The notes under the pieces: model-generated | What the model was told of the DNA's origin: nothing | The model's input: the letters and a program-made list of their open reading frames with translations, nothing else | Database searches by the model: none | Origin: Candidatus Sulfomarinibacteraceae bacterium | GTDB lineage: Bacteria; Acidobacteriota; Thermoanaerobaculia; Thermoanaerobaculales; Sulfomarinibacteraceae | Assembly (NCBI GenBank): GCA_963796455.1 | Contig: CAWCLO010000010.1 | Span: 128,001-192,000, forward strand | Length of the DNA: 64,000 bases | Direction of reading: 5' to 3' | Shown here: piece by piece, positions 1-64,000 of the stretch | How positions within the stretch are numbered: the stretch's first letter is position 1 | Layout of the letters: every line of letters starts with the position of its first letter | Program-made: the position numbers and the translations under genes

Positions 1-389
1 GTTGCACCGGCCGAGACCACGGTCTGAGAATCAAAGCCCGCAAAGGTGTCCTTTGCCCATGCCAGACCGCCAAAGGCTTCCCAGCGGTCATTGAGCTTGC
101 GCACCGCTCGGCCGCTGAGCAGGTAGTTCTCGGCTGTGAGGTTGCCCGAGTCTTCGGCCCGGTTGCCTCGCGCGAGGAAGGACAGACCCCACGGATCCGG
201 CACCCGATCGAGACCAAAATCAAGTCCAAAAGAACTTGTGTCGGTATTACCGGAGGTCGCCACCCACGAAAGCCCCAAGGAGCCCGCCCAAATCGGCACT
301 ACTTCTTCTTCGGTTTCTTGGGCCAACACCGGCACCGTGCCCATCATCAGAATCAAGACCACACTCAGCGCACCGATCGAACGTCGCAT
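1..389 (-). CDS. DUF481/YdiY-family outer-membrane beta-barrel protein (5' part; runs off window)
   Basis: Read manually, not in ORF track: MRRSIGALSVVLILMMGTVPVLAQETEEEVVPIWAGSLGLSWVATSGNTDTSSFGLDF... Signal peptide, a TSGNT motif typical of DUF481, GGAGG RBS upstream of ATG at 389. Confidence 0.75.
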   Translation of the reverse strand, partial: MRRSIGALSVVLILMMGTVPVLAQETEEEVVPIWAGSLGLSWVATSGNTDTSSFGLDFGLDRVPDPWGLSFLARGNRAEDSGNLTAENYLLSGRAVRKLNDRWEAFGGLAWAKDTFAGFDSQTVVSAGA

Positions 390-601
390 CGCTTAACTTC
401 CTCCGTCTATTTTTTTTCGTACATCTGATTGACCACACACTACCTTAAAAGTCACTTTTGAGCGAAAAAATTGCGTGCAGATCCTTTGATCGGCAACCGG
501 CAGTCAAGCATCATAATTCCCGAGCGGTATACTTTTGACGTGCCCATCAATTTCACCCCACGCCTGATCCACCAGAATCTTGCGCCGGCCGGCGGTTTCT
601 G

Positions 602-3060
602 ATGAAAACCGGCCGCGTCTTTGTCGCTACCGAGACCGCGGGGCCGCGCTCGCGTTTGGTGGCGATGATCGGAGCGGTCGCAGCCGGTCTCGGCGTCGCC
701 GTCCTGCAAAACGTTTTGCAGTGGCAAGGGGACCGGATCGAGTTCTTGATTCTGGCGGGATTCAATGCCTTCCTGGCCTCTCTCGCAACATGGTTTTTTC
801 ATATCAGGTGGCAGGTGCTGGGTGACGTCTTCGACCGCCAGGTCAAAAACGTCTTTCTCCCGATAGCCTGCCATTTTTTGCTGCTGCTGGCGCTCGAGGC
901 TCTGGTGCCTTCGCAGACTGTGCGCGATACCTTCGGTCTCATCTCATGGGTCATCTCGCAAACTCTGGCTGCCGCGATCCTGTTGTTCACGTTCCGCGGT
1001 GGCAGGGACTACGGATCCGGCAAGAGGGTTCTGCGTACCACCGGCGCGGTCGGTATCGCGGTGGCCGTTTGGGGCATCTTCCACCTGCTCCATGACGCCG
1101 GTCTGGTTCGCGGCATCGCCCCCATAGAAGCCGGTCTCGCCACCGTCTTTCTCCTGGCGGCCGTCGTGCCGATGCTGGGGGGCGGCGACCAACGCCAACC
1201 GCGAGAGGTGTGGCTGGGGGCGGCCTTCCTTCTCACAGCGATCGCCCATATGAACCTGTCGTGGTCGAGTACGGTTTACGACAGTCCCTTCATGTGGGCC
1301 CATGTCCTGCTCGGGCTCAGCCTCGCAACACCAACCATTGGCGCGGTTTTCGAAAACGTCACGCTCCTGGAGTCCCAGACCGCGCTCTCCGATCGGCTCA
1401 AACGCCTCCGCAGCAGGATGGAGATCCTGCTCGATACGCTGCCGGTGTTGGTCCTTTCGGTGGATCGCGACCGCAATATCCGCTACGCCAACCGGGCTGC
1501 GAGCCAGCTCTTCTCCATCCCCCACGGGGCCGGGGACACGGATCACGGATCGGAATGGCTGGACCGGATCCATGCCAATCACCGGCCGCAGATCTACTCC
1601 GCCATCCCGTCCGTGCTCGAGGGCGGGAGGGGAATCTGGGAAGAGATGATTCGGGTCGAAGACGCCGAGGGCACGGTGCACTGGCTCAACACCCAGATGC
1701 AGCCGGTCGCCGATCCGGTGGTCAACGAAACACTGATCCAGGTCGTCGCCGTCGACGTGACGGATCTTCATCTCGCCAGACGGGCGGCCGAGGGCCGCCA
1801 GTCGCGACTGGCGTTTCTTTCCAACCTCGCCCAGAGCCTTTCGGGAGAGCTCGAAGAACAAAAAATCCTCGATCTTTTCCTCGAACTCGGGCAAGAAATC
1901 CTGCCGCTGCAGTCGCTTCTTTTGTACCGTCCGGTGGCGACCAGCGACGGGCTCAGGTTGGAGGCCGGCACCGGCCCTGGCATCGAAGCATTCGAGGGCG
2001 ATCGCTTCCGCCACCTCACCGATGTTGACCACCCATGTGTGAAGACCTTTCACGAGGGCGTGCCACAGGGAGCACCTACGGCGGGCAACGTGCCCGACGA
2101 GCTTGCCGAGTGGCTCGCCGCGGAGCACCAGATCCAATACTTGAACTATCTGCCACTGACCGCCGCAGGCCGGACCGCGGGGGTTCTTTTGGCGACCTCC
2201 GGAACGCCCCTCAATCTGGCCGTCGAAGATATCGATCTGCTTTCACAGATCGGATTCCTGGTGGGTGGCGCGATTTCCCTCTCGCAGTTGGTGCGCGAAC
2301 TCGATGAACAACGGGCGGTGGCCTTCGAGGCTTCGCGGTTGAAATCGGAGTTTCTCGCCAATACTTCGCACGAACTCCGGACACCATTGACGGCGATCCT
2401 CGGTTTTCTCCGTCTCATCATCGACGGCGCGGTGAAAGACCCGGAAAAACAGCGGGAATTCCTGACCATAGCCCACGAATCGGCCGAGAGTCTGCTCAAT
2501 ATCATCAACGACGTCCTCGACCTCGCCAAGATCGAGGCCGGCCGCCTCGAGGTCCATTTTGCGCCGGTCCCGGTGCGGACCGTGCTCAAGGACATTCAGA
2601 CCCTTTTCCGGCATCAGATGAAGAGCAAGGGTCTGCGATTCGAGACCGAAGGATCGGATAGCAAGCTGGTACTGTGGGCGGATTCCGACCGGACATCGCA
2701 GATCCTCACCAATCTGATATCGAACGCGATGAAGTTCACCAATCGGGGGGACTCAATCGTCGTCAGGTGCCGGGCCCGCGACACCAAGATCCTCTTCGAA
2801 GTCGTGGACTCGGGTATCGGGATCGCACCCGACGAATTGGAAAAGATCTTCTCGTCCTTTTACCAGGTCGATGGCTCCACCACCCGGCAACGGGGGGGAC
2901 CGGTCTCGGGCTTGCCATCTCACGCCGTCTGGCCGAGCTGATGGGCGGCACGCTCGAGCTCGACAGCGAGGGCGTCAATCGCGGTGCGACGGCGCGGCTC
3001 GTCCTCGGAGAGTTCACCACCGACCACGAGGCGACAAATCCCGAGCTTCGCGCACCCTAA
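602..3060 (+). CDS. Membrane sensor histidine kinase (multi-TM, PAS, GAF, HisKA, HATPase); frameshift in G run at 2892-2898
   Basis: H-box FLANTSHELRTPL, N-box QILTNLISNAMKFT, G1 DSGIGI. G2 box GGTGLGLAISRRL lies in the next frame (ORF 2674..3060); one extra G in the G7 run restores it. Confidence 0.9.
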
Positions 3061-3208
3061 AAAGCGGTGGAGCCGATGTCGGCGCTGATTGAACCACAGA
3101 GGCACCCTGACGTTTCGTCACAACCACCAAGACGCCAAAGGCACCAAGTCATCACAATGACGCCGGCGGAGCCGGGAATTTCTTTTCCTGCGGGTCCTTC
3201 TCCTGAGA

Positions 3209-3468
3209 TCGCCCACAGAACACACAGAAACCATCGCAGCCACGAAGACGGACAGAACGCAGAGGCGCAACGACATCGATGTGAAACTGGGAGCGTCGAG
3301 CAATCCTTTCGCGAATAGGTAGAGGAAGAAGGAGGCGAGGCCTGCGCTTGAGCGCAGGCCGGTATCTCGCCAGATTGAGGCAGGTGATCCCCCGGCATCT
3401 TTGCGATCTTCGCGGCCTTTGCGGTTTTTGCGATGGCTTCTATGTTTTTCTGTGTGTTCTGTGGGCGA
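3209..3468. repeat. Intergenic element bounded by a perfect 22-bp inverted repeat built from 9-mer-like units
   Basis: tcgcccacagaacacacagaaa (3209-3230) is the reverse complement of tttctgtgtgttctgtgggcga (3447-3468); inner ccatcgca/tgcgatgg pair. Confidence 0.8.
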
Positions 3469-3694
3469 CAACGGGTCTCTTCAGGGATTCTGCGGTTCGA
3501 CAGGGATGAACGATGCGACCTGAACGAGAATCCTTTGCCCCAGAAAATTCGATTGCTGCTCAAACACGCAATAACTCAATACTCTTCCAATCATTTAAAT
3601 TTAGATTACGATGACAGGCACCAAATCGTCGCTGCATGAAGCGAGCGGAATCGGGGTCCAGATGCGGTGCAATCTTCGCAACAATCCCTCTCCC

Positions 3695-3722
3695 TTGACA
3701 ATCCAAAGTGTTTCTGTATATT
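3695..3722 (+). promoter_or_regulatory. Putative sigma70 promoter of the efflux operon
   Basis: TTGACA (3695-3700), 16 nt, TATATT (3717-3722) in an AT-rich stretch just upstream of the TolC RBS. Confidence 0.55.
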
Positions 3723-3756
3723 CCTAAATGGTTATGAAGTGATCTCTTGCGGAGGC

Positions 3757-5103
3757 ATGATGGGTGCAAAGCTTCTCACCGTCTCGATATTGATCTCGGC
3801 AGTCAGCGGTCTTGGGGCCCAGGAGTTGACGCTCGATGACGCCGTGCAAACCGCGCTCGCCAATAATCCCGAAGTGGTATCCGCCCGGGAACGGGCAGCA
3901 GCGGCGGGCGAACGATCCGAACAGGCCAAGGGTCATCGATTGCCGGAGCTCAACCTCAGCGAGTCCTTCATCTACAGCAACAACCCCGCGGAAGTCTTCG
4001 CCCTGACCCTGAACCAGGGCCGATTCGATATGGAAAAATTTTTCATGTCGGACCCCAACAACCCGGATCCCCTGTCGACCTGGGTGACCAGTGCCGAGCT
4101 CGTGGTTCCAGTTTATACAGGCGGCAAGTTGTCGGCGCGGGTCCATCAGGCAGCTGCCATGGCGACCGCTGGTGAGCTCGAGTATCTCCACACCCGCGAA
4201 AAAGTGGTCTTCGAGACCATGACCGCCTATATCAATCTTGCCAAGGCCCGTGAGCACGTGGCCCTGCTCGAGAAGGCGCGGGCGACCACGGCCGAAAACG
4301 TCAGAATCGCCGAGCAGTACTCGGCGCAAGGAATCATCCTCGAAGCCGACGTCTTGCAGTCAAGGGTCTTTCTCTCCGAAATGGATGACCTGGTGGCGAC
4401 CGCCCGCAATGGCGAACGACTCGCCCAGGCAGCCCTCAACTATCAGATGGGCGTCAGTCAATCGCTCCCCCGGCTCCAGGCCGAGATGCCGCCGCCGCCA
4501 CCTGTCATCAATGATCTCGAGAGCCTGGTCGGTGGTGCGCTGGCCGATCGTCGCGACCTCAACGCCGCTCGTCGCCGTCTGGATGCCGGTCGTCTCGAGG
4601 AAAAAGCAAACAAACCGGGCTATCTGCCCGAGATCGCGGTACGCGGCAACTACGACCTCTACGACGACCAGATCTTTGGTTCCAACGGACACTCGGGGTC
4701 GATCATGGCATTCGCCAAGATCAACGTCTTTTCAGGTGGTTCCAACTCCTCGGCACGCGCTGCGGCCAGACACCAGACCGCCTCCTACGAAGCCGACATC
4801 CGTCGTTTCGAAGAGGGCGTCCGGCTCGAGGTGCAGCAGGCCTGGCTGGATCTCCAGACCGCCGGTACGCGACACCTCACCGCCAAATCCGCGGTGACCG
4901 CCGCCACGGAAGCACTCCGGGTGCGCGAAAGCAGGTTCCGCCAGGGCCTCGACAAGATGCTCGATCTCCTGGCTGCACAGACCGCTCTTCGCGAGACCGA
5001 GATGCGCGAAATGATCGCCCGTTATGACCTTGCTCTCAACACCCACCGTCTCAGGTTCGTGTCGGGCGCATCGCTGACCGATGGTACGGAGGAAAGTCGA
5101 TGA
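3757..5103 (+). CDS. TolC-family outer-membrane efflux protein
   Basis: Signal peptide, LTLDDAVQTALANNP N-terminus, OEP helical repeats; first gene of an OMP-MFP-RND operon; GGAGG at 3751. Confidence 0.9.
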   Translation: MMGAKLLTVSILISAVSGLGAQELTLDDAVQTALANNPEVVSARERAAAAGERSEQAKGHRLPELNLSESFIYSNNPAEVFALTLNQGRFDMEKFFMSDPNNPDPLSTWVTSAELVVPVYTGGKLSARVHQAAAMATAGELEYLHTREKVVFETMTAYINLAKAREHVALLEKARATTAENVRIAEQYSAQGIILEADVLQSRVFLSEMDDLVATARNGERLAQAALNYQMGVSQSLPRLQAEMPPPPPVINDLESLVGGALADRRDLNAARRRLDAGRLEEKANKPGYLPEIAVRGNYDLYDDQIFGSNGHSGSIMAFAKINVFSGGSNSSARAAARHQTASYEADIRRFEEGVRLEVQQAWLDLQTAGTRHLTAKSAVTAATEALRVRESRFRQGLDKMLDLLAAQTALRETEMREMIARYDLALNTHRLRFVSGASLTDGTEESR

Positions 5104-6173
5104 AAAACCTGAAAACCCTGATTCCAGTCATCGCTCTGGTGTTTTCGCTCGGATGCGGACACGAGCAACCGCAACAGGCCGAAACCGTCCTCGCACCCAT
5201 ATCGGTGGACGTAGCGGAGGTCGAGCTGATCCAGGAAGAAAAACCGATCGAGGTTCGGGGAGTCGTGCAAGCTGCCCGCCAGGCCGTGGTATCGAGCCGT
5301 GTCATGGGCCCGGTGGTCGCCCTCAGGGTACGAGCCGGTGCAGTGGTCGGCAAAAATCACGTGCTTCTCGAGATCCAACCCGAAGCCGCCGACGGCCAGT
5401 TGGCCCAGGCCAGCGGCGCACTCGCGCAGGCACAGGCGGCGCTCTCGCTCGCCGAACGGAACTTTTCGAGATACAAAGCTCTGGCCAAGGAGAACGCGGC
5501 CTCGGATCTCGAACTCGATATGGCGCGGATGCAGTTCGAACAGGCGCAGGGCGCGGTCGAGCAGGCCGAGGGCGCGGTCCAGGCGGCATCCTCGGTGGCC
5601 GGGGAGTCCGCCGTCCGATCGCCATTTGCCGCGCGGGTCGTCGAAACTCTGGTCGAGGTCGGAGACCTCGCGGCCCCCGGCAGGCCATTGGTCAAGCTCG
5701 AGTCGATCGGAGGCCAGCAGATCTGGTTGACGGTGCGCGAAGGAGACCTTCGGCGGGTGGCTCTCGGCGACACAATCGGCGTTCGATTCGATGCTCGTCC
5801 TGATCTGGAGGTGGTTGACGGCTCGATCGTGGAGATCGTCCCATCCGCCGATTCGGCGACCCACACATTCACCATCAAGGTCGACCTCGGTGGGCTCGAG
5901 ATTCCCTCTGGTTTTTCCGGCCGAGCCGAGATATCCGGTGATTCGACCGGCCGTCTGGTTGTCGGTCGGGAAGCGGTCCACCAACGAGGCGGCCTGGAAC
6001 TGGTTGTCGTCCGCTCCGAAGATGGAACCGCCCGCACTCGCGCGGTCACCACCGGCGCTTCGACCACCGACAACCGAATCGAGATTCTTTCCGGTCTCGA
6101 CCAGGGTGAATCGGTGGTCATGAACATCGCCGGCCCGGTGGCCGACGGCACCCCGCTGGAGCTGCAGCGATGA
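5100..6173 (+). CDS. RND efflux periplasmic adaptor (membrane fusion protein), lipoprotein
   Basis: Lipobox LGC, VSSRVMGPV and VRSPFAARV lipoyl-like halves, ILSGLDQGESVV C-terminus; ATGA overlap with tolC. Confidence 0.92.
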   Translation: MKNLKTLIPVIALVFSLGCGHEQPQQAETVLAPISVDVAEVELIQEEKPIEVRGVVQAARQAVVSSRVMGPVVALRVRAGAVVGKNHVLLEIQPEAADGQLAQASGALAQAQAALSLAERNFSRYKALAKENAASDLELDMARMQFEQAQGAVEQAEGAVQAASSVAGESAVRSPFAARVVETLVEVGDLAAPGRPLVKLESIGGQQIWLTVREGDLRRVALGDTIGVRFDARPDLEVVDGSIVEIVPSADSATHTFTIKVDLGGLEIPSGFSGRAEISGDSTGRLVVGREAVHQRGGLELVVVRSEDGTARTRAVTTGASTTDNRIEILSGLDQGESVVMNIAGPVADGTPLELQR

Positions 6174-9100
6174 CCGGCGATAACAACGATCAAAAAAAGG
6201 CCGGCGGCGCAAAGCCGCAACCCGGCGAGATCGAGCAGGCACACCGCGACGCGTTGCGCCTCAAGATGACCCGGCGCAAGCTCGGCACTGCCGGACGAAT
6301 CGGCCAGATGTTTCTCGAGTCGAAGCTGACGCCCTTGATCGTCGTCGCATCCCTGCTTCTCGGGCTTTTCGCCATCATCGTGACGCCTTCGGAGGAGGAG
6401 CCCCAGATCAAGGTCCCGATGATCGACGTCATGGTGGGCTTTCCGGGCGCGACCGCCGAGGAACTGGAACACACCGTCATCACGCCTCTGGAGAAACTCC
6501 TCTACGAGATCGAAAACGTCGAATACATCTACTCGATCTCGAACCCCTCCGGCGGATTGATCGTGGTCCGGTTCCTGGTCGGAACCGATCCCGACCAGGC
6601 TGCCGTGCGCGTCCACACCAAGATCCAATCGGCGGTCGACACCATGCCCGCGGGGGTCATGCCACCGGTCGTCAAACCGCGAACCATCGATGACGTTCCG
6701 GTCGTCGCCTACACCCTGTGGAGCCAACAGGCATCGCCGGCTGAATTGCGGCAGGTGGCCGACGAGATCAAGGTCGAGCTCACCCGCCACCCTCGGGTGG
6801 CGCAGGTATCGATCATCGGTGGACAACGCCGGGTCCTGCGGGTGGATTTTGATCGCGAGGCGCTGGCTTCTCGAAATGTCTCCATTCTCCAGGCCTACGG
6901 CGCACTGCAAAGCCTGAACTGGCGTCTCCCGGCCGGATCCACCTCGGTTGCCAATTCGGAAGTGGTCGTCGATGTCGGACAGTTTCTGACGAGCGCCGAC
7001 GAGGTGGGCGATGTGGTGCTGTCTTCGTCCGGTGGCCGGCCGGTCTATTTGAAGGACGTGGCCAGGGTTTTTGAAGGGCCCGAAGAACCAGCATCCTACG
7101 TATGGCTGGGAACCGGGCCGGCAGCTCCGGAGAAGGGTCTCGAGTCCGCCGGCATGGATCTGCCGGCTGTGACGATCGCGGTAGCCAAAAAACCGGGCAC
7201 GAACGCCGTCGACATGGTCGAAGATCTCGATCGCATGCTCGATGGCCTCGCCGGAAAAATGATCCCCTCCAACGTCGAGATCCTCAAGACCCGCGACTAC
7301 GGCGCGACGGCCGATGAAAAGGCCGACGAGCTGCTCAAACACCTGTACTCGGCCACCATCGCCGTGATCCTCCTGATGTGGATCACGCTGTCGTGGAGGG
7401 AAGCCACGGTGGTAGCCGTCGTCATTCCGGTGACTCTGGCTTTGACCCTCGCCGCCTCCTATTTCTTCGGCTATACACTCAACCGGGTCAGCCTTTTCGC
7501 TCTGGTCTTTTCGATCGGAATCCTGGTCGATGACGCGATCGTGGTGGTGGAAAACATCCACCGCCACATCAAGCTCAAATGGGCGGGGGCAAAACAGACC
7601 ACCGTTTACGCCGTCGACGAGGTCGGCAACCCGACCATTCTCGCCACCTTCGCCATCATCTCCGCGCTGCTGCCGCTGGCCTTCGTCCGCGGACTGATGG
7701 GCCCCTATATGCGGCCGATCCCGATCAACGCCTCGGCGGCGATGCTCTTCTCCTTGATGGTGGCTTTCACCATCTCGCCGTGGATGGCCTACCGACTCTT
7801 CCGTAAGGAATCGAAGGGGGAAGACGACTCCAAGGGTGTTCCTCTCGAAGATAGCGGTCTGCCCGAGGAGGGCAGAATTTCAAAGCTCTACTCCTGGGTG
7901 ATGGATCCGATGATCAAGCGCTCGGTCCTCCGATACGCCTTTCTGGCCGCCGTCGCCACCCTGTTGGTCTTCGCTATGGGGACTGTGGCCATCGGTTTCA
8001 CCACCGTCAAGATGCTGCCTCACGACAACAAATCGGAGCTGCAGGTGGTGATCGATGCGCCCGAAGGATTCACCCTCGAGCAAACCAACGCCGCCGCCCG
8101 TGAGCTCGCGTATCAGTTCCGTACCATGCCCGAAGTGACCGACTTTCAGATCTACGTCGGGACCTCGGCACCCTTCAATTTCAACGGTCTCGTCCGTCAC
8201 TATTTCCTGCGGACCGGCAGCAATGTTGCCGACATTCAGCTCAACGTCGTCCACAAACACAAAAGGGCCGACAAAAGCCACGCTCTCGCCAACGAGGTCC
8301 GGCAGATGCTGCTGCCGACGGCCGACCGGCTCGGCGTCGACATCAAGGTGGCCGAGATTCCGCCCGGCCCGCCGGTGCTCTCCACCCTGGTGGCGGAGGT
8401 CTATGGACCGACCTTTGACGGTCGCCTCGAGGTGGCGCGACAGGTCAAAGATGTCTTTGCCGGCACCGACGGCGTCGTCGATGTGGATTGGGAGGTCGAG
8501 GCCGCCGGCCCGCGAATCGAGGTCCGCGTCGATCGCGAAAAGGCGATCGCCGCCGGCATCACCGCCGAACAGGTTGTGCGGACCCTCCGTGTGGCCCTCG
8601 ACGGCGCCGATGCCGGTCTCGTCCACGATCCAACGACCCGTGATCCGGTGCCCATCGTGCTCCGGCTCGATCGCGCACAGCGTGCCCATGTGGACGATCT
8701 TCTGCAGCTGACCGTGCACGGCAGCAGCGGCCGCATGGTTCCTTTGTCGGAGATCACGACGGTGATCGACGGCGAGCGCGAACAAAGCCGCTACCACAAG
8801 AATCTGCAGCCGGTGACCTATGTCTATGGTGAGGTCGCCGGTCGTTTCGAGGCACCCGTCTACGCAATCCTCGAAATGAAGGACCAACTGGCCGAGATCA
8901 TCACGCCTCTCGGCAAAGAACTCGAGATCATCACCACGACCCTGCCGGAGGACAGCAGCCGCTACATCATGAAATGGGACGGTGAGTGGCACATCACCTA
9001 CGAGGTCTTCCGCGATATGGGAATCGCCTTTGCGGTCGTGATGGTGCTGATTTATGTGCTGATGGTCGGCTGGTTCAAATCCTTCATCACACCGATCATC

Positions 9101-9511
9101 ATCATGGTGCCGATTCCACTGACGCTGGTTGGCATTCTGCCGGCACACGGGTTCTTCGGGGTCTTTTTCACCGCCACCTCGATGATCGGATTTATCGCCC
9201 TGGCAGGCATCATCGTCAGAAACTCGATTCTGTTGGTGGATTTCATCAACCTCGAACTCAAGGCGGGTGAGCCCCTCGAGCAAGCGGTGGTCAAGGCCGG
9301 AGCGGTGCGGTTGGTACCGATTTTCCTGACCCAGCTCTCGACCATCGTCGGTGCCTCGTTCATGCTCTCCGATCCGATCTTCCAGGGTCTGGCCCTGGCC
9401 ATGATCTCCGGCATCATCGTCTCGACCGCGCTCACCCTGGGTGTGATCCCGGTGTTGTATTACATGTATTTGAAATTGGTCGGACCCGAAAACGTTGTGG
9501 AAATAGACTGA
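6170..9511 (+). CDS. RND efflux permease (AcrB/CusA superfamily)
   Basis: 1113 aa; GILVDDAIVVVENI motif, EEEPQIKVP, GIIVRNSILLVDF, two large periplasmic loops. Confidence 0.95.
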   Translation: MTGDNNDQKKAGGAKPQPGEIEQAHRDALRLKMTRRKLGTAGRIGQMFLESKLTPLIVVASLLLGLFAIIVTPSEEEPQIKVPMIDVMVGFPGATAEELEHTVITPLEKLLYEIENVEYIYSISNPSGGLIVVRFLVGTDPDQAAVRVHTKIQSAVDTMPAGVMPPVVKPRTIDDVPVVAYTLWSQQASPAELRQVADEIKVELTRHPRVAQVSIIGGQRRVLRVDFDREALASRNVSILQAYGALQSLNWRLPAGSTSVANSEVVVDVGQFLTSADEVGDVVLSSSGGRPVYLKDVARVFEGPEEPASYVWLGTGPAAPEKGLESAGMDLPAVTIAVAKKPGTNAVDMVEDLDRMLDGLAGKMIPSNVEILKTRDYGATADEKADELLKHLYSATIAVILLMWITLSWREATVVAVVIPVTLALTLAASYFFGYTLNRVSLFALVFSIGILVDDAIVVVENIHRHIKLKWAGAKQTTVYAVDEVGNPTILATFAIISALLPLAFVRGLMGPYMRPIPINASAAMLFSLMVAFTISPWMAYRLFRKESKGEDDSKGVPLEDSGLPEEGRISKLYSWVMDPMIKRSVLRYAFLAAVATLLVFAMGTVAIGFTTVKMLPHDNKSELQVVIDAPEGFTLEQTNAAARELAYQFRTMPEVTDFQIYVGTSAPFNFNGLVRHYFLRTGSNVADIQLNVVHKHKRADKSHALANEVRQMLLPTADRLGVDIKVAEIPPGPPVLSTLVAEVYGPTFDGRLEVARQVKDVFAGTDGVVDVDWEVEAAGPRIEVRVDREKAIAAGITAEQVVRTLRVALDGADAGLVHDPTTRDPVPIVLRLDRAQRAHVDDLLQLTVHGSSGRMVPLSEITTVIDGEREQSRYHKNLQPVTYVYGEVAGRFEAPVYAILEMKDQLAEIITPLGKELEIITTTLPEDSSRYIMKWDGEWHITYEVFRDMGIAFAVVMVLIYVLMVGWFKSFITPIIIMVPIPLTLVGILPAHGFFGVFFTATSMIGFIALAGIIVRNSILLVDFINLELKAGEPLEQAVVKAGAVRLVPIFLTQLSTIVGASFMLSDPIFQGLALAMISGIIVSTALTLGVIPVLYYMYLKLVGPENVVEID

Positions 9512-9514
9512 AGA

Positions 9515-9625
9515 AATAGGAATTAGGAATGAGGAATTACCGCCAACCCGGCCGTGGTCGCGTCGCAAGTGGTGGTCGCCGGAAATCCGAAATCCGAAAT
9601 CCGAAATCCGAAATTCGAAATCGAA
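9515..9625. repeat. Heptamer tandem repeats: AGGAATK x3 and AAATYCG x5
   Basis: aggaattaggaatgaggaatt and aaatccgaaatccgaaatccgaaatccgaaattcg between the RND gene and DUF2892. Confidence 0.85.
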
Positions 9626-9639
9626 CCCTGGAGGATATT

Positions 9640-9831
9640 ATGACCGTGAACGAAGCCCTACGCGCCATGGCCGGAATCGTGATTCTGCTCACCCTCGCCC
9701 TCGGATACTGGGTCAACCCCTATTGGTATTTTTTTACGGCCTTTGTCGGCCTCAACCTCCTGCAGTCGGCCTTCACCAAATGGTGTCCGGCGATGACGAT
9801 CTTCCGCAAGCTCGGTTTGCGGGAAAGCTGA
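9640..9831 (+). CDS. DUF2892 (YgaP-like) small membrane protein
   Basis: MTVNEALRAMAG...FVGLNLLQSAFTKWCPAM; GGAGG RBS before ATG 9640. Confidence 0.88.
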   Translation: MTVNEALRAMAGIVILLTLALGYWVNPYWYFFTAFVGLNLLQSAFTKWCPAMTIFRKLGLRES

Positions 9832-9853
9832 GAAATCGAGGGGAGGAGTCAAA

Positions 9854-10138
9854 ATGAAGCTCTTGATGATCATCGTCGACTCCGAATGCCGTGAAGAGGT
9901 CGAGATATTGTTCCAGCGCAACGGAGTCACCGGCTACTCGGAGCTCCCCGGCGCCCACGGTGTTGGCACGACAGGCGTTCGCATGGGCTCCGGCGCCTTT
10001 CCCAAGACCTCATCGATTTTCTTCACGGTGGTCGAGCCGGACCAGGTCGTGCCGCTCAAAGAAGCACTGTGTTCCCACTGCGACGCCAGCGAACGCAAAA
10101 TGCGGATGATTCAATGGGCCGTCGAAGAGGTCGTTTGA
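9854..10138 (+). CDS. P-II-like (GlnB-fold) transporter-associated protein with C-terminal CxxC
   Basis: MKLLMIIVD...GVTGYSELPGAHGVGTTGVRMG pattern of P-II-like proteins; strong RBS; CSHC near the C-terminus. Confidence 0.7.
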   Translation: MKLLMIIVDSECREEVEILFQRNGVTGYSELPGAHGVGTTGVRMGSGAFPKTSSIFFTVVEPDQVVPLKEALCSHCDASERKMRMIQWAVEEVV

Positions 10139-10335
10139 TGAGTGATTTTGCCTATCTGGTGGTGTTCGTCATCGCATGGCTGCTGCTGCAGCGGGTTATC
10201 CTCCCGAAGTTCGGGGTGCCCACCTGAGCCGTCCCCAACCCCGGGCCGGGAGCCCGGGAATGTGCCGCTCCGACCGTGGATGGCGACAAAAAAACGCCGT
10301 CATCTGAAGATGACGGCGCGAACAAAACTGAATAA
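10138..10335 (+). CDS. Small single-TM protein, candidate selenoprotein (in-frame UGA at 10225-10227); 29 aa if UGA is a stop
   Basis: TGATG coupling to the upstream gene; MSDFAYLVVFVIAWLLLQRVILPKFGVPT-(UGA)-AVPNPGPGARECAAPTVDGDKKTPSSEDDGANKTE-TAA; hairpin CCCGGGC-CGGGA-GCCCGGG at 10240-10258. Confidence 0.55.
10288..10318 (-). terminator. Rho-independent terminator of the GWxTD gene
   Basis: 10-bp stem cgccgtcatc/gatgacggcg, loop tgaa, followed by T7 on the minus strand. Confidence 0.8.
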
Positions 10336-10346
10336 AGGTTTCGTAT

Positions 10347-24287: not shown

Positions 24288-25258
24288 CTCGATGCTCGAT
24301 GCTCGATGCTGGATCACTCTTGTCCAAGACAGAGTCTCGATAGCGTACAGGGACAGCGAGCAGGAGTCAGCGGCAGCGTTCAGTCACCAGCGTCAGCAAT
24401 CAGCGACCGGGGCGGCGACAGCGCCAGTGAAAAGCTCTCACTTCGTCGGGTTCAACAGTCGCCAGGTCATCGCACGGACTTGATCGAAGGCCTTCAGCGC
24501 ATCACGTGCGGCTGTCTGATTGATAGCCCCGCGGTGTGGGCGAGGAGCTTCAAGTAGCTGTCGACCTCTTTCGCCGAGGCGTATGCGATTCTCCAGTGGT
24601 TCCACCGGTCTCTACCGAGTCGGCCGTGACCTTCTGCCAGGTTCGCAGGGACTGAACTTGCCGACCGGATCACCTGATCGGCTATGGATTTCAGCGGAGC
24701 TGGAACCCTCATCACGAGCTTGATCGCAATTCCTGCTGCCTCGAGGGTTTTCGAGTGGGCAACGAGGTTGGTGTTCGTGGCGGCGTTGGACCTGGTCACC
24801 TCCGGGTCGTTCATGCCCATACCCACAAGCCGGTGAGGCGGCCGATGTCAAGGATGCCCTGCACCCTGCCTGTCCTTGACATCGGCTGCCCACCGGCTAC
24901 CCGTTTTGTTGAACGACCCGGAGGTGGCCATTTCGCCGACTGGACTGCTGATCGCTGCCGCTGATCACTGATCGCTGATCACTGATCGCTGTTCCCTGTT
25001 CGCTGTCCCTGTTCGCTGTTGCCTGTCGCTGCCGCTGCAATTCGGGCACGGACACGGACGCGGACTCGGGCACGGGACACCGCAAACTCGATATACCAAA
25101 AACCAACCTGTAAGCCTCGTTGTGTCAGGTGGGTGACTTCAAATGACGATTTGTTTTGGATCGCAGGGCTGCTGGATGCGCAAATTTCCGGAATCTTCCG
25201 TATGCTATGTACATGCCGGGTGGATGGGTGGATCCAGCATCTAGGATCCAGCATCGGG
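24288..25258 (-). mobile_element. Four-helix-bundle gene cassette with imperfect TIRs, complementary repeat arms and outer CTSGATG heptamers
   Basis: End motif GGATCACTCTTGTCCAAGACAGAGTCTCG at 24311-24339; opposite end (25080-25172) homologous to 41095-41200; CAGCGA-rich and TCGCTG-rich arms on either side of the ORF. Confidence 0.65.
24438..24814 (-). CDS. Four-helix-bundle protein (23S rRNA IVS-protein / Avd-like family); frameshift in G run near 24527-24530
   Basis: QVIRSASSVPANLAEGHGR and IAYASAKEV motifs; adding one G gives the fourth helix AINQTAARDALKAFDQVRAMTWRLLNPTK ending at TGA 24438. Start could also be 24820 or 24826. Confidence 0.85.
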
Positions 25259-25313
25259 CAAAATCATAGACCGATCTTCGGCAGCTCACCTCGATTCAGC
25301 AGGGAGACTCACC

Positions 25314-25754
25314 ATGAGTGACCGCAAATACAGCCATCGTGGCTATCAGGATGACGATCGGGATCGCGAGCCGCAAAAGAAACGCGAACGCCCGAAGACA
25401 GACGGCGTCCGCCGCTATGACAGCGCACCGCGTGGGCGGGGCCTGGGGGCGCCGACCAAGGTTTCCTTCAAGTGTGCACGCTGCGGTCACGAATTGGCGG
25501 ACCCGAAGATCACCACCGACACGATGTGCTCATCCTGCGGCTCCGCCCTCCACTCGTGCTCCAATTGCACCTTCTTCAATACGGGATCGCGTTTCGAGTG
25601 CCAAAAGCCGATCGCCAAACGGGTCGAGAGCAAGACCAAGGTCAATCCGTGCAAATTCTTCAAACCCAAAGCGGTTCGCGATCTCAAGGTCGAGACACCC
25701 GGAGTCTCGTCGCACGATCCGCGCGCGGCCTTTGACGCCTTGTTCAAGAAGTAG
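25314..25754 (+). CDS. Hypothetical Cys-rich (zinc-ribbon-like) protein
   Basis: Three CxxC pairs (CARC, CSSC, CSNC) plus two further Cys; GGGAG RBS. Confidence 0.8.
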   Translation: MSDRKYSHRGYQDDDRDREPQKKRERPKTDGVRRYDSAPRGRGLGAPTKVSFKCARCGHELADPKITTDTMCSSCGSALHSCSNCTFFNTGSRFECQKPIAKRVESKTKVNPCKFFKPKAVRDLKVETPGVSSHDPRAAFDALFKK

Positions 25755-25870
25755 CTTGTGAGGCCATGATCGGTCGCTCCGCTCCCTGGCTATGAGGCGA
25801 CGAGGAGTTTTCGCTGCACCAGGTTGTCTCAGAGCCTCATCGCTCCATAGCCTCACTCGCCCTATAACCC
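25755..25870. repeat. Degenerate inverted octamer repeats between convergent genes
   Basis: ggctatgagg-type units opposite cctcatcgc and catagcctcac units. Confidence 0.45.
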
Positions 25871-25875
25871 CAAAC

Positions 25876-27177
25876 CTACTCCTTCGATGACCCTGCTGTG
25901 ATGGTCTCCAACCCATGCGCGTTCGGTCCGGTTTCTTCCTTCCGCAACATGACGGCGAAGAAGAGGGCGAAGAAACCGAGAATACTGAACGCCCACATTC
26001 CCGGGATATGGCCGGCGGGGTTCTCCCCACTCGCCTGGTAGTGGTCATTCAAGAAACCGATGAGCAGCGGCATGCCCATGACGCCGAGTTGCTGGATCAG
26101 GGTCATGAGGGCATAGGCGGTTCCGAGCCGTTTCTCATCGACGATGTAGGCCACCGAGGGCCACATCACCGCGGGAATCAGCGAAAAGGCGATCCCCATC
26201 ATCGCCACGGGGACCGCAAGGGGCGTGATCTGGTAGGCCATCATCAAAAAGACCGGCATCATCAAGAATGAACCGAAGACCATGAAGAGCGAACGTTTAC
26301 CCACCTTGTCCACCAACAGCCCGAAGAGGGGGGTCGCGATCATGGCCGCCAGCGGCAGCACGCTGTTGTACTGACCCGCCACACCACGGGTCAGCTCCCA
26401 GGCCTCCATGAAGAACTTGATGGAGAATCCCCGGAAGGGGAAGATGGCCGAGTAGAACGTCACGCACAACGCCACCACGAACCAGTACGACTTGGTGAAA
26501 CGGAAGAGATCCGAGAGCACCAGCTTATCGGTCTCACCGGCATCACCGAGACCATGGCGGCGGCTTGCGCGCACCTCGAGGAGGCCGTAGACGATCGCAG
26601 AAACCACGACCAGGATTCCGATCGCTGCAGCGATGATCAGCGGGCTGCGCCAGCCCGTGAAGGCCGACGGGACCCAGGTCGGCATCAGGTCGGCCGAAAA
26701 CGAACCCAGACGGGCGATGGTCAGATTGATTCCAAAGGCGAATCCGAGCTCCCGCCCTTTGAACCACTTGGCCAGTGCGCAGGTGATCGCCACGATCAGG
26801 GGCTCGGAACCAAGGCCCAGGAGGAAGCGGGCGCCCACCATGACCCAGAAATCGGAGGTCACAGCCATCAGGATCCCGGCAAAGGTACAGATACCGCCAA
26901 AAACGATGGTTGACTTGACGGTGCCGTATTTGTCGATGATCACGCCGCCGAGCAACAGGACGATGACCGCCGCAAGACTGTAGACCGAGAACAGCATGCC
27001 GTAGTTCGCGTCGCTGAAACCGAGTTCCGACTTCAACAGATCGGCGATAGGTGCGATGGAATCGTAGACATAATAATTGGCGAACATGGCCAAACTGATC
27101 ACAATCAGTACGACCCACCGATACATGGGCGAAGGCTGGGAGGCCATGTCCTGGGAATTCACGTTGTTTTCGTTCAT
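25876..27177 (-). CDS. MFS transporter
   Basis: 12 hydrophobic segments, GVIIDKYG and GLLVDKVGKR motif-A loops; ATG 27177 with AAGGAG RBS. Confidence 0.92.
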   Translation of the reverse strand: MNENNVNSQDMASQPSPMYRWVVLIVISLAMFANYYVYDSIAPIADLLKSELGFSDANYGMLFSVYSLAAVIVLLLGGVIIDKYGTVKSTIVFGGICTFAGILMAVTSDFWVMVGARFLLGLGSEPLIVAITCALAKWFKGRELGFAFGINLTIARLGSFSADLMPTWVPSAFTGWRSPLIIAAAIGILVVVSAIVYGLLEVRASRRHGLGDAGETDKLVLSDLFRFTKSYWFVVALCVTFYSAIFPFRGFSIKFFMEAWELTRGVAGQYNSVLPLAAMIATPLFGLLVDKVGKRSLFMVFGSFLMMPVFLMMAYQITPLAVPVAMMGIAFSLIPAVMWPSVAYIVDEKRLGTAYALMTLIQQLGVMGMPLLIGFLNDHYQASGENPAGHIPGMWAFSILGFFALFFAVMLRKEETGPNAHGLETITAGSSKE

Positions 27178-27310
27178 CGAGCGCTCCTTTTGACTCAACG
27201 TTGACACAGCATAGTCGAGCCGCCGGAAGTTTAGATCGCTACTTGGTGTTATACTGGTTCGACCTACCCGTGGCGCCAAGGCGACCGCGGTCGCCGGAGG
27301 ATCCCCCAAT

Positions 27311-28162
27311 TTGCTGACCCGAAGACGTTTCTTGAAGAGTGCCTCTCTGACTGCAGCCAGTTCGCTCGGTTTCGCCGGCTACGGATTTTCGAATGCGCTC
27401 GACATGCCCGGTGTGCGCCGCCAACGCCTCGACCTGCCGAACCTTCCCCAGGATTGGGACGGTCTGCGAATCGTGCAGATCTCCGATGTCCACGCGGGCC
27501 CGTATATGGATTCCGAACGGATGTCACGACTGCGGGACATGGCTCACAACCTGAAGCCCGACCTCATCGTCTTCACCGGCGATCAGATGGATCGCCGGCC
27601 GTCGGACGCCGAGCTCTTCGTGCGCGGTTTCGAAGGCATCACGGCACCGATGGGTGTGTGGGGCATCCTCGGAAACCACGATCATTTCTTCGATCCGAAA
27701 AAGAGTGAATGGGCGCTCGAGGCGGCAGGAATCAAACCACTGATCAACGAAGGCGTTGTATTCGAGCGCAACGGCGCGGAGCTGGCTATTGTGGGCGTCG
27801 AAGATCTCCACGCGAGTGCGGGTCGCGAGCCCGACTTTTCGGTCCTCAATCGATACCCGACCGCTTTCCGGGTCTGCCTCTGTCATCAGCCGAACGGCTG
27901 GCATCGGGCCGCCGAAGCAGGCGCCCATCTGACCCTGGCCGGCCACACCCATGGCGGTCAGATCGCACTCACCGGCCGCAATATCAACGTGGCGCGTTTC
28001 AACACCCGCTACATCGCCGGACCCTACCGTCGTGAAGAGGCATTTCTCTACGTGTCGCGAGGAGTCGGTGTTGGTGCTGTCCCTGTCAGAGTCGGCGCGC
28101 CGCCGGAGATCGATGTGCTGACTCTCAGAAGCCCGGCGGCGAGCGCAACGGCCGTCGCGTAG
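27311..28162 (+). CDS. Metallophosphoesterase (YkuE/YaeI-like) with twin-Arg leader
   Basis: SDVH, TGDQMD, GNHD, GHTHGGQ, YVSRGVG; TRRRFLK at the N-terminus. Confidence 0.9.
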   Translation: MLTRRRFLKSASLTAASSLGFAGYGFSNALDMPGVRRQRLDLPNLPQDWDGLRIVQISDVHAGPYMDSERMSRLRDMAHNLKPDLIVFTGDQMDRRPSDAELFVRGFEGITAPMGVWGILGNHDHFFDPKKSEWALEAAGIKPLINEGVVFERNGAELAIVGVEDLHASAGREPDFSVLNRYPTAFRVCLCHQPNGWHRAAEAGAHLTLAGHTHGGQIALTGRNINVARFNTRYIAGPYRREEAFLYVSRGVGVGAVPVRVGAPPEIDVLTLRSPAASATAVA

Positions 28163-28239
28163 ATCTTCCAAAAAGCACAACTCGTTGCCGGGCCCCATTA
28201 CCGCGAGCAGCCACCACATGCCGCCTGGACTACTGACCG

Positions 28240-28365
28240 CCGCCGCTGAACACTGATCGCTGTTCTCTGTCGCTGCCGCTGTTCACTGACTCCTGTTCGC
28301 TGACGCTGCCCCTGAAAGCTGCCCGAGACCCTGTCTTGAACAAGAGTGTTCCTCATTCCTCATTC
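28240..28365. repeat. Partial (one-end) copy of the four-helix-bundle cassette flank
   Basis: TCGCTG-rich arm, then CGAGACCCTGTCTTGAACAAGAGTGTTCC (reverse complement of the 24311 motif), then ttcctcattcctcattc heptamers. Confidence 0.7.
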
Positions 28366-28387
28366 GTTTGCCTGCTAAGCTCGGTCC

Positions 28388-29932
28388 GTGGACCCAAAGA
28401 CTGAAATACTCACCAAGGGCATCCTCAGCCTGATTGCACTGGCAGTCATCGCCTGGCGCCACCGGCCTGCGAACAAACTCGCACCCGAACGCGCCGGCCA
28501 ACTACTCGGTCTGATGGCCGTGATCGCGGTCCTGGCCTACACCAATTTCGGGCAATTCCACGGTCGGTCCGGGATCCACCACTGGGAGCAGTTCCACTAT
28601 TTTCTGGGCTCGAAATATTTTCCCGAGCTCCGCTATGACGGCCTTTACGTCGCCTCCCTCGCGGCGGAACGGGATATCGATCGAGGCCGTGAGCCCCAAC
28701 GTTACATGCGGGACCTCCGGACCAACGAGGTTGTTCGAACAGCCCTCTTGACTGGTCACGAACGCGAGGTCCGCGACCGATTCAGCGCCGACCGCTGGCA
28801 GGCTTTCGTTACCGACGTCGGGTATTTCCTCGAATCCAACGACTCCAACTACATCAGTCGAATCCGGAAGGACCACGGTTACAACCCCACCCCGACATGG
28901 ACCTTCACGGCGCGGCTTTTTTCGCGATGGCTCGTGGCTGGTGACACATCACTCAGCGCCCTGGCGTGGCTCGATCCGCTGCTGCTCGCGCTGCTCTTCG
29001 CCACGATCTTCCGCACCTATGGAGCCCGGGTGGGATGTCTTTCATTGATTGTATTCGGGCTCGGATACCCATGGAGATTCGACTGGATCGGTGGCGCCTT
29101 TCTGCGTCAGGATTGGTTGGCGGCGGTTGCCGTCGCGATCTGCCTTCTGCATCAGAAACGACACGCCCCGGCGGGTGCATTATTGGCCTACGCAGCCATG
29201 GTCCGGGTCTTTCCCGCCACCTTCCTGATCGGCGCAACGGTGCTCGGTTTGGCCGCCCTTGCCAAACGACAAACGCTCAGCAAATTCAGGCACATCGCGG
29301 CAGGCTTTGCCGGAGGCATCGTGATCTGCCTGCTGGCAGGCTCCATGATCGGCGCCGGGCCGTCCGCCTGGGGCGAATTTCGGACCAATCTCGAAAAACA
29401 CCATGGCACCTGGTTGACCAACAACGTCGGTCTGAAGAACACCATGCTCTATGACGGCGCCACCATGCGTCGGGACGATGTGGATTTCCGACTGCCCGAG
29501 CCCTGGCTCCACTGGCAAGAGAAAATGAACCGACTCGAGCGCGAGCGCCGGCCTCTGATCGCTGCGGTCTCCGCCCTGATGCTGGCGCTGGTGGTTCTCG
29601 CAGCCCGCCGCCAACGACTCGACCAGGCCTCGATCCTCGGAATTGTGGTGACCTTTTCTCTGGTGGTCCTGACCTCCTATTACTGGGTCATGCTGCTGCT
29701 GTTGCCGCTCGGGCGAGGGCGTTGGATGCCCACTACCGGGTGGTTGGCGATCAACACCGGGCTCTTCGGGCTCCACCTGGCGACGCCGTCCTTCGAGATG
29801 ATCTACGGCACCTTGTCCTGGGCGCTGACGATCTTTTTCATCGTCTGGCTCGCACCGGATGCGGTTGCGAGCGTCAGGGAACTGACCGACCGCACCGCCA
29901 CATCGAAGCCCTCTGCAAACCTGAAAGGGTGA
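28388..29932 (+). CDS. Polytopic membrane protein, possibly GT-C (glycosyltransferase family 87-like)
   Basis: About 11 TM segments with large periplasmic loops (HYFLGSKYFPEL, DHGYNPTP, GGAFLRQDW); function is inferred. Confidence 0.6.
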   Translation: MDPKTEILTKGILSLIALAVIAWRHRPANKLAPERAGQLLGLMAVIAVLAYTNFGQFHGRSGIHHWEQFHYFLGSKYFPELRYDGLYVASLAAERDIDRGREPQRYMRDLRTNEVVRTALLTGHEREVRDRFSADRWQAFVTDVGYFLESNDSNYISRIRKDHGYNPTPTWTFTARLFSRWLVAGDTSLSALAWLDPLLLALLFATIFRTYGARVGCLSLIVFGLGYPWRFDWIGGAFLRQDWLAAVAVAICLLHQKRHAPAGALLAYAAMVRVFPATFLIGATVLGLAALAKRQTLSKFRHIAAGFAGGIVICLLAGSMIGAGPSAWGEFRTNLEKHHGTWLTNNVGLKNTMLYDGATMRRDDVDFRLPEPWLHWQEKMNRLERERRPLIAAVSALMLALVVLAARRQRLDQASILGIVVTFSLVVLTSYYWVMLLLLPLGRGRWMPTTGWLAINTGLFGLHLATPSFEMIYGTLSWALTIFFIVWLAPDAVASVRELTDRTATSKPSANLKG

Positions 29933-29991
29933 AAGGGCGCAAGGCGGATAAGGGAGCTTGAGTATTCGAGAGAATGGGAGGGTGAGCGGGT

Positions 29992-30045
29992 CTCCCCATC
30001 TCCCCATCTCCCCTTCTCCCTTTCTCCCTTTCTCCCTTTCTTTCT
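29992..30045. repeat. Pyrimidine-rich octamer array (TCTCCCCA / TCTCCCTT)n
   Basis: Six units preceded by GAGCGGG-TCTCC, the same leader as the arrays at 41941 and 46206; purine-rich counterpart at 29923-29985. Confidence 0.8.
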
Positions 30046-30055
30046 CGGGAACCAG

Positions 30056-30528
30056 CTACATCGGATACAGCCCGCTGTCCGCGTCGGCGGGGCGCCGGCA
30101 AAACCGCCGCCTCCCGCGTCTCCCATCTCTGCTTCGATCGCATCGCCGAGCTCTTCCTCGACCTTCTCCGGATCCTCGCCGGCTTCGAGCCGCCGGATCA
30201 TCTCCTCCATCGCCGGTGTGACCTCTTCACCCGCGATATCGGTCATCCGCCGCACCGCAGCCGCCATCGCCTTGGGATCGTTTTCGTCCATATTCTCGAG
30301 CTCTGAGGCAAAGCGCATCATCTCCCGTTCCATCCGAGGGTCGTCCATCCCGGCGTCGTCGTCCATCGAGCCTTTGCCGGAAACCGCAACCCCAAAAGAC
30401 GAGGGCACCCGACCGAGATCAGAAGCGCCGCATTTCGGACAAACCGGCGTTTTTTCGGTTGCCACCTTGAAGGAGTGAAAACTGTAGATCTTGTTACAGG
30501 CTCGACACAGAAATTCATAGATCGGCAC
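30056..30528 (-). CDS. FmdB-family zinc-ribbon protein; frameshift near 30080
   Basis: MPIYEFLCRAC...CPKCGAS; one extra G gives the natural end PTRDSGLYPM-TAG; GGAGG RBS. Confidence 0.85.
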
Positions 30529-31843
30529 GAGTGCCTCCGTCGTCGCCGTTTTCGCCCCATCGATCGACCTGGTAGGGAACGAGCCCGGCCTTCTGCAGGG
30601 ATTTCGAATCAACCCTCATCGCCAGTTCCAGCGTCTCCTCATCGAATCGTCGCGCCACCTGATGCGGTAGGCCAACCGCCCGCCGCACCATCTCGGCCTC
30701 CTCCAGCGGAACCCGAAGAATGGCGACATCAGGATTCGAGAGCACCCGCCGGCGAATGACCGCCTTGAGATCATTGACGCCTTTTCCGGTCACCGCGGAG
30801 ACCGAAACGGTCCCCCCGAAGCCAAGACCCGCGATCCGGTGGACCCCACCCACGAGATCGATCTTGTTGCGGACCACCAGGACCCGATCGCGTTCGACAT
30901 CGAGCCCATCGAGGACCTCATGGCCGATTCGAAGATGCTCTTCCCATGCGGGATGAGACGCGTCCACCACATGCAGCACGAGATCGGCCACCACCGCCTC
31001 CTCGAGAGTCGATCGAAAAGGCGCCACGAGATCGTGTGGAAGCTTGCGTATGAAACCCACCGTGTCGGTGAGCACGGCCGTGATCTCCTCGCCGAGGGCC
31101 ACCCGCCGTGCCCGTGGGTCGAGGGTCGCAAAGAGCCGATCTTCCACCAGCACATCGGCCCTGGTCAGACGGCGAAAAAGAGACGACTTACCGGCATTGG
31201 TATAACCGACGATGGCAACCGAAGAGATATCGTCACGCCGTTCGCGCCGCAACCGCCGGTCTCTCTCGATGACCTCCAACTTGCCACGCAGTTGCGCCAT
31301 GCGTTTGGAGATCAACCGCCGGTCGATCTCGAGCTGTGTTTCGCCGACACCCCGGGTTCCGATGCCCCCGTTTTGACGAGAGAGGTGGCTCCAACGCCGG
31401 GTGAGCCGGGGCATGAGATAGCCGAGCTGGGCAAGCTCGACCTGGGTCTGCGACTCGCGGCTGCGGGCGTGCTGGGCGAATATGTCGAGGATCACCGCCG
31501 CGCGGTCGAGAACCTTGACCGTCTTCGGCACCTCGCCCTCGATATTGCGAACCTGCGACCCGGTGAGATCTTCGTCAAATACCAACGAATCGATCTCTTC
31601 ATCCTCGCAGCGGTCGGCGAGGCGATGAAGAAAGCCCTTCCCGACCAGCGTCGCAGGGCTGGGCTGCCGGCGCTCCTGGATTTCCCGGCCGATCACCTCG
31701 CCACCGGCGGTTTCGACCAGCCGTTCGAGCTCGTCGAGATGCTCCTCGACCACGTGGCGTGGCAGGCCGGGCAAAGCCAAACCGACCAGAAGCGTCCGTT
31801 CGCGCCGGTCTCTTTCGGGTTCGTATGCCGGTTTCGGAGTCAT
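30515..31843 (-). CDS. hflX: GTPase HflX
   Basis: GGIGTRGVGETQLEIDRR, GYTNAGKSS, DTVGFI, NKID. Confidence 0.97.
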   Translation of the reverse strand: MTPKPAYEPERDRRERTLLVGLALPGLPRHVVEEHLDELERLVETAGGEVIGREIQERRQPSPATLVGKGFLHRLADRCEDEEIDSLVFDEDLTGSQVRNIEGEVPKTVKVLDRAAVILDIFAQHARSRESQTQVELAQLGYLMPRLTRRWSHLSRQNGGIGTRGVGETQLEIDRRLISKRMAQLRGKLEVIERDRRLRRERRDDISSVAIVGYTNAGKSSLFRRLTRADVLVEDRLFATLDPRARRVALGEEITAVLTDTVGFIRKLPHDLVAPFRSTLEEAVVADLVLHVVDASHPAWEEHLRIGHEVLDGLDVERDRVLVVRNKIDLVGGVHRIAGLGFGGTVSVSAVTGKGVNDLKAVIRRRVLSNPDVAILRVPLEEAEMVRRAVGLPHQVARRFDEETLELAMRVDSKSLQKAGLVPYQVDRWGENGDDGGTRADL

Positions 31844-31846
31844 GGA

Positions 31847-33052
31847 CTAGGGGAGATCCTCCTGGTGCATCTTGAGGAGGACCTTTTCGCATGCGGCAAG
31901 CGTTTCGTCAATATCCTTGGCACCGTGGGTGCTCGAAAGAAAACCGGCCCGTCCCTGTTCTCTGGGAAACAAGATGCCGTCGTTCCGCAACGCACCGACC
32001 AGTCGACGATAGGCCGCTTTGTCGGCACCTTCGAGGCTTTTGCGGTCGACCACCGGCTTATCAGAGAAATAGAGGGCGAAGACCGAACCGATCTGATTGA
32101 TGGTCATCGGTCTTTCAAAACGACCACCGAGTGCAAGGAGCCCCTGAACCAGTTGATCCGTTCGTTTTTCGAGGTGCTCGTAGACCGAGTCGTTCTTCAG
32201 AATCGACAGAACCGCCTCGGCGGCTGCCAGCGAAACCGGGTGGGGCGTAGGTAACGGATCGAAGTCGTTGAGGGCCTCCTGTTCATCTTTGAAGGCCACC
32301 ACACCAATCGGGAAACCACCGCCGAGGGCGGCCCCGTAAACCGCCACGTCCGGGACGATCCCAGCCCGTTCGGCAAATCCCCCACGATGAACCCGAAAAC
32401 CGGAGACCCGCTCGTCGAGAACCAGGAGCACACCGTTGTCGCGGCAGGCCTCGACGATTTCGTCAAGGGCTCCCGGTGGAGGGGGAACCACCCCGAATCG
32501 CCCCATCAACGGGTCGAGGATCAAACCGGCCAGTTTGGGCCCGCCGCTTGTGATCGCGGCGATGATTTTCGCCACGTCCCAACCGGCAACTTCGCGAATC
32601 GGGTTGGATGGATCGATGGAGAGTTTTGCCGGCGCGCCGACCCGCAAGGGCGCCCCGCCATCAAGGACCAGGAATTTCTTATTGCCCGTGACCTGACGCA
32701 GCCAGTCCAGAACCTGTCGAAAGGCCTCATCCTGGCTTCTGCAGAACCACCAACTTTTGACCCACGGGACAAAACGCCCGAGGTTGGTGGCGAAATCGAC
32801 CTCCTGGGGCACATGGAATCCCTCTGGAATCCCGCCAACAAGAACCCGACGTACCGCGTCTAAAACAAACTGGTTGGCAAAACCGACGATGGCCGAGCCA
32901 CCGGCGCCCATAAAGTCGATGTAGCCAACATTGTCAACGTCGAAAACACGGGCGCCCTCCGCCTTCTGGGCCACCAAAACCTGGTCAGCTCCTGAACGCA
33001 ATACTGGTACGGTGGCTGCCTTTTGAATGAGTTCGTCGTGTCGTCGACCCAT
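31847..33052 (-). CDS. Class-III aminotransferase (HemL/GSA-aminomutase-like), degenerate active site
   Basis: AEGARVFDVDNVGYIDF, DERVSGFR, PDVAVYGAALGGGFPIG (Ala where the PLP lysine normally is), FLSSTH. Confidence 0.8.
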   Translation of the reverse strand: MGRRHDELIQKAATVPVLRSGADQVLVAQKAEGARVFDVDNVGYIDFMGAGGSAIVGFANQFVLDAVRRVLVGGIPEGFHVPQEVDFATNLGRFVPWVKSWWFCRSQDEAFRQVLDWLRQVTGNKKFLVLDGGAPLRVGAPAKLSIDPSNPIREVAGWDVAKIIAAITSGGPKLAGLILDPLMGRFGVVPPPPGALDEIVEACRDNGVLLVLDERVSGFRVHRGGFAERAGIVPDVAVYGAALGGGFPIGVVAFKDEQEALNDFDPLPTPHPVSLAAAEAVLSILKNDSVYEHLEKRTDQLVQGLLALGGRFERPMTINQIGSVFALYFSDKPVVDRKSLEGADKAAYRRLVGALRNDGILFPREQGRAGFLSSTHGAKDIDETLAACEKVLLKMHQEDLP

Positions 33053-33057
33053 TTTGG

Positions 33058-33267
33058 TCAGTAATCCCTCTCGTCCTGTTCGCCGTCTCCCCAGAAAAAG
33101 AAGCCTCGACAGCGGGCGGAACAGAAGCTCCGACCAAAGTCCTGCACCGCACAGTACTGGCAGTAGACGCTATGACAGATCGTACAGGACTGCAACTCAC
33201 TCTCGGGCACCTTGAGTACGCAGACCGGACAGGTTTTCAGTTCTTCCTCAGGGGTCTCGAACGCCAT
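33058..33267 (-). CDS. Small Cys-rich zinc-finger protein
   Basis: CPVC, CTIC, CQYC, CSARC in 69 aa; first gene of the run that includes hflX; TATACT 7 nt upstream of ATG. Confidence 0.75.
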   Translation of the reverse strand: MAFETPEEELKTCPVCVLKVPESELQSCTICHSVYCQYCAVQDFGRSFCSARCRGFFFWGDGEQDERDY

Positions 33268-33365
33268 TGATTCGAGTATAACGTGAATGGCCGGAGGAGA
33301 GACCACCGGCAGCTGCCGACAACAGGCTAGACGAAGAAAGTATCTGCGGGTATAGTTCTCGGTCG

Positions 33366-33440
33366 GGCGGTGTAGCTCAGGGGTAGAGCAGGGGTCTCAT
33401 AAGCCCTGTGCCGGTGGTTCAAGTCCACCCACCGCCACCA
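33366..33440 (+). tRNA. tRNA with CAT anticodon (probably elongator tRNA-Met; Ile2 not excluded)
   Basis: GGCGGTGTAGCTCAG...CTCATAA...GGTTCAAGTCC...ACCA; paired G1-C72 argues against initiator. Confidence 0.93.
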
Positions 33441-33495
33441 GTTCAGGCCATCGATCTCAACCGGGATCGATGGCCTGAATTGGGTATGATGCCCC

Positions 33496-34833
33496 ATGGC
33501 CCTGACCGGTTTTGCAGATCATTTCCGTGCCGCCTTTCCGGACCTCCTCGGAAACAAGGTGCTGGTCGCTCTTTCTGGAGGGCCCGACTCGGTCGCGCTG
33601 TTGCATCTTCTCGCTGAGGAAGATCTCCACCTCGAAATCGAGGCGGCACACGTGCACCACGGAGTCCGCGGCATCGAGGCCGACAACGACGCAGCCTTCT
33701 GCGAGACTTTGTGTCTCGAACGCGGAGTTCCTTTTCATACATCCAGGATCCAAGCCACCGGCCCCCTCGAGGACGGTCGCGAAGGAACCTGGAGAAAACT
33801 CCGCTACGACGCGCTGCTCGATCTCAAGAAGTCCCTCGCTGCGGTCGCAGTCGCTACAGGACACCATCGCGACGATGTCGCCGAGGGAGTGCTCGTGCAG
33901 CTGCTGCGAGGCGGCGGGCCGCGCGCCCTCGCCGGCATCGCACAACAGACATCACGGGGCGTAGCGCGCCCATTGTTGCCGTGGTCCCGACGGGAGATCG
34001 TCGATTACCTCACCGAGCGAAGAATCGCGTGGCGCGAGGACAGCTCCAATTCCGATCTCGATTTCCTCCGCAATCGAGTCCGCCACAAGGCATTGCCAGA
34101 GCTCGAAAAGATGAGCCCATCGTTACGGGACCACCTCGTGCACCTTGCCAACGCCCTGGCTTCGAGCGAGGCCTACCTTGCCACTGAAGTGGCCGCAAGG
34201 GCCGGATGGATAGATCCCTGGGAACCCGAGGGTGGCGTCGCGGTTGAAACGATCAGCGGTCTCGCACCGCCTCTTCGTGCGCGATGGTTGCACGCTCAGG
34301 CACGCCGCGTCGGGCTCGCACGGGTGACAAGGGCCCAACTCGCCCTTTTCGAAGGCTTGATCCGGGATGGAGAGCCCCGTGCCGTGACGCTCGGCGGCCG
34401 ATGGGCGATCCGACAGGCCCGGGGCCGGCTCTGGCTCGAACCGCCGCTGCTGCCAGAGGAATACGCCATCAACCTCAGCAGAGGAGAAACGATCGATCTT
34501 CCGCTCAAAGGATGGAGCGTCGGAATCAGGGACGGTGGTGCGCCTGAAGAAACCGTTCGCTGGTCGCTGACGGTGAGCCGGGGATCGGTGGTGACCGTCC
34601 GATCGCCAAGAACCGATGATCAGATTTCGGTGTCGGGCGGGACGATCACTCTCAGTAACATTTTGGCGCAAAAACTGCCGCGCCATCTCCGCCGATCATG
34701 GCCCGTATGCTGCGAAGATGATAAAATTTATTGGATTCCAGGAGTCTGGCGGGACCCGGTGCGTTTATACTCCGAGGGCCCTGTATTGGAGGTGATGCGT
34801 CGTGAGCGACCTGCGAGTAATCTACAGCGCTGA
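33496..34833 (+). CDS. tilS: tRNA(Ile)-lysidine synthetase
   Basis: VALSGGPDS, HVHHGVR, TGHHRDD, EDSSN...RNRVRH. Confidence 0.95.
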   Translation: MALTGFADHFRAAFPDLLGNKVLVALSGGPDSVALLHLLAEEDLHLEIEAAHVHHGVRGIEADNDAAFCETLCLERGVPFHTSRIQATGPLEDGREGTWRKLRYDALLDLKKSLAAVAVATGHHRDDVAEGVLVQLLRGGGPRALAGIAQQTSRGVARPLLPWSRREIVDYLTERRIAWREDSSNSDLDFLRNRVRHKALPELEKMSPSLRDHLVHLANALASSEAYLATEVAARAGWIDPWEPEGGVAVETISGLAPPLRARWLHAQARRVGLARVTRAQLALFEGLIRDGEPRAVTLGGRWAIRQARGRLWLEPPLLPEEYAINLSRGETIDLPLKGWSVGIRDGGAPEETVRWSLTVSRGSVVTVRSPRTDDQISVSGGTITLSNILAQKLPRHLRRSWPVCCEDDKIYWIPGVWRDPVRLYSEGPVLEVMRRERPASNLQR

Positions 34834-35323
34834 GCAGATCAGCGAGCGCGTCAAAAAGGTCGCCGAAGCCATCGCCGCAGACTACGCAGATCGTGAGCTG
34901 GTTTTGGTGGGCATGCTCAAGGGAGCGGCCTTCTTCCTCGCCGATCTGGCACGGGAGATGCCCCGTCCCATCGATTACGAATTTGTCGCGGTCACGTCGT
35001 CCATCGGCGCTCACGGTGAGGTGGTCAGCCTGACCTTTGCCACTCGGGTCGACGTCACCGACCGTCATGTCCTCGTTCTGAAAGACGTCTTTCATTCCGG
35101 AATCACCGAGAATTATCTCATCACACACCTCAGCCAACAGAACCCGGCCTCGATCGAGGTCGTCGCGCTGGTCGACAAACCACAGCTGCGGAGTGTCAAC
35201 CTGAACGCGCGGTACTCAGTCTTTGACGATGCACCGGACGGCTTTCTCGTCGGCTATGGTCTCGGGCCCGGACACGGCGAACACACGAACCGACCGGATC
35301 TCTGCGTCATCGAAGAAGATTGA
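34802..35323 (+). CDS. hpt: Hypoxanthine phosphoribosyltransferase homologue with altered PRPP loop
   Basis: tilS-hpt-ftsH synteny; GMLKGAAFFLADL and FLVGYGL; PRPP loop reads VLVLKDVFHSGIT. Confidence 0.8.
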   Translation: MSDLRVIYSAEQISERVKKVAEAIAADYADRELVLVGMLKGAAFFLADLAREMPRPIDYEFVAVTSSIGAHGEVVSLTFATRVDVTDRHVLVLKDVFHSGITENYLITHLSQQNPASIEVVALVDKPQLRSVNLNARYSVFDDAPDGFLVGYGLGPGHGEHTNRPDLCVIEED

Positions 35324-35414
35324 AAGACCGGGGCAAAGAGGGAACAATCCCGGTGGTCGGCGGGTTCTCCCAAGCGCCCGACACAGATCGAAGGGCGCCG
35401 GAGGGTAGCGAAGA

Positions 35415-37301
35415 GTGAATCAAACTGTACGAACCGTTCTGATGTGGATCGTCATCCTTGTCGGCGTCCTGCTGATTCTGCAGGTGCTGAGGGGCTACAA
35501 CACCACCAGTCGTGATATCTCCTTTTCTGAATTCTTGGATCGGGTCGCCGACGACGAAGTCCAGCGCGTCCTGATCAAGGGCGATGAGATATTCATCCGT
35601 TCCAATGCCGCTCTCGAGGAGTCCGCGGCGAGCCCGCGCTATGACCTGCAGACCTACAACCCCGGCTACGACGACCTGATTTCCGAGCTTCGGGCACAGG
35701 AAGTCGAGATCAAGGTCGAAAAGCCGGCGGACGGCCGCATGCTGACGGCCCTACTGTCGTGGGCACCCCTCCTGATTCTGGTTGGTCTGTGGTTTGTCTT
35801 CTTCCGGCAGATGCAGTCCGGTGGGACCAAGGCCATGTCCTTTGGCAAATCGAAGGCGAGGCTTCTGACCCCCGACCAGAAGACCGTCACCTTTGCCGAC
35901 GTTGCCGGGGTCAACGAGGCCAAGGAAGAACTCGAGGAGATCATCGATTTCCTCAAGGATCCGAAAAAGTTCACCCGGCTCGGGGGCAAAATTCCGAAGG
36001 GAGTGCTTCTGATGGGCTCTCCCGGAACCGGAAAAACCCTGCTTGCAAAAGCTGTTGCCGGTGAGGCCGGTGTGCCGTTCTTCTCGATCTCCGGATCCGA
36101 TTTCGTGGAGATGTTTGTCGGCGTCGGTGCCTCGAGAGTCCGTGACCTTTTCGAGCAGGGCAAAAAGAACGCACCGTGCATCATCTTCATCGATGAGATC
36201 GACGCGGTCGGACGCCACCGAGGCGCCGGTCTCGGCGGCGGTCACGACGAGCGCGAACAGACACTCAATCAACTCCTGGTGGAAATGGACGGTTTTGAAA
36301 GCAACGAGGGCGTGATCCTCATCTCCGCCACCAACCGTCCCGATGTGCTCGACCCGGCGCTGCTGCGGCCGGGCCGCTTTGATCGGCGGATCGTGGTCAA
36401 CCCCCCGGACGTCAAGGGCCGGGAGGGGATCCTCAAGGTCCACACCACCGAAATCCCGCTCGCATCCGATGTCGACATGGTGGTGATCGCCCGCTCGACA
36501 CCCGGTTTCTCGGGGGCCGACATTGCCAACCTGGTCAATGAGGCGGCCCTCCGTGCGGCGCGATTCAACAAGATGAAGGTGGACATGGCGGATTTCGAGT
36601 TCGCCAAAGACAAGGTCATGATGGGGTCGGAACGACGATCGCTGGTCATGTCCGAAGAGGAAAAGCGTCTTACTGCCTATCACGAGGCGGGCCATGCGCT
36701 GGTGGCCGTCCTGGTGCCCGAGGCCGACCCGCTGCACAAAGTGACCATCATCCCGCGCGGTATGGCTCTCGGTCTGACCCAACAGCTACCGCTCGAAGAC
36801 CGCTACACCTACGCCAGGAGCTATCTCGAGGCCAACCTCCAGGTCCTGATGGGCGGCAGGCTGGCCGAGGAATTGATCTTTGGTCCCAACCAGATGACGA
36901 CCGGAGCCGGCAACGATCTCGAACGAGCCACCGAACTGGCACGAAAGATGGTCTGCGAGTGGGGCATGTCGAAGACGATGGGGCCGCTCACATACGGTAA
37001 ACGAGAAGAGTCCATCTTTCTCGGCAAAGAATTCTCTCGTCACCAGGATTATTCGGATGCGACCGCGGTTCAAATCGATGACGAGATCCGGAGCTTCATC
37101 ACCACGGCCTATGAGAATGCAAACAGGATCATCAAAGGCCATGTCGCGGCCCTTGAGGCGATCGCCTCCGCCCTCCTCGAGCACGAGGTCCTCGATGGTG
37201 GCGAAATCTACGATCTTCTCGGAAAGAATTCCGATGTCGATGTCGAGGCCATCAAGCGCAACAAGGAACGAGCCGAAACGGAGGTGACGGGATCGGCGTG
37301 A
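35415..37301 (+). CDS. ftsH: ATP-dependent zinc metalloprotease FtsH
   Basis: [18 protein letters not shown] motif, HEAGH. Confidence 0.98.
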
Positions 37302-38152
37302 TCGTAGGGAAACCCGGGCGCCAGCTGCGCCTCGATCGGCTCTGGCCGCGAATGCGACCGGCTGTCATGGGCATCCTCAATTGCACCCCTGATTCTTTCT
37401 CTGATGGTGGTCTTCACCAGTCCTTTGAAGACGCAGTCGACCACGCCGCCTCTCTGATCGGGTTCGGCGCATCGATCATCGATGTCGGCGGCGAGAGCAC
37501 CCGTCCCGGCGCTCAGCCGGTAACCGCCCGAGAGGAGCGTGACCGCGTCATTCCGGTCATCCGGGAACTTCGGTCTCGATGGCCCGAGGTCGTTCTTTCG
37601 GTCGACACATCGAAGCCCGAGGTCGCTCGAGGGGCGCTTGCCCAGGGCGCCGATCTGGTCAACGACGTGACCGCGGCCGCAGACCACGCCATGCTCGAGC
37701 TCGTTGCGGCAGAAGGCGCCGGAATCGTTCTCATGCACATGCGTGGCGAACCGCGCACCATGCAAACAGACACCACCTACGACCACGTCGTGGCCGAAGT
37801 CCACGAATTCCTGAGGAGTCGCGCCGCAGCAGCGGTGGCGGCCGGCATCCCCGCACGACACGTCTGGCTCGATCCCGGCATAGGCTTCGGCAAGGACGAC
37901 GATGCGAATCTCGCCCTGCTGGCGGCCCTGCCCGATCTCGCGGCCCTCGGACACCCGGTGCTCTCAGGTCCTTCAAACAAGAGTTTCATCGGTCGACTGA
38001 CCGGCGCCGAGACCCATGATCGCCTTGCCGGGACTCTTGCCGCACTCATCCCGGTGCTAGGTATCCGGAGGTCGGTCGTGCGGGTTCACGACGCCGCAGC
38101 AGCGGTCCAGTTCCTCGAGGTCGCGAGCCGAATCAACGAGGCCCACCCATGA
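37298..38152 (+). CDS. folP: Dihydropteroate synthase
   Basis: [38 protein letters not shown]. Confidence 0.96.
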
Positions 38153-38955
38153 ATTGGCTGCTCGGGATGTTGCGCGAGTTGACCGACCTCCAGGTGTCGA
38201 TCGCCGATCTGGCCGATATTCTGACGGTCGCACTGCTGATCTATGCGTTGCTCGTCCTGCTCAGGGGCACGCGCGCGATGCAGATGCTGTGGGGGCTCGT
38301 GATCATCGTCGCGCTCTGGCTGGCCGCCTCGACCCTCAAATTGATTACCCTCACGACGATTCTCACCAATCTTTTGACCTTTTTGCCGTTTGCAATCATC
38401 GTGCTCTTCCAACAGGAGATCCGCCGCATGTTGACCGCATTCGGATCCACCGCGATCTTCCGCTGGGGCCGTCGCCCTGAGGAAGGCCCCGTGATGCTCA
38501 ACGAGCTCGCCCTCGCCGTCCAGGCGTTGGCCTCGCGGCGGATCGGAGCGCTGATCGTCATCGAACGCCGCGACTCCCTCAACTCATGGGCGGACACCGG
38601 AATCCCGCTCGAAGCAAGATTCTCCTACGATCTGCTCCTCAACATCTTCATCCCCGGGACACCACTGCACGATGGTGCCGTCATCATCCGGGGAAGCCAG
38701 ATCGTGGCCGCATCGTGCTTTCTCCCCCTGACCACGAGTCACGAGCTGTCGACCGAGCTCGGAACCCGCCACCGCGCCGCCCTCGGTATGACCGAGGAGA
38801 CCGACGGCCTGGTGGTCGTCGTTTCCGAGGAAACGGGCACCATCTCTCTGGCGGTTGAAGAGCAGTTGCTGAGGCCCCTCGACGAAACCACTCTCCGCAA
38901 CGCTCTTGCGGAACACCTCTTTCAAACCCACAGATTTGAACAGGCGGCCGACTGA
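38149..38955 (+). CDS. cdaA: Diadenylate cyclase CdaA
   Basis: Three TMs, LFQQEIRR, LHDGA, GTRHRAA, VSEETG. Confidence 0.95.
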   Translation: MNWLLGMLRELTDLQVSIADLADILTVALLIYALLVLLRGTRAMQMLWGLVIIVALWLAASTLKLITLTTILTNLLTFLPFAIIVLFQQEIRRMLTAFGSTAIFRWGRRPEEGPVMLNELALAVQALASRRIGALIVIERRDSLNSWADTGIPLEARFSYDLLLNIFIPGTPLHDGAVIIRGSQIVAASCFLPLTTSHELSTELGTRHRAALGMTEETDGLVVVVSEETGTISLAVEEQLLRPLDETTLRNALAEHLFQTHRFEQAAD

Positions 38956-39638
38956 TGCTGCGCCCACGCTATCCTCTGCAATTCCTGGTCGCACTGATTG
39001 CTGCGTTCCTCCTCTGGTACGCCCTCGCCGCTCAGAGAAGCGAAAATATCTCGGTTCGCGGCGTCAAGGCGCGGCTGACTCTGGTCAATATCCCGCGCGA
39101 TCTCGTCCTCACCTCGAGCGTGCCGGATACTGTGTCGCTGCAACTTCGAGGCCCGCTCACCAGAACTCTTGATTCGAGCAACCCCCCGGAGGTCCTGCTC
39201 GATCTGGCCGACGCCAGACCGGGCCTCAACTCCTACCCGATCAACGAGAGCGACATCCCGCTTCCGGCGGAGGTCGACGTGGTGAGCGTCGATCCGTCGG
39301 CGATCACTCTCGAGCTGGAACGACAGGAATCGCGACTGGTGCTGGTGCGCCCGGTCATCGACGGTGTCCCGGCGGCAGGATTTGTCCTCGGCGAAATTCT
39401 CATCGTCCCGACTCACTACACGATCCAGGGCCCCGAATCCAGGCTCCTGGCCTTGGAGTATGTCGAGACCAATCAGATATCCATCGAGGGAGCCACCGCG
39501 CCGGTCGACGTCGTGGTCCAACCGCTCATCCCCGACCCCTTGTTGCGCGCCCTCGGCATCGGTCAGATCCAGATCACCATCGACATCGTGCCCGAGACGC
39601 CACCCGAGGACGAGACCGCCGCCGAGGACGAGAGCTGA
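38955..39638 (+). CDS. cdaR: CdaR/YbbR-like regulator
   Basis: N-terminal TM plus YbbR-like beta domains, between cdaA and glmM. Confidence 0.85.
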   Translation: MLRPRYPLQFLVALIAAFLLWYALAAQRSENISVRGVKARLTLVNIPRDLVLTSSVPDTVSLQLRGPLTRTLDSSNPPEVLLDLADARPGLNSYPINESDIPLPAEVDVVSVDPSAITLELERQESRLVLVRPVIDGVPAAGFVLGEILIVPTHYTIQGPESRLLALEYVETNQISIEGATAPVDVVVQPLIPDPLLRALGIGQIQITIDIVPETPPEDETAAEDES

Positions 39639-39696
39639 GTGGTGGTGTCGATCAAGGGGATTTCCCCAACATTCGTGCCGAACACTCCGGTGTCTC

Positions 39697-41025
39697 ATGG
39701 ATAAACTCTTTGGCACGGATGGTATCCGCGGGAGGGCCTATGAGGCGCCACTCGACGAAGCAACCGTTTGTCGTCTCGGGGTGGCTCTGGCCAGGGATCT
39801 TTCCGCCGAAAAAGAAGCACCCTGCATTTTGCTCGCCGGAGATACCCGCGCATCCACGACCGAAATCGCCCAGTGGCTTGCATCCGGATATCAGGCGGCC
39901 GGCGGGCGAGTCACCTGGGCCGGGGTTCTCCCCACGCCCGCAGTTTCACAATTCCTATGCGACAGCGGATGTTCGGCCGGGGTCGTGATTTCGGCATCTC
40001 ACAACCCTGCCCACGACAACGGCATCAAGATCCTCGGCCCCGGAGGCGAAAAGCTCGCCGATGATCGCGAACAACACCTCGAGGATCGTCTCGACGAGAC
40101 TGAAGTCCTGGTCGGGCCGGGTCTGCCCGAAATCGATGACTCTTTCCGCTCGCGCTACCTCGATCTTCTGGTCGCGACCCACGACACGGAGCACCCACTC
40201 GATGGTCTTCACGTGGTTGTCGATGCCGCAAACGGCGCCGCCTCAGGCTTGGCACAGGAGTATCTGGAGCGACTCGGCGCACGCGTTTCGAGTGTGGCTT
40301 CCGAGCCCGATGGTCTGAACATCAATGCCGAATGTGGTGCAACCGCGCCACATCTGCTCGCCGACAAGGTGCGCGAACTTGGTGCCGACGGCGGGATCGC
40401 ACTCGACGGCGACGCCGATCGTGCGGTCCTGGTGGACGAAAAGGCGACGATTCTCGACGGTGACGACATTCTCCTCGCCTGGGCGCGTGATCTCAAAAGC
40501 AACGATCAGCTTCCCGACGGACGGGTCGTCGCCACCGTCATGAGCAACTTCGGTCTCGAACGCACCCTGGGTGAAGAGGGCATGGAAATGATCCGATGTC
40601 CGGTCGGCGACCGGGCAGTTTGGATGACAATGAAGGCGAATGGCTCCGCCCTCGGTGGAGAACAGTCGGGGCACATCATCTGTTCGCGCTACGGCGTGTC
40701 AGGAGACGGCCTGTTGACCGGGAGCCACCTGCTGGCCATCGCCGCCAAACGCGGCATTCCGGTCTCGGCTCTGTCAAACCTCGAGCGTCTGCCGCAGATT
40801 CTGCTCAACGTGCAGGTCGCAAAGAAACTGCCCTTCGACGATCTCCCGACGGTCACCCACCATCTGGCCGAGACCAATCATCGCCTCTATCATCGGGGAA
40901 GGGTTCTCCTCCGGTACTCGGGAACCGAACCGCTCGCCCGGGTCATGATCGAGGGCGAGGATGCGGACGAGATCCAGGATCTGGCCGAGATTCTCGCCGC
41001 CGCGATCGAGTCCGAGCTCGGTTGA
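39697..41025 (+). CDS. glmM: Phosphoglucosamine mutase
   Basis: LFGTDGIRG, ISASHNP, DGDADR, GGEQSGH, RYSGTEP; start at ATG 39697. Confidence 0.96.
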   Translation: MDKLFGTDGIRGRAYEAPLDEATVCRLGVALARDLSAEKEAPCILLAGDTRASTTEIAQWLASGYQAAGGRVTWAGVLPTPAVSQFLCDSGCSAGVVISASHNPAHDNGIKILGPGGEKLADDREQHLEDRLDETEVLVGPGLPEIDDSFRSRYLDLLVATHDTEHPLDGLHVVVDAANGAASGLAQEYLERLGARVSSVASEPDGLNINAECGATAPHLLADKVRELGADGGIALDGDADRAVLVDEKATILDGDDILLAWARDLKSNDQLPDGRVVATVMSNFGLERTLGEEGMEMIRCPVGDRAVWMTMKANGSALGGEQSGHIICSRYGVSGDGLLTGSHLLAIAAKRGIPVSALSNLERLPQILLNVQVAKKLPFDDLPTVTHHLAETNHRLYHRGRVLLRYSGTEPLARVMIEGEDADEIQDLAEILAAAIESELG

Positions 41026-41094
41026 GTTCGGGAGTTCTGAAAGAAAGGGTGATTCGCCCGGCCGCTCGATACTCGATGCTGGATACTCGATGCA

Positions 41095-41535
41095 GGATCA
41101 CTGCTGTCCAAAATAGATCGTCACCTGAAGTTTCCCACCTGACATCGCGTGGTTTACGGGTGGGTTTTTGGCATATCCGGTTCGCGGTTGCCCGTGTCCG
41201 TGCCCGCGTCCGCGTCCGAATTCCAGCGGCAGCGACAGTGTCCAGGGGCAGCGACAGGGATCAACGATCAGAGGCAGAGATCAGGGGCAGCGACGGCGTG
41301 ATCACCTCCGGGTCGTTCAATAGAAGGAACAGCCGTTGTCGTGTCGGCGTCTCGCCTGCACACCGTGCGGCCGAGACGGCCGCACCACCAAGGGCGGAGT
41401 CCCGAAGAAATAAGTGCTCTTCACTGTCCCGGCCGCTGATCGCTGACGCTGATGACTGAACACTGCCGCTGGCGACTGTTCGCTGCCGCTGCCCCTGAAC
41501 GCTATCCGAGACTCTGTCTTGGACAAGAGTGATGC
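41095..41535. mobile_element. Complete gene-less (MITE-like) derivative of the four-helix-bundle cassette
   Basis: Both ends homologous to the 24.3-25.2 kb cassette; imperfect TIRs GGATCACTGCTGTCCAAAATAGA and (rc) GCATCACTCTTGTCCAAGACAGA; ORF replaced by a REP-like doublet; outer CTSGATR heptamers. Confidence 0.75.
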
Positions 41536-41668
41536 TGGATGCTGGATCCAGACGTCGAGGTCTATTTCGAACCCGAGCCCGTTGCCGTTGCCGTTGCCGT
41601 TGCCGAAGGGGCAAGCGAAAAAGTTGAACCACCCCACTGATTTCGAACTCAAGCGAATGTCGCCTCCC

Positions 41669-41825
41669 GATGTCATCCTGAGCGGAGCGCCTTCGGCGCG
41701 AAGTCGAAGGACCCGTTCGACTCGCGCTGCTCGCTCAGGGCAGGTTCTGCGGTTTGATGTCTTTTCGTTTCATCTCATAGATCCTTCGACTACGCCCCTG
41801 TGGGGGCTTCGCTCAGGATGACATC
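41669..41825. repeat. Palindromic REP/MITE-like element GATGTCATCCTGAGC...GCTCAGGATGACATC, copy 1
   Basis: Terminal inverted repeat plus inner gtcgaagga/tccttcgac pair; second copy at 46003. Confidence 0.85.
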
Positions 41826-41940
41826 TTGAACGACAGTGCCGATCCGGATCCCGATCCCGTTCCCGAATGCGAAAACGAGCCGCCACATGGAGGGGGGCAG
41901 ATGGGCTGAAAAGCGAGTGCCCATGTGATAAGGGTCGGGT

Positions 41941-42122
41941 CTCCTCTGCTCCTCTCTTGCTCCTCGTCTGCTCCTCTGCTCCTTTCCTCTGCTCCTCTGC
42001 TCCTCTGCTCCTCTGCTCCTCTGCTCCTCTGCTCCTCTGCTCCTCTGCTCCTCTGCTCCTCTGCTCCTCTGCTCCTCTGCTCCTCTGCTCCTCTGCTCCT
42101 CTGCTCCTCTGCTCCTCTGCTC
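41941..42122. repeat. Octamer microsatellite (CTCCTCTG)n, roughly 22 units
   Basis: Seen directly; preceded by GTGATAAGGGTCGGGT. Confidence 0.95.
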
Positions 42123-42165
42123 TCCCGGAAGGCGTTACAATCCCAAACCGAAACAGGGAGGAACG

Positions 42166-43005
42166 ATGCCCGAAGCGATCAACGGTGAGGTCACGATTCA
42201 CTATCTCGACGAGGGCACCGGCGAAACAGTGCTTCTGATCCACGGTCACACCCAGGACCGACGGATCTTTGATCCGATGATGGGATCACTCATCGGTGAG
42301 GGGCTGAGGGTCATCCGACCCGACCTCAGAGGCCACGGCAAAAGCACCCGCCCTGACTCCGGCTATCACCACTCCCATCACGCCTCCGATATGTTGGCGG
42401 TTCTCGACGCGGCCGACGTCCATCGCGCTTCGGTCCTTGGTTATTCGGTAGGCGGCGCGATTGCGCTCGAGATGGCCATCACCCATCCCGATCGGGTCGC
42501 CGGTCTCGTGCTCGCCTCAACGGTGATGCCGGATCGCCCATTCGAGCCCGAATTCATGGACTGCCTTCGGCAAGTCGCCCGGGTGGCGCGCACCGAGGGA
42601 ATCGCCGCCGCCATGGAAGGAGCCTGGGGTGAGTGTCCGCTCTTCACGCATTCCTTCACCAAAGCGGAGGTCCGCGAAGCAGCGGAGGCGATCACCCGGG
42701 ACTTTCCTGGAGCTGAGTATCTCGCGACCGCGCGGGATCACGTCGAACGTTCGTGGACGGTTCCCGATAGGCTCTCCGAAATTGACGTCCCCACCATCGT
42801 GTTGGCGGGCGACAGCGAGACACCGGGGTTCATCAAATTTGCCGAAGAAGCTGCGGCCGGCATCCCCGGTTCCCGGCTCGAACTCCTGGTCGACTGCGGT
42901 CACCTCCTGCCTCTCGAGGCACCCGACCGGCTCGCCCAGGCGATTCTCGATGCCACGCAAACCGACGATCCCAACGCGACACAACCAATTTCTCAACGGC
43001 TTTAA
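42166..43005 (+). CDS. Alpha/beta-fold hydrolase
   Basis: LIHGH, DLRGHGKS, GYSVGG nucleophile elbow, CGHLLPLE; GGAGG RBS. Confidence 0.92.
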   Translation: MPEAINGEVTIHYLDEGTGETVLLIHGHTQDRRIFDPMMGSLIGEGLRVIRPDLRGHGKSTRPDSGYHHSHHASDMLAVLDAADVHRASVLGYSVGGAIALEMAITHPDRVAGLVLASTVMPDRPFEPEFMDCLRQVARVARTEGIAAAMEGAWGECPLFTHSFTKAEVREAAEAITRDFPGAEYLATARDHVERSWTVPDRLSEIDVPTIVLAGDSETPGFIKFAEEAAAGIPGSRLELLVDCGHLLPLEAPDRLAQAILDATQTDDPNATQPISQRL

Positions 43006-43109
43006 GCCTTACGCAACCCGCATTTTCCAGGCCGAAAAAACAATCGGGAACGGGATCGGGTACGGATTGGTTACACTCTTCGCTCGTTGAACGGAATGCA
43101 GGAGGACCC

Positions 43110-44174
43110 ATGGCGCTCACACAACAGTTGATTCTTGAAAAACTCCACAATATCCCGGCTCCCAACGGTGCTGGATCTCTGGTCGAGGCCGGAGCGGTGC
43201 GCGGCATCGAAATCGACGGAGACTCGGTCAAGGTGACCCTTGCCGTCGAGGCCCCGCAGCCCAACGTTGCAGGCGAAGTGAAAAAGATCGTCGAAGAGCT
43301 GCTTGCGACGATGGATGAGGTCGGCAGTGCCGAGGTCACCGTCCACCCCTTGCTCGCCACGGTTCAGGCGCGACCCGCAGCCGAGCCGGAACCGCCACCA
43401 ACCTGGGAGGACAAGATTCCCGGGATCAAACACGTCATCGCGGTCGCTTCGGGCAAGGGAGGCGTCGGAAAATCCACAGTCTCCGCGAACCTCGCGCTGG
43501 CCCTGACTTCGCTCGGCCACTCGGTCGGCCTCCTCGATGCGGACATTTACGGACCATCACAACAGATGATGATGGGCACCATGATCGAACCGACAGGCGA
43601 TCCCGAAGGCAAGATCCAGCCGGCGACCGCCGACGGCGGCGTCAAGGTCATGTCCTTCGGTTTTTTGGTCGATCCCGACCAACCGGTCATATGGCGTGGT
43701 CCGATGCTGCAGAAGGCGCTCGAACAATTTGTTGGAGATGTGGCCTGGGGAGAACTCGACTTCCTTGTGGTCGATCTTCCGCCCGGCACCGGCGACGTGG
43801 CGCTGACTCTGTGCCAGAACGTGCCGATGGCCGGGACAGTGATCGTCACGACCCCGCAGGATGTGGCCCTGATCGACGCCCGCAAGGGCCTTCACATGTT
43901 TCGCAAGCTCGAGATCCCGGTCCTCGGCATCATCGAGAACATGGCCTCCTTCGCGTGTCCCGAGTGCGGACACCTGGAGCACATCTTTGGCGAGGGCGGC
44001 GGGAGCCGCACCGCCAAGGAGCTGGAAGTGCCGTTCCTGGGTTCCATCCCGCTCGATCCAGCGGTGGTTGTCGGCGGTGACGAGGGCAAACCGGTGGTCA
44101 CGTCGCGTCCGGACTCGCCGACCGCGCAGGCCTTTATCCAGCTCGCGAAAACGCTGGTGGAACAGATCGGATAA
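43110..44174 (+). CDS. apbC: Mrp/NBP35 Fe-S cluster carrier ATPase
   Basis: SGKGGVGKST, DADIYGPS, WRGPM, DLPPGTGD, ENMASFACPEC. Confidence 0.95.
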   Translation: MALTQQLILEKLHNIPAPNGAGSLVEAGAVRGIEIDGDSVKVTLAVEAPQPNVAGEVKKIVEELLATMDEVGSAEVTVHPLLATVQARPAAEPEPPPTWEDKIPGIKHVIAVASGKGGVGKSTVSANLALALTSLGHSVGLLDADIYGPSQQMMMGTMIEPTGDPEGKIQPATADGGVKVMSFGFLVDPDQPVIWRGPMLQKALEQFVGDVAWGELDFLVVDLPPGTGDVALTLCQNVPMAGTVIVTTPQDVALIDARKGLHMFRKLEIPVLGIIENMASFACPECGHLEHIFGEGGGSRTAKELEVPFLGSIPLDPAVVVGGDEGKPVVTSRPDSPTAQAFIQLAKTLVEQIG

Positions 44175-44200
44175 CGATCGCTTCAGCGGCATGTCCGGAC

Positions 44201-44912
44201 AACCACAGAGGCACAGAGACACAGAGGACTTCCCGGCGACATCCCCGGTCCGGCGAGATCCTGGCCGCCCAGGGCGGCCAGGTACCGCTGGGGCAGGAAA
44301 CCGCTCCGAAAACCAGCTCTCGTCGCGGTTTCCTGCCCCAGCGGCCTGCGCAATCGCGCAGGTCTCGCCTCCTTCCTCCTCTTTCCTTCAATCAAGAGAG
44401 GATGTCACCGAAGCTAGGCAGAACCGGCATGCCGTAGGCGTGCCGGACGGTGGGAAGCGGGGTGACTCCGAGCGCTGGCGATCGGCAGTCACCCCGCTTC
44501 TCACCCGGCGACTGGCGATCGGAGATCGTCTGGCGATCTGCCGACACTGATGGCACCCTCGCACAAGTTCGCCAACCAGGCCTTGGCGTCGCTGCGACTT
44601 TGCGTTCTTTGCGGTTCAACCATGTGCACGCGAGACGCGTGCACCACCATGGTGGTGCAGCCGTCCCGGCTGCACTCCGGTCGTGCCTTTGCGCCAGCCC
44701 TCTGTGTTCCCTCTCTGTGTCTCCGTGCCTCTGTGGTTTTCTTGGTGTGACTCCTTCGTGTCTTTGTGTCTTCGTGTTTGCGACGGCCCTCGATCTGGTT
44801 CATCTGGGTGATCTGTGGGCAAAGCCGGTCCGTCTCCCGTCGATCGCGACGGTCAATCTGCGTGATCGGCGTGATCTGCGGGAGTTCTCTCTCCGCGCCT
44901 CCGTGGTTCAGC
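44201..44912. repeat. Nested intergenic element of 9-mer-type inverted arms with internal palindromes
   Basis: 44201-44226 and 44713-44738 form a 25/26 inverted repeat; further arm types (cttcgtgtc, atctgcgtg, ctttgcg) and REP-like palindromes inside. Confidence 0.8.
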
Positions 44913-44922
44913 CCTGATCGCG

Positions 44923-45672
44923 TCAATTCCCTGAGTAGTTGATCACCACCTGCGTTGGTCCACCATCCTCTGAATTGACGATGGCAACAACGTTCCGGCC
45001 ACCCTCACCGTTGTTTCCATTGACCATTCCACCCACGGTGTCGTCCTGGCTGTAGGTGTTGACCGCGACGTCATAACCTTCGGCTTCGAGGGCCGCCTTG
45101 TAAAAATCGAGCACCTCGGCCACGCTCATGGTTGTTTTGATCTCGAATCCCCCGCTGGATTGGTCGCCGCTCTTCATCATGTGGCGATTTTGCGGCTCGG
45201 AGCCTTCCGGCAAAGGCACCCAACCCGGAACTTCTTCGGAGACCTGACCCGCGGAGTACACGAGCTCGCCCTCCCCGTCGGTGACCTTGAGATTGCCTTC
45301 CTCGAGATCGCTGGCGTCGATGTTGACCTCGCGGTCGCCGGTTTTGAAGCTGAACTGCCCATTCTCGATATCATCAAAATTGACCGTGATCTCCTCACCG
45401 GTCTTCTTGTTGCGGACGGTCATGGTCCCGGCCGCGGGATCGCTCGAGACCTCTTCAAGTTCGGGGTTGAGTTTGACGATCATTTTAGCCGTCGCCATGG
45501 CCGGGTCGTCTTCGAAGTCGGCCACCATGTCTTTTGCTTTGTTTGCCAGCAGGAAGCCGCCCACCGTCATGGCAATCATGACAAAGACGACAATCGCGCC
45601 GCAGCCGATGCCAACCCACGCCCATACCGGAAGACCTGTTTTTGCCGAAGTCTGTGCGCCGTTGCTCATCAC
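44923..45672 (-). CDS. Hypothetical single-TM protein with periplasmic domain
   Basis: WAWVGIGCG TM segment, acidic beta-rich C-terminus, GGAGG RBS. Confidence 0.8.
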   Translation of the reverse strand: MMSNGAQTSAKTGLPVWAWVGIGCGAIVVFVMIAMTVGGFLLANKAKDMVADFEDDPAMATAKMIVKLNPELEEVSSDPAAGTMTVRNKKTGEEITVNFDDIENGQFSFKTGDREVNIDASDLEEGNLKVTDGEGELVYSAGQVSEEVPGWVPLPEGSEPQNRHMMKSGDQSSGGFEIKTTMSVAEVLDFYKAALEAEGYDVAVNTYSQDDTVGGMVNGNNGEGGRNVVAIVNSEDGGPTQVVINYSGN

Positions 45673-46002
45673 AACCTCCTCGTGCGGTTCGCCACCGCAT
45701 GGTTTTCTGCTGAGGCTTCGAGGATATCACCGCTCGATGCTCGATACTCGATACTCGATCCCGATCCCGATCACGAGCCCGTTGCCGTTACCGCTACCGA
45801 CAGGGAGAAATGGGGAAAGGGGGAAAGGGAGAAGCAGCCCCCACCTGGCAGAGGGGCATGGGGGCAGAGGACCGCTCGGCTTCCTCGCTATCGCTATCGG
45901 AATCGCTATCGCTATCGTTGGGCTGCTGTAGATACCGATCCTGAAAGGGAGAAAGGGGAACCAACCGGCACTGGTTTCGCCCACGTACCCATGTCGCTAC
46001 CC

Positions 46003-46124
46003 GATGTCATCCTGAGCGAAGCGCCTTTGGCGCGAAGTCGAAGGATCTGCGGACTGAGGATGTTCCATTCATCTCATAGATCCTTCGACTCCGCCCCTGT
46101 GGGGGCTCCGCTCAGGATGACATC
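46003..46124. repeat. Palindromic REP/MITE-like element, copy 2
   Basis: Near-identical arms and flanks (atgtcgc...cccgatgtcatcctgagc; catctcatagatccttcgac; catcttgaa) to 41669-41825. Confidence 0.85.
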
Positions 46125-46205
46125 TTGAAGGACCGTTCCTTTTCCGTTCCTATTGAGACGAAAGGAAAACCCATCGCGGGTCGATAAGCGTGATAAGGAG
46201 CGGGT

Positions 46206-46370
46206 CTCCTCTGCTCCTCTGCCCCTCTGCTCCTCTGCCCCTCTGCCCCTCTGCCCCTCTGCCCCTCTGCCCCTCTGCTCTGCCCCTCTGCCCCTCTGCC
46301 CCTCTGCCCCTCTGCCCCTCTGCTGCCCTTCTGCCCCTCTGCCCCTCTGCTCCTCTGCTCCTCTGCTCCC
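46206..46370. repeat. Octamer microsatellite (CYCCTCTG)n, roughly 20 units
   Basis: Seen directly; preceded by GTGATAAGGAGCGGGT. Confidence 0.95.
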
Positions 46371-46447
46371 TTTCTCGGTCATCCGTGTGGATCTCCATCT
46401 CCAATCCAGATAGGATGTAGGGTAGTGGATGACCCAGGAAGACCCCG

Positions 46448-47683
46448 ATGAACGCCGAGATCGTTGCGGTCGCCTTGTGTCTGCTCGGCTCCGGCTTCTT
46501 CTCCGGGTCGGAGACCGCACTCACCTCCCTGCCCGTCACCCGCCTCGAGGCCCTGCGGCAACGTTCCGGTCGTTTGACCCGCGCCGGTCTCGACCGCTGG
46601 GCGAAGGCGCCTCAGGAATTGTTGATCACGATCCTGGTCGGCAACAATCTGGTCAACGTCCTCGCTTCGGCCCTGGCCACCAGCATCGCCTACCGGGTTT
46701 CTTCTGATGGCAGTCTGGCGGCGGTGGTCGGTGTGATGACCCTGGGAATTCTGATCTTTGGCGAAATCACCCCAAAAACTCTAGCGCAACAGCACTCCGA
46801 GTGGATCGCCGCACGGGTGGCACCGATCCTCTACGTGCTCGATGTCGTCCTGCGCCCGATCAACTGGGTGCTCGGTCTGCTCTCACGATTTCTTTCACGG
46901 GGTCAAACGCCCGAGTTGGCGGTCACCGAAGAAGACCTGGTCTTCATGTTGCGCCTGGCCCACCGTCATGCCCATTTGCCGCGCGATTCGAGGATCATGA
47001 TCGAATCGGTGCTTCGATTTCAGAATGCCGTTGCGCGCGAGGTCATGATCCCGCGACCGATGGTCGCAACCATCGACAAATCCCTGTCGCTGAAAGACCT
47101 GCAACTTTTTTTGGCCACCACTCCACACAGCCGCTTTCCCGTGGTCGACGGCTCACCCGACGACATCGTCGGTGCCCTTCATACCAAACACCTCCTGCGC
47201 CTCGACGACGGTGAGCCCTGGAACGATCTGGTCGTCCCGGCTCTCTTCATACCGGAGACCAGGTTGCTACCCGATTTGTTGCAGGATTTCCGAAGATCGG
47301 GCCAGCATCTGGCCTTGGTGCTCGACGAATTCGGCGGTCTTTCCGGAGTGGTCACCCTCGAAGACTTGCTCGAATTGGTGGTCGGGGAGATCGAGGACGA
47401 ATTCGACCTCGGCCACGAAGCGGCGGTCAAGGCGGAGGGGGACGCCTGGAGGGTCGCCGGCTATCTCTCGCTCCGGCGCCTGGAGTCCATCTTCCATCGC
47501 GCCATCGAGGAGCCCGAGGACATCGAATCCGTCGGCGGGCTGATCACCCATCTAGTGGAGGACGAGGTCCTGCCCGGAACCTCGGTTCACTGGGACGGCC
47601 TCGACCTCAAAGTCGAGACGATCGAAGACGGTCGCCCCGCCCTCGTCCTGGTTTCGAAAGTCCCGTCAAGGAACCGCGGCTGA
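46448..47683 (+). CDS. CNNM/CorB-type hemolysin-family protein (DUF21, CBS pair, CorC_HlyC)
   Basis: GFFSGSETAL, ILVGNNLVN, FGEITPK, HSRFPV, DEFGG...TLEDLLE. Confidence 0.93.
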   Translation: MNAEIVAVALCLLGSGFFSGSETALTSLPVTRLEALRQRSGRLTRAGLDRWAKAPQELLITILVGNNLVNVLASALATSIAYRVSSDGSLAAVVGVMTLGILIFGEITPKTLAQQHSEWIAARVAPILYVLDVVLRPINWVLGLLSRFLSRGQTPELAVTEEDLVFMLRLAHRHAHLPRDSRIMIESVLRFQNAVAREVMIPRPMVATIDKSLSLKDLQLFLATTPHSRFPVVDGSPDDIVGALHTKHLLRLDDGEPWNDLVVPALFIPETRLLPDLLQDFRRSGQHLALVLDEFGGLSGVVTLEDLLELVVGEIEDEFDLGHEAAVKAEGDAWRVAGYLSLRRLESIFHRAIEEPEDIESVGGLITHLVEDEVLPGTSVHWDGLDLKVETIEDGRPALVLVSKVPSRNRG

Positions 47684-50600
47684 CCAACCCAGGGTATCCG
47701 CTGATTCGAAGCTGTCCGCGAAGAGCACCGGGGTGGGCGGCAGATCCCGCATCGAGCCGTAGACCCCATCAGTCCCGGAATCCTGGCCCTGACTCGACCA
47801 GACGACCCAAAAGTTTCCGGCTTCGGAACATGCGACATCCACCTGGTATTGGGCCCCAGCGTAGTAGTTGTTGAACGGAAGCTCGTCCGATGCAAAGGAA
47901 CCGTCATCATCGAGCAAGCGCCCGAAGACTCCCGCTCCCGAACTATCCTGGCCATAGCTCTCCCAGACCACGGCCACGTGTCCGTTTGCTTCGCCGTCTA
48001 CCGCCGGGTTGCGTTGGTTGCCGTCGGTGAAATCGTTGATCCGAAATTCACTGCCTGCCGCAACGCCGTCGCCATCGAACCAGCGACCGCGCACGCTGTA
48101 ACCCGATCCATCCTGACCGGTGGCGTCCTGCCACGCGACCAGGAATGCGCCGCCGCCCACCACCGCGGCCACCGGCCTCGACTGGTCGCCTGTGATGACG
48201 GTGTTGACCAGGAACTCTCCGGCAATGGGCACACCCGCGCCGGTCCAGCCGGCGGCCGACCACAGATTCTGAGATTCCGTCGTCCTGCCCCCAACTCTCC
48301 CACACCACCACGAAACCTCCGTCGGGCGAAGCTCCAACGCTGGGATTGTCCTGGTTTCCGGTGGTGGTGGTGTTGACCGCGAACTCATCACCCACCGGCG
48401 TGCCGTCGAGGCCGAAGACCCGTGCAAATACGCCAGGACCCCCACCGGAGTCATTGTCCTGCCAGACAATCATCACCTGGTTGCCACCGTCGATCGCGAT
48501 CTGTGGAACTGTTTGAGTATTCGAACCGGAGGACCCGACCGCGTATTCGCCGCCAAGGGCAGCGCCGGCGGCATCATAGCGCCGTGCCAGGATCTCGGTT
48601 CCACCTTCAGTGGCGGCCTGCCAAACGACGGTGAAGGAACCGTCAGACGCAACCGCAACTCCAGGGTTTTGTTGATCCTCGTCAGTCGACTGGTTGATCT
48701 GAAACTCCTCTCCAACCGGATCGCCATTGCCGTCAAATCGTTGTCCGAATACGCCCCAGCCCCACCCGTCCTGGTTCCAGCTTTCCCACACCACCGTGGA
48801 GTTCCCAGTGGCATTGACACTCACCGCCGGCTTGTCTTGGATGTTCGGTATTGAGGAGTTGATTCGGTTTTCAAGAGCCTCGTCATCGGTGAGGGCGACG
48901 ACTGACGTGCCCGGGGCACCGATCTCGATGTCGCCGACCGGATTGGAGAGCGTCACCTGGAAGTTCTCGCCTCCCTCGACATCGTTGTCGTCGATGAGAG
49001 CAATCGTGATCGTCTTGTCGTCGCCGTTTCCGGCCGCCCAATCGAGGGTCCCGGAGCCAGCCACGTAGTCCGATCCCGATGAGGCGGTACCATCCGCCGT
49101 CGCCCATTCGATCGATGCCGCGCCGTCGGTGTTTCCGGTGCGGGTGACGATGAGATCCACGCTGGCGTCGGTTTCGGCCACTCCGTAGGACGGCGGACTC
49201 GAATTGAAGTCTCGGCCCATCTTCGTCGATGATCGTCACGGTGAAGACCGAAGGCGAACCGAGTACCGTGCCTGCGGTCGGATTGCTGAGCGTGACCTGG
49301 AAGTTCTCGTCAGTTTCTCGGACCTCATCATCGGTAAGGGAAACCGAGATGGTCTTGGGGACCTGGTCGCCCGGCCCCCATTGCAGCGTTCCGGAAGTCG
49401 ATGTGTAGTCCGATCCAGCGGTCGCGGTTCCACCCTCGGTCGCGTAGCTCACAGATACCGTCCCAAGCGCCGGTCCGGAGCGGGAAACATAGGCGGAGAC
49501 GGTTCCGCCGTCCTCTCCAACCTCCGTGGAACCGGAGCCGAAGCGCAGCACATCGACGTCGTCGTCGACGATGGTCAGCAGCGCTCGATTGAGGACACTG
49601 AGGGTCGTCGGGCCCGTTGGGGTGTGGAGTTTGAGAATCAGTTGTTCCTGTCCTTCGATGTCACCGTCGTTCTGGATCGGGACCTGGACAGTTTTGTCCG
49701 TGGTGTCGCCATCGTTCCAGGTGACGGTCTGATTGATTTCGGTGTAATCAGAACCGGCAACCGCGCTGCCATCCTCGGAAGTGATCGTCACTCCCACAGC
49801 CCCTTCACCGTTCCCGTTCCGACGGAGGGTCACCGTCGCCGCGCCGGCCTGCTCGTCGACCGAGTAGGAGTTCGCGGAAAATTGCAGAGACGTGGACTGC
49901 TCGTAGGGTTCCAGGAGTTTCAATGCCGTCAGCACTCCGTCCATGCTCGCGAGGTAGAGCCGGCCCTCGCTCCACGCCAGATCTCCTCGTACGGCGGTCT
50001 CATCCACCGCGTCGGGTGGATAATCGTAGGACCAGACACTCTCGTGGGTGGTGAGATCGATGGCGTGGATCGCAGATCCCTCGTCGCTGTGGTTCCGCCA
50101 ATCAACGTCGACGACGGTAACGATCACATGGGAGTCGGTGACGATCATGGTGCCTTCAGCCTCGAAAGGGGCCTGTGGCGACCACGACCACAACAGAGTG
50201 CCGTCGTCCTGATCCCGGGCCTCGACGTTGCCGTGGTTGATGGCATAGATGACGCCCTTGGCAACCGACACCTGGCCGGCCAAGGCGTTGCGCCGGTTCC
50301 CACCGAAACCATCGTTCACAAAGTATCCAACCTCTTCGTTCACGAAATCGAAGGAAAGGAGTCGACCGTTGTGAATCACGAATGCGTCATTTCGACCACC
50401 CAGCGCCGGCGCGAGATCCATCGACTGGAGGTGCCATTCCGTTGTCGTGTCGACGATGGTGACCTCCTTGGTTCCATTTGCGCAAGATATGGCATACATG
50501 GTCCCGCCGACATAGTTGTAGGCGCGGATTCCATCCACCGCCGGGGTCCACAGGGGGTACTCCTTCAATCTGGCGTACCATCGGAATGGGGGGTCGTCGT

Positions 50601-51192
50601 AGAAATCGAAAGCGACAAGACCGATGTACCTGCCGCCGCCAATGTACGCGACATTGTCGACGATGGTCGGCGCATAGTAGGCGTAGTACCAGGCTTCGTG
50701 GACACCGGTGTCGATGACGGAGCCACTCTCGGCATTGAAGGTGTAAAGAGCGCTTTGTTCAAAGTTGACGACCTGGAGATATACCTTGCCGTTGTCATAG
50801 GCAGGAGGATTGACGGATTTGACGCTGCCGAAATCCTTGGACCACAGGATGGATCCATCCTCAGCGTCGAGGGTGTAATAGTCATCCTCTCCGACTGTGT
50901 AGTCCACCTGTTCGGTGGAGACATAAACCCGGCCGTCGACGGCCGTCACCGGAAAGAGGCCGTCATTGTGGTCGGGAGCCAAAACCACTTCCCAGTCGAG
51001 AGCAAAATCATTCGGGTCGAAAGACACTGGGACGTAACCCGTATGGGCGGGATTCCCCTGGAACATGGGCCAGCTCACCTGGGCATCGAGCCCCCCCGGA
51101 ACAAACATCACCACCAAGGTCGAGGCGGTGACCAGAGTGAGCCCTATCGAAAACCGAACTCCTGAGAAGTGCTTTCCACCAGTTGGCCGCAT
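47666..51192 (-). CDS. Large exported protein: PQQ-like beta-propeller, three Calx-beta domains, repeat domain; split by frameshifts near 49195 and 48240-48310
   Basis: Consecutive ORFs 48883..51207, 48048..49220 and 47666..48469 continue the same domain series (WPMFQGNPAHTG; ATAGSDYT..GTLQW; EFQIN..DQQNP); C-terminus LFADSFES. Confidence 0.8.
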
Positions 51193-51350
51193 GAGACGGT
51201 CCTCCACCTTTCTATTTTAAATGAGAGCAATTCCGTAACTGGCTGGTTTGAGTCGATTTATGAGACATTGTCTCGGGTTTCGTGTCAAACATTTGCAAAT
51301 TTGACAAAATCAAGACTCCATATGGGTATATTTGCCACAAGGTATCCGAG
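51193..51350 (-). promoter_or_regulatory. AT-rich upstream region duplicated at 56163-56322, with palindromic operator-like sites
   Basis: TGAGACAttGTCTC (51261) and TGTCAAA..TTTGCAAATTTGACAAA (51283-51308), conserved in both copies. Confidence 0.65.
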
Positions 51351-51443
51351 CCCCCGACGATCTCCGCTCTGCGCGCGACGGCTCTTCTGCGCTGACGCCC
51401 TCGTGCCGAAACGCCGGTCAAACCGTAACGATCAGTATCACGT

Positions 51444-54400
51444 TCAGGGACCTGAAGCCGTCCAGACCGTGACGTCACCCGACTCAAAACCGTCCCGAAG
51501 GATGATCGGACCCGCATGGAGTTGCTTGACGGAGCCAAAGACACCCTCGGTCGCCTGGTCCTGTGCCGCGCTCGCCCAGACCGACAGAAACGCCCCCGAG
51601 GCCGAACAGGCAACGCTCGGCCGGTACTGGGCGCCCTCGGTATAGGAGTTGAACGGGATCTCTCCCGAGGCCATGGTCCCGTCGTCTTCGAGCAGACGTC
51701 CGTAGATCCCGGAACCCGAACCGTCCTGGCCATAGCTCTCCCACAGGACCGCGGCACGTCCGTAGTAGCTCCGCACCTGCTGTGGGATTACGTTGGTTGC
51801 CATCGGTGAATGAATTGACGGTGAATTCGGAGCCCGTTGCTGCCCCGGAGCCGTTAAACCATCGGCCGCGCACGCTGTAACCCGAACCGTCCTGCCCGGT
51901 GGCGTCCTCCCAGACGACCAGGAAACCACCCCCACCGACCACCGCCACCGATGGTTTTTTCTGATCACCGACGATCACACTGTTGACGATGAGCTCTCCG
52001 CCGAGAGGCGCGCCTTGACTCGAATATCTGCGCACGATGACCGATTCAGAGTAACCGTCGTCCTGGCTGTAGCTCTCCCACACCACCACGAAGCCCCCGT
52101 CGGGCGAGCCATCGACATGGGGTGTGTCCTGGCTCTGCGGAGTCGTCGTGTTGACCGCGAATTCGTCACCCTCCGGTATTCCACCGGTATCGATCAAACG
52201 CGCGAAGACACCGGAACCCGAAACGTCGCTGCCCTGCCAAACGACCATGAATCGGCTGCTGGAATCGACCGCGATCTTTGGCGCGGACTGGCTTCCAGAT
52301 AGTGAGGAGTTGACCACGAACTCATCGGTCAAGGGCAAACCGGCAGCATCGAAGCGGCGGGCCATGATCTCGGTCCCGCCGGTGGCGGCAGCCTGCCACA
52401 CCACCACAAAGGACCCATCGAAGGCCACCGCAACCGAAGCCTTTTGTTGATCTTCATCGGTGGTCTGGTTGACCTGGAACTCGCCGCCCTGAAACGCGCC
52501 GATCCGTCGATTCGACGGCCATAGACTCCCAGACCCCAACCGTCCTGACCCTGACTCTCCCACACCACGACGCCGTGACCATTTGAGTTCTTCGCCGAAC
52601 GGGGAAAGGTCTGAGTACTCGCGGAGGTGGTGTTGATCTGGGTTTCCTGCCCTTCGTCGTCGTTGATTTTCAGGTGGCGCCGGATGGATCGCCCATCGAC
52701 ACGTTTCCGGTGGCGTTTGAAAGGCTGAGCAGCACGGTTTCGTTGCCCTCGACAAGGGAGTCGTCGAGAAGTGTAATGGTCACGATCTTATTCTCGCTTT
52801 CGCCATCCCCCCAGCTGAGGGTCTCCGATCTCTCCTCATAGTCTTCGCCCGGGGTGGCGCTACCCATAGCCGTGTTGTAATCGACCGACACCACGCCAGT
52901 GTCCCCAATCACCCGCATGACGGTAATTTCTGCGACTCCTTGATCTTCAACTTCCGAGAATTCGGCGTTGGAGTATCGGATCTGCGATGCGTCGTTGTCC
53001 GAAATGCTGAGCACCGCCGCATCTGGCGCCGTCAACGCCGCCGGCCCGGTGGGGTTGGAGAGCGTGATGTTGACGGTTTCGGTGATCTCCACATCCTGAT
53101 CATCGGTGATGGTGATCGAAAAGCTCTTGGGCTGAGTGTCTCCATCGCCCCAATCGAGGGTCCCCACCATGGTGTTGTAGTCCTGGCCTGCAACGGCTGT
53201 CCCGTTGCTGGTTTGGTAGTCCACCGACACCGCGCCCACCGAGGAGAGGGTGCGGTTGACGGGTGATAGTCGCGACGCCGTCCCGTCATTGACCATATAG
53301 CTCATGCTTGACAATGAAAGGTTGGCAATATCGTCGTCGGCGATGGTAACGGTGGCGGAGCTCGGGCTGCCGAGAATGGCAGCCGGCCCGGGGTTGGAGA
53401 GCTCGACGGCGAACGACTCGAAACCCTCGGTGAGATCGTCGTCCGCTATCGGAATTACAATGCTCTTCGGCGCCAGTGTCGCCGGTGGTCCAGCTTCGAG
53501 AGTGACATTCGACACGGAGGTGAAGTCAAGGCCACCAACGGCAGTATCGTCCACCGTCGAATATTCAACCAACACCGGAAAATCGGATCCACCTGAGCGG
53601 GTCACCGTCAGCTGTACCTGGGCGGCATCCTCATCGACACTGACGAAGGCTGAAGCAAAACGGAGATACGAGACATCGTCGTCGATGATGGTCACAGTTG
53701 CCGCTGAAGGGCTTCCGATGATGCCCCCGGATACACCGGAGAGAACGAAGCTGAACTCCTCGTCACCCTCCATGTTCTAGTCGTTGGTAATTGGAATCTC
53801 GACAATTTGATCTAAACTGAAACCGCTGCTCCAACTGAGGACATCGGCCACGCCGACATAGTCAACTCCCTCAGCGGACTACCGCCTGAAGTTGAGGATC
53901 TTCAACCATTTCTCCTTCGCTCGATCCAGTCCGCTGAACCGTCATTGACAAAGTCCCTGCATCTTCATCCACGGTTGCGGCGGAAACCGCCAGCCGCGTA
54001 ATTGGAGGATCTCGACCCCACCGAACCTGAATGCACTGTGGTCCGATCCAACCAGCATTCCGACACGCTCGTAACCGACGATCGGCCAGCTTATAGAGAC
54101 CATTTTCGATCCCAACCGTCTCGCCAAGCGGTTGGCTCTGCCGAGAATCATTCCTTCCTGATCAAAGTCAAATCCACGCAAAACATGATCGCTGCCGAAG
54201 ACGATGATCGGATCGTTATTGAGATCAAAATAGCTGGATACGCTTTCGATCTCCTCGTCACTAACCGTAAATCTGTCGACTACCTTCCACGCTCCAGCGC
54301 CCTGGTCGATGATGACCAGCTCTCCCTGTCGTTTCCAACCACAATCTGCCGAGGACCAGTGCCGCCGAGATTGACGACATCCACCGCTGTTACCTCACCG

Positions 54401-56162
54401 GGTGTGGTCAGCCAGTGATCGTGGGTGATTCCATCGAATACATGCAGACTCTGATTCACCGCGACGATCTCAAGCGCTGGGTCGCTGTAGAGCTGGGCCG
54501 TCAGCACTTCGTCGATCCGGATGAAGGCCGTATCAAGTCATTATTGTCCCACTCAAGGACACCAGGAAGCCCCGTCCAAAACACACAAAAAGCCACCGCC
54601 AAGTGCGACGATTTCGGTATTGGCATCGTTGTCGATGTCATCGACCGACAACGACCTCACGAGTCCGTTACCGGTGACGTAGAGATACGACGCCTCCAGC
54701 TGATGGCTGGTCCCATTCGAAACATGTGAACGTCCCTCCCAAACGCAATGATTATTTCGGTGCTGTTGTCATCATCAACGTCGGCGAATTCGATATCACT
54801 AGATCCTTGAGTAGACAGCACTAGGAAAGGTCTCAGCGTCAGATTTCCATTCGAGTTGATGAAACCTCGCATCAAAAACAAACACGATGCCCATGTAGTC
54901 GTACCCACTGTAGAGAGAAGCGAACGCAACCTCGAAATCCCCATCGTCGTCGGCGTCGCCATATTCCATCCCTGTGAATCAACCAACATATGTCCCGCTT
55001 CTCCATTCGAGTAGCGGATCAGATACCTCGTGTATGAACAATACGTGAGGGCCCGTCGATGTCGCTCCGGAACCCCAAAAGACCTCCAGCCGGCCATCTA
55101 GATCAAGATCGAAGACTCCAACATCGGTTGTTCCATGCTCCGGGTTGTCGATGGACCATAGGGCCGCCTGAGTCTGGGCGTCGTAGCAGTAAATGTCGCC
55201 CCATTGATTGTTGCCCGCGATGATTTCCGGCACACCATCACCGGTCACATCCGTAACCATCATCGAGTCCAGGGCATCGTCATCAATATTCCAATTGGCG
55301 CTTTCCACTCCAGTAGTCGAACGCAAACACCCCGGAATAACCTCCAATGAAAATCTCCATAGCAGGGTCAGCATCCACGTTTCCGAGATCCACCAAAAAG
55401 CCGGGGAACCTCCCAATCTGGTCCACAGGAGGTCTGCAGTGTCTTGGCTGACAAATCGAATTACCCGGCCATCAAGTAGACGATCTCGTTTCCGCTTAGT
55501 TGATCCACGTTCCCAACCTCGGCATCCGAGGCACCGAATTGAAGCGTGTTTTCGAGCTGGCGACTTCGATCGCTCAACCAGTTGAGTCACCGTTTCCCCA
55601 ACCACGACGATCTCCGGGTGGTTGTCGTTGTCAGCGTCTGAAAGAAGAATCCGTGTGATGTGGTTGTCCCCAGCCGTTTCAGACTCTCGATCAATTGAAG
55701 GGACTCGCCGTCGTACACACGGACTCCCCCACCTTGCAAAACACGACCATGACTTCCCAAACCTCGTCACCGTCAGAGTCGAAGGCCGCTAGTGTTTCAA
55801 ATCCGTCCGCTATGAATTCGCTGACATCGGAGATGAAATAATCTTGGCTGCTCGGCCGATTCTCCAGCACGACAAAAACTCTGTTGTCACCTCCGGAATA
55901 GTTCGGTGTGTTGCCAACCACGAGTTCTGGAGTTCCGTCGTCAATGTCACCGTAGGCAAAACCGGAACGGCCGATCTGGTTCGTGAACGAACCAAAGCCC
56001 ACCTATTGTCTACCGGGGGAACCGGAGCAGCCTTTTCTGCAATGACCACTCGGGGAACCAGGTCCATATGATCTTGAAGAAGAGGCTGGTTCCATTGCCT
56101 TCTACACTTAAAGCACCTAGGCCCAAAACAAGAGCTAAACCGAGGAACAAGCATCGAGGCAT
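51444..56162 (-). pseudogene. Paralogous large surface protein (FG-GAP/VCBS-like repeats, Calx-beta, repeat domain), heavily frameshifted: pseudogene or assembly errors
   Basis: Fragments with DVTGDGVPEIIAG, DLDLDGRLEV, Calx-beta (52670..53773), EFQVNQTTDEDQQ; C-terminus IILRDGFESGD; ATG 56162 with GGAGG RBS. Confidence 0.7.
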
Positions 56163-56322
56163 GACAGGGTCCTCCACCCTTCTATTTTAGATGAGATAGA
56201 TGCTGTATCCGCTTGTTTTTTCATGTTTTATGAGACATCGTCTCAGAGATTTGTGTTAAATCTTTGCAAATTTGACAAATATCTTAATTTGCCTTGTCAT
56301 ATTTGCACCCAAGATCCCGAGC
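56163..56322 (-). promoter_or_regulatory. Second copy of the surface-protein upstream region
   Basis: TGAGACAtcGTCTCA (56231-56245) and TTTGCAAATTTGACAAA (56263-56279). Confidence 0.65.
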
Positions 56323-56344
56323 GCCGGCTCCTCTGCCCCTCCGC

Positions 56345-58317
56345 CTATTCAAAGGCCGGCGGTTTGGCTCCCGCGACGGGGCGAATCGAGGTGATCGTGT
56401 CCCCGACCCGGAGTTGGGTCAGCACAGACCGTCCCTCCACCACCTCGCCGATGTTGGTGTAGTGGCCGGTCAGGTGATCGGCCGGCAGCAGGGTGAAGAA
56501 GAGCTGGCAGCCGCCGGTCTGGGGACCGGAGGTGGCGATGCCCACCCGCCACGAGTCAAAGGGCTTGAGCGACGCTTCATCGGGCAGGGCGAAACCGGGG
56601 CCGCCCCAGCCGTCGCCGCGCGGGTCGCCGCCCTGGACGACAAAGTTCGGGACCACGCGGTGGAAATCGAGCCCGTCGTAAAAGCCATCCTCGGCGAGAT
56701 CGGAGATCTCTCGACTTGTGAGCGGTGCCGCGGCCAGATCGAGTTTGATTCTGAAATTCCCGCGGTCGGTTGCAACATCGAGCCAACGCGGCTCGTTCAT
56801 CCACTCGACCAGTTCCTCGTACCAACGACTGCCGTGGCGGGCTTCACGGGCCGGCAGGGCGACCTCGATATCCAAACCGCGAGCCCCATTGACGAACAGG
56901 GCCACAGCCGCAGGATCGGAGTCACTCATGCCGATCATCTGTAGTTGGACACGGCGACCTTCCTCATCCTCGGTCGCCAAAGCGGTCACGAGAGCCTCGA
57001 CTCGAGCATCCGGCATCAGATCCTTTTTCCAGTGAGGTGTGAAGCTCGATCAGCCTTTCGGTGCCCGGGGCCGCATCTGCAGCCCGGAGGAGGCTGAGGA
57101 TCTGTGCGCGAACAGCCGAATCCGGGATCCACCGAAAGCAAGTCGAGGAGCTGCTTTGTGCGTTGGGACGTTTTTTCTTCATCGAGTGCGCCCAGCCAAG
57201 CCAGGCGAACACCGGCGTCTGCGGCCGAGGCCGCCGCTTTTTCGAACTCGGCGCCAAGATCGGCCGCTGCCCGGGCCACCGCCCGTTGCCGCCAGATTTG
57301 ATCCGACGCGGACCACTCCGCAGCGAGCTTTTTGGCGGTCTCGCGATTACGGACTGCAAGCACCGCAAGGGCCTCAGCGGCCAACCAGGGATCATCTCCA
57401 TTGACCACGGCCTGGACATCGCTGAGCTTTCCGATCTTCTGATGCTTTTTCGCCGCCGCCAGCGCAGCAGCTGCCACGTGGGGTTCTTTTGCTGAGAAAT
57501 CGGCAACGATATTCCCTCCGGCTGCGGACGACAACTCGACGTCTTCGTGGGCCGCCAGAGCGCCGTAGGCCGCCGCACGAACCCGCCAGTCGGCATCGTC
57601 GATGGCCTTGGTGAGAACCGTCATATCCGAGGCCGTGAGCGATCCACGTGCCAGGCCGCGTAAAACGGTGGCGCGAATCACGGGTTCTGCATCCCCCGCC
57701 ATGGTCCTCTGAGACGCCCGTGCCGCCGGCGCGCCGCTTCTTGACAGCGAGTACGCGGCAGCCCGTCGGAGATAGGCATCCTTGTGTTCGGCGTAGGGAG
57801 TCACCAATGGGATCCAGGCGGCATCCTCGAGGCGCCACAAATTGGCGAGCAGCGTCTCGAGCACCGCAACATCGCGTTCCTTCGAAATGGCCTGCGACAG
57901 AGCTTTGAATGCGTCGGGCCCGCCGTGGCACAGGGCCCACACCGCCGCCTGGCGGACAAAGGTCGAGCGATCGGTAACTCCCTGCAGCGCGACGTTGAGC
58001 CCGGCCGGTCCGAGCCGCCCAGCCGCAAGCATGGCCCTGTGGCGAACCCTTTCGTCGCTGTCTGAAGCATAGAGTTGGATCAGCCGCAATTTCTCCGGAT
58101 CCGGGTTCGACGCCAGGACTCCCGCCGCCTGCATCCGCACATTTGGATAGGGGTCTTTGAGCATGGCGACAGCGATCGAAAGATCGAGCGACCAGGTGTC
58201 AAGAGCCCGGAAGAGATAGACCTTCCTGGTGTCGATGCCACCCGGAGTCTGGGCACCGAGGGCAATGGAGAGGAAGATCAAAATCACCGATGTCGACGCA
58301 ATCCGTTTCATGATCAC
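56345..58317 (-). CDS. HEAT-repeat / cyclophilin-type peptidyl-prolyl isomerase fusion; two frameshifts near 57130 and 57030
   Basis: Signal peptide and HEAT repeats (57016..58317), bridging frame, then FYDGLDFHRVVPNFVVQGGDP and GGCQLFF (56345..57016). Confidence 0.85.
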
Positions 58318-59069
58318 GCTCCATAAAGCAGACGGTCACCGAGTACCGGGGGCAACCCAACACTCAAGATGCGGCGCCGGGCCACCGAGGCTCGGTAGGA
58401 AACCCGGTAGAGATAGAGCCGCCGTTGGTCGGTATCGAGGATCGCGTAGGAGGACCGGGGATCCCGGTCGCGGGGTTGACCGACCGAGCCGGGATTGATC
58501 AGGTAGCGGTGTTGGGGCTCGAGGTCGAGCACCAATCTCCGACCCGACAACAATCGAACTTTGAGGGTTTGTGTGCCGTTTTCTTCGCGCAGCATGAAGA
58601 GCGACGGGACGTGGGTATGGCCGAAAAAGATGATGTGGTGCGGAAGGCCGGCAAAGGCCGTCTGGGCGTCATAGGCCGAAAAGACATAGGCGTCTTCATC
58701 AACACTCGAACCGTGGCAGATTGCGACCCCTTCGGTCAGATCGGCGGGCCCTTCGGGGAAGGACTTGAGATACTCGAGGTTGCGATCTTCCAGGTGCTCG
58801 AGGGTCCACTCGGCTGCCTGACGCGCATAGCGGTTGAAGTAGTCGGCGCTGTCGATGCCCGAACAGACTCGATCGTGATTGCCCCGAACGTGCACCAGAT
58901 CCTTGCCGAGAGAACGCATCCAGTCCAGGACCCGATTTGGCGAAGCGCCGTAACCGACCGCATCACCGAGAAAGGCGACACGGTCGAATCTCTTTCTCCG
59001 AACATGGGCCCTGACCGCCTGAAGCGCCTCCCAGTTGGAGTGAATATCGCTCAGGATCAGATAGCGCAC
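58314..59069 (-). CDS. Metallophosphoesterase family protein
   Basis: SDIHSN, LGDAVGYG, RGNHD, GHTH, NPGSVGQPRD. Confidence 0.92.
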   Translation of the reverse strand: MRYLILSDIHSNWEALQAVRAHVRRKRFDRVAFLGDAVGYGASPNRVLDWMRSLGKDLVHVRGNHDRVCSGIDSADYFNRYARQAAEWTLEHLEDRNLEYLKSFPEGPADLTEGVAICHGSSVDEDAYVFSAYDAQTAFAGLPHHIIFFGHTHVPSLFMLREENGTQTLKVRLLSGRRLVLDLEPQHRYLINPGSVGQPRDRDPRSSYAILDTDQRRLYLYRVSYRASVARRRILSVGLPPVLGDRLLYGA

Positions 59070-59575
59070 GGCGCCTCCTGAACGGCTTCCACGACGGATT
59101 CGACCACCGCATCCAGTGCTTCCCCACCGTGAAGCGACACTCGAATCGAGGCCTGTCGATAACTCGGCAACCTCGATTCGAACAGCTCTTTTGCCTGGTC
59201 GGCACTGATGAATAGCGGTCGTTCTTCACTCTCGCGCAGCAGGCGTTCGTGGAGAGTTTTCCACGGCAGGTCGAGGTAGACCGAGACGCCGCCCGCCGAA
59301 CGGATGATCTCGCGATTATGCTCGCTGCAGAATGCTCCACCGCCGGTTGCAACCACGACGTCTTCGAGGCCGGCAATACACGCTAGTTCTTTACTCTCGG
59401 CGGTACGAAACTCGGTCTCTCCCTGTTGTTGAAAGACCTCTGCGATCGTTGATCCAAAGCCGTCGCAGAGGCGTTGGTCGAGATCGATAAAGCCACGGCC
59501 GAGACGGTTCGCCAACTCCCGGCCAACCGAGCTCTTACCCGCTCCCATGAATCCAACCAGGAAGATACCGCGCAT
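59057..59575 (-). CDS. aroK: Shikimate kinase
   Basis: GFMGAGKS, GETEFR..E, VATGGG, RPL. Confidence 0.95.
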   Translation of the reverse strand: MRGIFLVGFMGAGKSSVGRELANRLGRGFIDLDQRLCDGFGSTIAEVFQQQGETEFRTAESKELACIAGLEDVVVATGGGAFCSEHNREIIRSAGGVSVYLDLPWKTLHERLLRESEERPLFISADQAKELFESRLPSYRQASIRVSLHGGEALDAVVESVVEAVQEAPCAI

Positions 59576-59722
59576 CGTAAACAATTGTATCACCGAGGAT
59601 TTGGGTGCTTCATGGTGCGAAGCACCCTTTTTCCTGTCTCGGGTTTTCGTCCCCCGACCGTGCCGTTCTATTGAGTGCTTTTCGCGAAAACCCGAGACAG
59701 AAAAAATGAACCGAGATCGACG

Positions 59723-61064
59723 CTACGCCAGAAAACGTTCCATGAAATGGGTATCGACACGCCCCGACTGAAATTCCTCGTTGTCGAGGATGCGCAGGTG
59801 GAGTGCCGCCGAGGTCTTGACGCCCTCGATCTGCATCATCTCCAGGGCACGGCGACCACGCACCATCGCCTCGTCCCGGTCACGGCCGTGCACCAGGAGC
59901 TTGGCGATCAGGCTGTCGTAATATGGCGGCACCATATAGCCCGCATAGATATGGGTATCGAGTCGCACCCCTGGCCCACCCGGAAGCACGAGTTTTGTGA
60001 TCCGTCCAGGCGAGGGGGCAAAGGTCTCAGGGTCTTCCGCATTGATCCGAAACTCGATGGCATGGCCGTCTGGGCGAATTTTTTTCCTCTTCGGGATCGT
60101 CATCTGTTCACCGGCGGCGATCCGCAACTGCTCCTTGACGATGTCGACGCCGGTGACGAGTTCGGTCACCGGATGCTCGACCTGCACGCGGGTATTCATC
60201 TCCATGAAGGTGAAGCTGCCGTCCTCTGCAAGCAGAAACTCGATCGTACCGGCGTTCTGATATTTCGCGGCACGGGTGGCCGCAATCGCCGCCTTGCCCA
60301 TCTCGGCTCGAAGATCGTCGTCGATCGCGACGGATGGTGATTCCTCGATGATCTTCTGGTGTCGGCGTTGGATCGAGCACTCACGCTCGCCGAGATGAAT
60401 GATCCGACCGTGCGAATCTGCCAGGACCTGAAACTCGATGTGGCGGGGATTGACGAGATACTTTTCGAGATACAGCGTGGGGTCACCAAAGGCCCTTTCG
60501 GCCTCGTGCCAGGCCGTGTCATAGGCATTCTGAAGCTCGTCCCGGTTCCAAGCCAGACGCATGCCTCGCCCGCCGCCGCCGGCCGAGGCCTTGAGGATGA
60601 CCGGATAACCAATACTTTTCTGCCAGCTCGAGCGCTTCGCCGCTCGCTTTGAGGGGGCCATCCGACCCCGGAAGGATCGGGACCTCTGCTGCCGCCATGG
60701 TCTCGCGGGCCTTAGATTTATTGCCCATGAGGCGAATAGCCTCGGGAGAAGGACCGATGAATGTCAGACCGCATTCACCGACGATTTGGGCGAAATGGGC
60801 ATTTTCGGCCAAGAACCCATATCCCGGGTGAATTGCTTCCACGCGAGTGATCCGGGCAGCGGACATGACCGAAGTGACGTTGAGATAGGAACCGGCGGAA
60901 TCGGAAGGACCGATACAGACGGCCTCGTCCGCCAATTGAACGTGCAGACACTCGCGGTCGGCTTCCGAATGGATAGCGACCGTTCCAACTCCGAGTTCGC
61001 GGCAGGCGGCGATGATCCGCACCGCGATTTCCCCGCGGTTGGCGATCAGGATCTTGGAGAACAT
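59723..61064 (-). CDS. accC: Acetyl-CoA carboxylase biotin carboxylase; frameshift near 60615
   Basis: [10 protein letters not shown] and [10 protein letters not shown] in one frame; [38 protein letters not shown] in the next. Confidence 0.95.
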
Positions 61065-61088
61065 TTCAGCGCAGTCCTCTTGCCTGGA

Positions 61089-61568
61089 TCACGGGCGAAC
61101 CAGGAACAACTGTTCGCCAAACTCCACCGGTTGCGCATTTTCGGGCAGGACCTTGACGACGGTCCCGGAAATATCGCTCTCGATTTCGTTCATCAATTTC
61201 ATCGCCTCGACGATACAGAGCGTTTGGCCCTTCTCCACATAGTCGCCGACTTTGGCATATGGATCGGCATCTGGGTTTGGAGCGCGATAGAAGGTTCCTA
61301 CGATCGGCGAAGTGATGGCGTGAAGGTCGTCCTCCTCCGGGGCTGCGGTTGCCGCCGGCGAATCTGCATCCACTGCTGCGACCAGGGCGGACTCCGCCGG
61401 CGCCGCGGCGCTGGCCGGAATCGGCGCAGCGACCGCCTGCGCAACCACCATTTGCGATTTGCCTTCGATACGAACCCGCGAGCCCGCGTGTTCGACCTCG
61501 ACACTCGCGACACCGCTCGAACCGATCAATTCGATCAGCTGACAAATTTCCTCGAACTTGAACATCAA
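61089..61568 (-). CDS. accB: Biotin carboxyl carrier protein
   Basis: [11 protein letters not shown] and EAMKLMNEI. Confidence 0.97.
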
Positions 61569-61577
61569 GGTTTCACC

Positions 61578-61931
61578 TCAGATAAATTCGGAGTAGAGGC
61601 GCGTGCGGGTGAGTCGGCTCAAAAAACGGCCCTTTCCTGTCAGCCCGTCCCGCGCCAACACCAGGACCAGAAAATACCCGGCAGCAATGGTGGTCAGAAT
61701 AATGACCGCATCTTCTGCAAACACCGAGCATTGTTCCAGACGCCCGTGCCGGAATTCTCTCGACGCCTCAACAAGATCGCGAAGGATCGCGGCCAATTCC
61801 GCGCCGATGGTTTCCAGCGAACCATCGCGCGGTGTCACCACCACCGGAATGCCGTCGGGGTCGACGATGGCAGCGCCGCGAGCCCCCGGACAATTCTCGA
61901 TGAGGTTGTGCATCGACTCGTCGAAATTCAC
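61578..61931 (-). CDS. Roadblock/LC7-domain protein (MglC-like)
   Basis: 117 aa, GARGAAIVDPDGIPV, GKGRFL C-terminal helix; directly upstream of accB. Confidence 0.8.
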   Translation of the reverse strand: MNFDESMHNLIENCPGARGAAIVDPDGIPVVVTPRDGSLETIGAELAAILRDLVEASREFRHGRLEQCSVFAEDAVIILTTIAAGYFLVLVLARDGLTGKGRFLSRLTRTRLYSEFI

Positions 61932-63185
61932 GATTCCAGCTTCTCCGCGGCCAGTCTAACCGCCTCGAGCCAGCGCTGCAACGCTCGGGTCCTCTCGTCG
62001 GCGCCGGCCGGGTCGTCTCCAGAGCCCGTATCGGCTCCGTTTCGGGCGGCAAAGGTGTCGAGTAATGCCATGGCCTCCGCCTGGCCGGGGTCACGCTCGA
62101 GCACAGCTCGTGCTGTCCTCTCGGCCAGGGCAAAATCGCCCTGCTCCATCGCGAGCCGCGCGAGGGTCAGGGTCGGCATGGGCACATCGTCTGCTATTTC
62201 GGCCCTGTTTTCGCCGACTGGGGCTTGCATCGCGTCCTCGTCTTCGACTGCGGCCTGCGCCTCGAGCTCGAAGACCGGCACGGGTTCGACTTCGAGAAGG
62301 GTTCGATTCGAGCACGGTTCATCCAGAATCTCGGGCTCCGGAATCACTTCTTGAACCGCCGGAGGGGGCACATCACCCGCAGTTTCTTGCAGGATTTCGA
62401 CCTCTGAAGGCTCACTTTGTAGCTCCTCGACCTCCATCGAACCGGTGTCGAATGACCGCGTCTTCAGAAGAATCGTCGGAGACGATTTCAAAATCCGTCT
62501 CTTCGCTCAGAATGAGCGGTTCTTCACCCTCCGCCTCGATTTCATCCACAGATTCCGGGGTTTCGGCGAAAACCTCGGGCTCCTCAATCACGACCTCGTC
62601 TGCGGCAGAACCCGGTTCATCCCATGTCGTTTCGAAAACATCATTTGCGTTCTCTTCCGGGCCAGCGCCACCGGCTTCATCGACGACAAAGATTTCTTCG
62701 GCCTCGGGGTCCTCGGCCGGAACATGAGCGGGCGTCGCCTCAACCGAAGTGTCGGGTGCTTTGACCTCGAGCATCCCGAGTTCGTCCAGCCGCTCTTCGA
62801 CAAATACAATTCGTTCATCGAGGGCATCGTCCTGCGGCATGATCCCTCGCGCTCGCTTGAGGTTCTTCACCGCCTCGATCCAATCGCCGTTGGCGATCGC
62901 CGCCTCGCCGGCAGACCTCGCTGCGACTCCGTTTTCCGGGTCGAGCTCGAGAGCCTTGGAAAAGGCCACCACAGCGTCCGCTGCATCACCCTTGTCATGC
63001 AGCGCCCGCCCCAGGCTGACCCAGGCAGCAACGTAGCGGGGATGCTGGCTCAGGCCATTGCGGAGAACCTCGATGGCCTCGTCGATCTCACCCTCACGGC
63101 GGAGATGCTCACCGAGCTTGAAGAAGATCCGGGAGGTTGGGTCCTCCCGGAGTTCGAATCGCAGCTGCTCGAGACGATAGTCCAC
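61928..63185 (-). CDS. Tetratricopeptide-repeat protein with acidic linker; frameshift near 62455
   Basis: DPTSRIFFKLGEHLRREG TPRs, acidic linker, C-terminal PTLTLARL..EQG...LQRWLEAV. Confidence 0.8.
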
Positions 63186-63190
63186 GGTTT

Positions 63191-63225
63191 TAAAAAAAGC
63201 CGCCACCCGTTACAGGTGGCGGCTA
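63191..63225 (-). terminator. Rho-independent terminator
   Basis: agccgccacc-tgtaacg-ggtggcggct followed by a T run on the minus strand. Confidence 0.75.
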
Positions 63226-63229
63226 TTCA

Positions 63230-64000
63230 TTACGGGGTTGCCGTTCCAGCGAGGGCAACGACCTCAAGCTTGGAGGAGCCTCCGCTGTCATAGGTGATCG
63301 AGAGTTGTCCGGACTTGACGCCCGCCGAGGCGGGGCTGAAGCGCATGGTGTAGTTGCAGCCATCGTTGTAAGTCGAGGACCGGCGCACATCCATTGTTCA
63401 CCTCGACGAAGGAGGCATCACCACTTTGGGTGATTGTCAGGTTCGTGGCGCTCTCTCCGCCGAGATTGAAGACCAGTAGATCCTGGTTTGCCGAATCGTT
63501 GCCGGCCTGCGTGTCGGGGAAGTTCCAGGTTCCCTGAGGATTGGTCACAACATTCGCCGGCGTCGGTTCGCACGACGTTGATGTCGGCTCGATCACCATC
63601 GCGCCCACCAGGGTGTTGCTGCAGTCGCCCGGGAAGTTCCGAACGGTGACGTTGACCGGTGTCGACGTCAGCTGTTCACCCGGGATATCCGGCGGGATGA
63701 TGCACGTCGATGTCGAGAAACGACTCCGAGATCGTCCATGCTCGGCAGATTGAAGATCTCGATGGAGGTGTCGCTGAGGACATCGACATCTCCGCTCGGC
63801 ACGACATAGGAACCGACCGATACCAGGAGATTTTCGGCAAAGTACTGACCGTTGATCGCCAACTCATCCGGAATGACGTTGCGGTCGACAATATTGTCGA
63901 TCGGTGAAGATCACCGGATCGACCGAAAGGACGCAGCGGCGAGTTGCCGAGGAGCGTGAAGATCGCCACCTACGACCTCGAGGTTGCTCTCGAGGAGGAC
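63230..64000 (-). CDS. C-terminal part of an Ig-like-domain surface protein; several frameshifts; runs off window
   Basis: Joined fragments INGQYF...VNVTVRNFPGDC...WNFPDTQAG...CNYTMRFSPASAGVKSGQLSITY...ALAGTATP-TAA resemble IPT/TIG and ASH-type domains. Confidence 0.6.

What the first reader, a model, noticed from the sequence alone, without database searches (positions are those of the whole stretch)
24288..25258. Four-helix-bundle gene in a TIR-bounded, self-complementary cassette with gene-less copies: candidate new mobile or RNA-excised element
Seen: the small four-helix-bundle gene after tolB sits between a CAGCGA-rich 5' arm and a complementary TCGCTG-rich 3' arm. Outside these are imperfect terminal inverted repeats (GGATCACTnnTGTCCAAnAnAGA) and inverted CTSGATG heptamer runs. 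The same ends recur at 41095-41535 (both ends), 18978-19445 and 28240-28365 (one end). The first two of these keep the upstream motif CACCTCCGGGTCGTTCA and the last codons (CCCGAmGAArTrAGwGCTnTTCACTG), with a REP-like doublet in place of the ORF. Established: this protein family occurs in RNase III-excised 23S rRNA intervening sequences and is related to the DGR accessory protein Avd; it is not a known transposase. Inference: an autonomous/non-autonomous element pair whose transcript folds into one long stem around the ORF, and which spreads between genes by an unknown mechanism.
Basis: partly seen in the sequence, partly recalled or inferred. Interest (0 to 1): 0.85.

Follow-up and report, generated by a model that had tools for sequence, protein, structure and literature searches.

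The report
IS4-ended cassette carrying IVS-protein gene
This is one of about 65 copies of a transposase-less cassette with the ends and 9-base target duplications of an IS4-type transposon, likely moved by a borrowed transposase, that carries a small, strongly conserved gene of unknown job otherwise known from ribosomal-RNA inserts.

Summary
The element is real, but how it spreads is not a mystery. It spans 24315-25168. Its ends match full IS4-family (IS4Sa-type) insertion sequences, and it is flanked by 9-bp target duplications (21 of 59 end pairs exact; shuffled mean 2.5). The outer heptamer runs are the host target, not part of the element. The genome holds 65 near-full gene copies (58 intact; this copy is frameshifted) and 70 gene-less REP-bearing cores. 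Both forms show duplications equally often, so both are non-autonomous, not an autonomous/non-autonomous pair. The tolB site is empty in 8 of 8 relatives with the same gene order. The cognate transposase was not found here but occurs in one congener.

What stays unusual: the same gene core was captured separately by ISL3 ends in other species; insertions favour one heptamer family; copies recombine; the passenger is under purifying selection even in a young burst; and an antisense lock covers its start. RNA excision is unsupported. This scan reported the same cassette before, on other pieces of this genome and in relatives. Verdict: new variant of a known kind (mobile insertion cassette).

The parts
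24315..25168 (-). Whole cassette (854 bp), non-autonomous, IS4-type ends
24306..24314 (.). 9-bp target duplication, tolB side (plus strand ATGCTGGAT), inside a host heptamer run starting near 24288
25169..25177 (.). 9-bp target duplication, far side (1 mismatch)
24315..24333 (+). Terminal inverted repeat matching the left (transposase 5') end of the full IS4-type element
24345..24430 (-). 3' heptamer arm (TCGCTG-rich on the gene strand); limits approximate
24438..24814 (-). PF05635/TIGR02436 four-helix-bundle gene; broken in this copy (2-nt insertion near codon 95, codon 8 AGG); intact in 58 of 65 copies
24829..24897 (-). Near-invariant palindrome upstream of the gene, with compensatory changes between species
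24910..24926 (-). Antisense lock CACCTCCGGGTCGTTCA, complementary to codons 1-6 and to the GGAGG in front of Met8
24935..25037 (-). 5' heptamer arm (CAGCGA-rich on the gene strand); limits approximate
25043..25078 (-). Run of CCCGTG-type hexamers; limits approximate
25079..25168 (-). About 90 bp derived from the right (transposase 3') end of the IS4-type element, with a degenerate TIR at 25150-25168
   Evidence: alignment score beyond the TIR 45 vs 25.4 +/- 4.6, 0 of 500 shuffles
25230..25255 (.). Other arm of the host inverted heptamer pair; outside the cassette
   Evidence: L011, L019 have the pair without the cassette
41099..41531 (+). Gene-less copy with both ends, a REP doublet in place of hairpin and gene, and a 9-bp duplication (1 mismatch)
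18982..19445 (-). Gene-less REP-bearing copy, one end only
28220..28348 (+). Fragment: arm sequence plus one end

Best explanation
It is a mobile insertion cassette: the two ends of an IS4-family insertion sequence enclose a four-helix-bundle passenger gene and no transposase, and it was likely copied around the genome by an IS4 transposase working in trans. Shown: sharp ends shared with full IS4-type elements, 9-bp target duplications, lineage-specific insertion sites, and a strong preference for AT-N5-AT sites in GATGCWG-type heptamer arrays. The enclosed core (heptamer arm, antisense lock, palindrome, gene, complementary arm) is older than the IS4 shell: congeners carry it between ISL3 ends or with neither shell. 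One derivative lost hairpin and gene to a REP doublet and was then copied as a MITE. Inferred: the helper transposase is lost or unassembled in this genome; copies exchange short tracts by gene conversion; the lock pairs over the ribosome-binding site and start codons and keeps the gene silent in read-through transcripts. Least certain (about 35%): the protein is an Avd-like nucleic-acid-binding pentamer acting on its own hairpinned cassette, which favours copying or retention of intact copies and would explain the purifying selection.
For: The end pattern hits full 1.37-1.44 kb elements in several phyla; 5 of 7 examined have 9-bp duplications. Their transposase is DUF4372 + DDE_Tnp_1 with the YREK motif. 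Ends CA------T, size and repeat length fit IS4Sa (PMC2266710, Table 1). Here 21 of 59 end pairs have an exact 9-bp duplication (shuffled pairing mean 2.5, max 7; one-unit-shifted array controls 9 and 9 of 59; no signal at 3-8 or 10-15 bp); in G006 17 of 34. About 90 bp beyond one TIR align to the IS right end (0 of 500 shuffles). A full cognate IS occurs in congener G017 between heptamer runs. Empty sites: 8 of 8 relatives with tolB adjacent; of 9 G006 insertions mapped to G000, 6 are empty. Target preference: 22 of 28 AT-N5-AT duplications lie in GATGCWG arrays vs 390 of 2998 intergenic sites. ISL3 shell: 8-bp duplications exact in 5 of 13 (G008) and 3 of 8 (G014), same ends as a full ISL3 in G017. 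Selection: pN/pS 0.21 over 65 copies; 0.23-0.25 in the G006 burst. The lock decays in gene-less copies (23 of 69 vs 3 of 63 with 2 or more mismatches, p = 4e-5).
Against: No cognate transposase was found in this genome (tblastn E<=1; 90.5% complete) or in G006; only 1 of 25 genus genomes has it. The full IS in G017 has no target duplication. 22 of 59 pairs differ at 2 or more of the 9 positions. Only 33 of 65 gene copies keep both ends. Cores in G004 and G018 are multi-copy largely without either shell, which trans-transposition of this cassette does not explain. Transposition, expression and protein function were not observed. The gene is dispensable in cis, which weakens the idea that the protein helps copying.
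Confidence: 0.85

Rival explanations
1. The core (arms, hairpin, gene) is a selfish unit with its own protein-driven way of spreading, for example strand invasion or gene conversion at heptamer arrays; the IS ends are only a later second vehicle. This can hold alongside the best explanation.
For: Multi-copy cores in genomes with almost no IS4 ends (G004: 25 gene matches, 1 end match; G018: 8 and 0), mostly without ISL3 ends in the loci viewed. Purifying selection inside a young burst. Short-tract recombination among copies. Two independent captures by IS ends.
Against: The protein has no known catalytic family. Gene-less copies are as numerous as gene-bearing ones (70 vs 65) and as often duplicated. 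Shell-less cores may be decayed cassettes or have shells I did not recognise. The selection signal weakens when variants seen in other copies are removed (7 nonsynonymous, 3 synonymous; p = 0.06).
Confidence: 0.3
2. The gene is a neutral hitchhiker. The deficit of amino-acid changes is imported by gene conversion from diverged alleles that were selected elsewhere or earlier.
For: Linkage decays with distance (0 of 1000 permutations). 28 of 46 G006 burst variants also occur in divergent copies of that genome. G000 singleton ratio 0.82-0.9, not different from neutral. Gene-less forms thrive.
Against: Burst singletons absent from the divergent copies still give a ratio of 0.23 (9 of 633 vs 8 of 131; p = 0.004). 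Non-coding singleton density (0.17-0.28 per site) matches synonymous (0.22), not nonsynonymous (0.05). The G000 singleton ratio is inflated because 141 of 253 synonymous slots are already shared; among free slots it is about 0.4 (my arithmetic). 58 of 65 frames are intact.
Confidence: 0.25
3. It is an mRNA-level intervening sequence: the arms pair, RNase III cuts the stem and releases the gene-bearing RNA, and this is what is selected.
For: Stable predicted fold (z = -6.2 and -8.5). Arms pair far better than shuffled (-113.6 vs -71.7 kcal/mol). Coxiella's IVS carries the same protein family with heptamers and is cut by RNase III (PMC4990558, passages). One lineage (G017) shifts the repeat unit on both arms.
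Against: No sense bias (34 of 65 with the upstream neighbour; 10 sense vs 19 antisense between co-directional genes). Same-copy arms pair no better than cross-copy arms (p = 0.88). G.U 32 vs A.C 56 in the inner palindrome. No copy lies in the window's rRNA operon. The one RNA run was uninformative.
Confidence: 0.12
4. Copies spread by homologous recombination between flanking heptamer arrays or by the genome's RAYT (HUH) transposases, and the duplications are an illusion of period-7 repeats.
For: Targets are period-7 arrays, which give a background match (9 of 59 in shifted controls). Six RAYT-type genes are present and the doublet in gene-less copies matches the REPs flanking one of them.
Against: Exact 9-mers match at 21 of 59, more than twice the array control, and include rare and non-array 9-mers. 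The cassette lies in both orientations of the array. The ends are those of DDE elements that make 9-bp duplications in non-repetitive DNA. Gene-bearing copies have no such REP.
Confidence: 0.05

Closest known systems
Mobile insertion cassettes (MIC231 of Bacillus cereus s.l., IS231 subgroup of IS4; PMC6199540 passages, PMC2266710 section 6)
   Same: Two IS4-family inverted repeats, no transposase, one passenger gene, size within about 0.7-3 kb, a retained stretch of IS end, target duplication, movement in trans (shown for MIC231, inferred here).
   Different: IS4Sa-type rather than IS231 ends; about 65 copies per genome; passenger of unknown function, read against the lost transposase and wrapped in its own heptamer arms and hairpins; array-specific targeting; parallel ISL3-ended version in congeners.
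IS4 family, subgroup IS4Sa (PMC2266710)
   Same: Ends CA------T, 9-bp duplication (range 8-10); helper elements of 1.37-1.44 kb with DUF4372 + DDE_Tnp_1 and YREK.
   Different: The cassette itself encodes no transposase. The full elements from other phyla that I examined sit in non-repetitive targets.
ORF-bearing 23S rRNA intervening sequences (Coxiella burnetii IVS with S23p; PMC4990558 passages)
   Same: Same protein family (PF05635), heptamer repeats beside the gene, long terminal stem, restricted translation.
   Different: Here intergenic, in either orientation, with IS ends and duplications. The gene is under purifying selection rather than reductive evolution. RNase III excision not shown.
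Avd of diversity-generating retroelements (PMC10053308 passages)
   Same: Homologous fold by that paper; my sequence search hit the family structures 2GSC (E 0.0017, 5 chains) and 2RLD.
   Different: No reverse transcriptase found in this genome; none of the loci viewed showed a DGR, though I did not search for template repeats.
MITEs and REP doublets (REPINs) beside RAYT genes
   Same: The gene-less form is a MITE-sized element holding a REP doublet that matches REPs flanking a RAYT-type gene of this genome.
   Different: It moves as a unit with IS4 ends and 9-bp duplications, not as a free doublet.
Intergenic heptamer repeats of Xanthomonas and Nostoc (PMC4692102 passages)
   Same: Abundant intergenic 7-mers, often as inverted pairs.
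   Different: That paper found them generally not associated with mobile elements; here they are preferred IS targets.

Membership tests
Mobile insertion cassette (MIC) | Two IS-derived inverted repeats | tested here: met
Mobile insertion cassette (MIC) | No transposase; one or more passenger genes; about 0.7-3 kb | tested here: met
   820-900 bp, only a PF05635 gene; definition from PMC6199540
Mobile insertion cassette (MIC) | Target duplication of the cognate IS length | tested here: met
   9 bp, 21 of 59 exact and 37 of 59 within one mismatch
Mobile insertion cassette (MIC) | Cognate transposase available in trans in the genome | tested here: inconclusive
   not found in G000 (90.5% complete) or G006; present in G017, 1 of 25 genus genomes
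Mobile insertion cassette (MIC) | Trans-transposition demonstrated | not testable with these tools
   needs a bench assay
IS4 family, IS4Sa subgroup (helper) | DDE transposase with YREK motif | tested here: met
IS4 family, IS4Sa subgroup (helper) | Ends CA------T, 1150-1750 bp, duplication 8-10 bp | tested here: met
   against PMC2266710 Table 1
IS4 family, IS4Sa subgroup (helper) | Transposase clusters with reference IS4Sa members | not tested
   no reference set on hand; subgroup rests on ends, size and duplication length
Autonomous insertion sequence | Encodes its own transposase | tested here: not met
   only PF05635/TIGR02436; gene-less copies move equally
23S rRNA intervening sequence | Located in an rRNA gene | tested here: not met
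   intergenic; none of 65 copies in the window's rRNA operon
23S rRNA intervening sequence | Encodes a PF05635 protein inside a terminal stem | tested here: met
23S rRNA intervening sequence | Excised from RNA by RNase III | not testable with these tools
   one RNA run, contigs only, 3 records
Diversity-generating retroelement | Reverse transcriptase in the genome or locus | tested here: not met
   PF00078: 0 matches; incomplete genome
REPIN/RAYT system | Unit bounded by REP doublet and moved without target duplication of IS4 type | tested here: not met
   doublet is internal cargo; unit has IS4 ends and 9-bp duplications

The most novel reading that the evidence does not exclude
The heptamer-armed, hairpin-locked PF05635 gene is a selfish module in its own right. 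Its Avd-like protein binds the module's hairpins or heptamer DNA and raises the copying or survival of intact copies, so unrelated IS ends (IS4 here, ISL3 in congeners) that capture it are amplified with it. This would give the protein family a function, make heptamer arrays its landing sites, and show how such genes reached rRNA as intervening sequences.
Probability: 0.25. Interest if true: 0.8.

Novelty: new variant of a known kind. Interest (0 to 1): 0.55.

Why it matters
The PF05635 family has no known job, and the idea that rRNA intervening sequences are transposition remnants is old and unproven (PMC4990558, discussion passage). Here the same gene rides in a cassette with defined ends, a named helper transposase and a defined target, at dozens of copies per genome and under selection. 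That makes three questions directly testable: whether the protein changes transposition or retention, why IS elements in this genus choose heptamer arrays, and how a passenger stays intact when it is not needed in cis. The way it moves is ordinary; the passenger biology is not.

Tried and rejected
A 2-bp AT duplication or crossover core (IS110-like or serine-recombinase-like): AT flanks 48 of 62 pairs but does not beat shuffled pairing (45 vs 41.6); it is the edge of a 9-bp duplication. Helper search in the own genome: reverse transcriptase 0, IS630-type 0, ISL3 0, IS110 two short fragments, one rve gene (ends not examined) and one DDE_Tnp_1 gene without these ends. The three long end pairs (1.9-2.4 kb) were chance pairings of separate copies. 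Rfam: nothing at the element. My first dN/dS run was one base out of frame and was redone; the 'intact' count was a script slip, corrected. The shared-allele test with other species (56 of 60 sites) is uninformative because of saturation. The early reading 'neutral after insertion' from G000 singletons was withdrawn as biased. Reads: four runs, contigs only; no joint skipping the cassette and no circle junction, which proves nothing; one contig bridges the far junction (X2 record 18). A recalled term for such repeats was not found in PMC5581495 or by search. A recalled parallel, ribosome-site occlusion in IS10/IS50, was not retrieved and stays recalled. The structure prediction had not finished, so there is no model or fold search. 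Large protein-homologue searches and complex prediction were not run.

Full report
Observation. The region reads as described, with corrections. The gene on the minus strand after tolB belongs to TIGR02436/PF05635 (scored on an intact genome copy). The window's own copy is broken: a 2-nt insertion near codon 95 and AGG at codon 8. One public contig spans the frameshift without a gap, though that run may be the source sample. The element has sharp ends at 24315 and 25168; the sequence out to 25258 is host spacer and the other arm of a host heptamer pair.

Copy number. In the 5.02-Mb genome, BLASTN of the gene gave 109 pieces, 65 of them near full length at 85-92% identity. Of the 65, 58 are intact, 6 have indels and 1 has a stop; 38 keep the far end, 52 the near end and 33 both. 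Genome-wide there are 90 and 143 ends and 62 pairs. There are 70 gene-less cores in which a REP doublet replaces hairpin and gene; the 60 printed show the same junctions. That doublet matches REPs flanking a RAYT-type gene of this genome. The element was found in 18 of 18 other genus genomes by DNA. Gene copies form one clade per genome for G000, G006, G008, G014 and G017, weakly supported for G006 (0.45), and not for G004 or G018. Records with the same ends are titled Ca. Sulfomarinibacteraceae, Acidobacteriota, so the host is likely of that group (inference).

Insertion polymorphism. The downstream gene was found in 16 of 18 relatives; 8 loci also held tolB, with spacers of 89-220 bp (one masked) and no cassette. 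The closest relative keeps the inverted heptamer pair without the insert. Of 14 distinct G006 insertions, 9 mapped by both flanks to G000: 6 sites are empty, 1 holds the gene-less form, 1 holds a copy in the opposite orientation and 1 is unresolved.

How it moves. A scan of genome records for the end pattern stopped at 100 stretches, 80 of them fetched. Many are ends of full 1.37-1.44 kb elements in unrelated phyla. Of 7 examined with both ends, 5 have a 9-bp duplication. Their protein is DUF4372 + DDE_Tnp_1. End signature, size and duplication length fit IS4Sa (PMC2266710, section 6 and passages read). In this genome 21 of 59 pairs under 1 kb have an exact 9-bp duplication and 37 are within one mismatch; shuffled pairing gives 2.5 and 9.2; controls shifted by one array unit give 9 and 9; lengths 3-8 and 10-15 give no signal. 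G006 gives 17 of 34 exact. About 90 bp inside one end align to the right end of the full IS (0 of 500 shuffles), so the gene reads against the lost transposase. The helper was not found in G000 or G006; 1 of 25 genus genomes (G017) has it, with YREK and the same ends, between heptamer runs but without a duplication. Gene-less and gene-bearing pairs show duplications equally (9 of 22, 8 of 25). This matches the definition of a mobile insertion cassette (PMC6199540, passages).

Target. Of 37 duplications within one mismatch, 28 are AT-N5-AT and 22 of these lie in GATGCWG-type arrays. The background is 390 of 2998 intergenic AT-N5-AT sites; the 324 AAATCCG-type sites are almost unused. Intergenic DNA here rests on my own rough gene calls. 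Gene-less MITEs with these ends in other records also sit in heptamer runs, so the preference does not need the passenger in cis.

Shell and core are separable. End counts and gene matches are decoupled across 25 genomes: G000 223/71, G006 87/42, G034 84/3, G004 1/25, G014 0/12. In G008, G014 and G017 the same core lies between different ends that match a full ISL3 element in G017. There the duplication is 8 bp, exact in 5 of 13 (G008) and 3 of 8 (G014), in AACGTT-type arrays. In the G004 and G018 loci viewed, most cores had neither shell (output partly cut).

Selection and recombination. Against the consensus, pN/pS is 0.21 overall and 0.07 in residues 21-86; shared variants give 0.14. G000 singletons give 0.82-0.9, but 141 of 253 synonymous slots are already shared, so this is inflated (about 0.4 among free slots). 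In G006, 29 of 39 fetched copies lie within 4% of their consensus; singletons give 0.23 (p = 3e-5) and shared variants 0.25. Removing variants seen in the 10 divergent copies leaves 0.23 (p = 0.004); also removing those seen in G000 leaves 0.24 but p = 0.06. Linkage falls from r2 0.26 within 5 nt to 0.025 beyond 60 nt (0 of 1000 permutations), so copies exchange short tracts and imported variation cannot be excluded.

Structure of the leader. The upstream motif pairs with positions 3-18 of the frame in at least 99 of 111 copies. It covers Met1 and the GGAGG in front of Met8; Met8 is invariant in 20 of 20 aligned proteins and variation begins right after it, so Met8 is a likely start (inference). 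The motif decays once the gene is gone (23 of 69 vs 3 of 63, p = 4e-5). The inner palindrome shows compensatory swaps, but G.U pairs (32) do not exceed A.C (56), so RNA versus DNA is undecided. Arms of the same copy pair no better than arms of different copies (p = 0.88); only G017 shifts the unit on both arms. Orientation is random relative to the upstream neighbour (34 of 65). A parallel with IS10/IS50 shielding of transposase mRNA is recalled, not retrieved.

Comparison. It works like, and by the sequence tests is, a mobile insertion cassette on IS4Sa-type ends; trans-activity is untested. It resembles ORF-bearing rRNA intervening sequences in cargo and fold (PMC4990558, abstract and passages) but is not one. 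Homology to Avd rests on PMC10053308 (passages) and hits to 2GSC and 2RLD; no reverse transcriptase was found. Nine searches of the held library gave no paper describing this gene inside IS ends; most subscription papers are outside that library, and no supplements were read. PMC5581495, PMC6542083, PMC8700078 and PMC4692102 were seen as passages or term counts only.

Earlier scan notes. One search listed 104 notes on heptamer-armed cassettes and pointed to PMC4990558. Searches, made after my IS4 and ISL3 results, show the same cassette already reported on other pieces of this genome and in relatives. These are not independent support.

Verdict. Real feature; new variant of a known kind. Movement by an IS4 transposase in trans: 0.85. 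The job of the passenger is open, and that is where the interest lies: 0.55.

Noticed in passing
L011, L017-L019, L021, L024, L026 (tolB spacer in relatives): The same spacer holds a different short-repeat family in most species (7-mer, 8-mer or 6-mer), often as an inverted pair, so the repeat pairs themselves turn over.
   Followed up: partly
window 25216-25255; L163, L170, L178, L189: Heptamer arms are often joined to GGGTGGGYGG / CCRCCCACCC linkers, as if arms come as linker-plus-repeat modules; unexplained.
   Followed up: no
window 20555-20598 and 20787-20830: Exact 44-nt duplicate of the 3' part of the tRNA at 20791-20863, 232 bp away; looks like an integration scar.
   Followed up: no
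window 41635-41851 and 45969-46150: Two copies of a second palindromic doublet family (GTCATCCTGAGCG ... CGCTCAGGATGAC), also seen as cargo between the IS4 ends at G000 C4:114698.
   Followed up: no
window 41872-42186, 46150-46384, 29976-30035, 9569-9627, 21673-21796: Long 8-mer and 7-mer tandem arrays; genome-wide 262 7-mer, 152 8-mer and 110 6-mer perfect triple runs against 6 5-mers and 5 9-mers.
   Followed up: partly
window 47910-52564: Two paralogous repeat-rich genes about 3.78 kb apart at roughly 70% identity with internal 159-nt repeats.
   Followed up: no
G000 C1:2061-2763, C4:284936-285953, C4:791330-792256 and others: Another dispersed 600-1000 bp family at 88-94% identity bounded by GCAAAGAC/CACAGAG-type repeats, with no long coding frame.
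   Followed up: no
G000 C6:37094, C7:279899, C7:285081; C1:453966, C1:748395, C1:750137: Three copies of a 1.7-1.8 kb element whose protein looks IS91-like (label recalled), and three GxxExxY genes, one in two pieces.
   Followed up: no
G000 partial gene copies: Several partial copies break at the same places (query 101-103 and 190), suggesting a second deletion derivative that was propagated.
   Followed up: no
L163 (G017): A full ISL3 element and an ISL3-ended four-helix-bundle core lie side by side in one heptamer array, a possible capture intermediate.
   Followed up: partly
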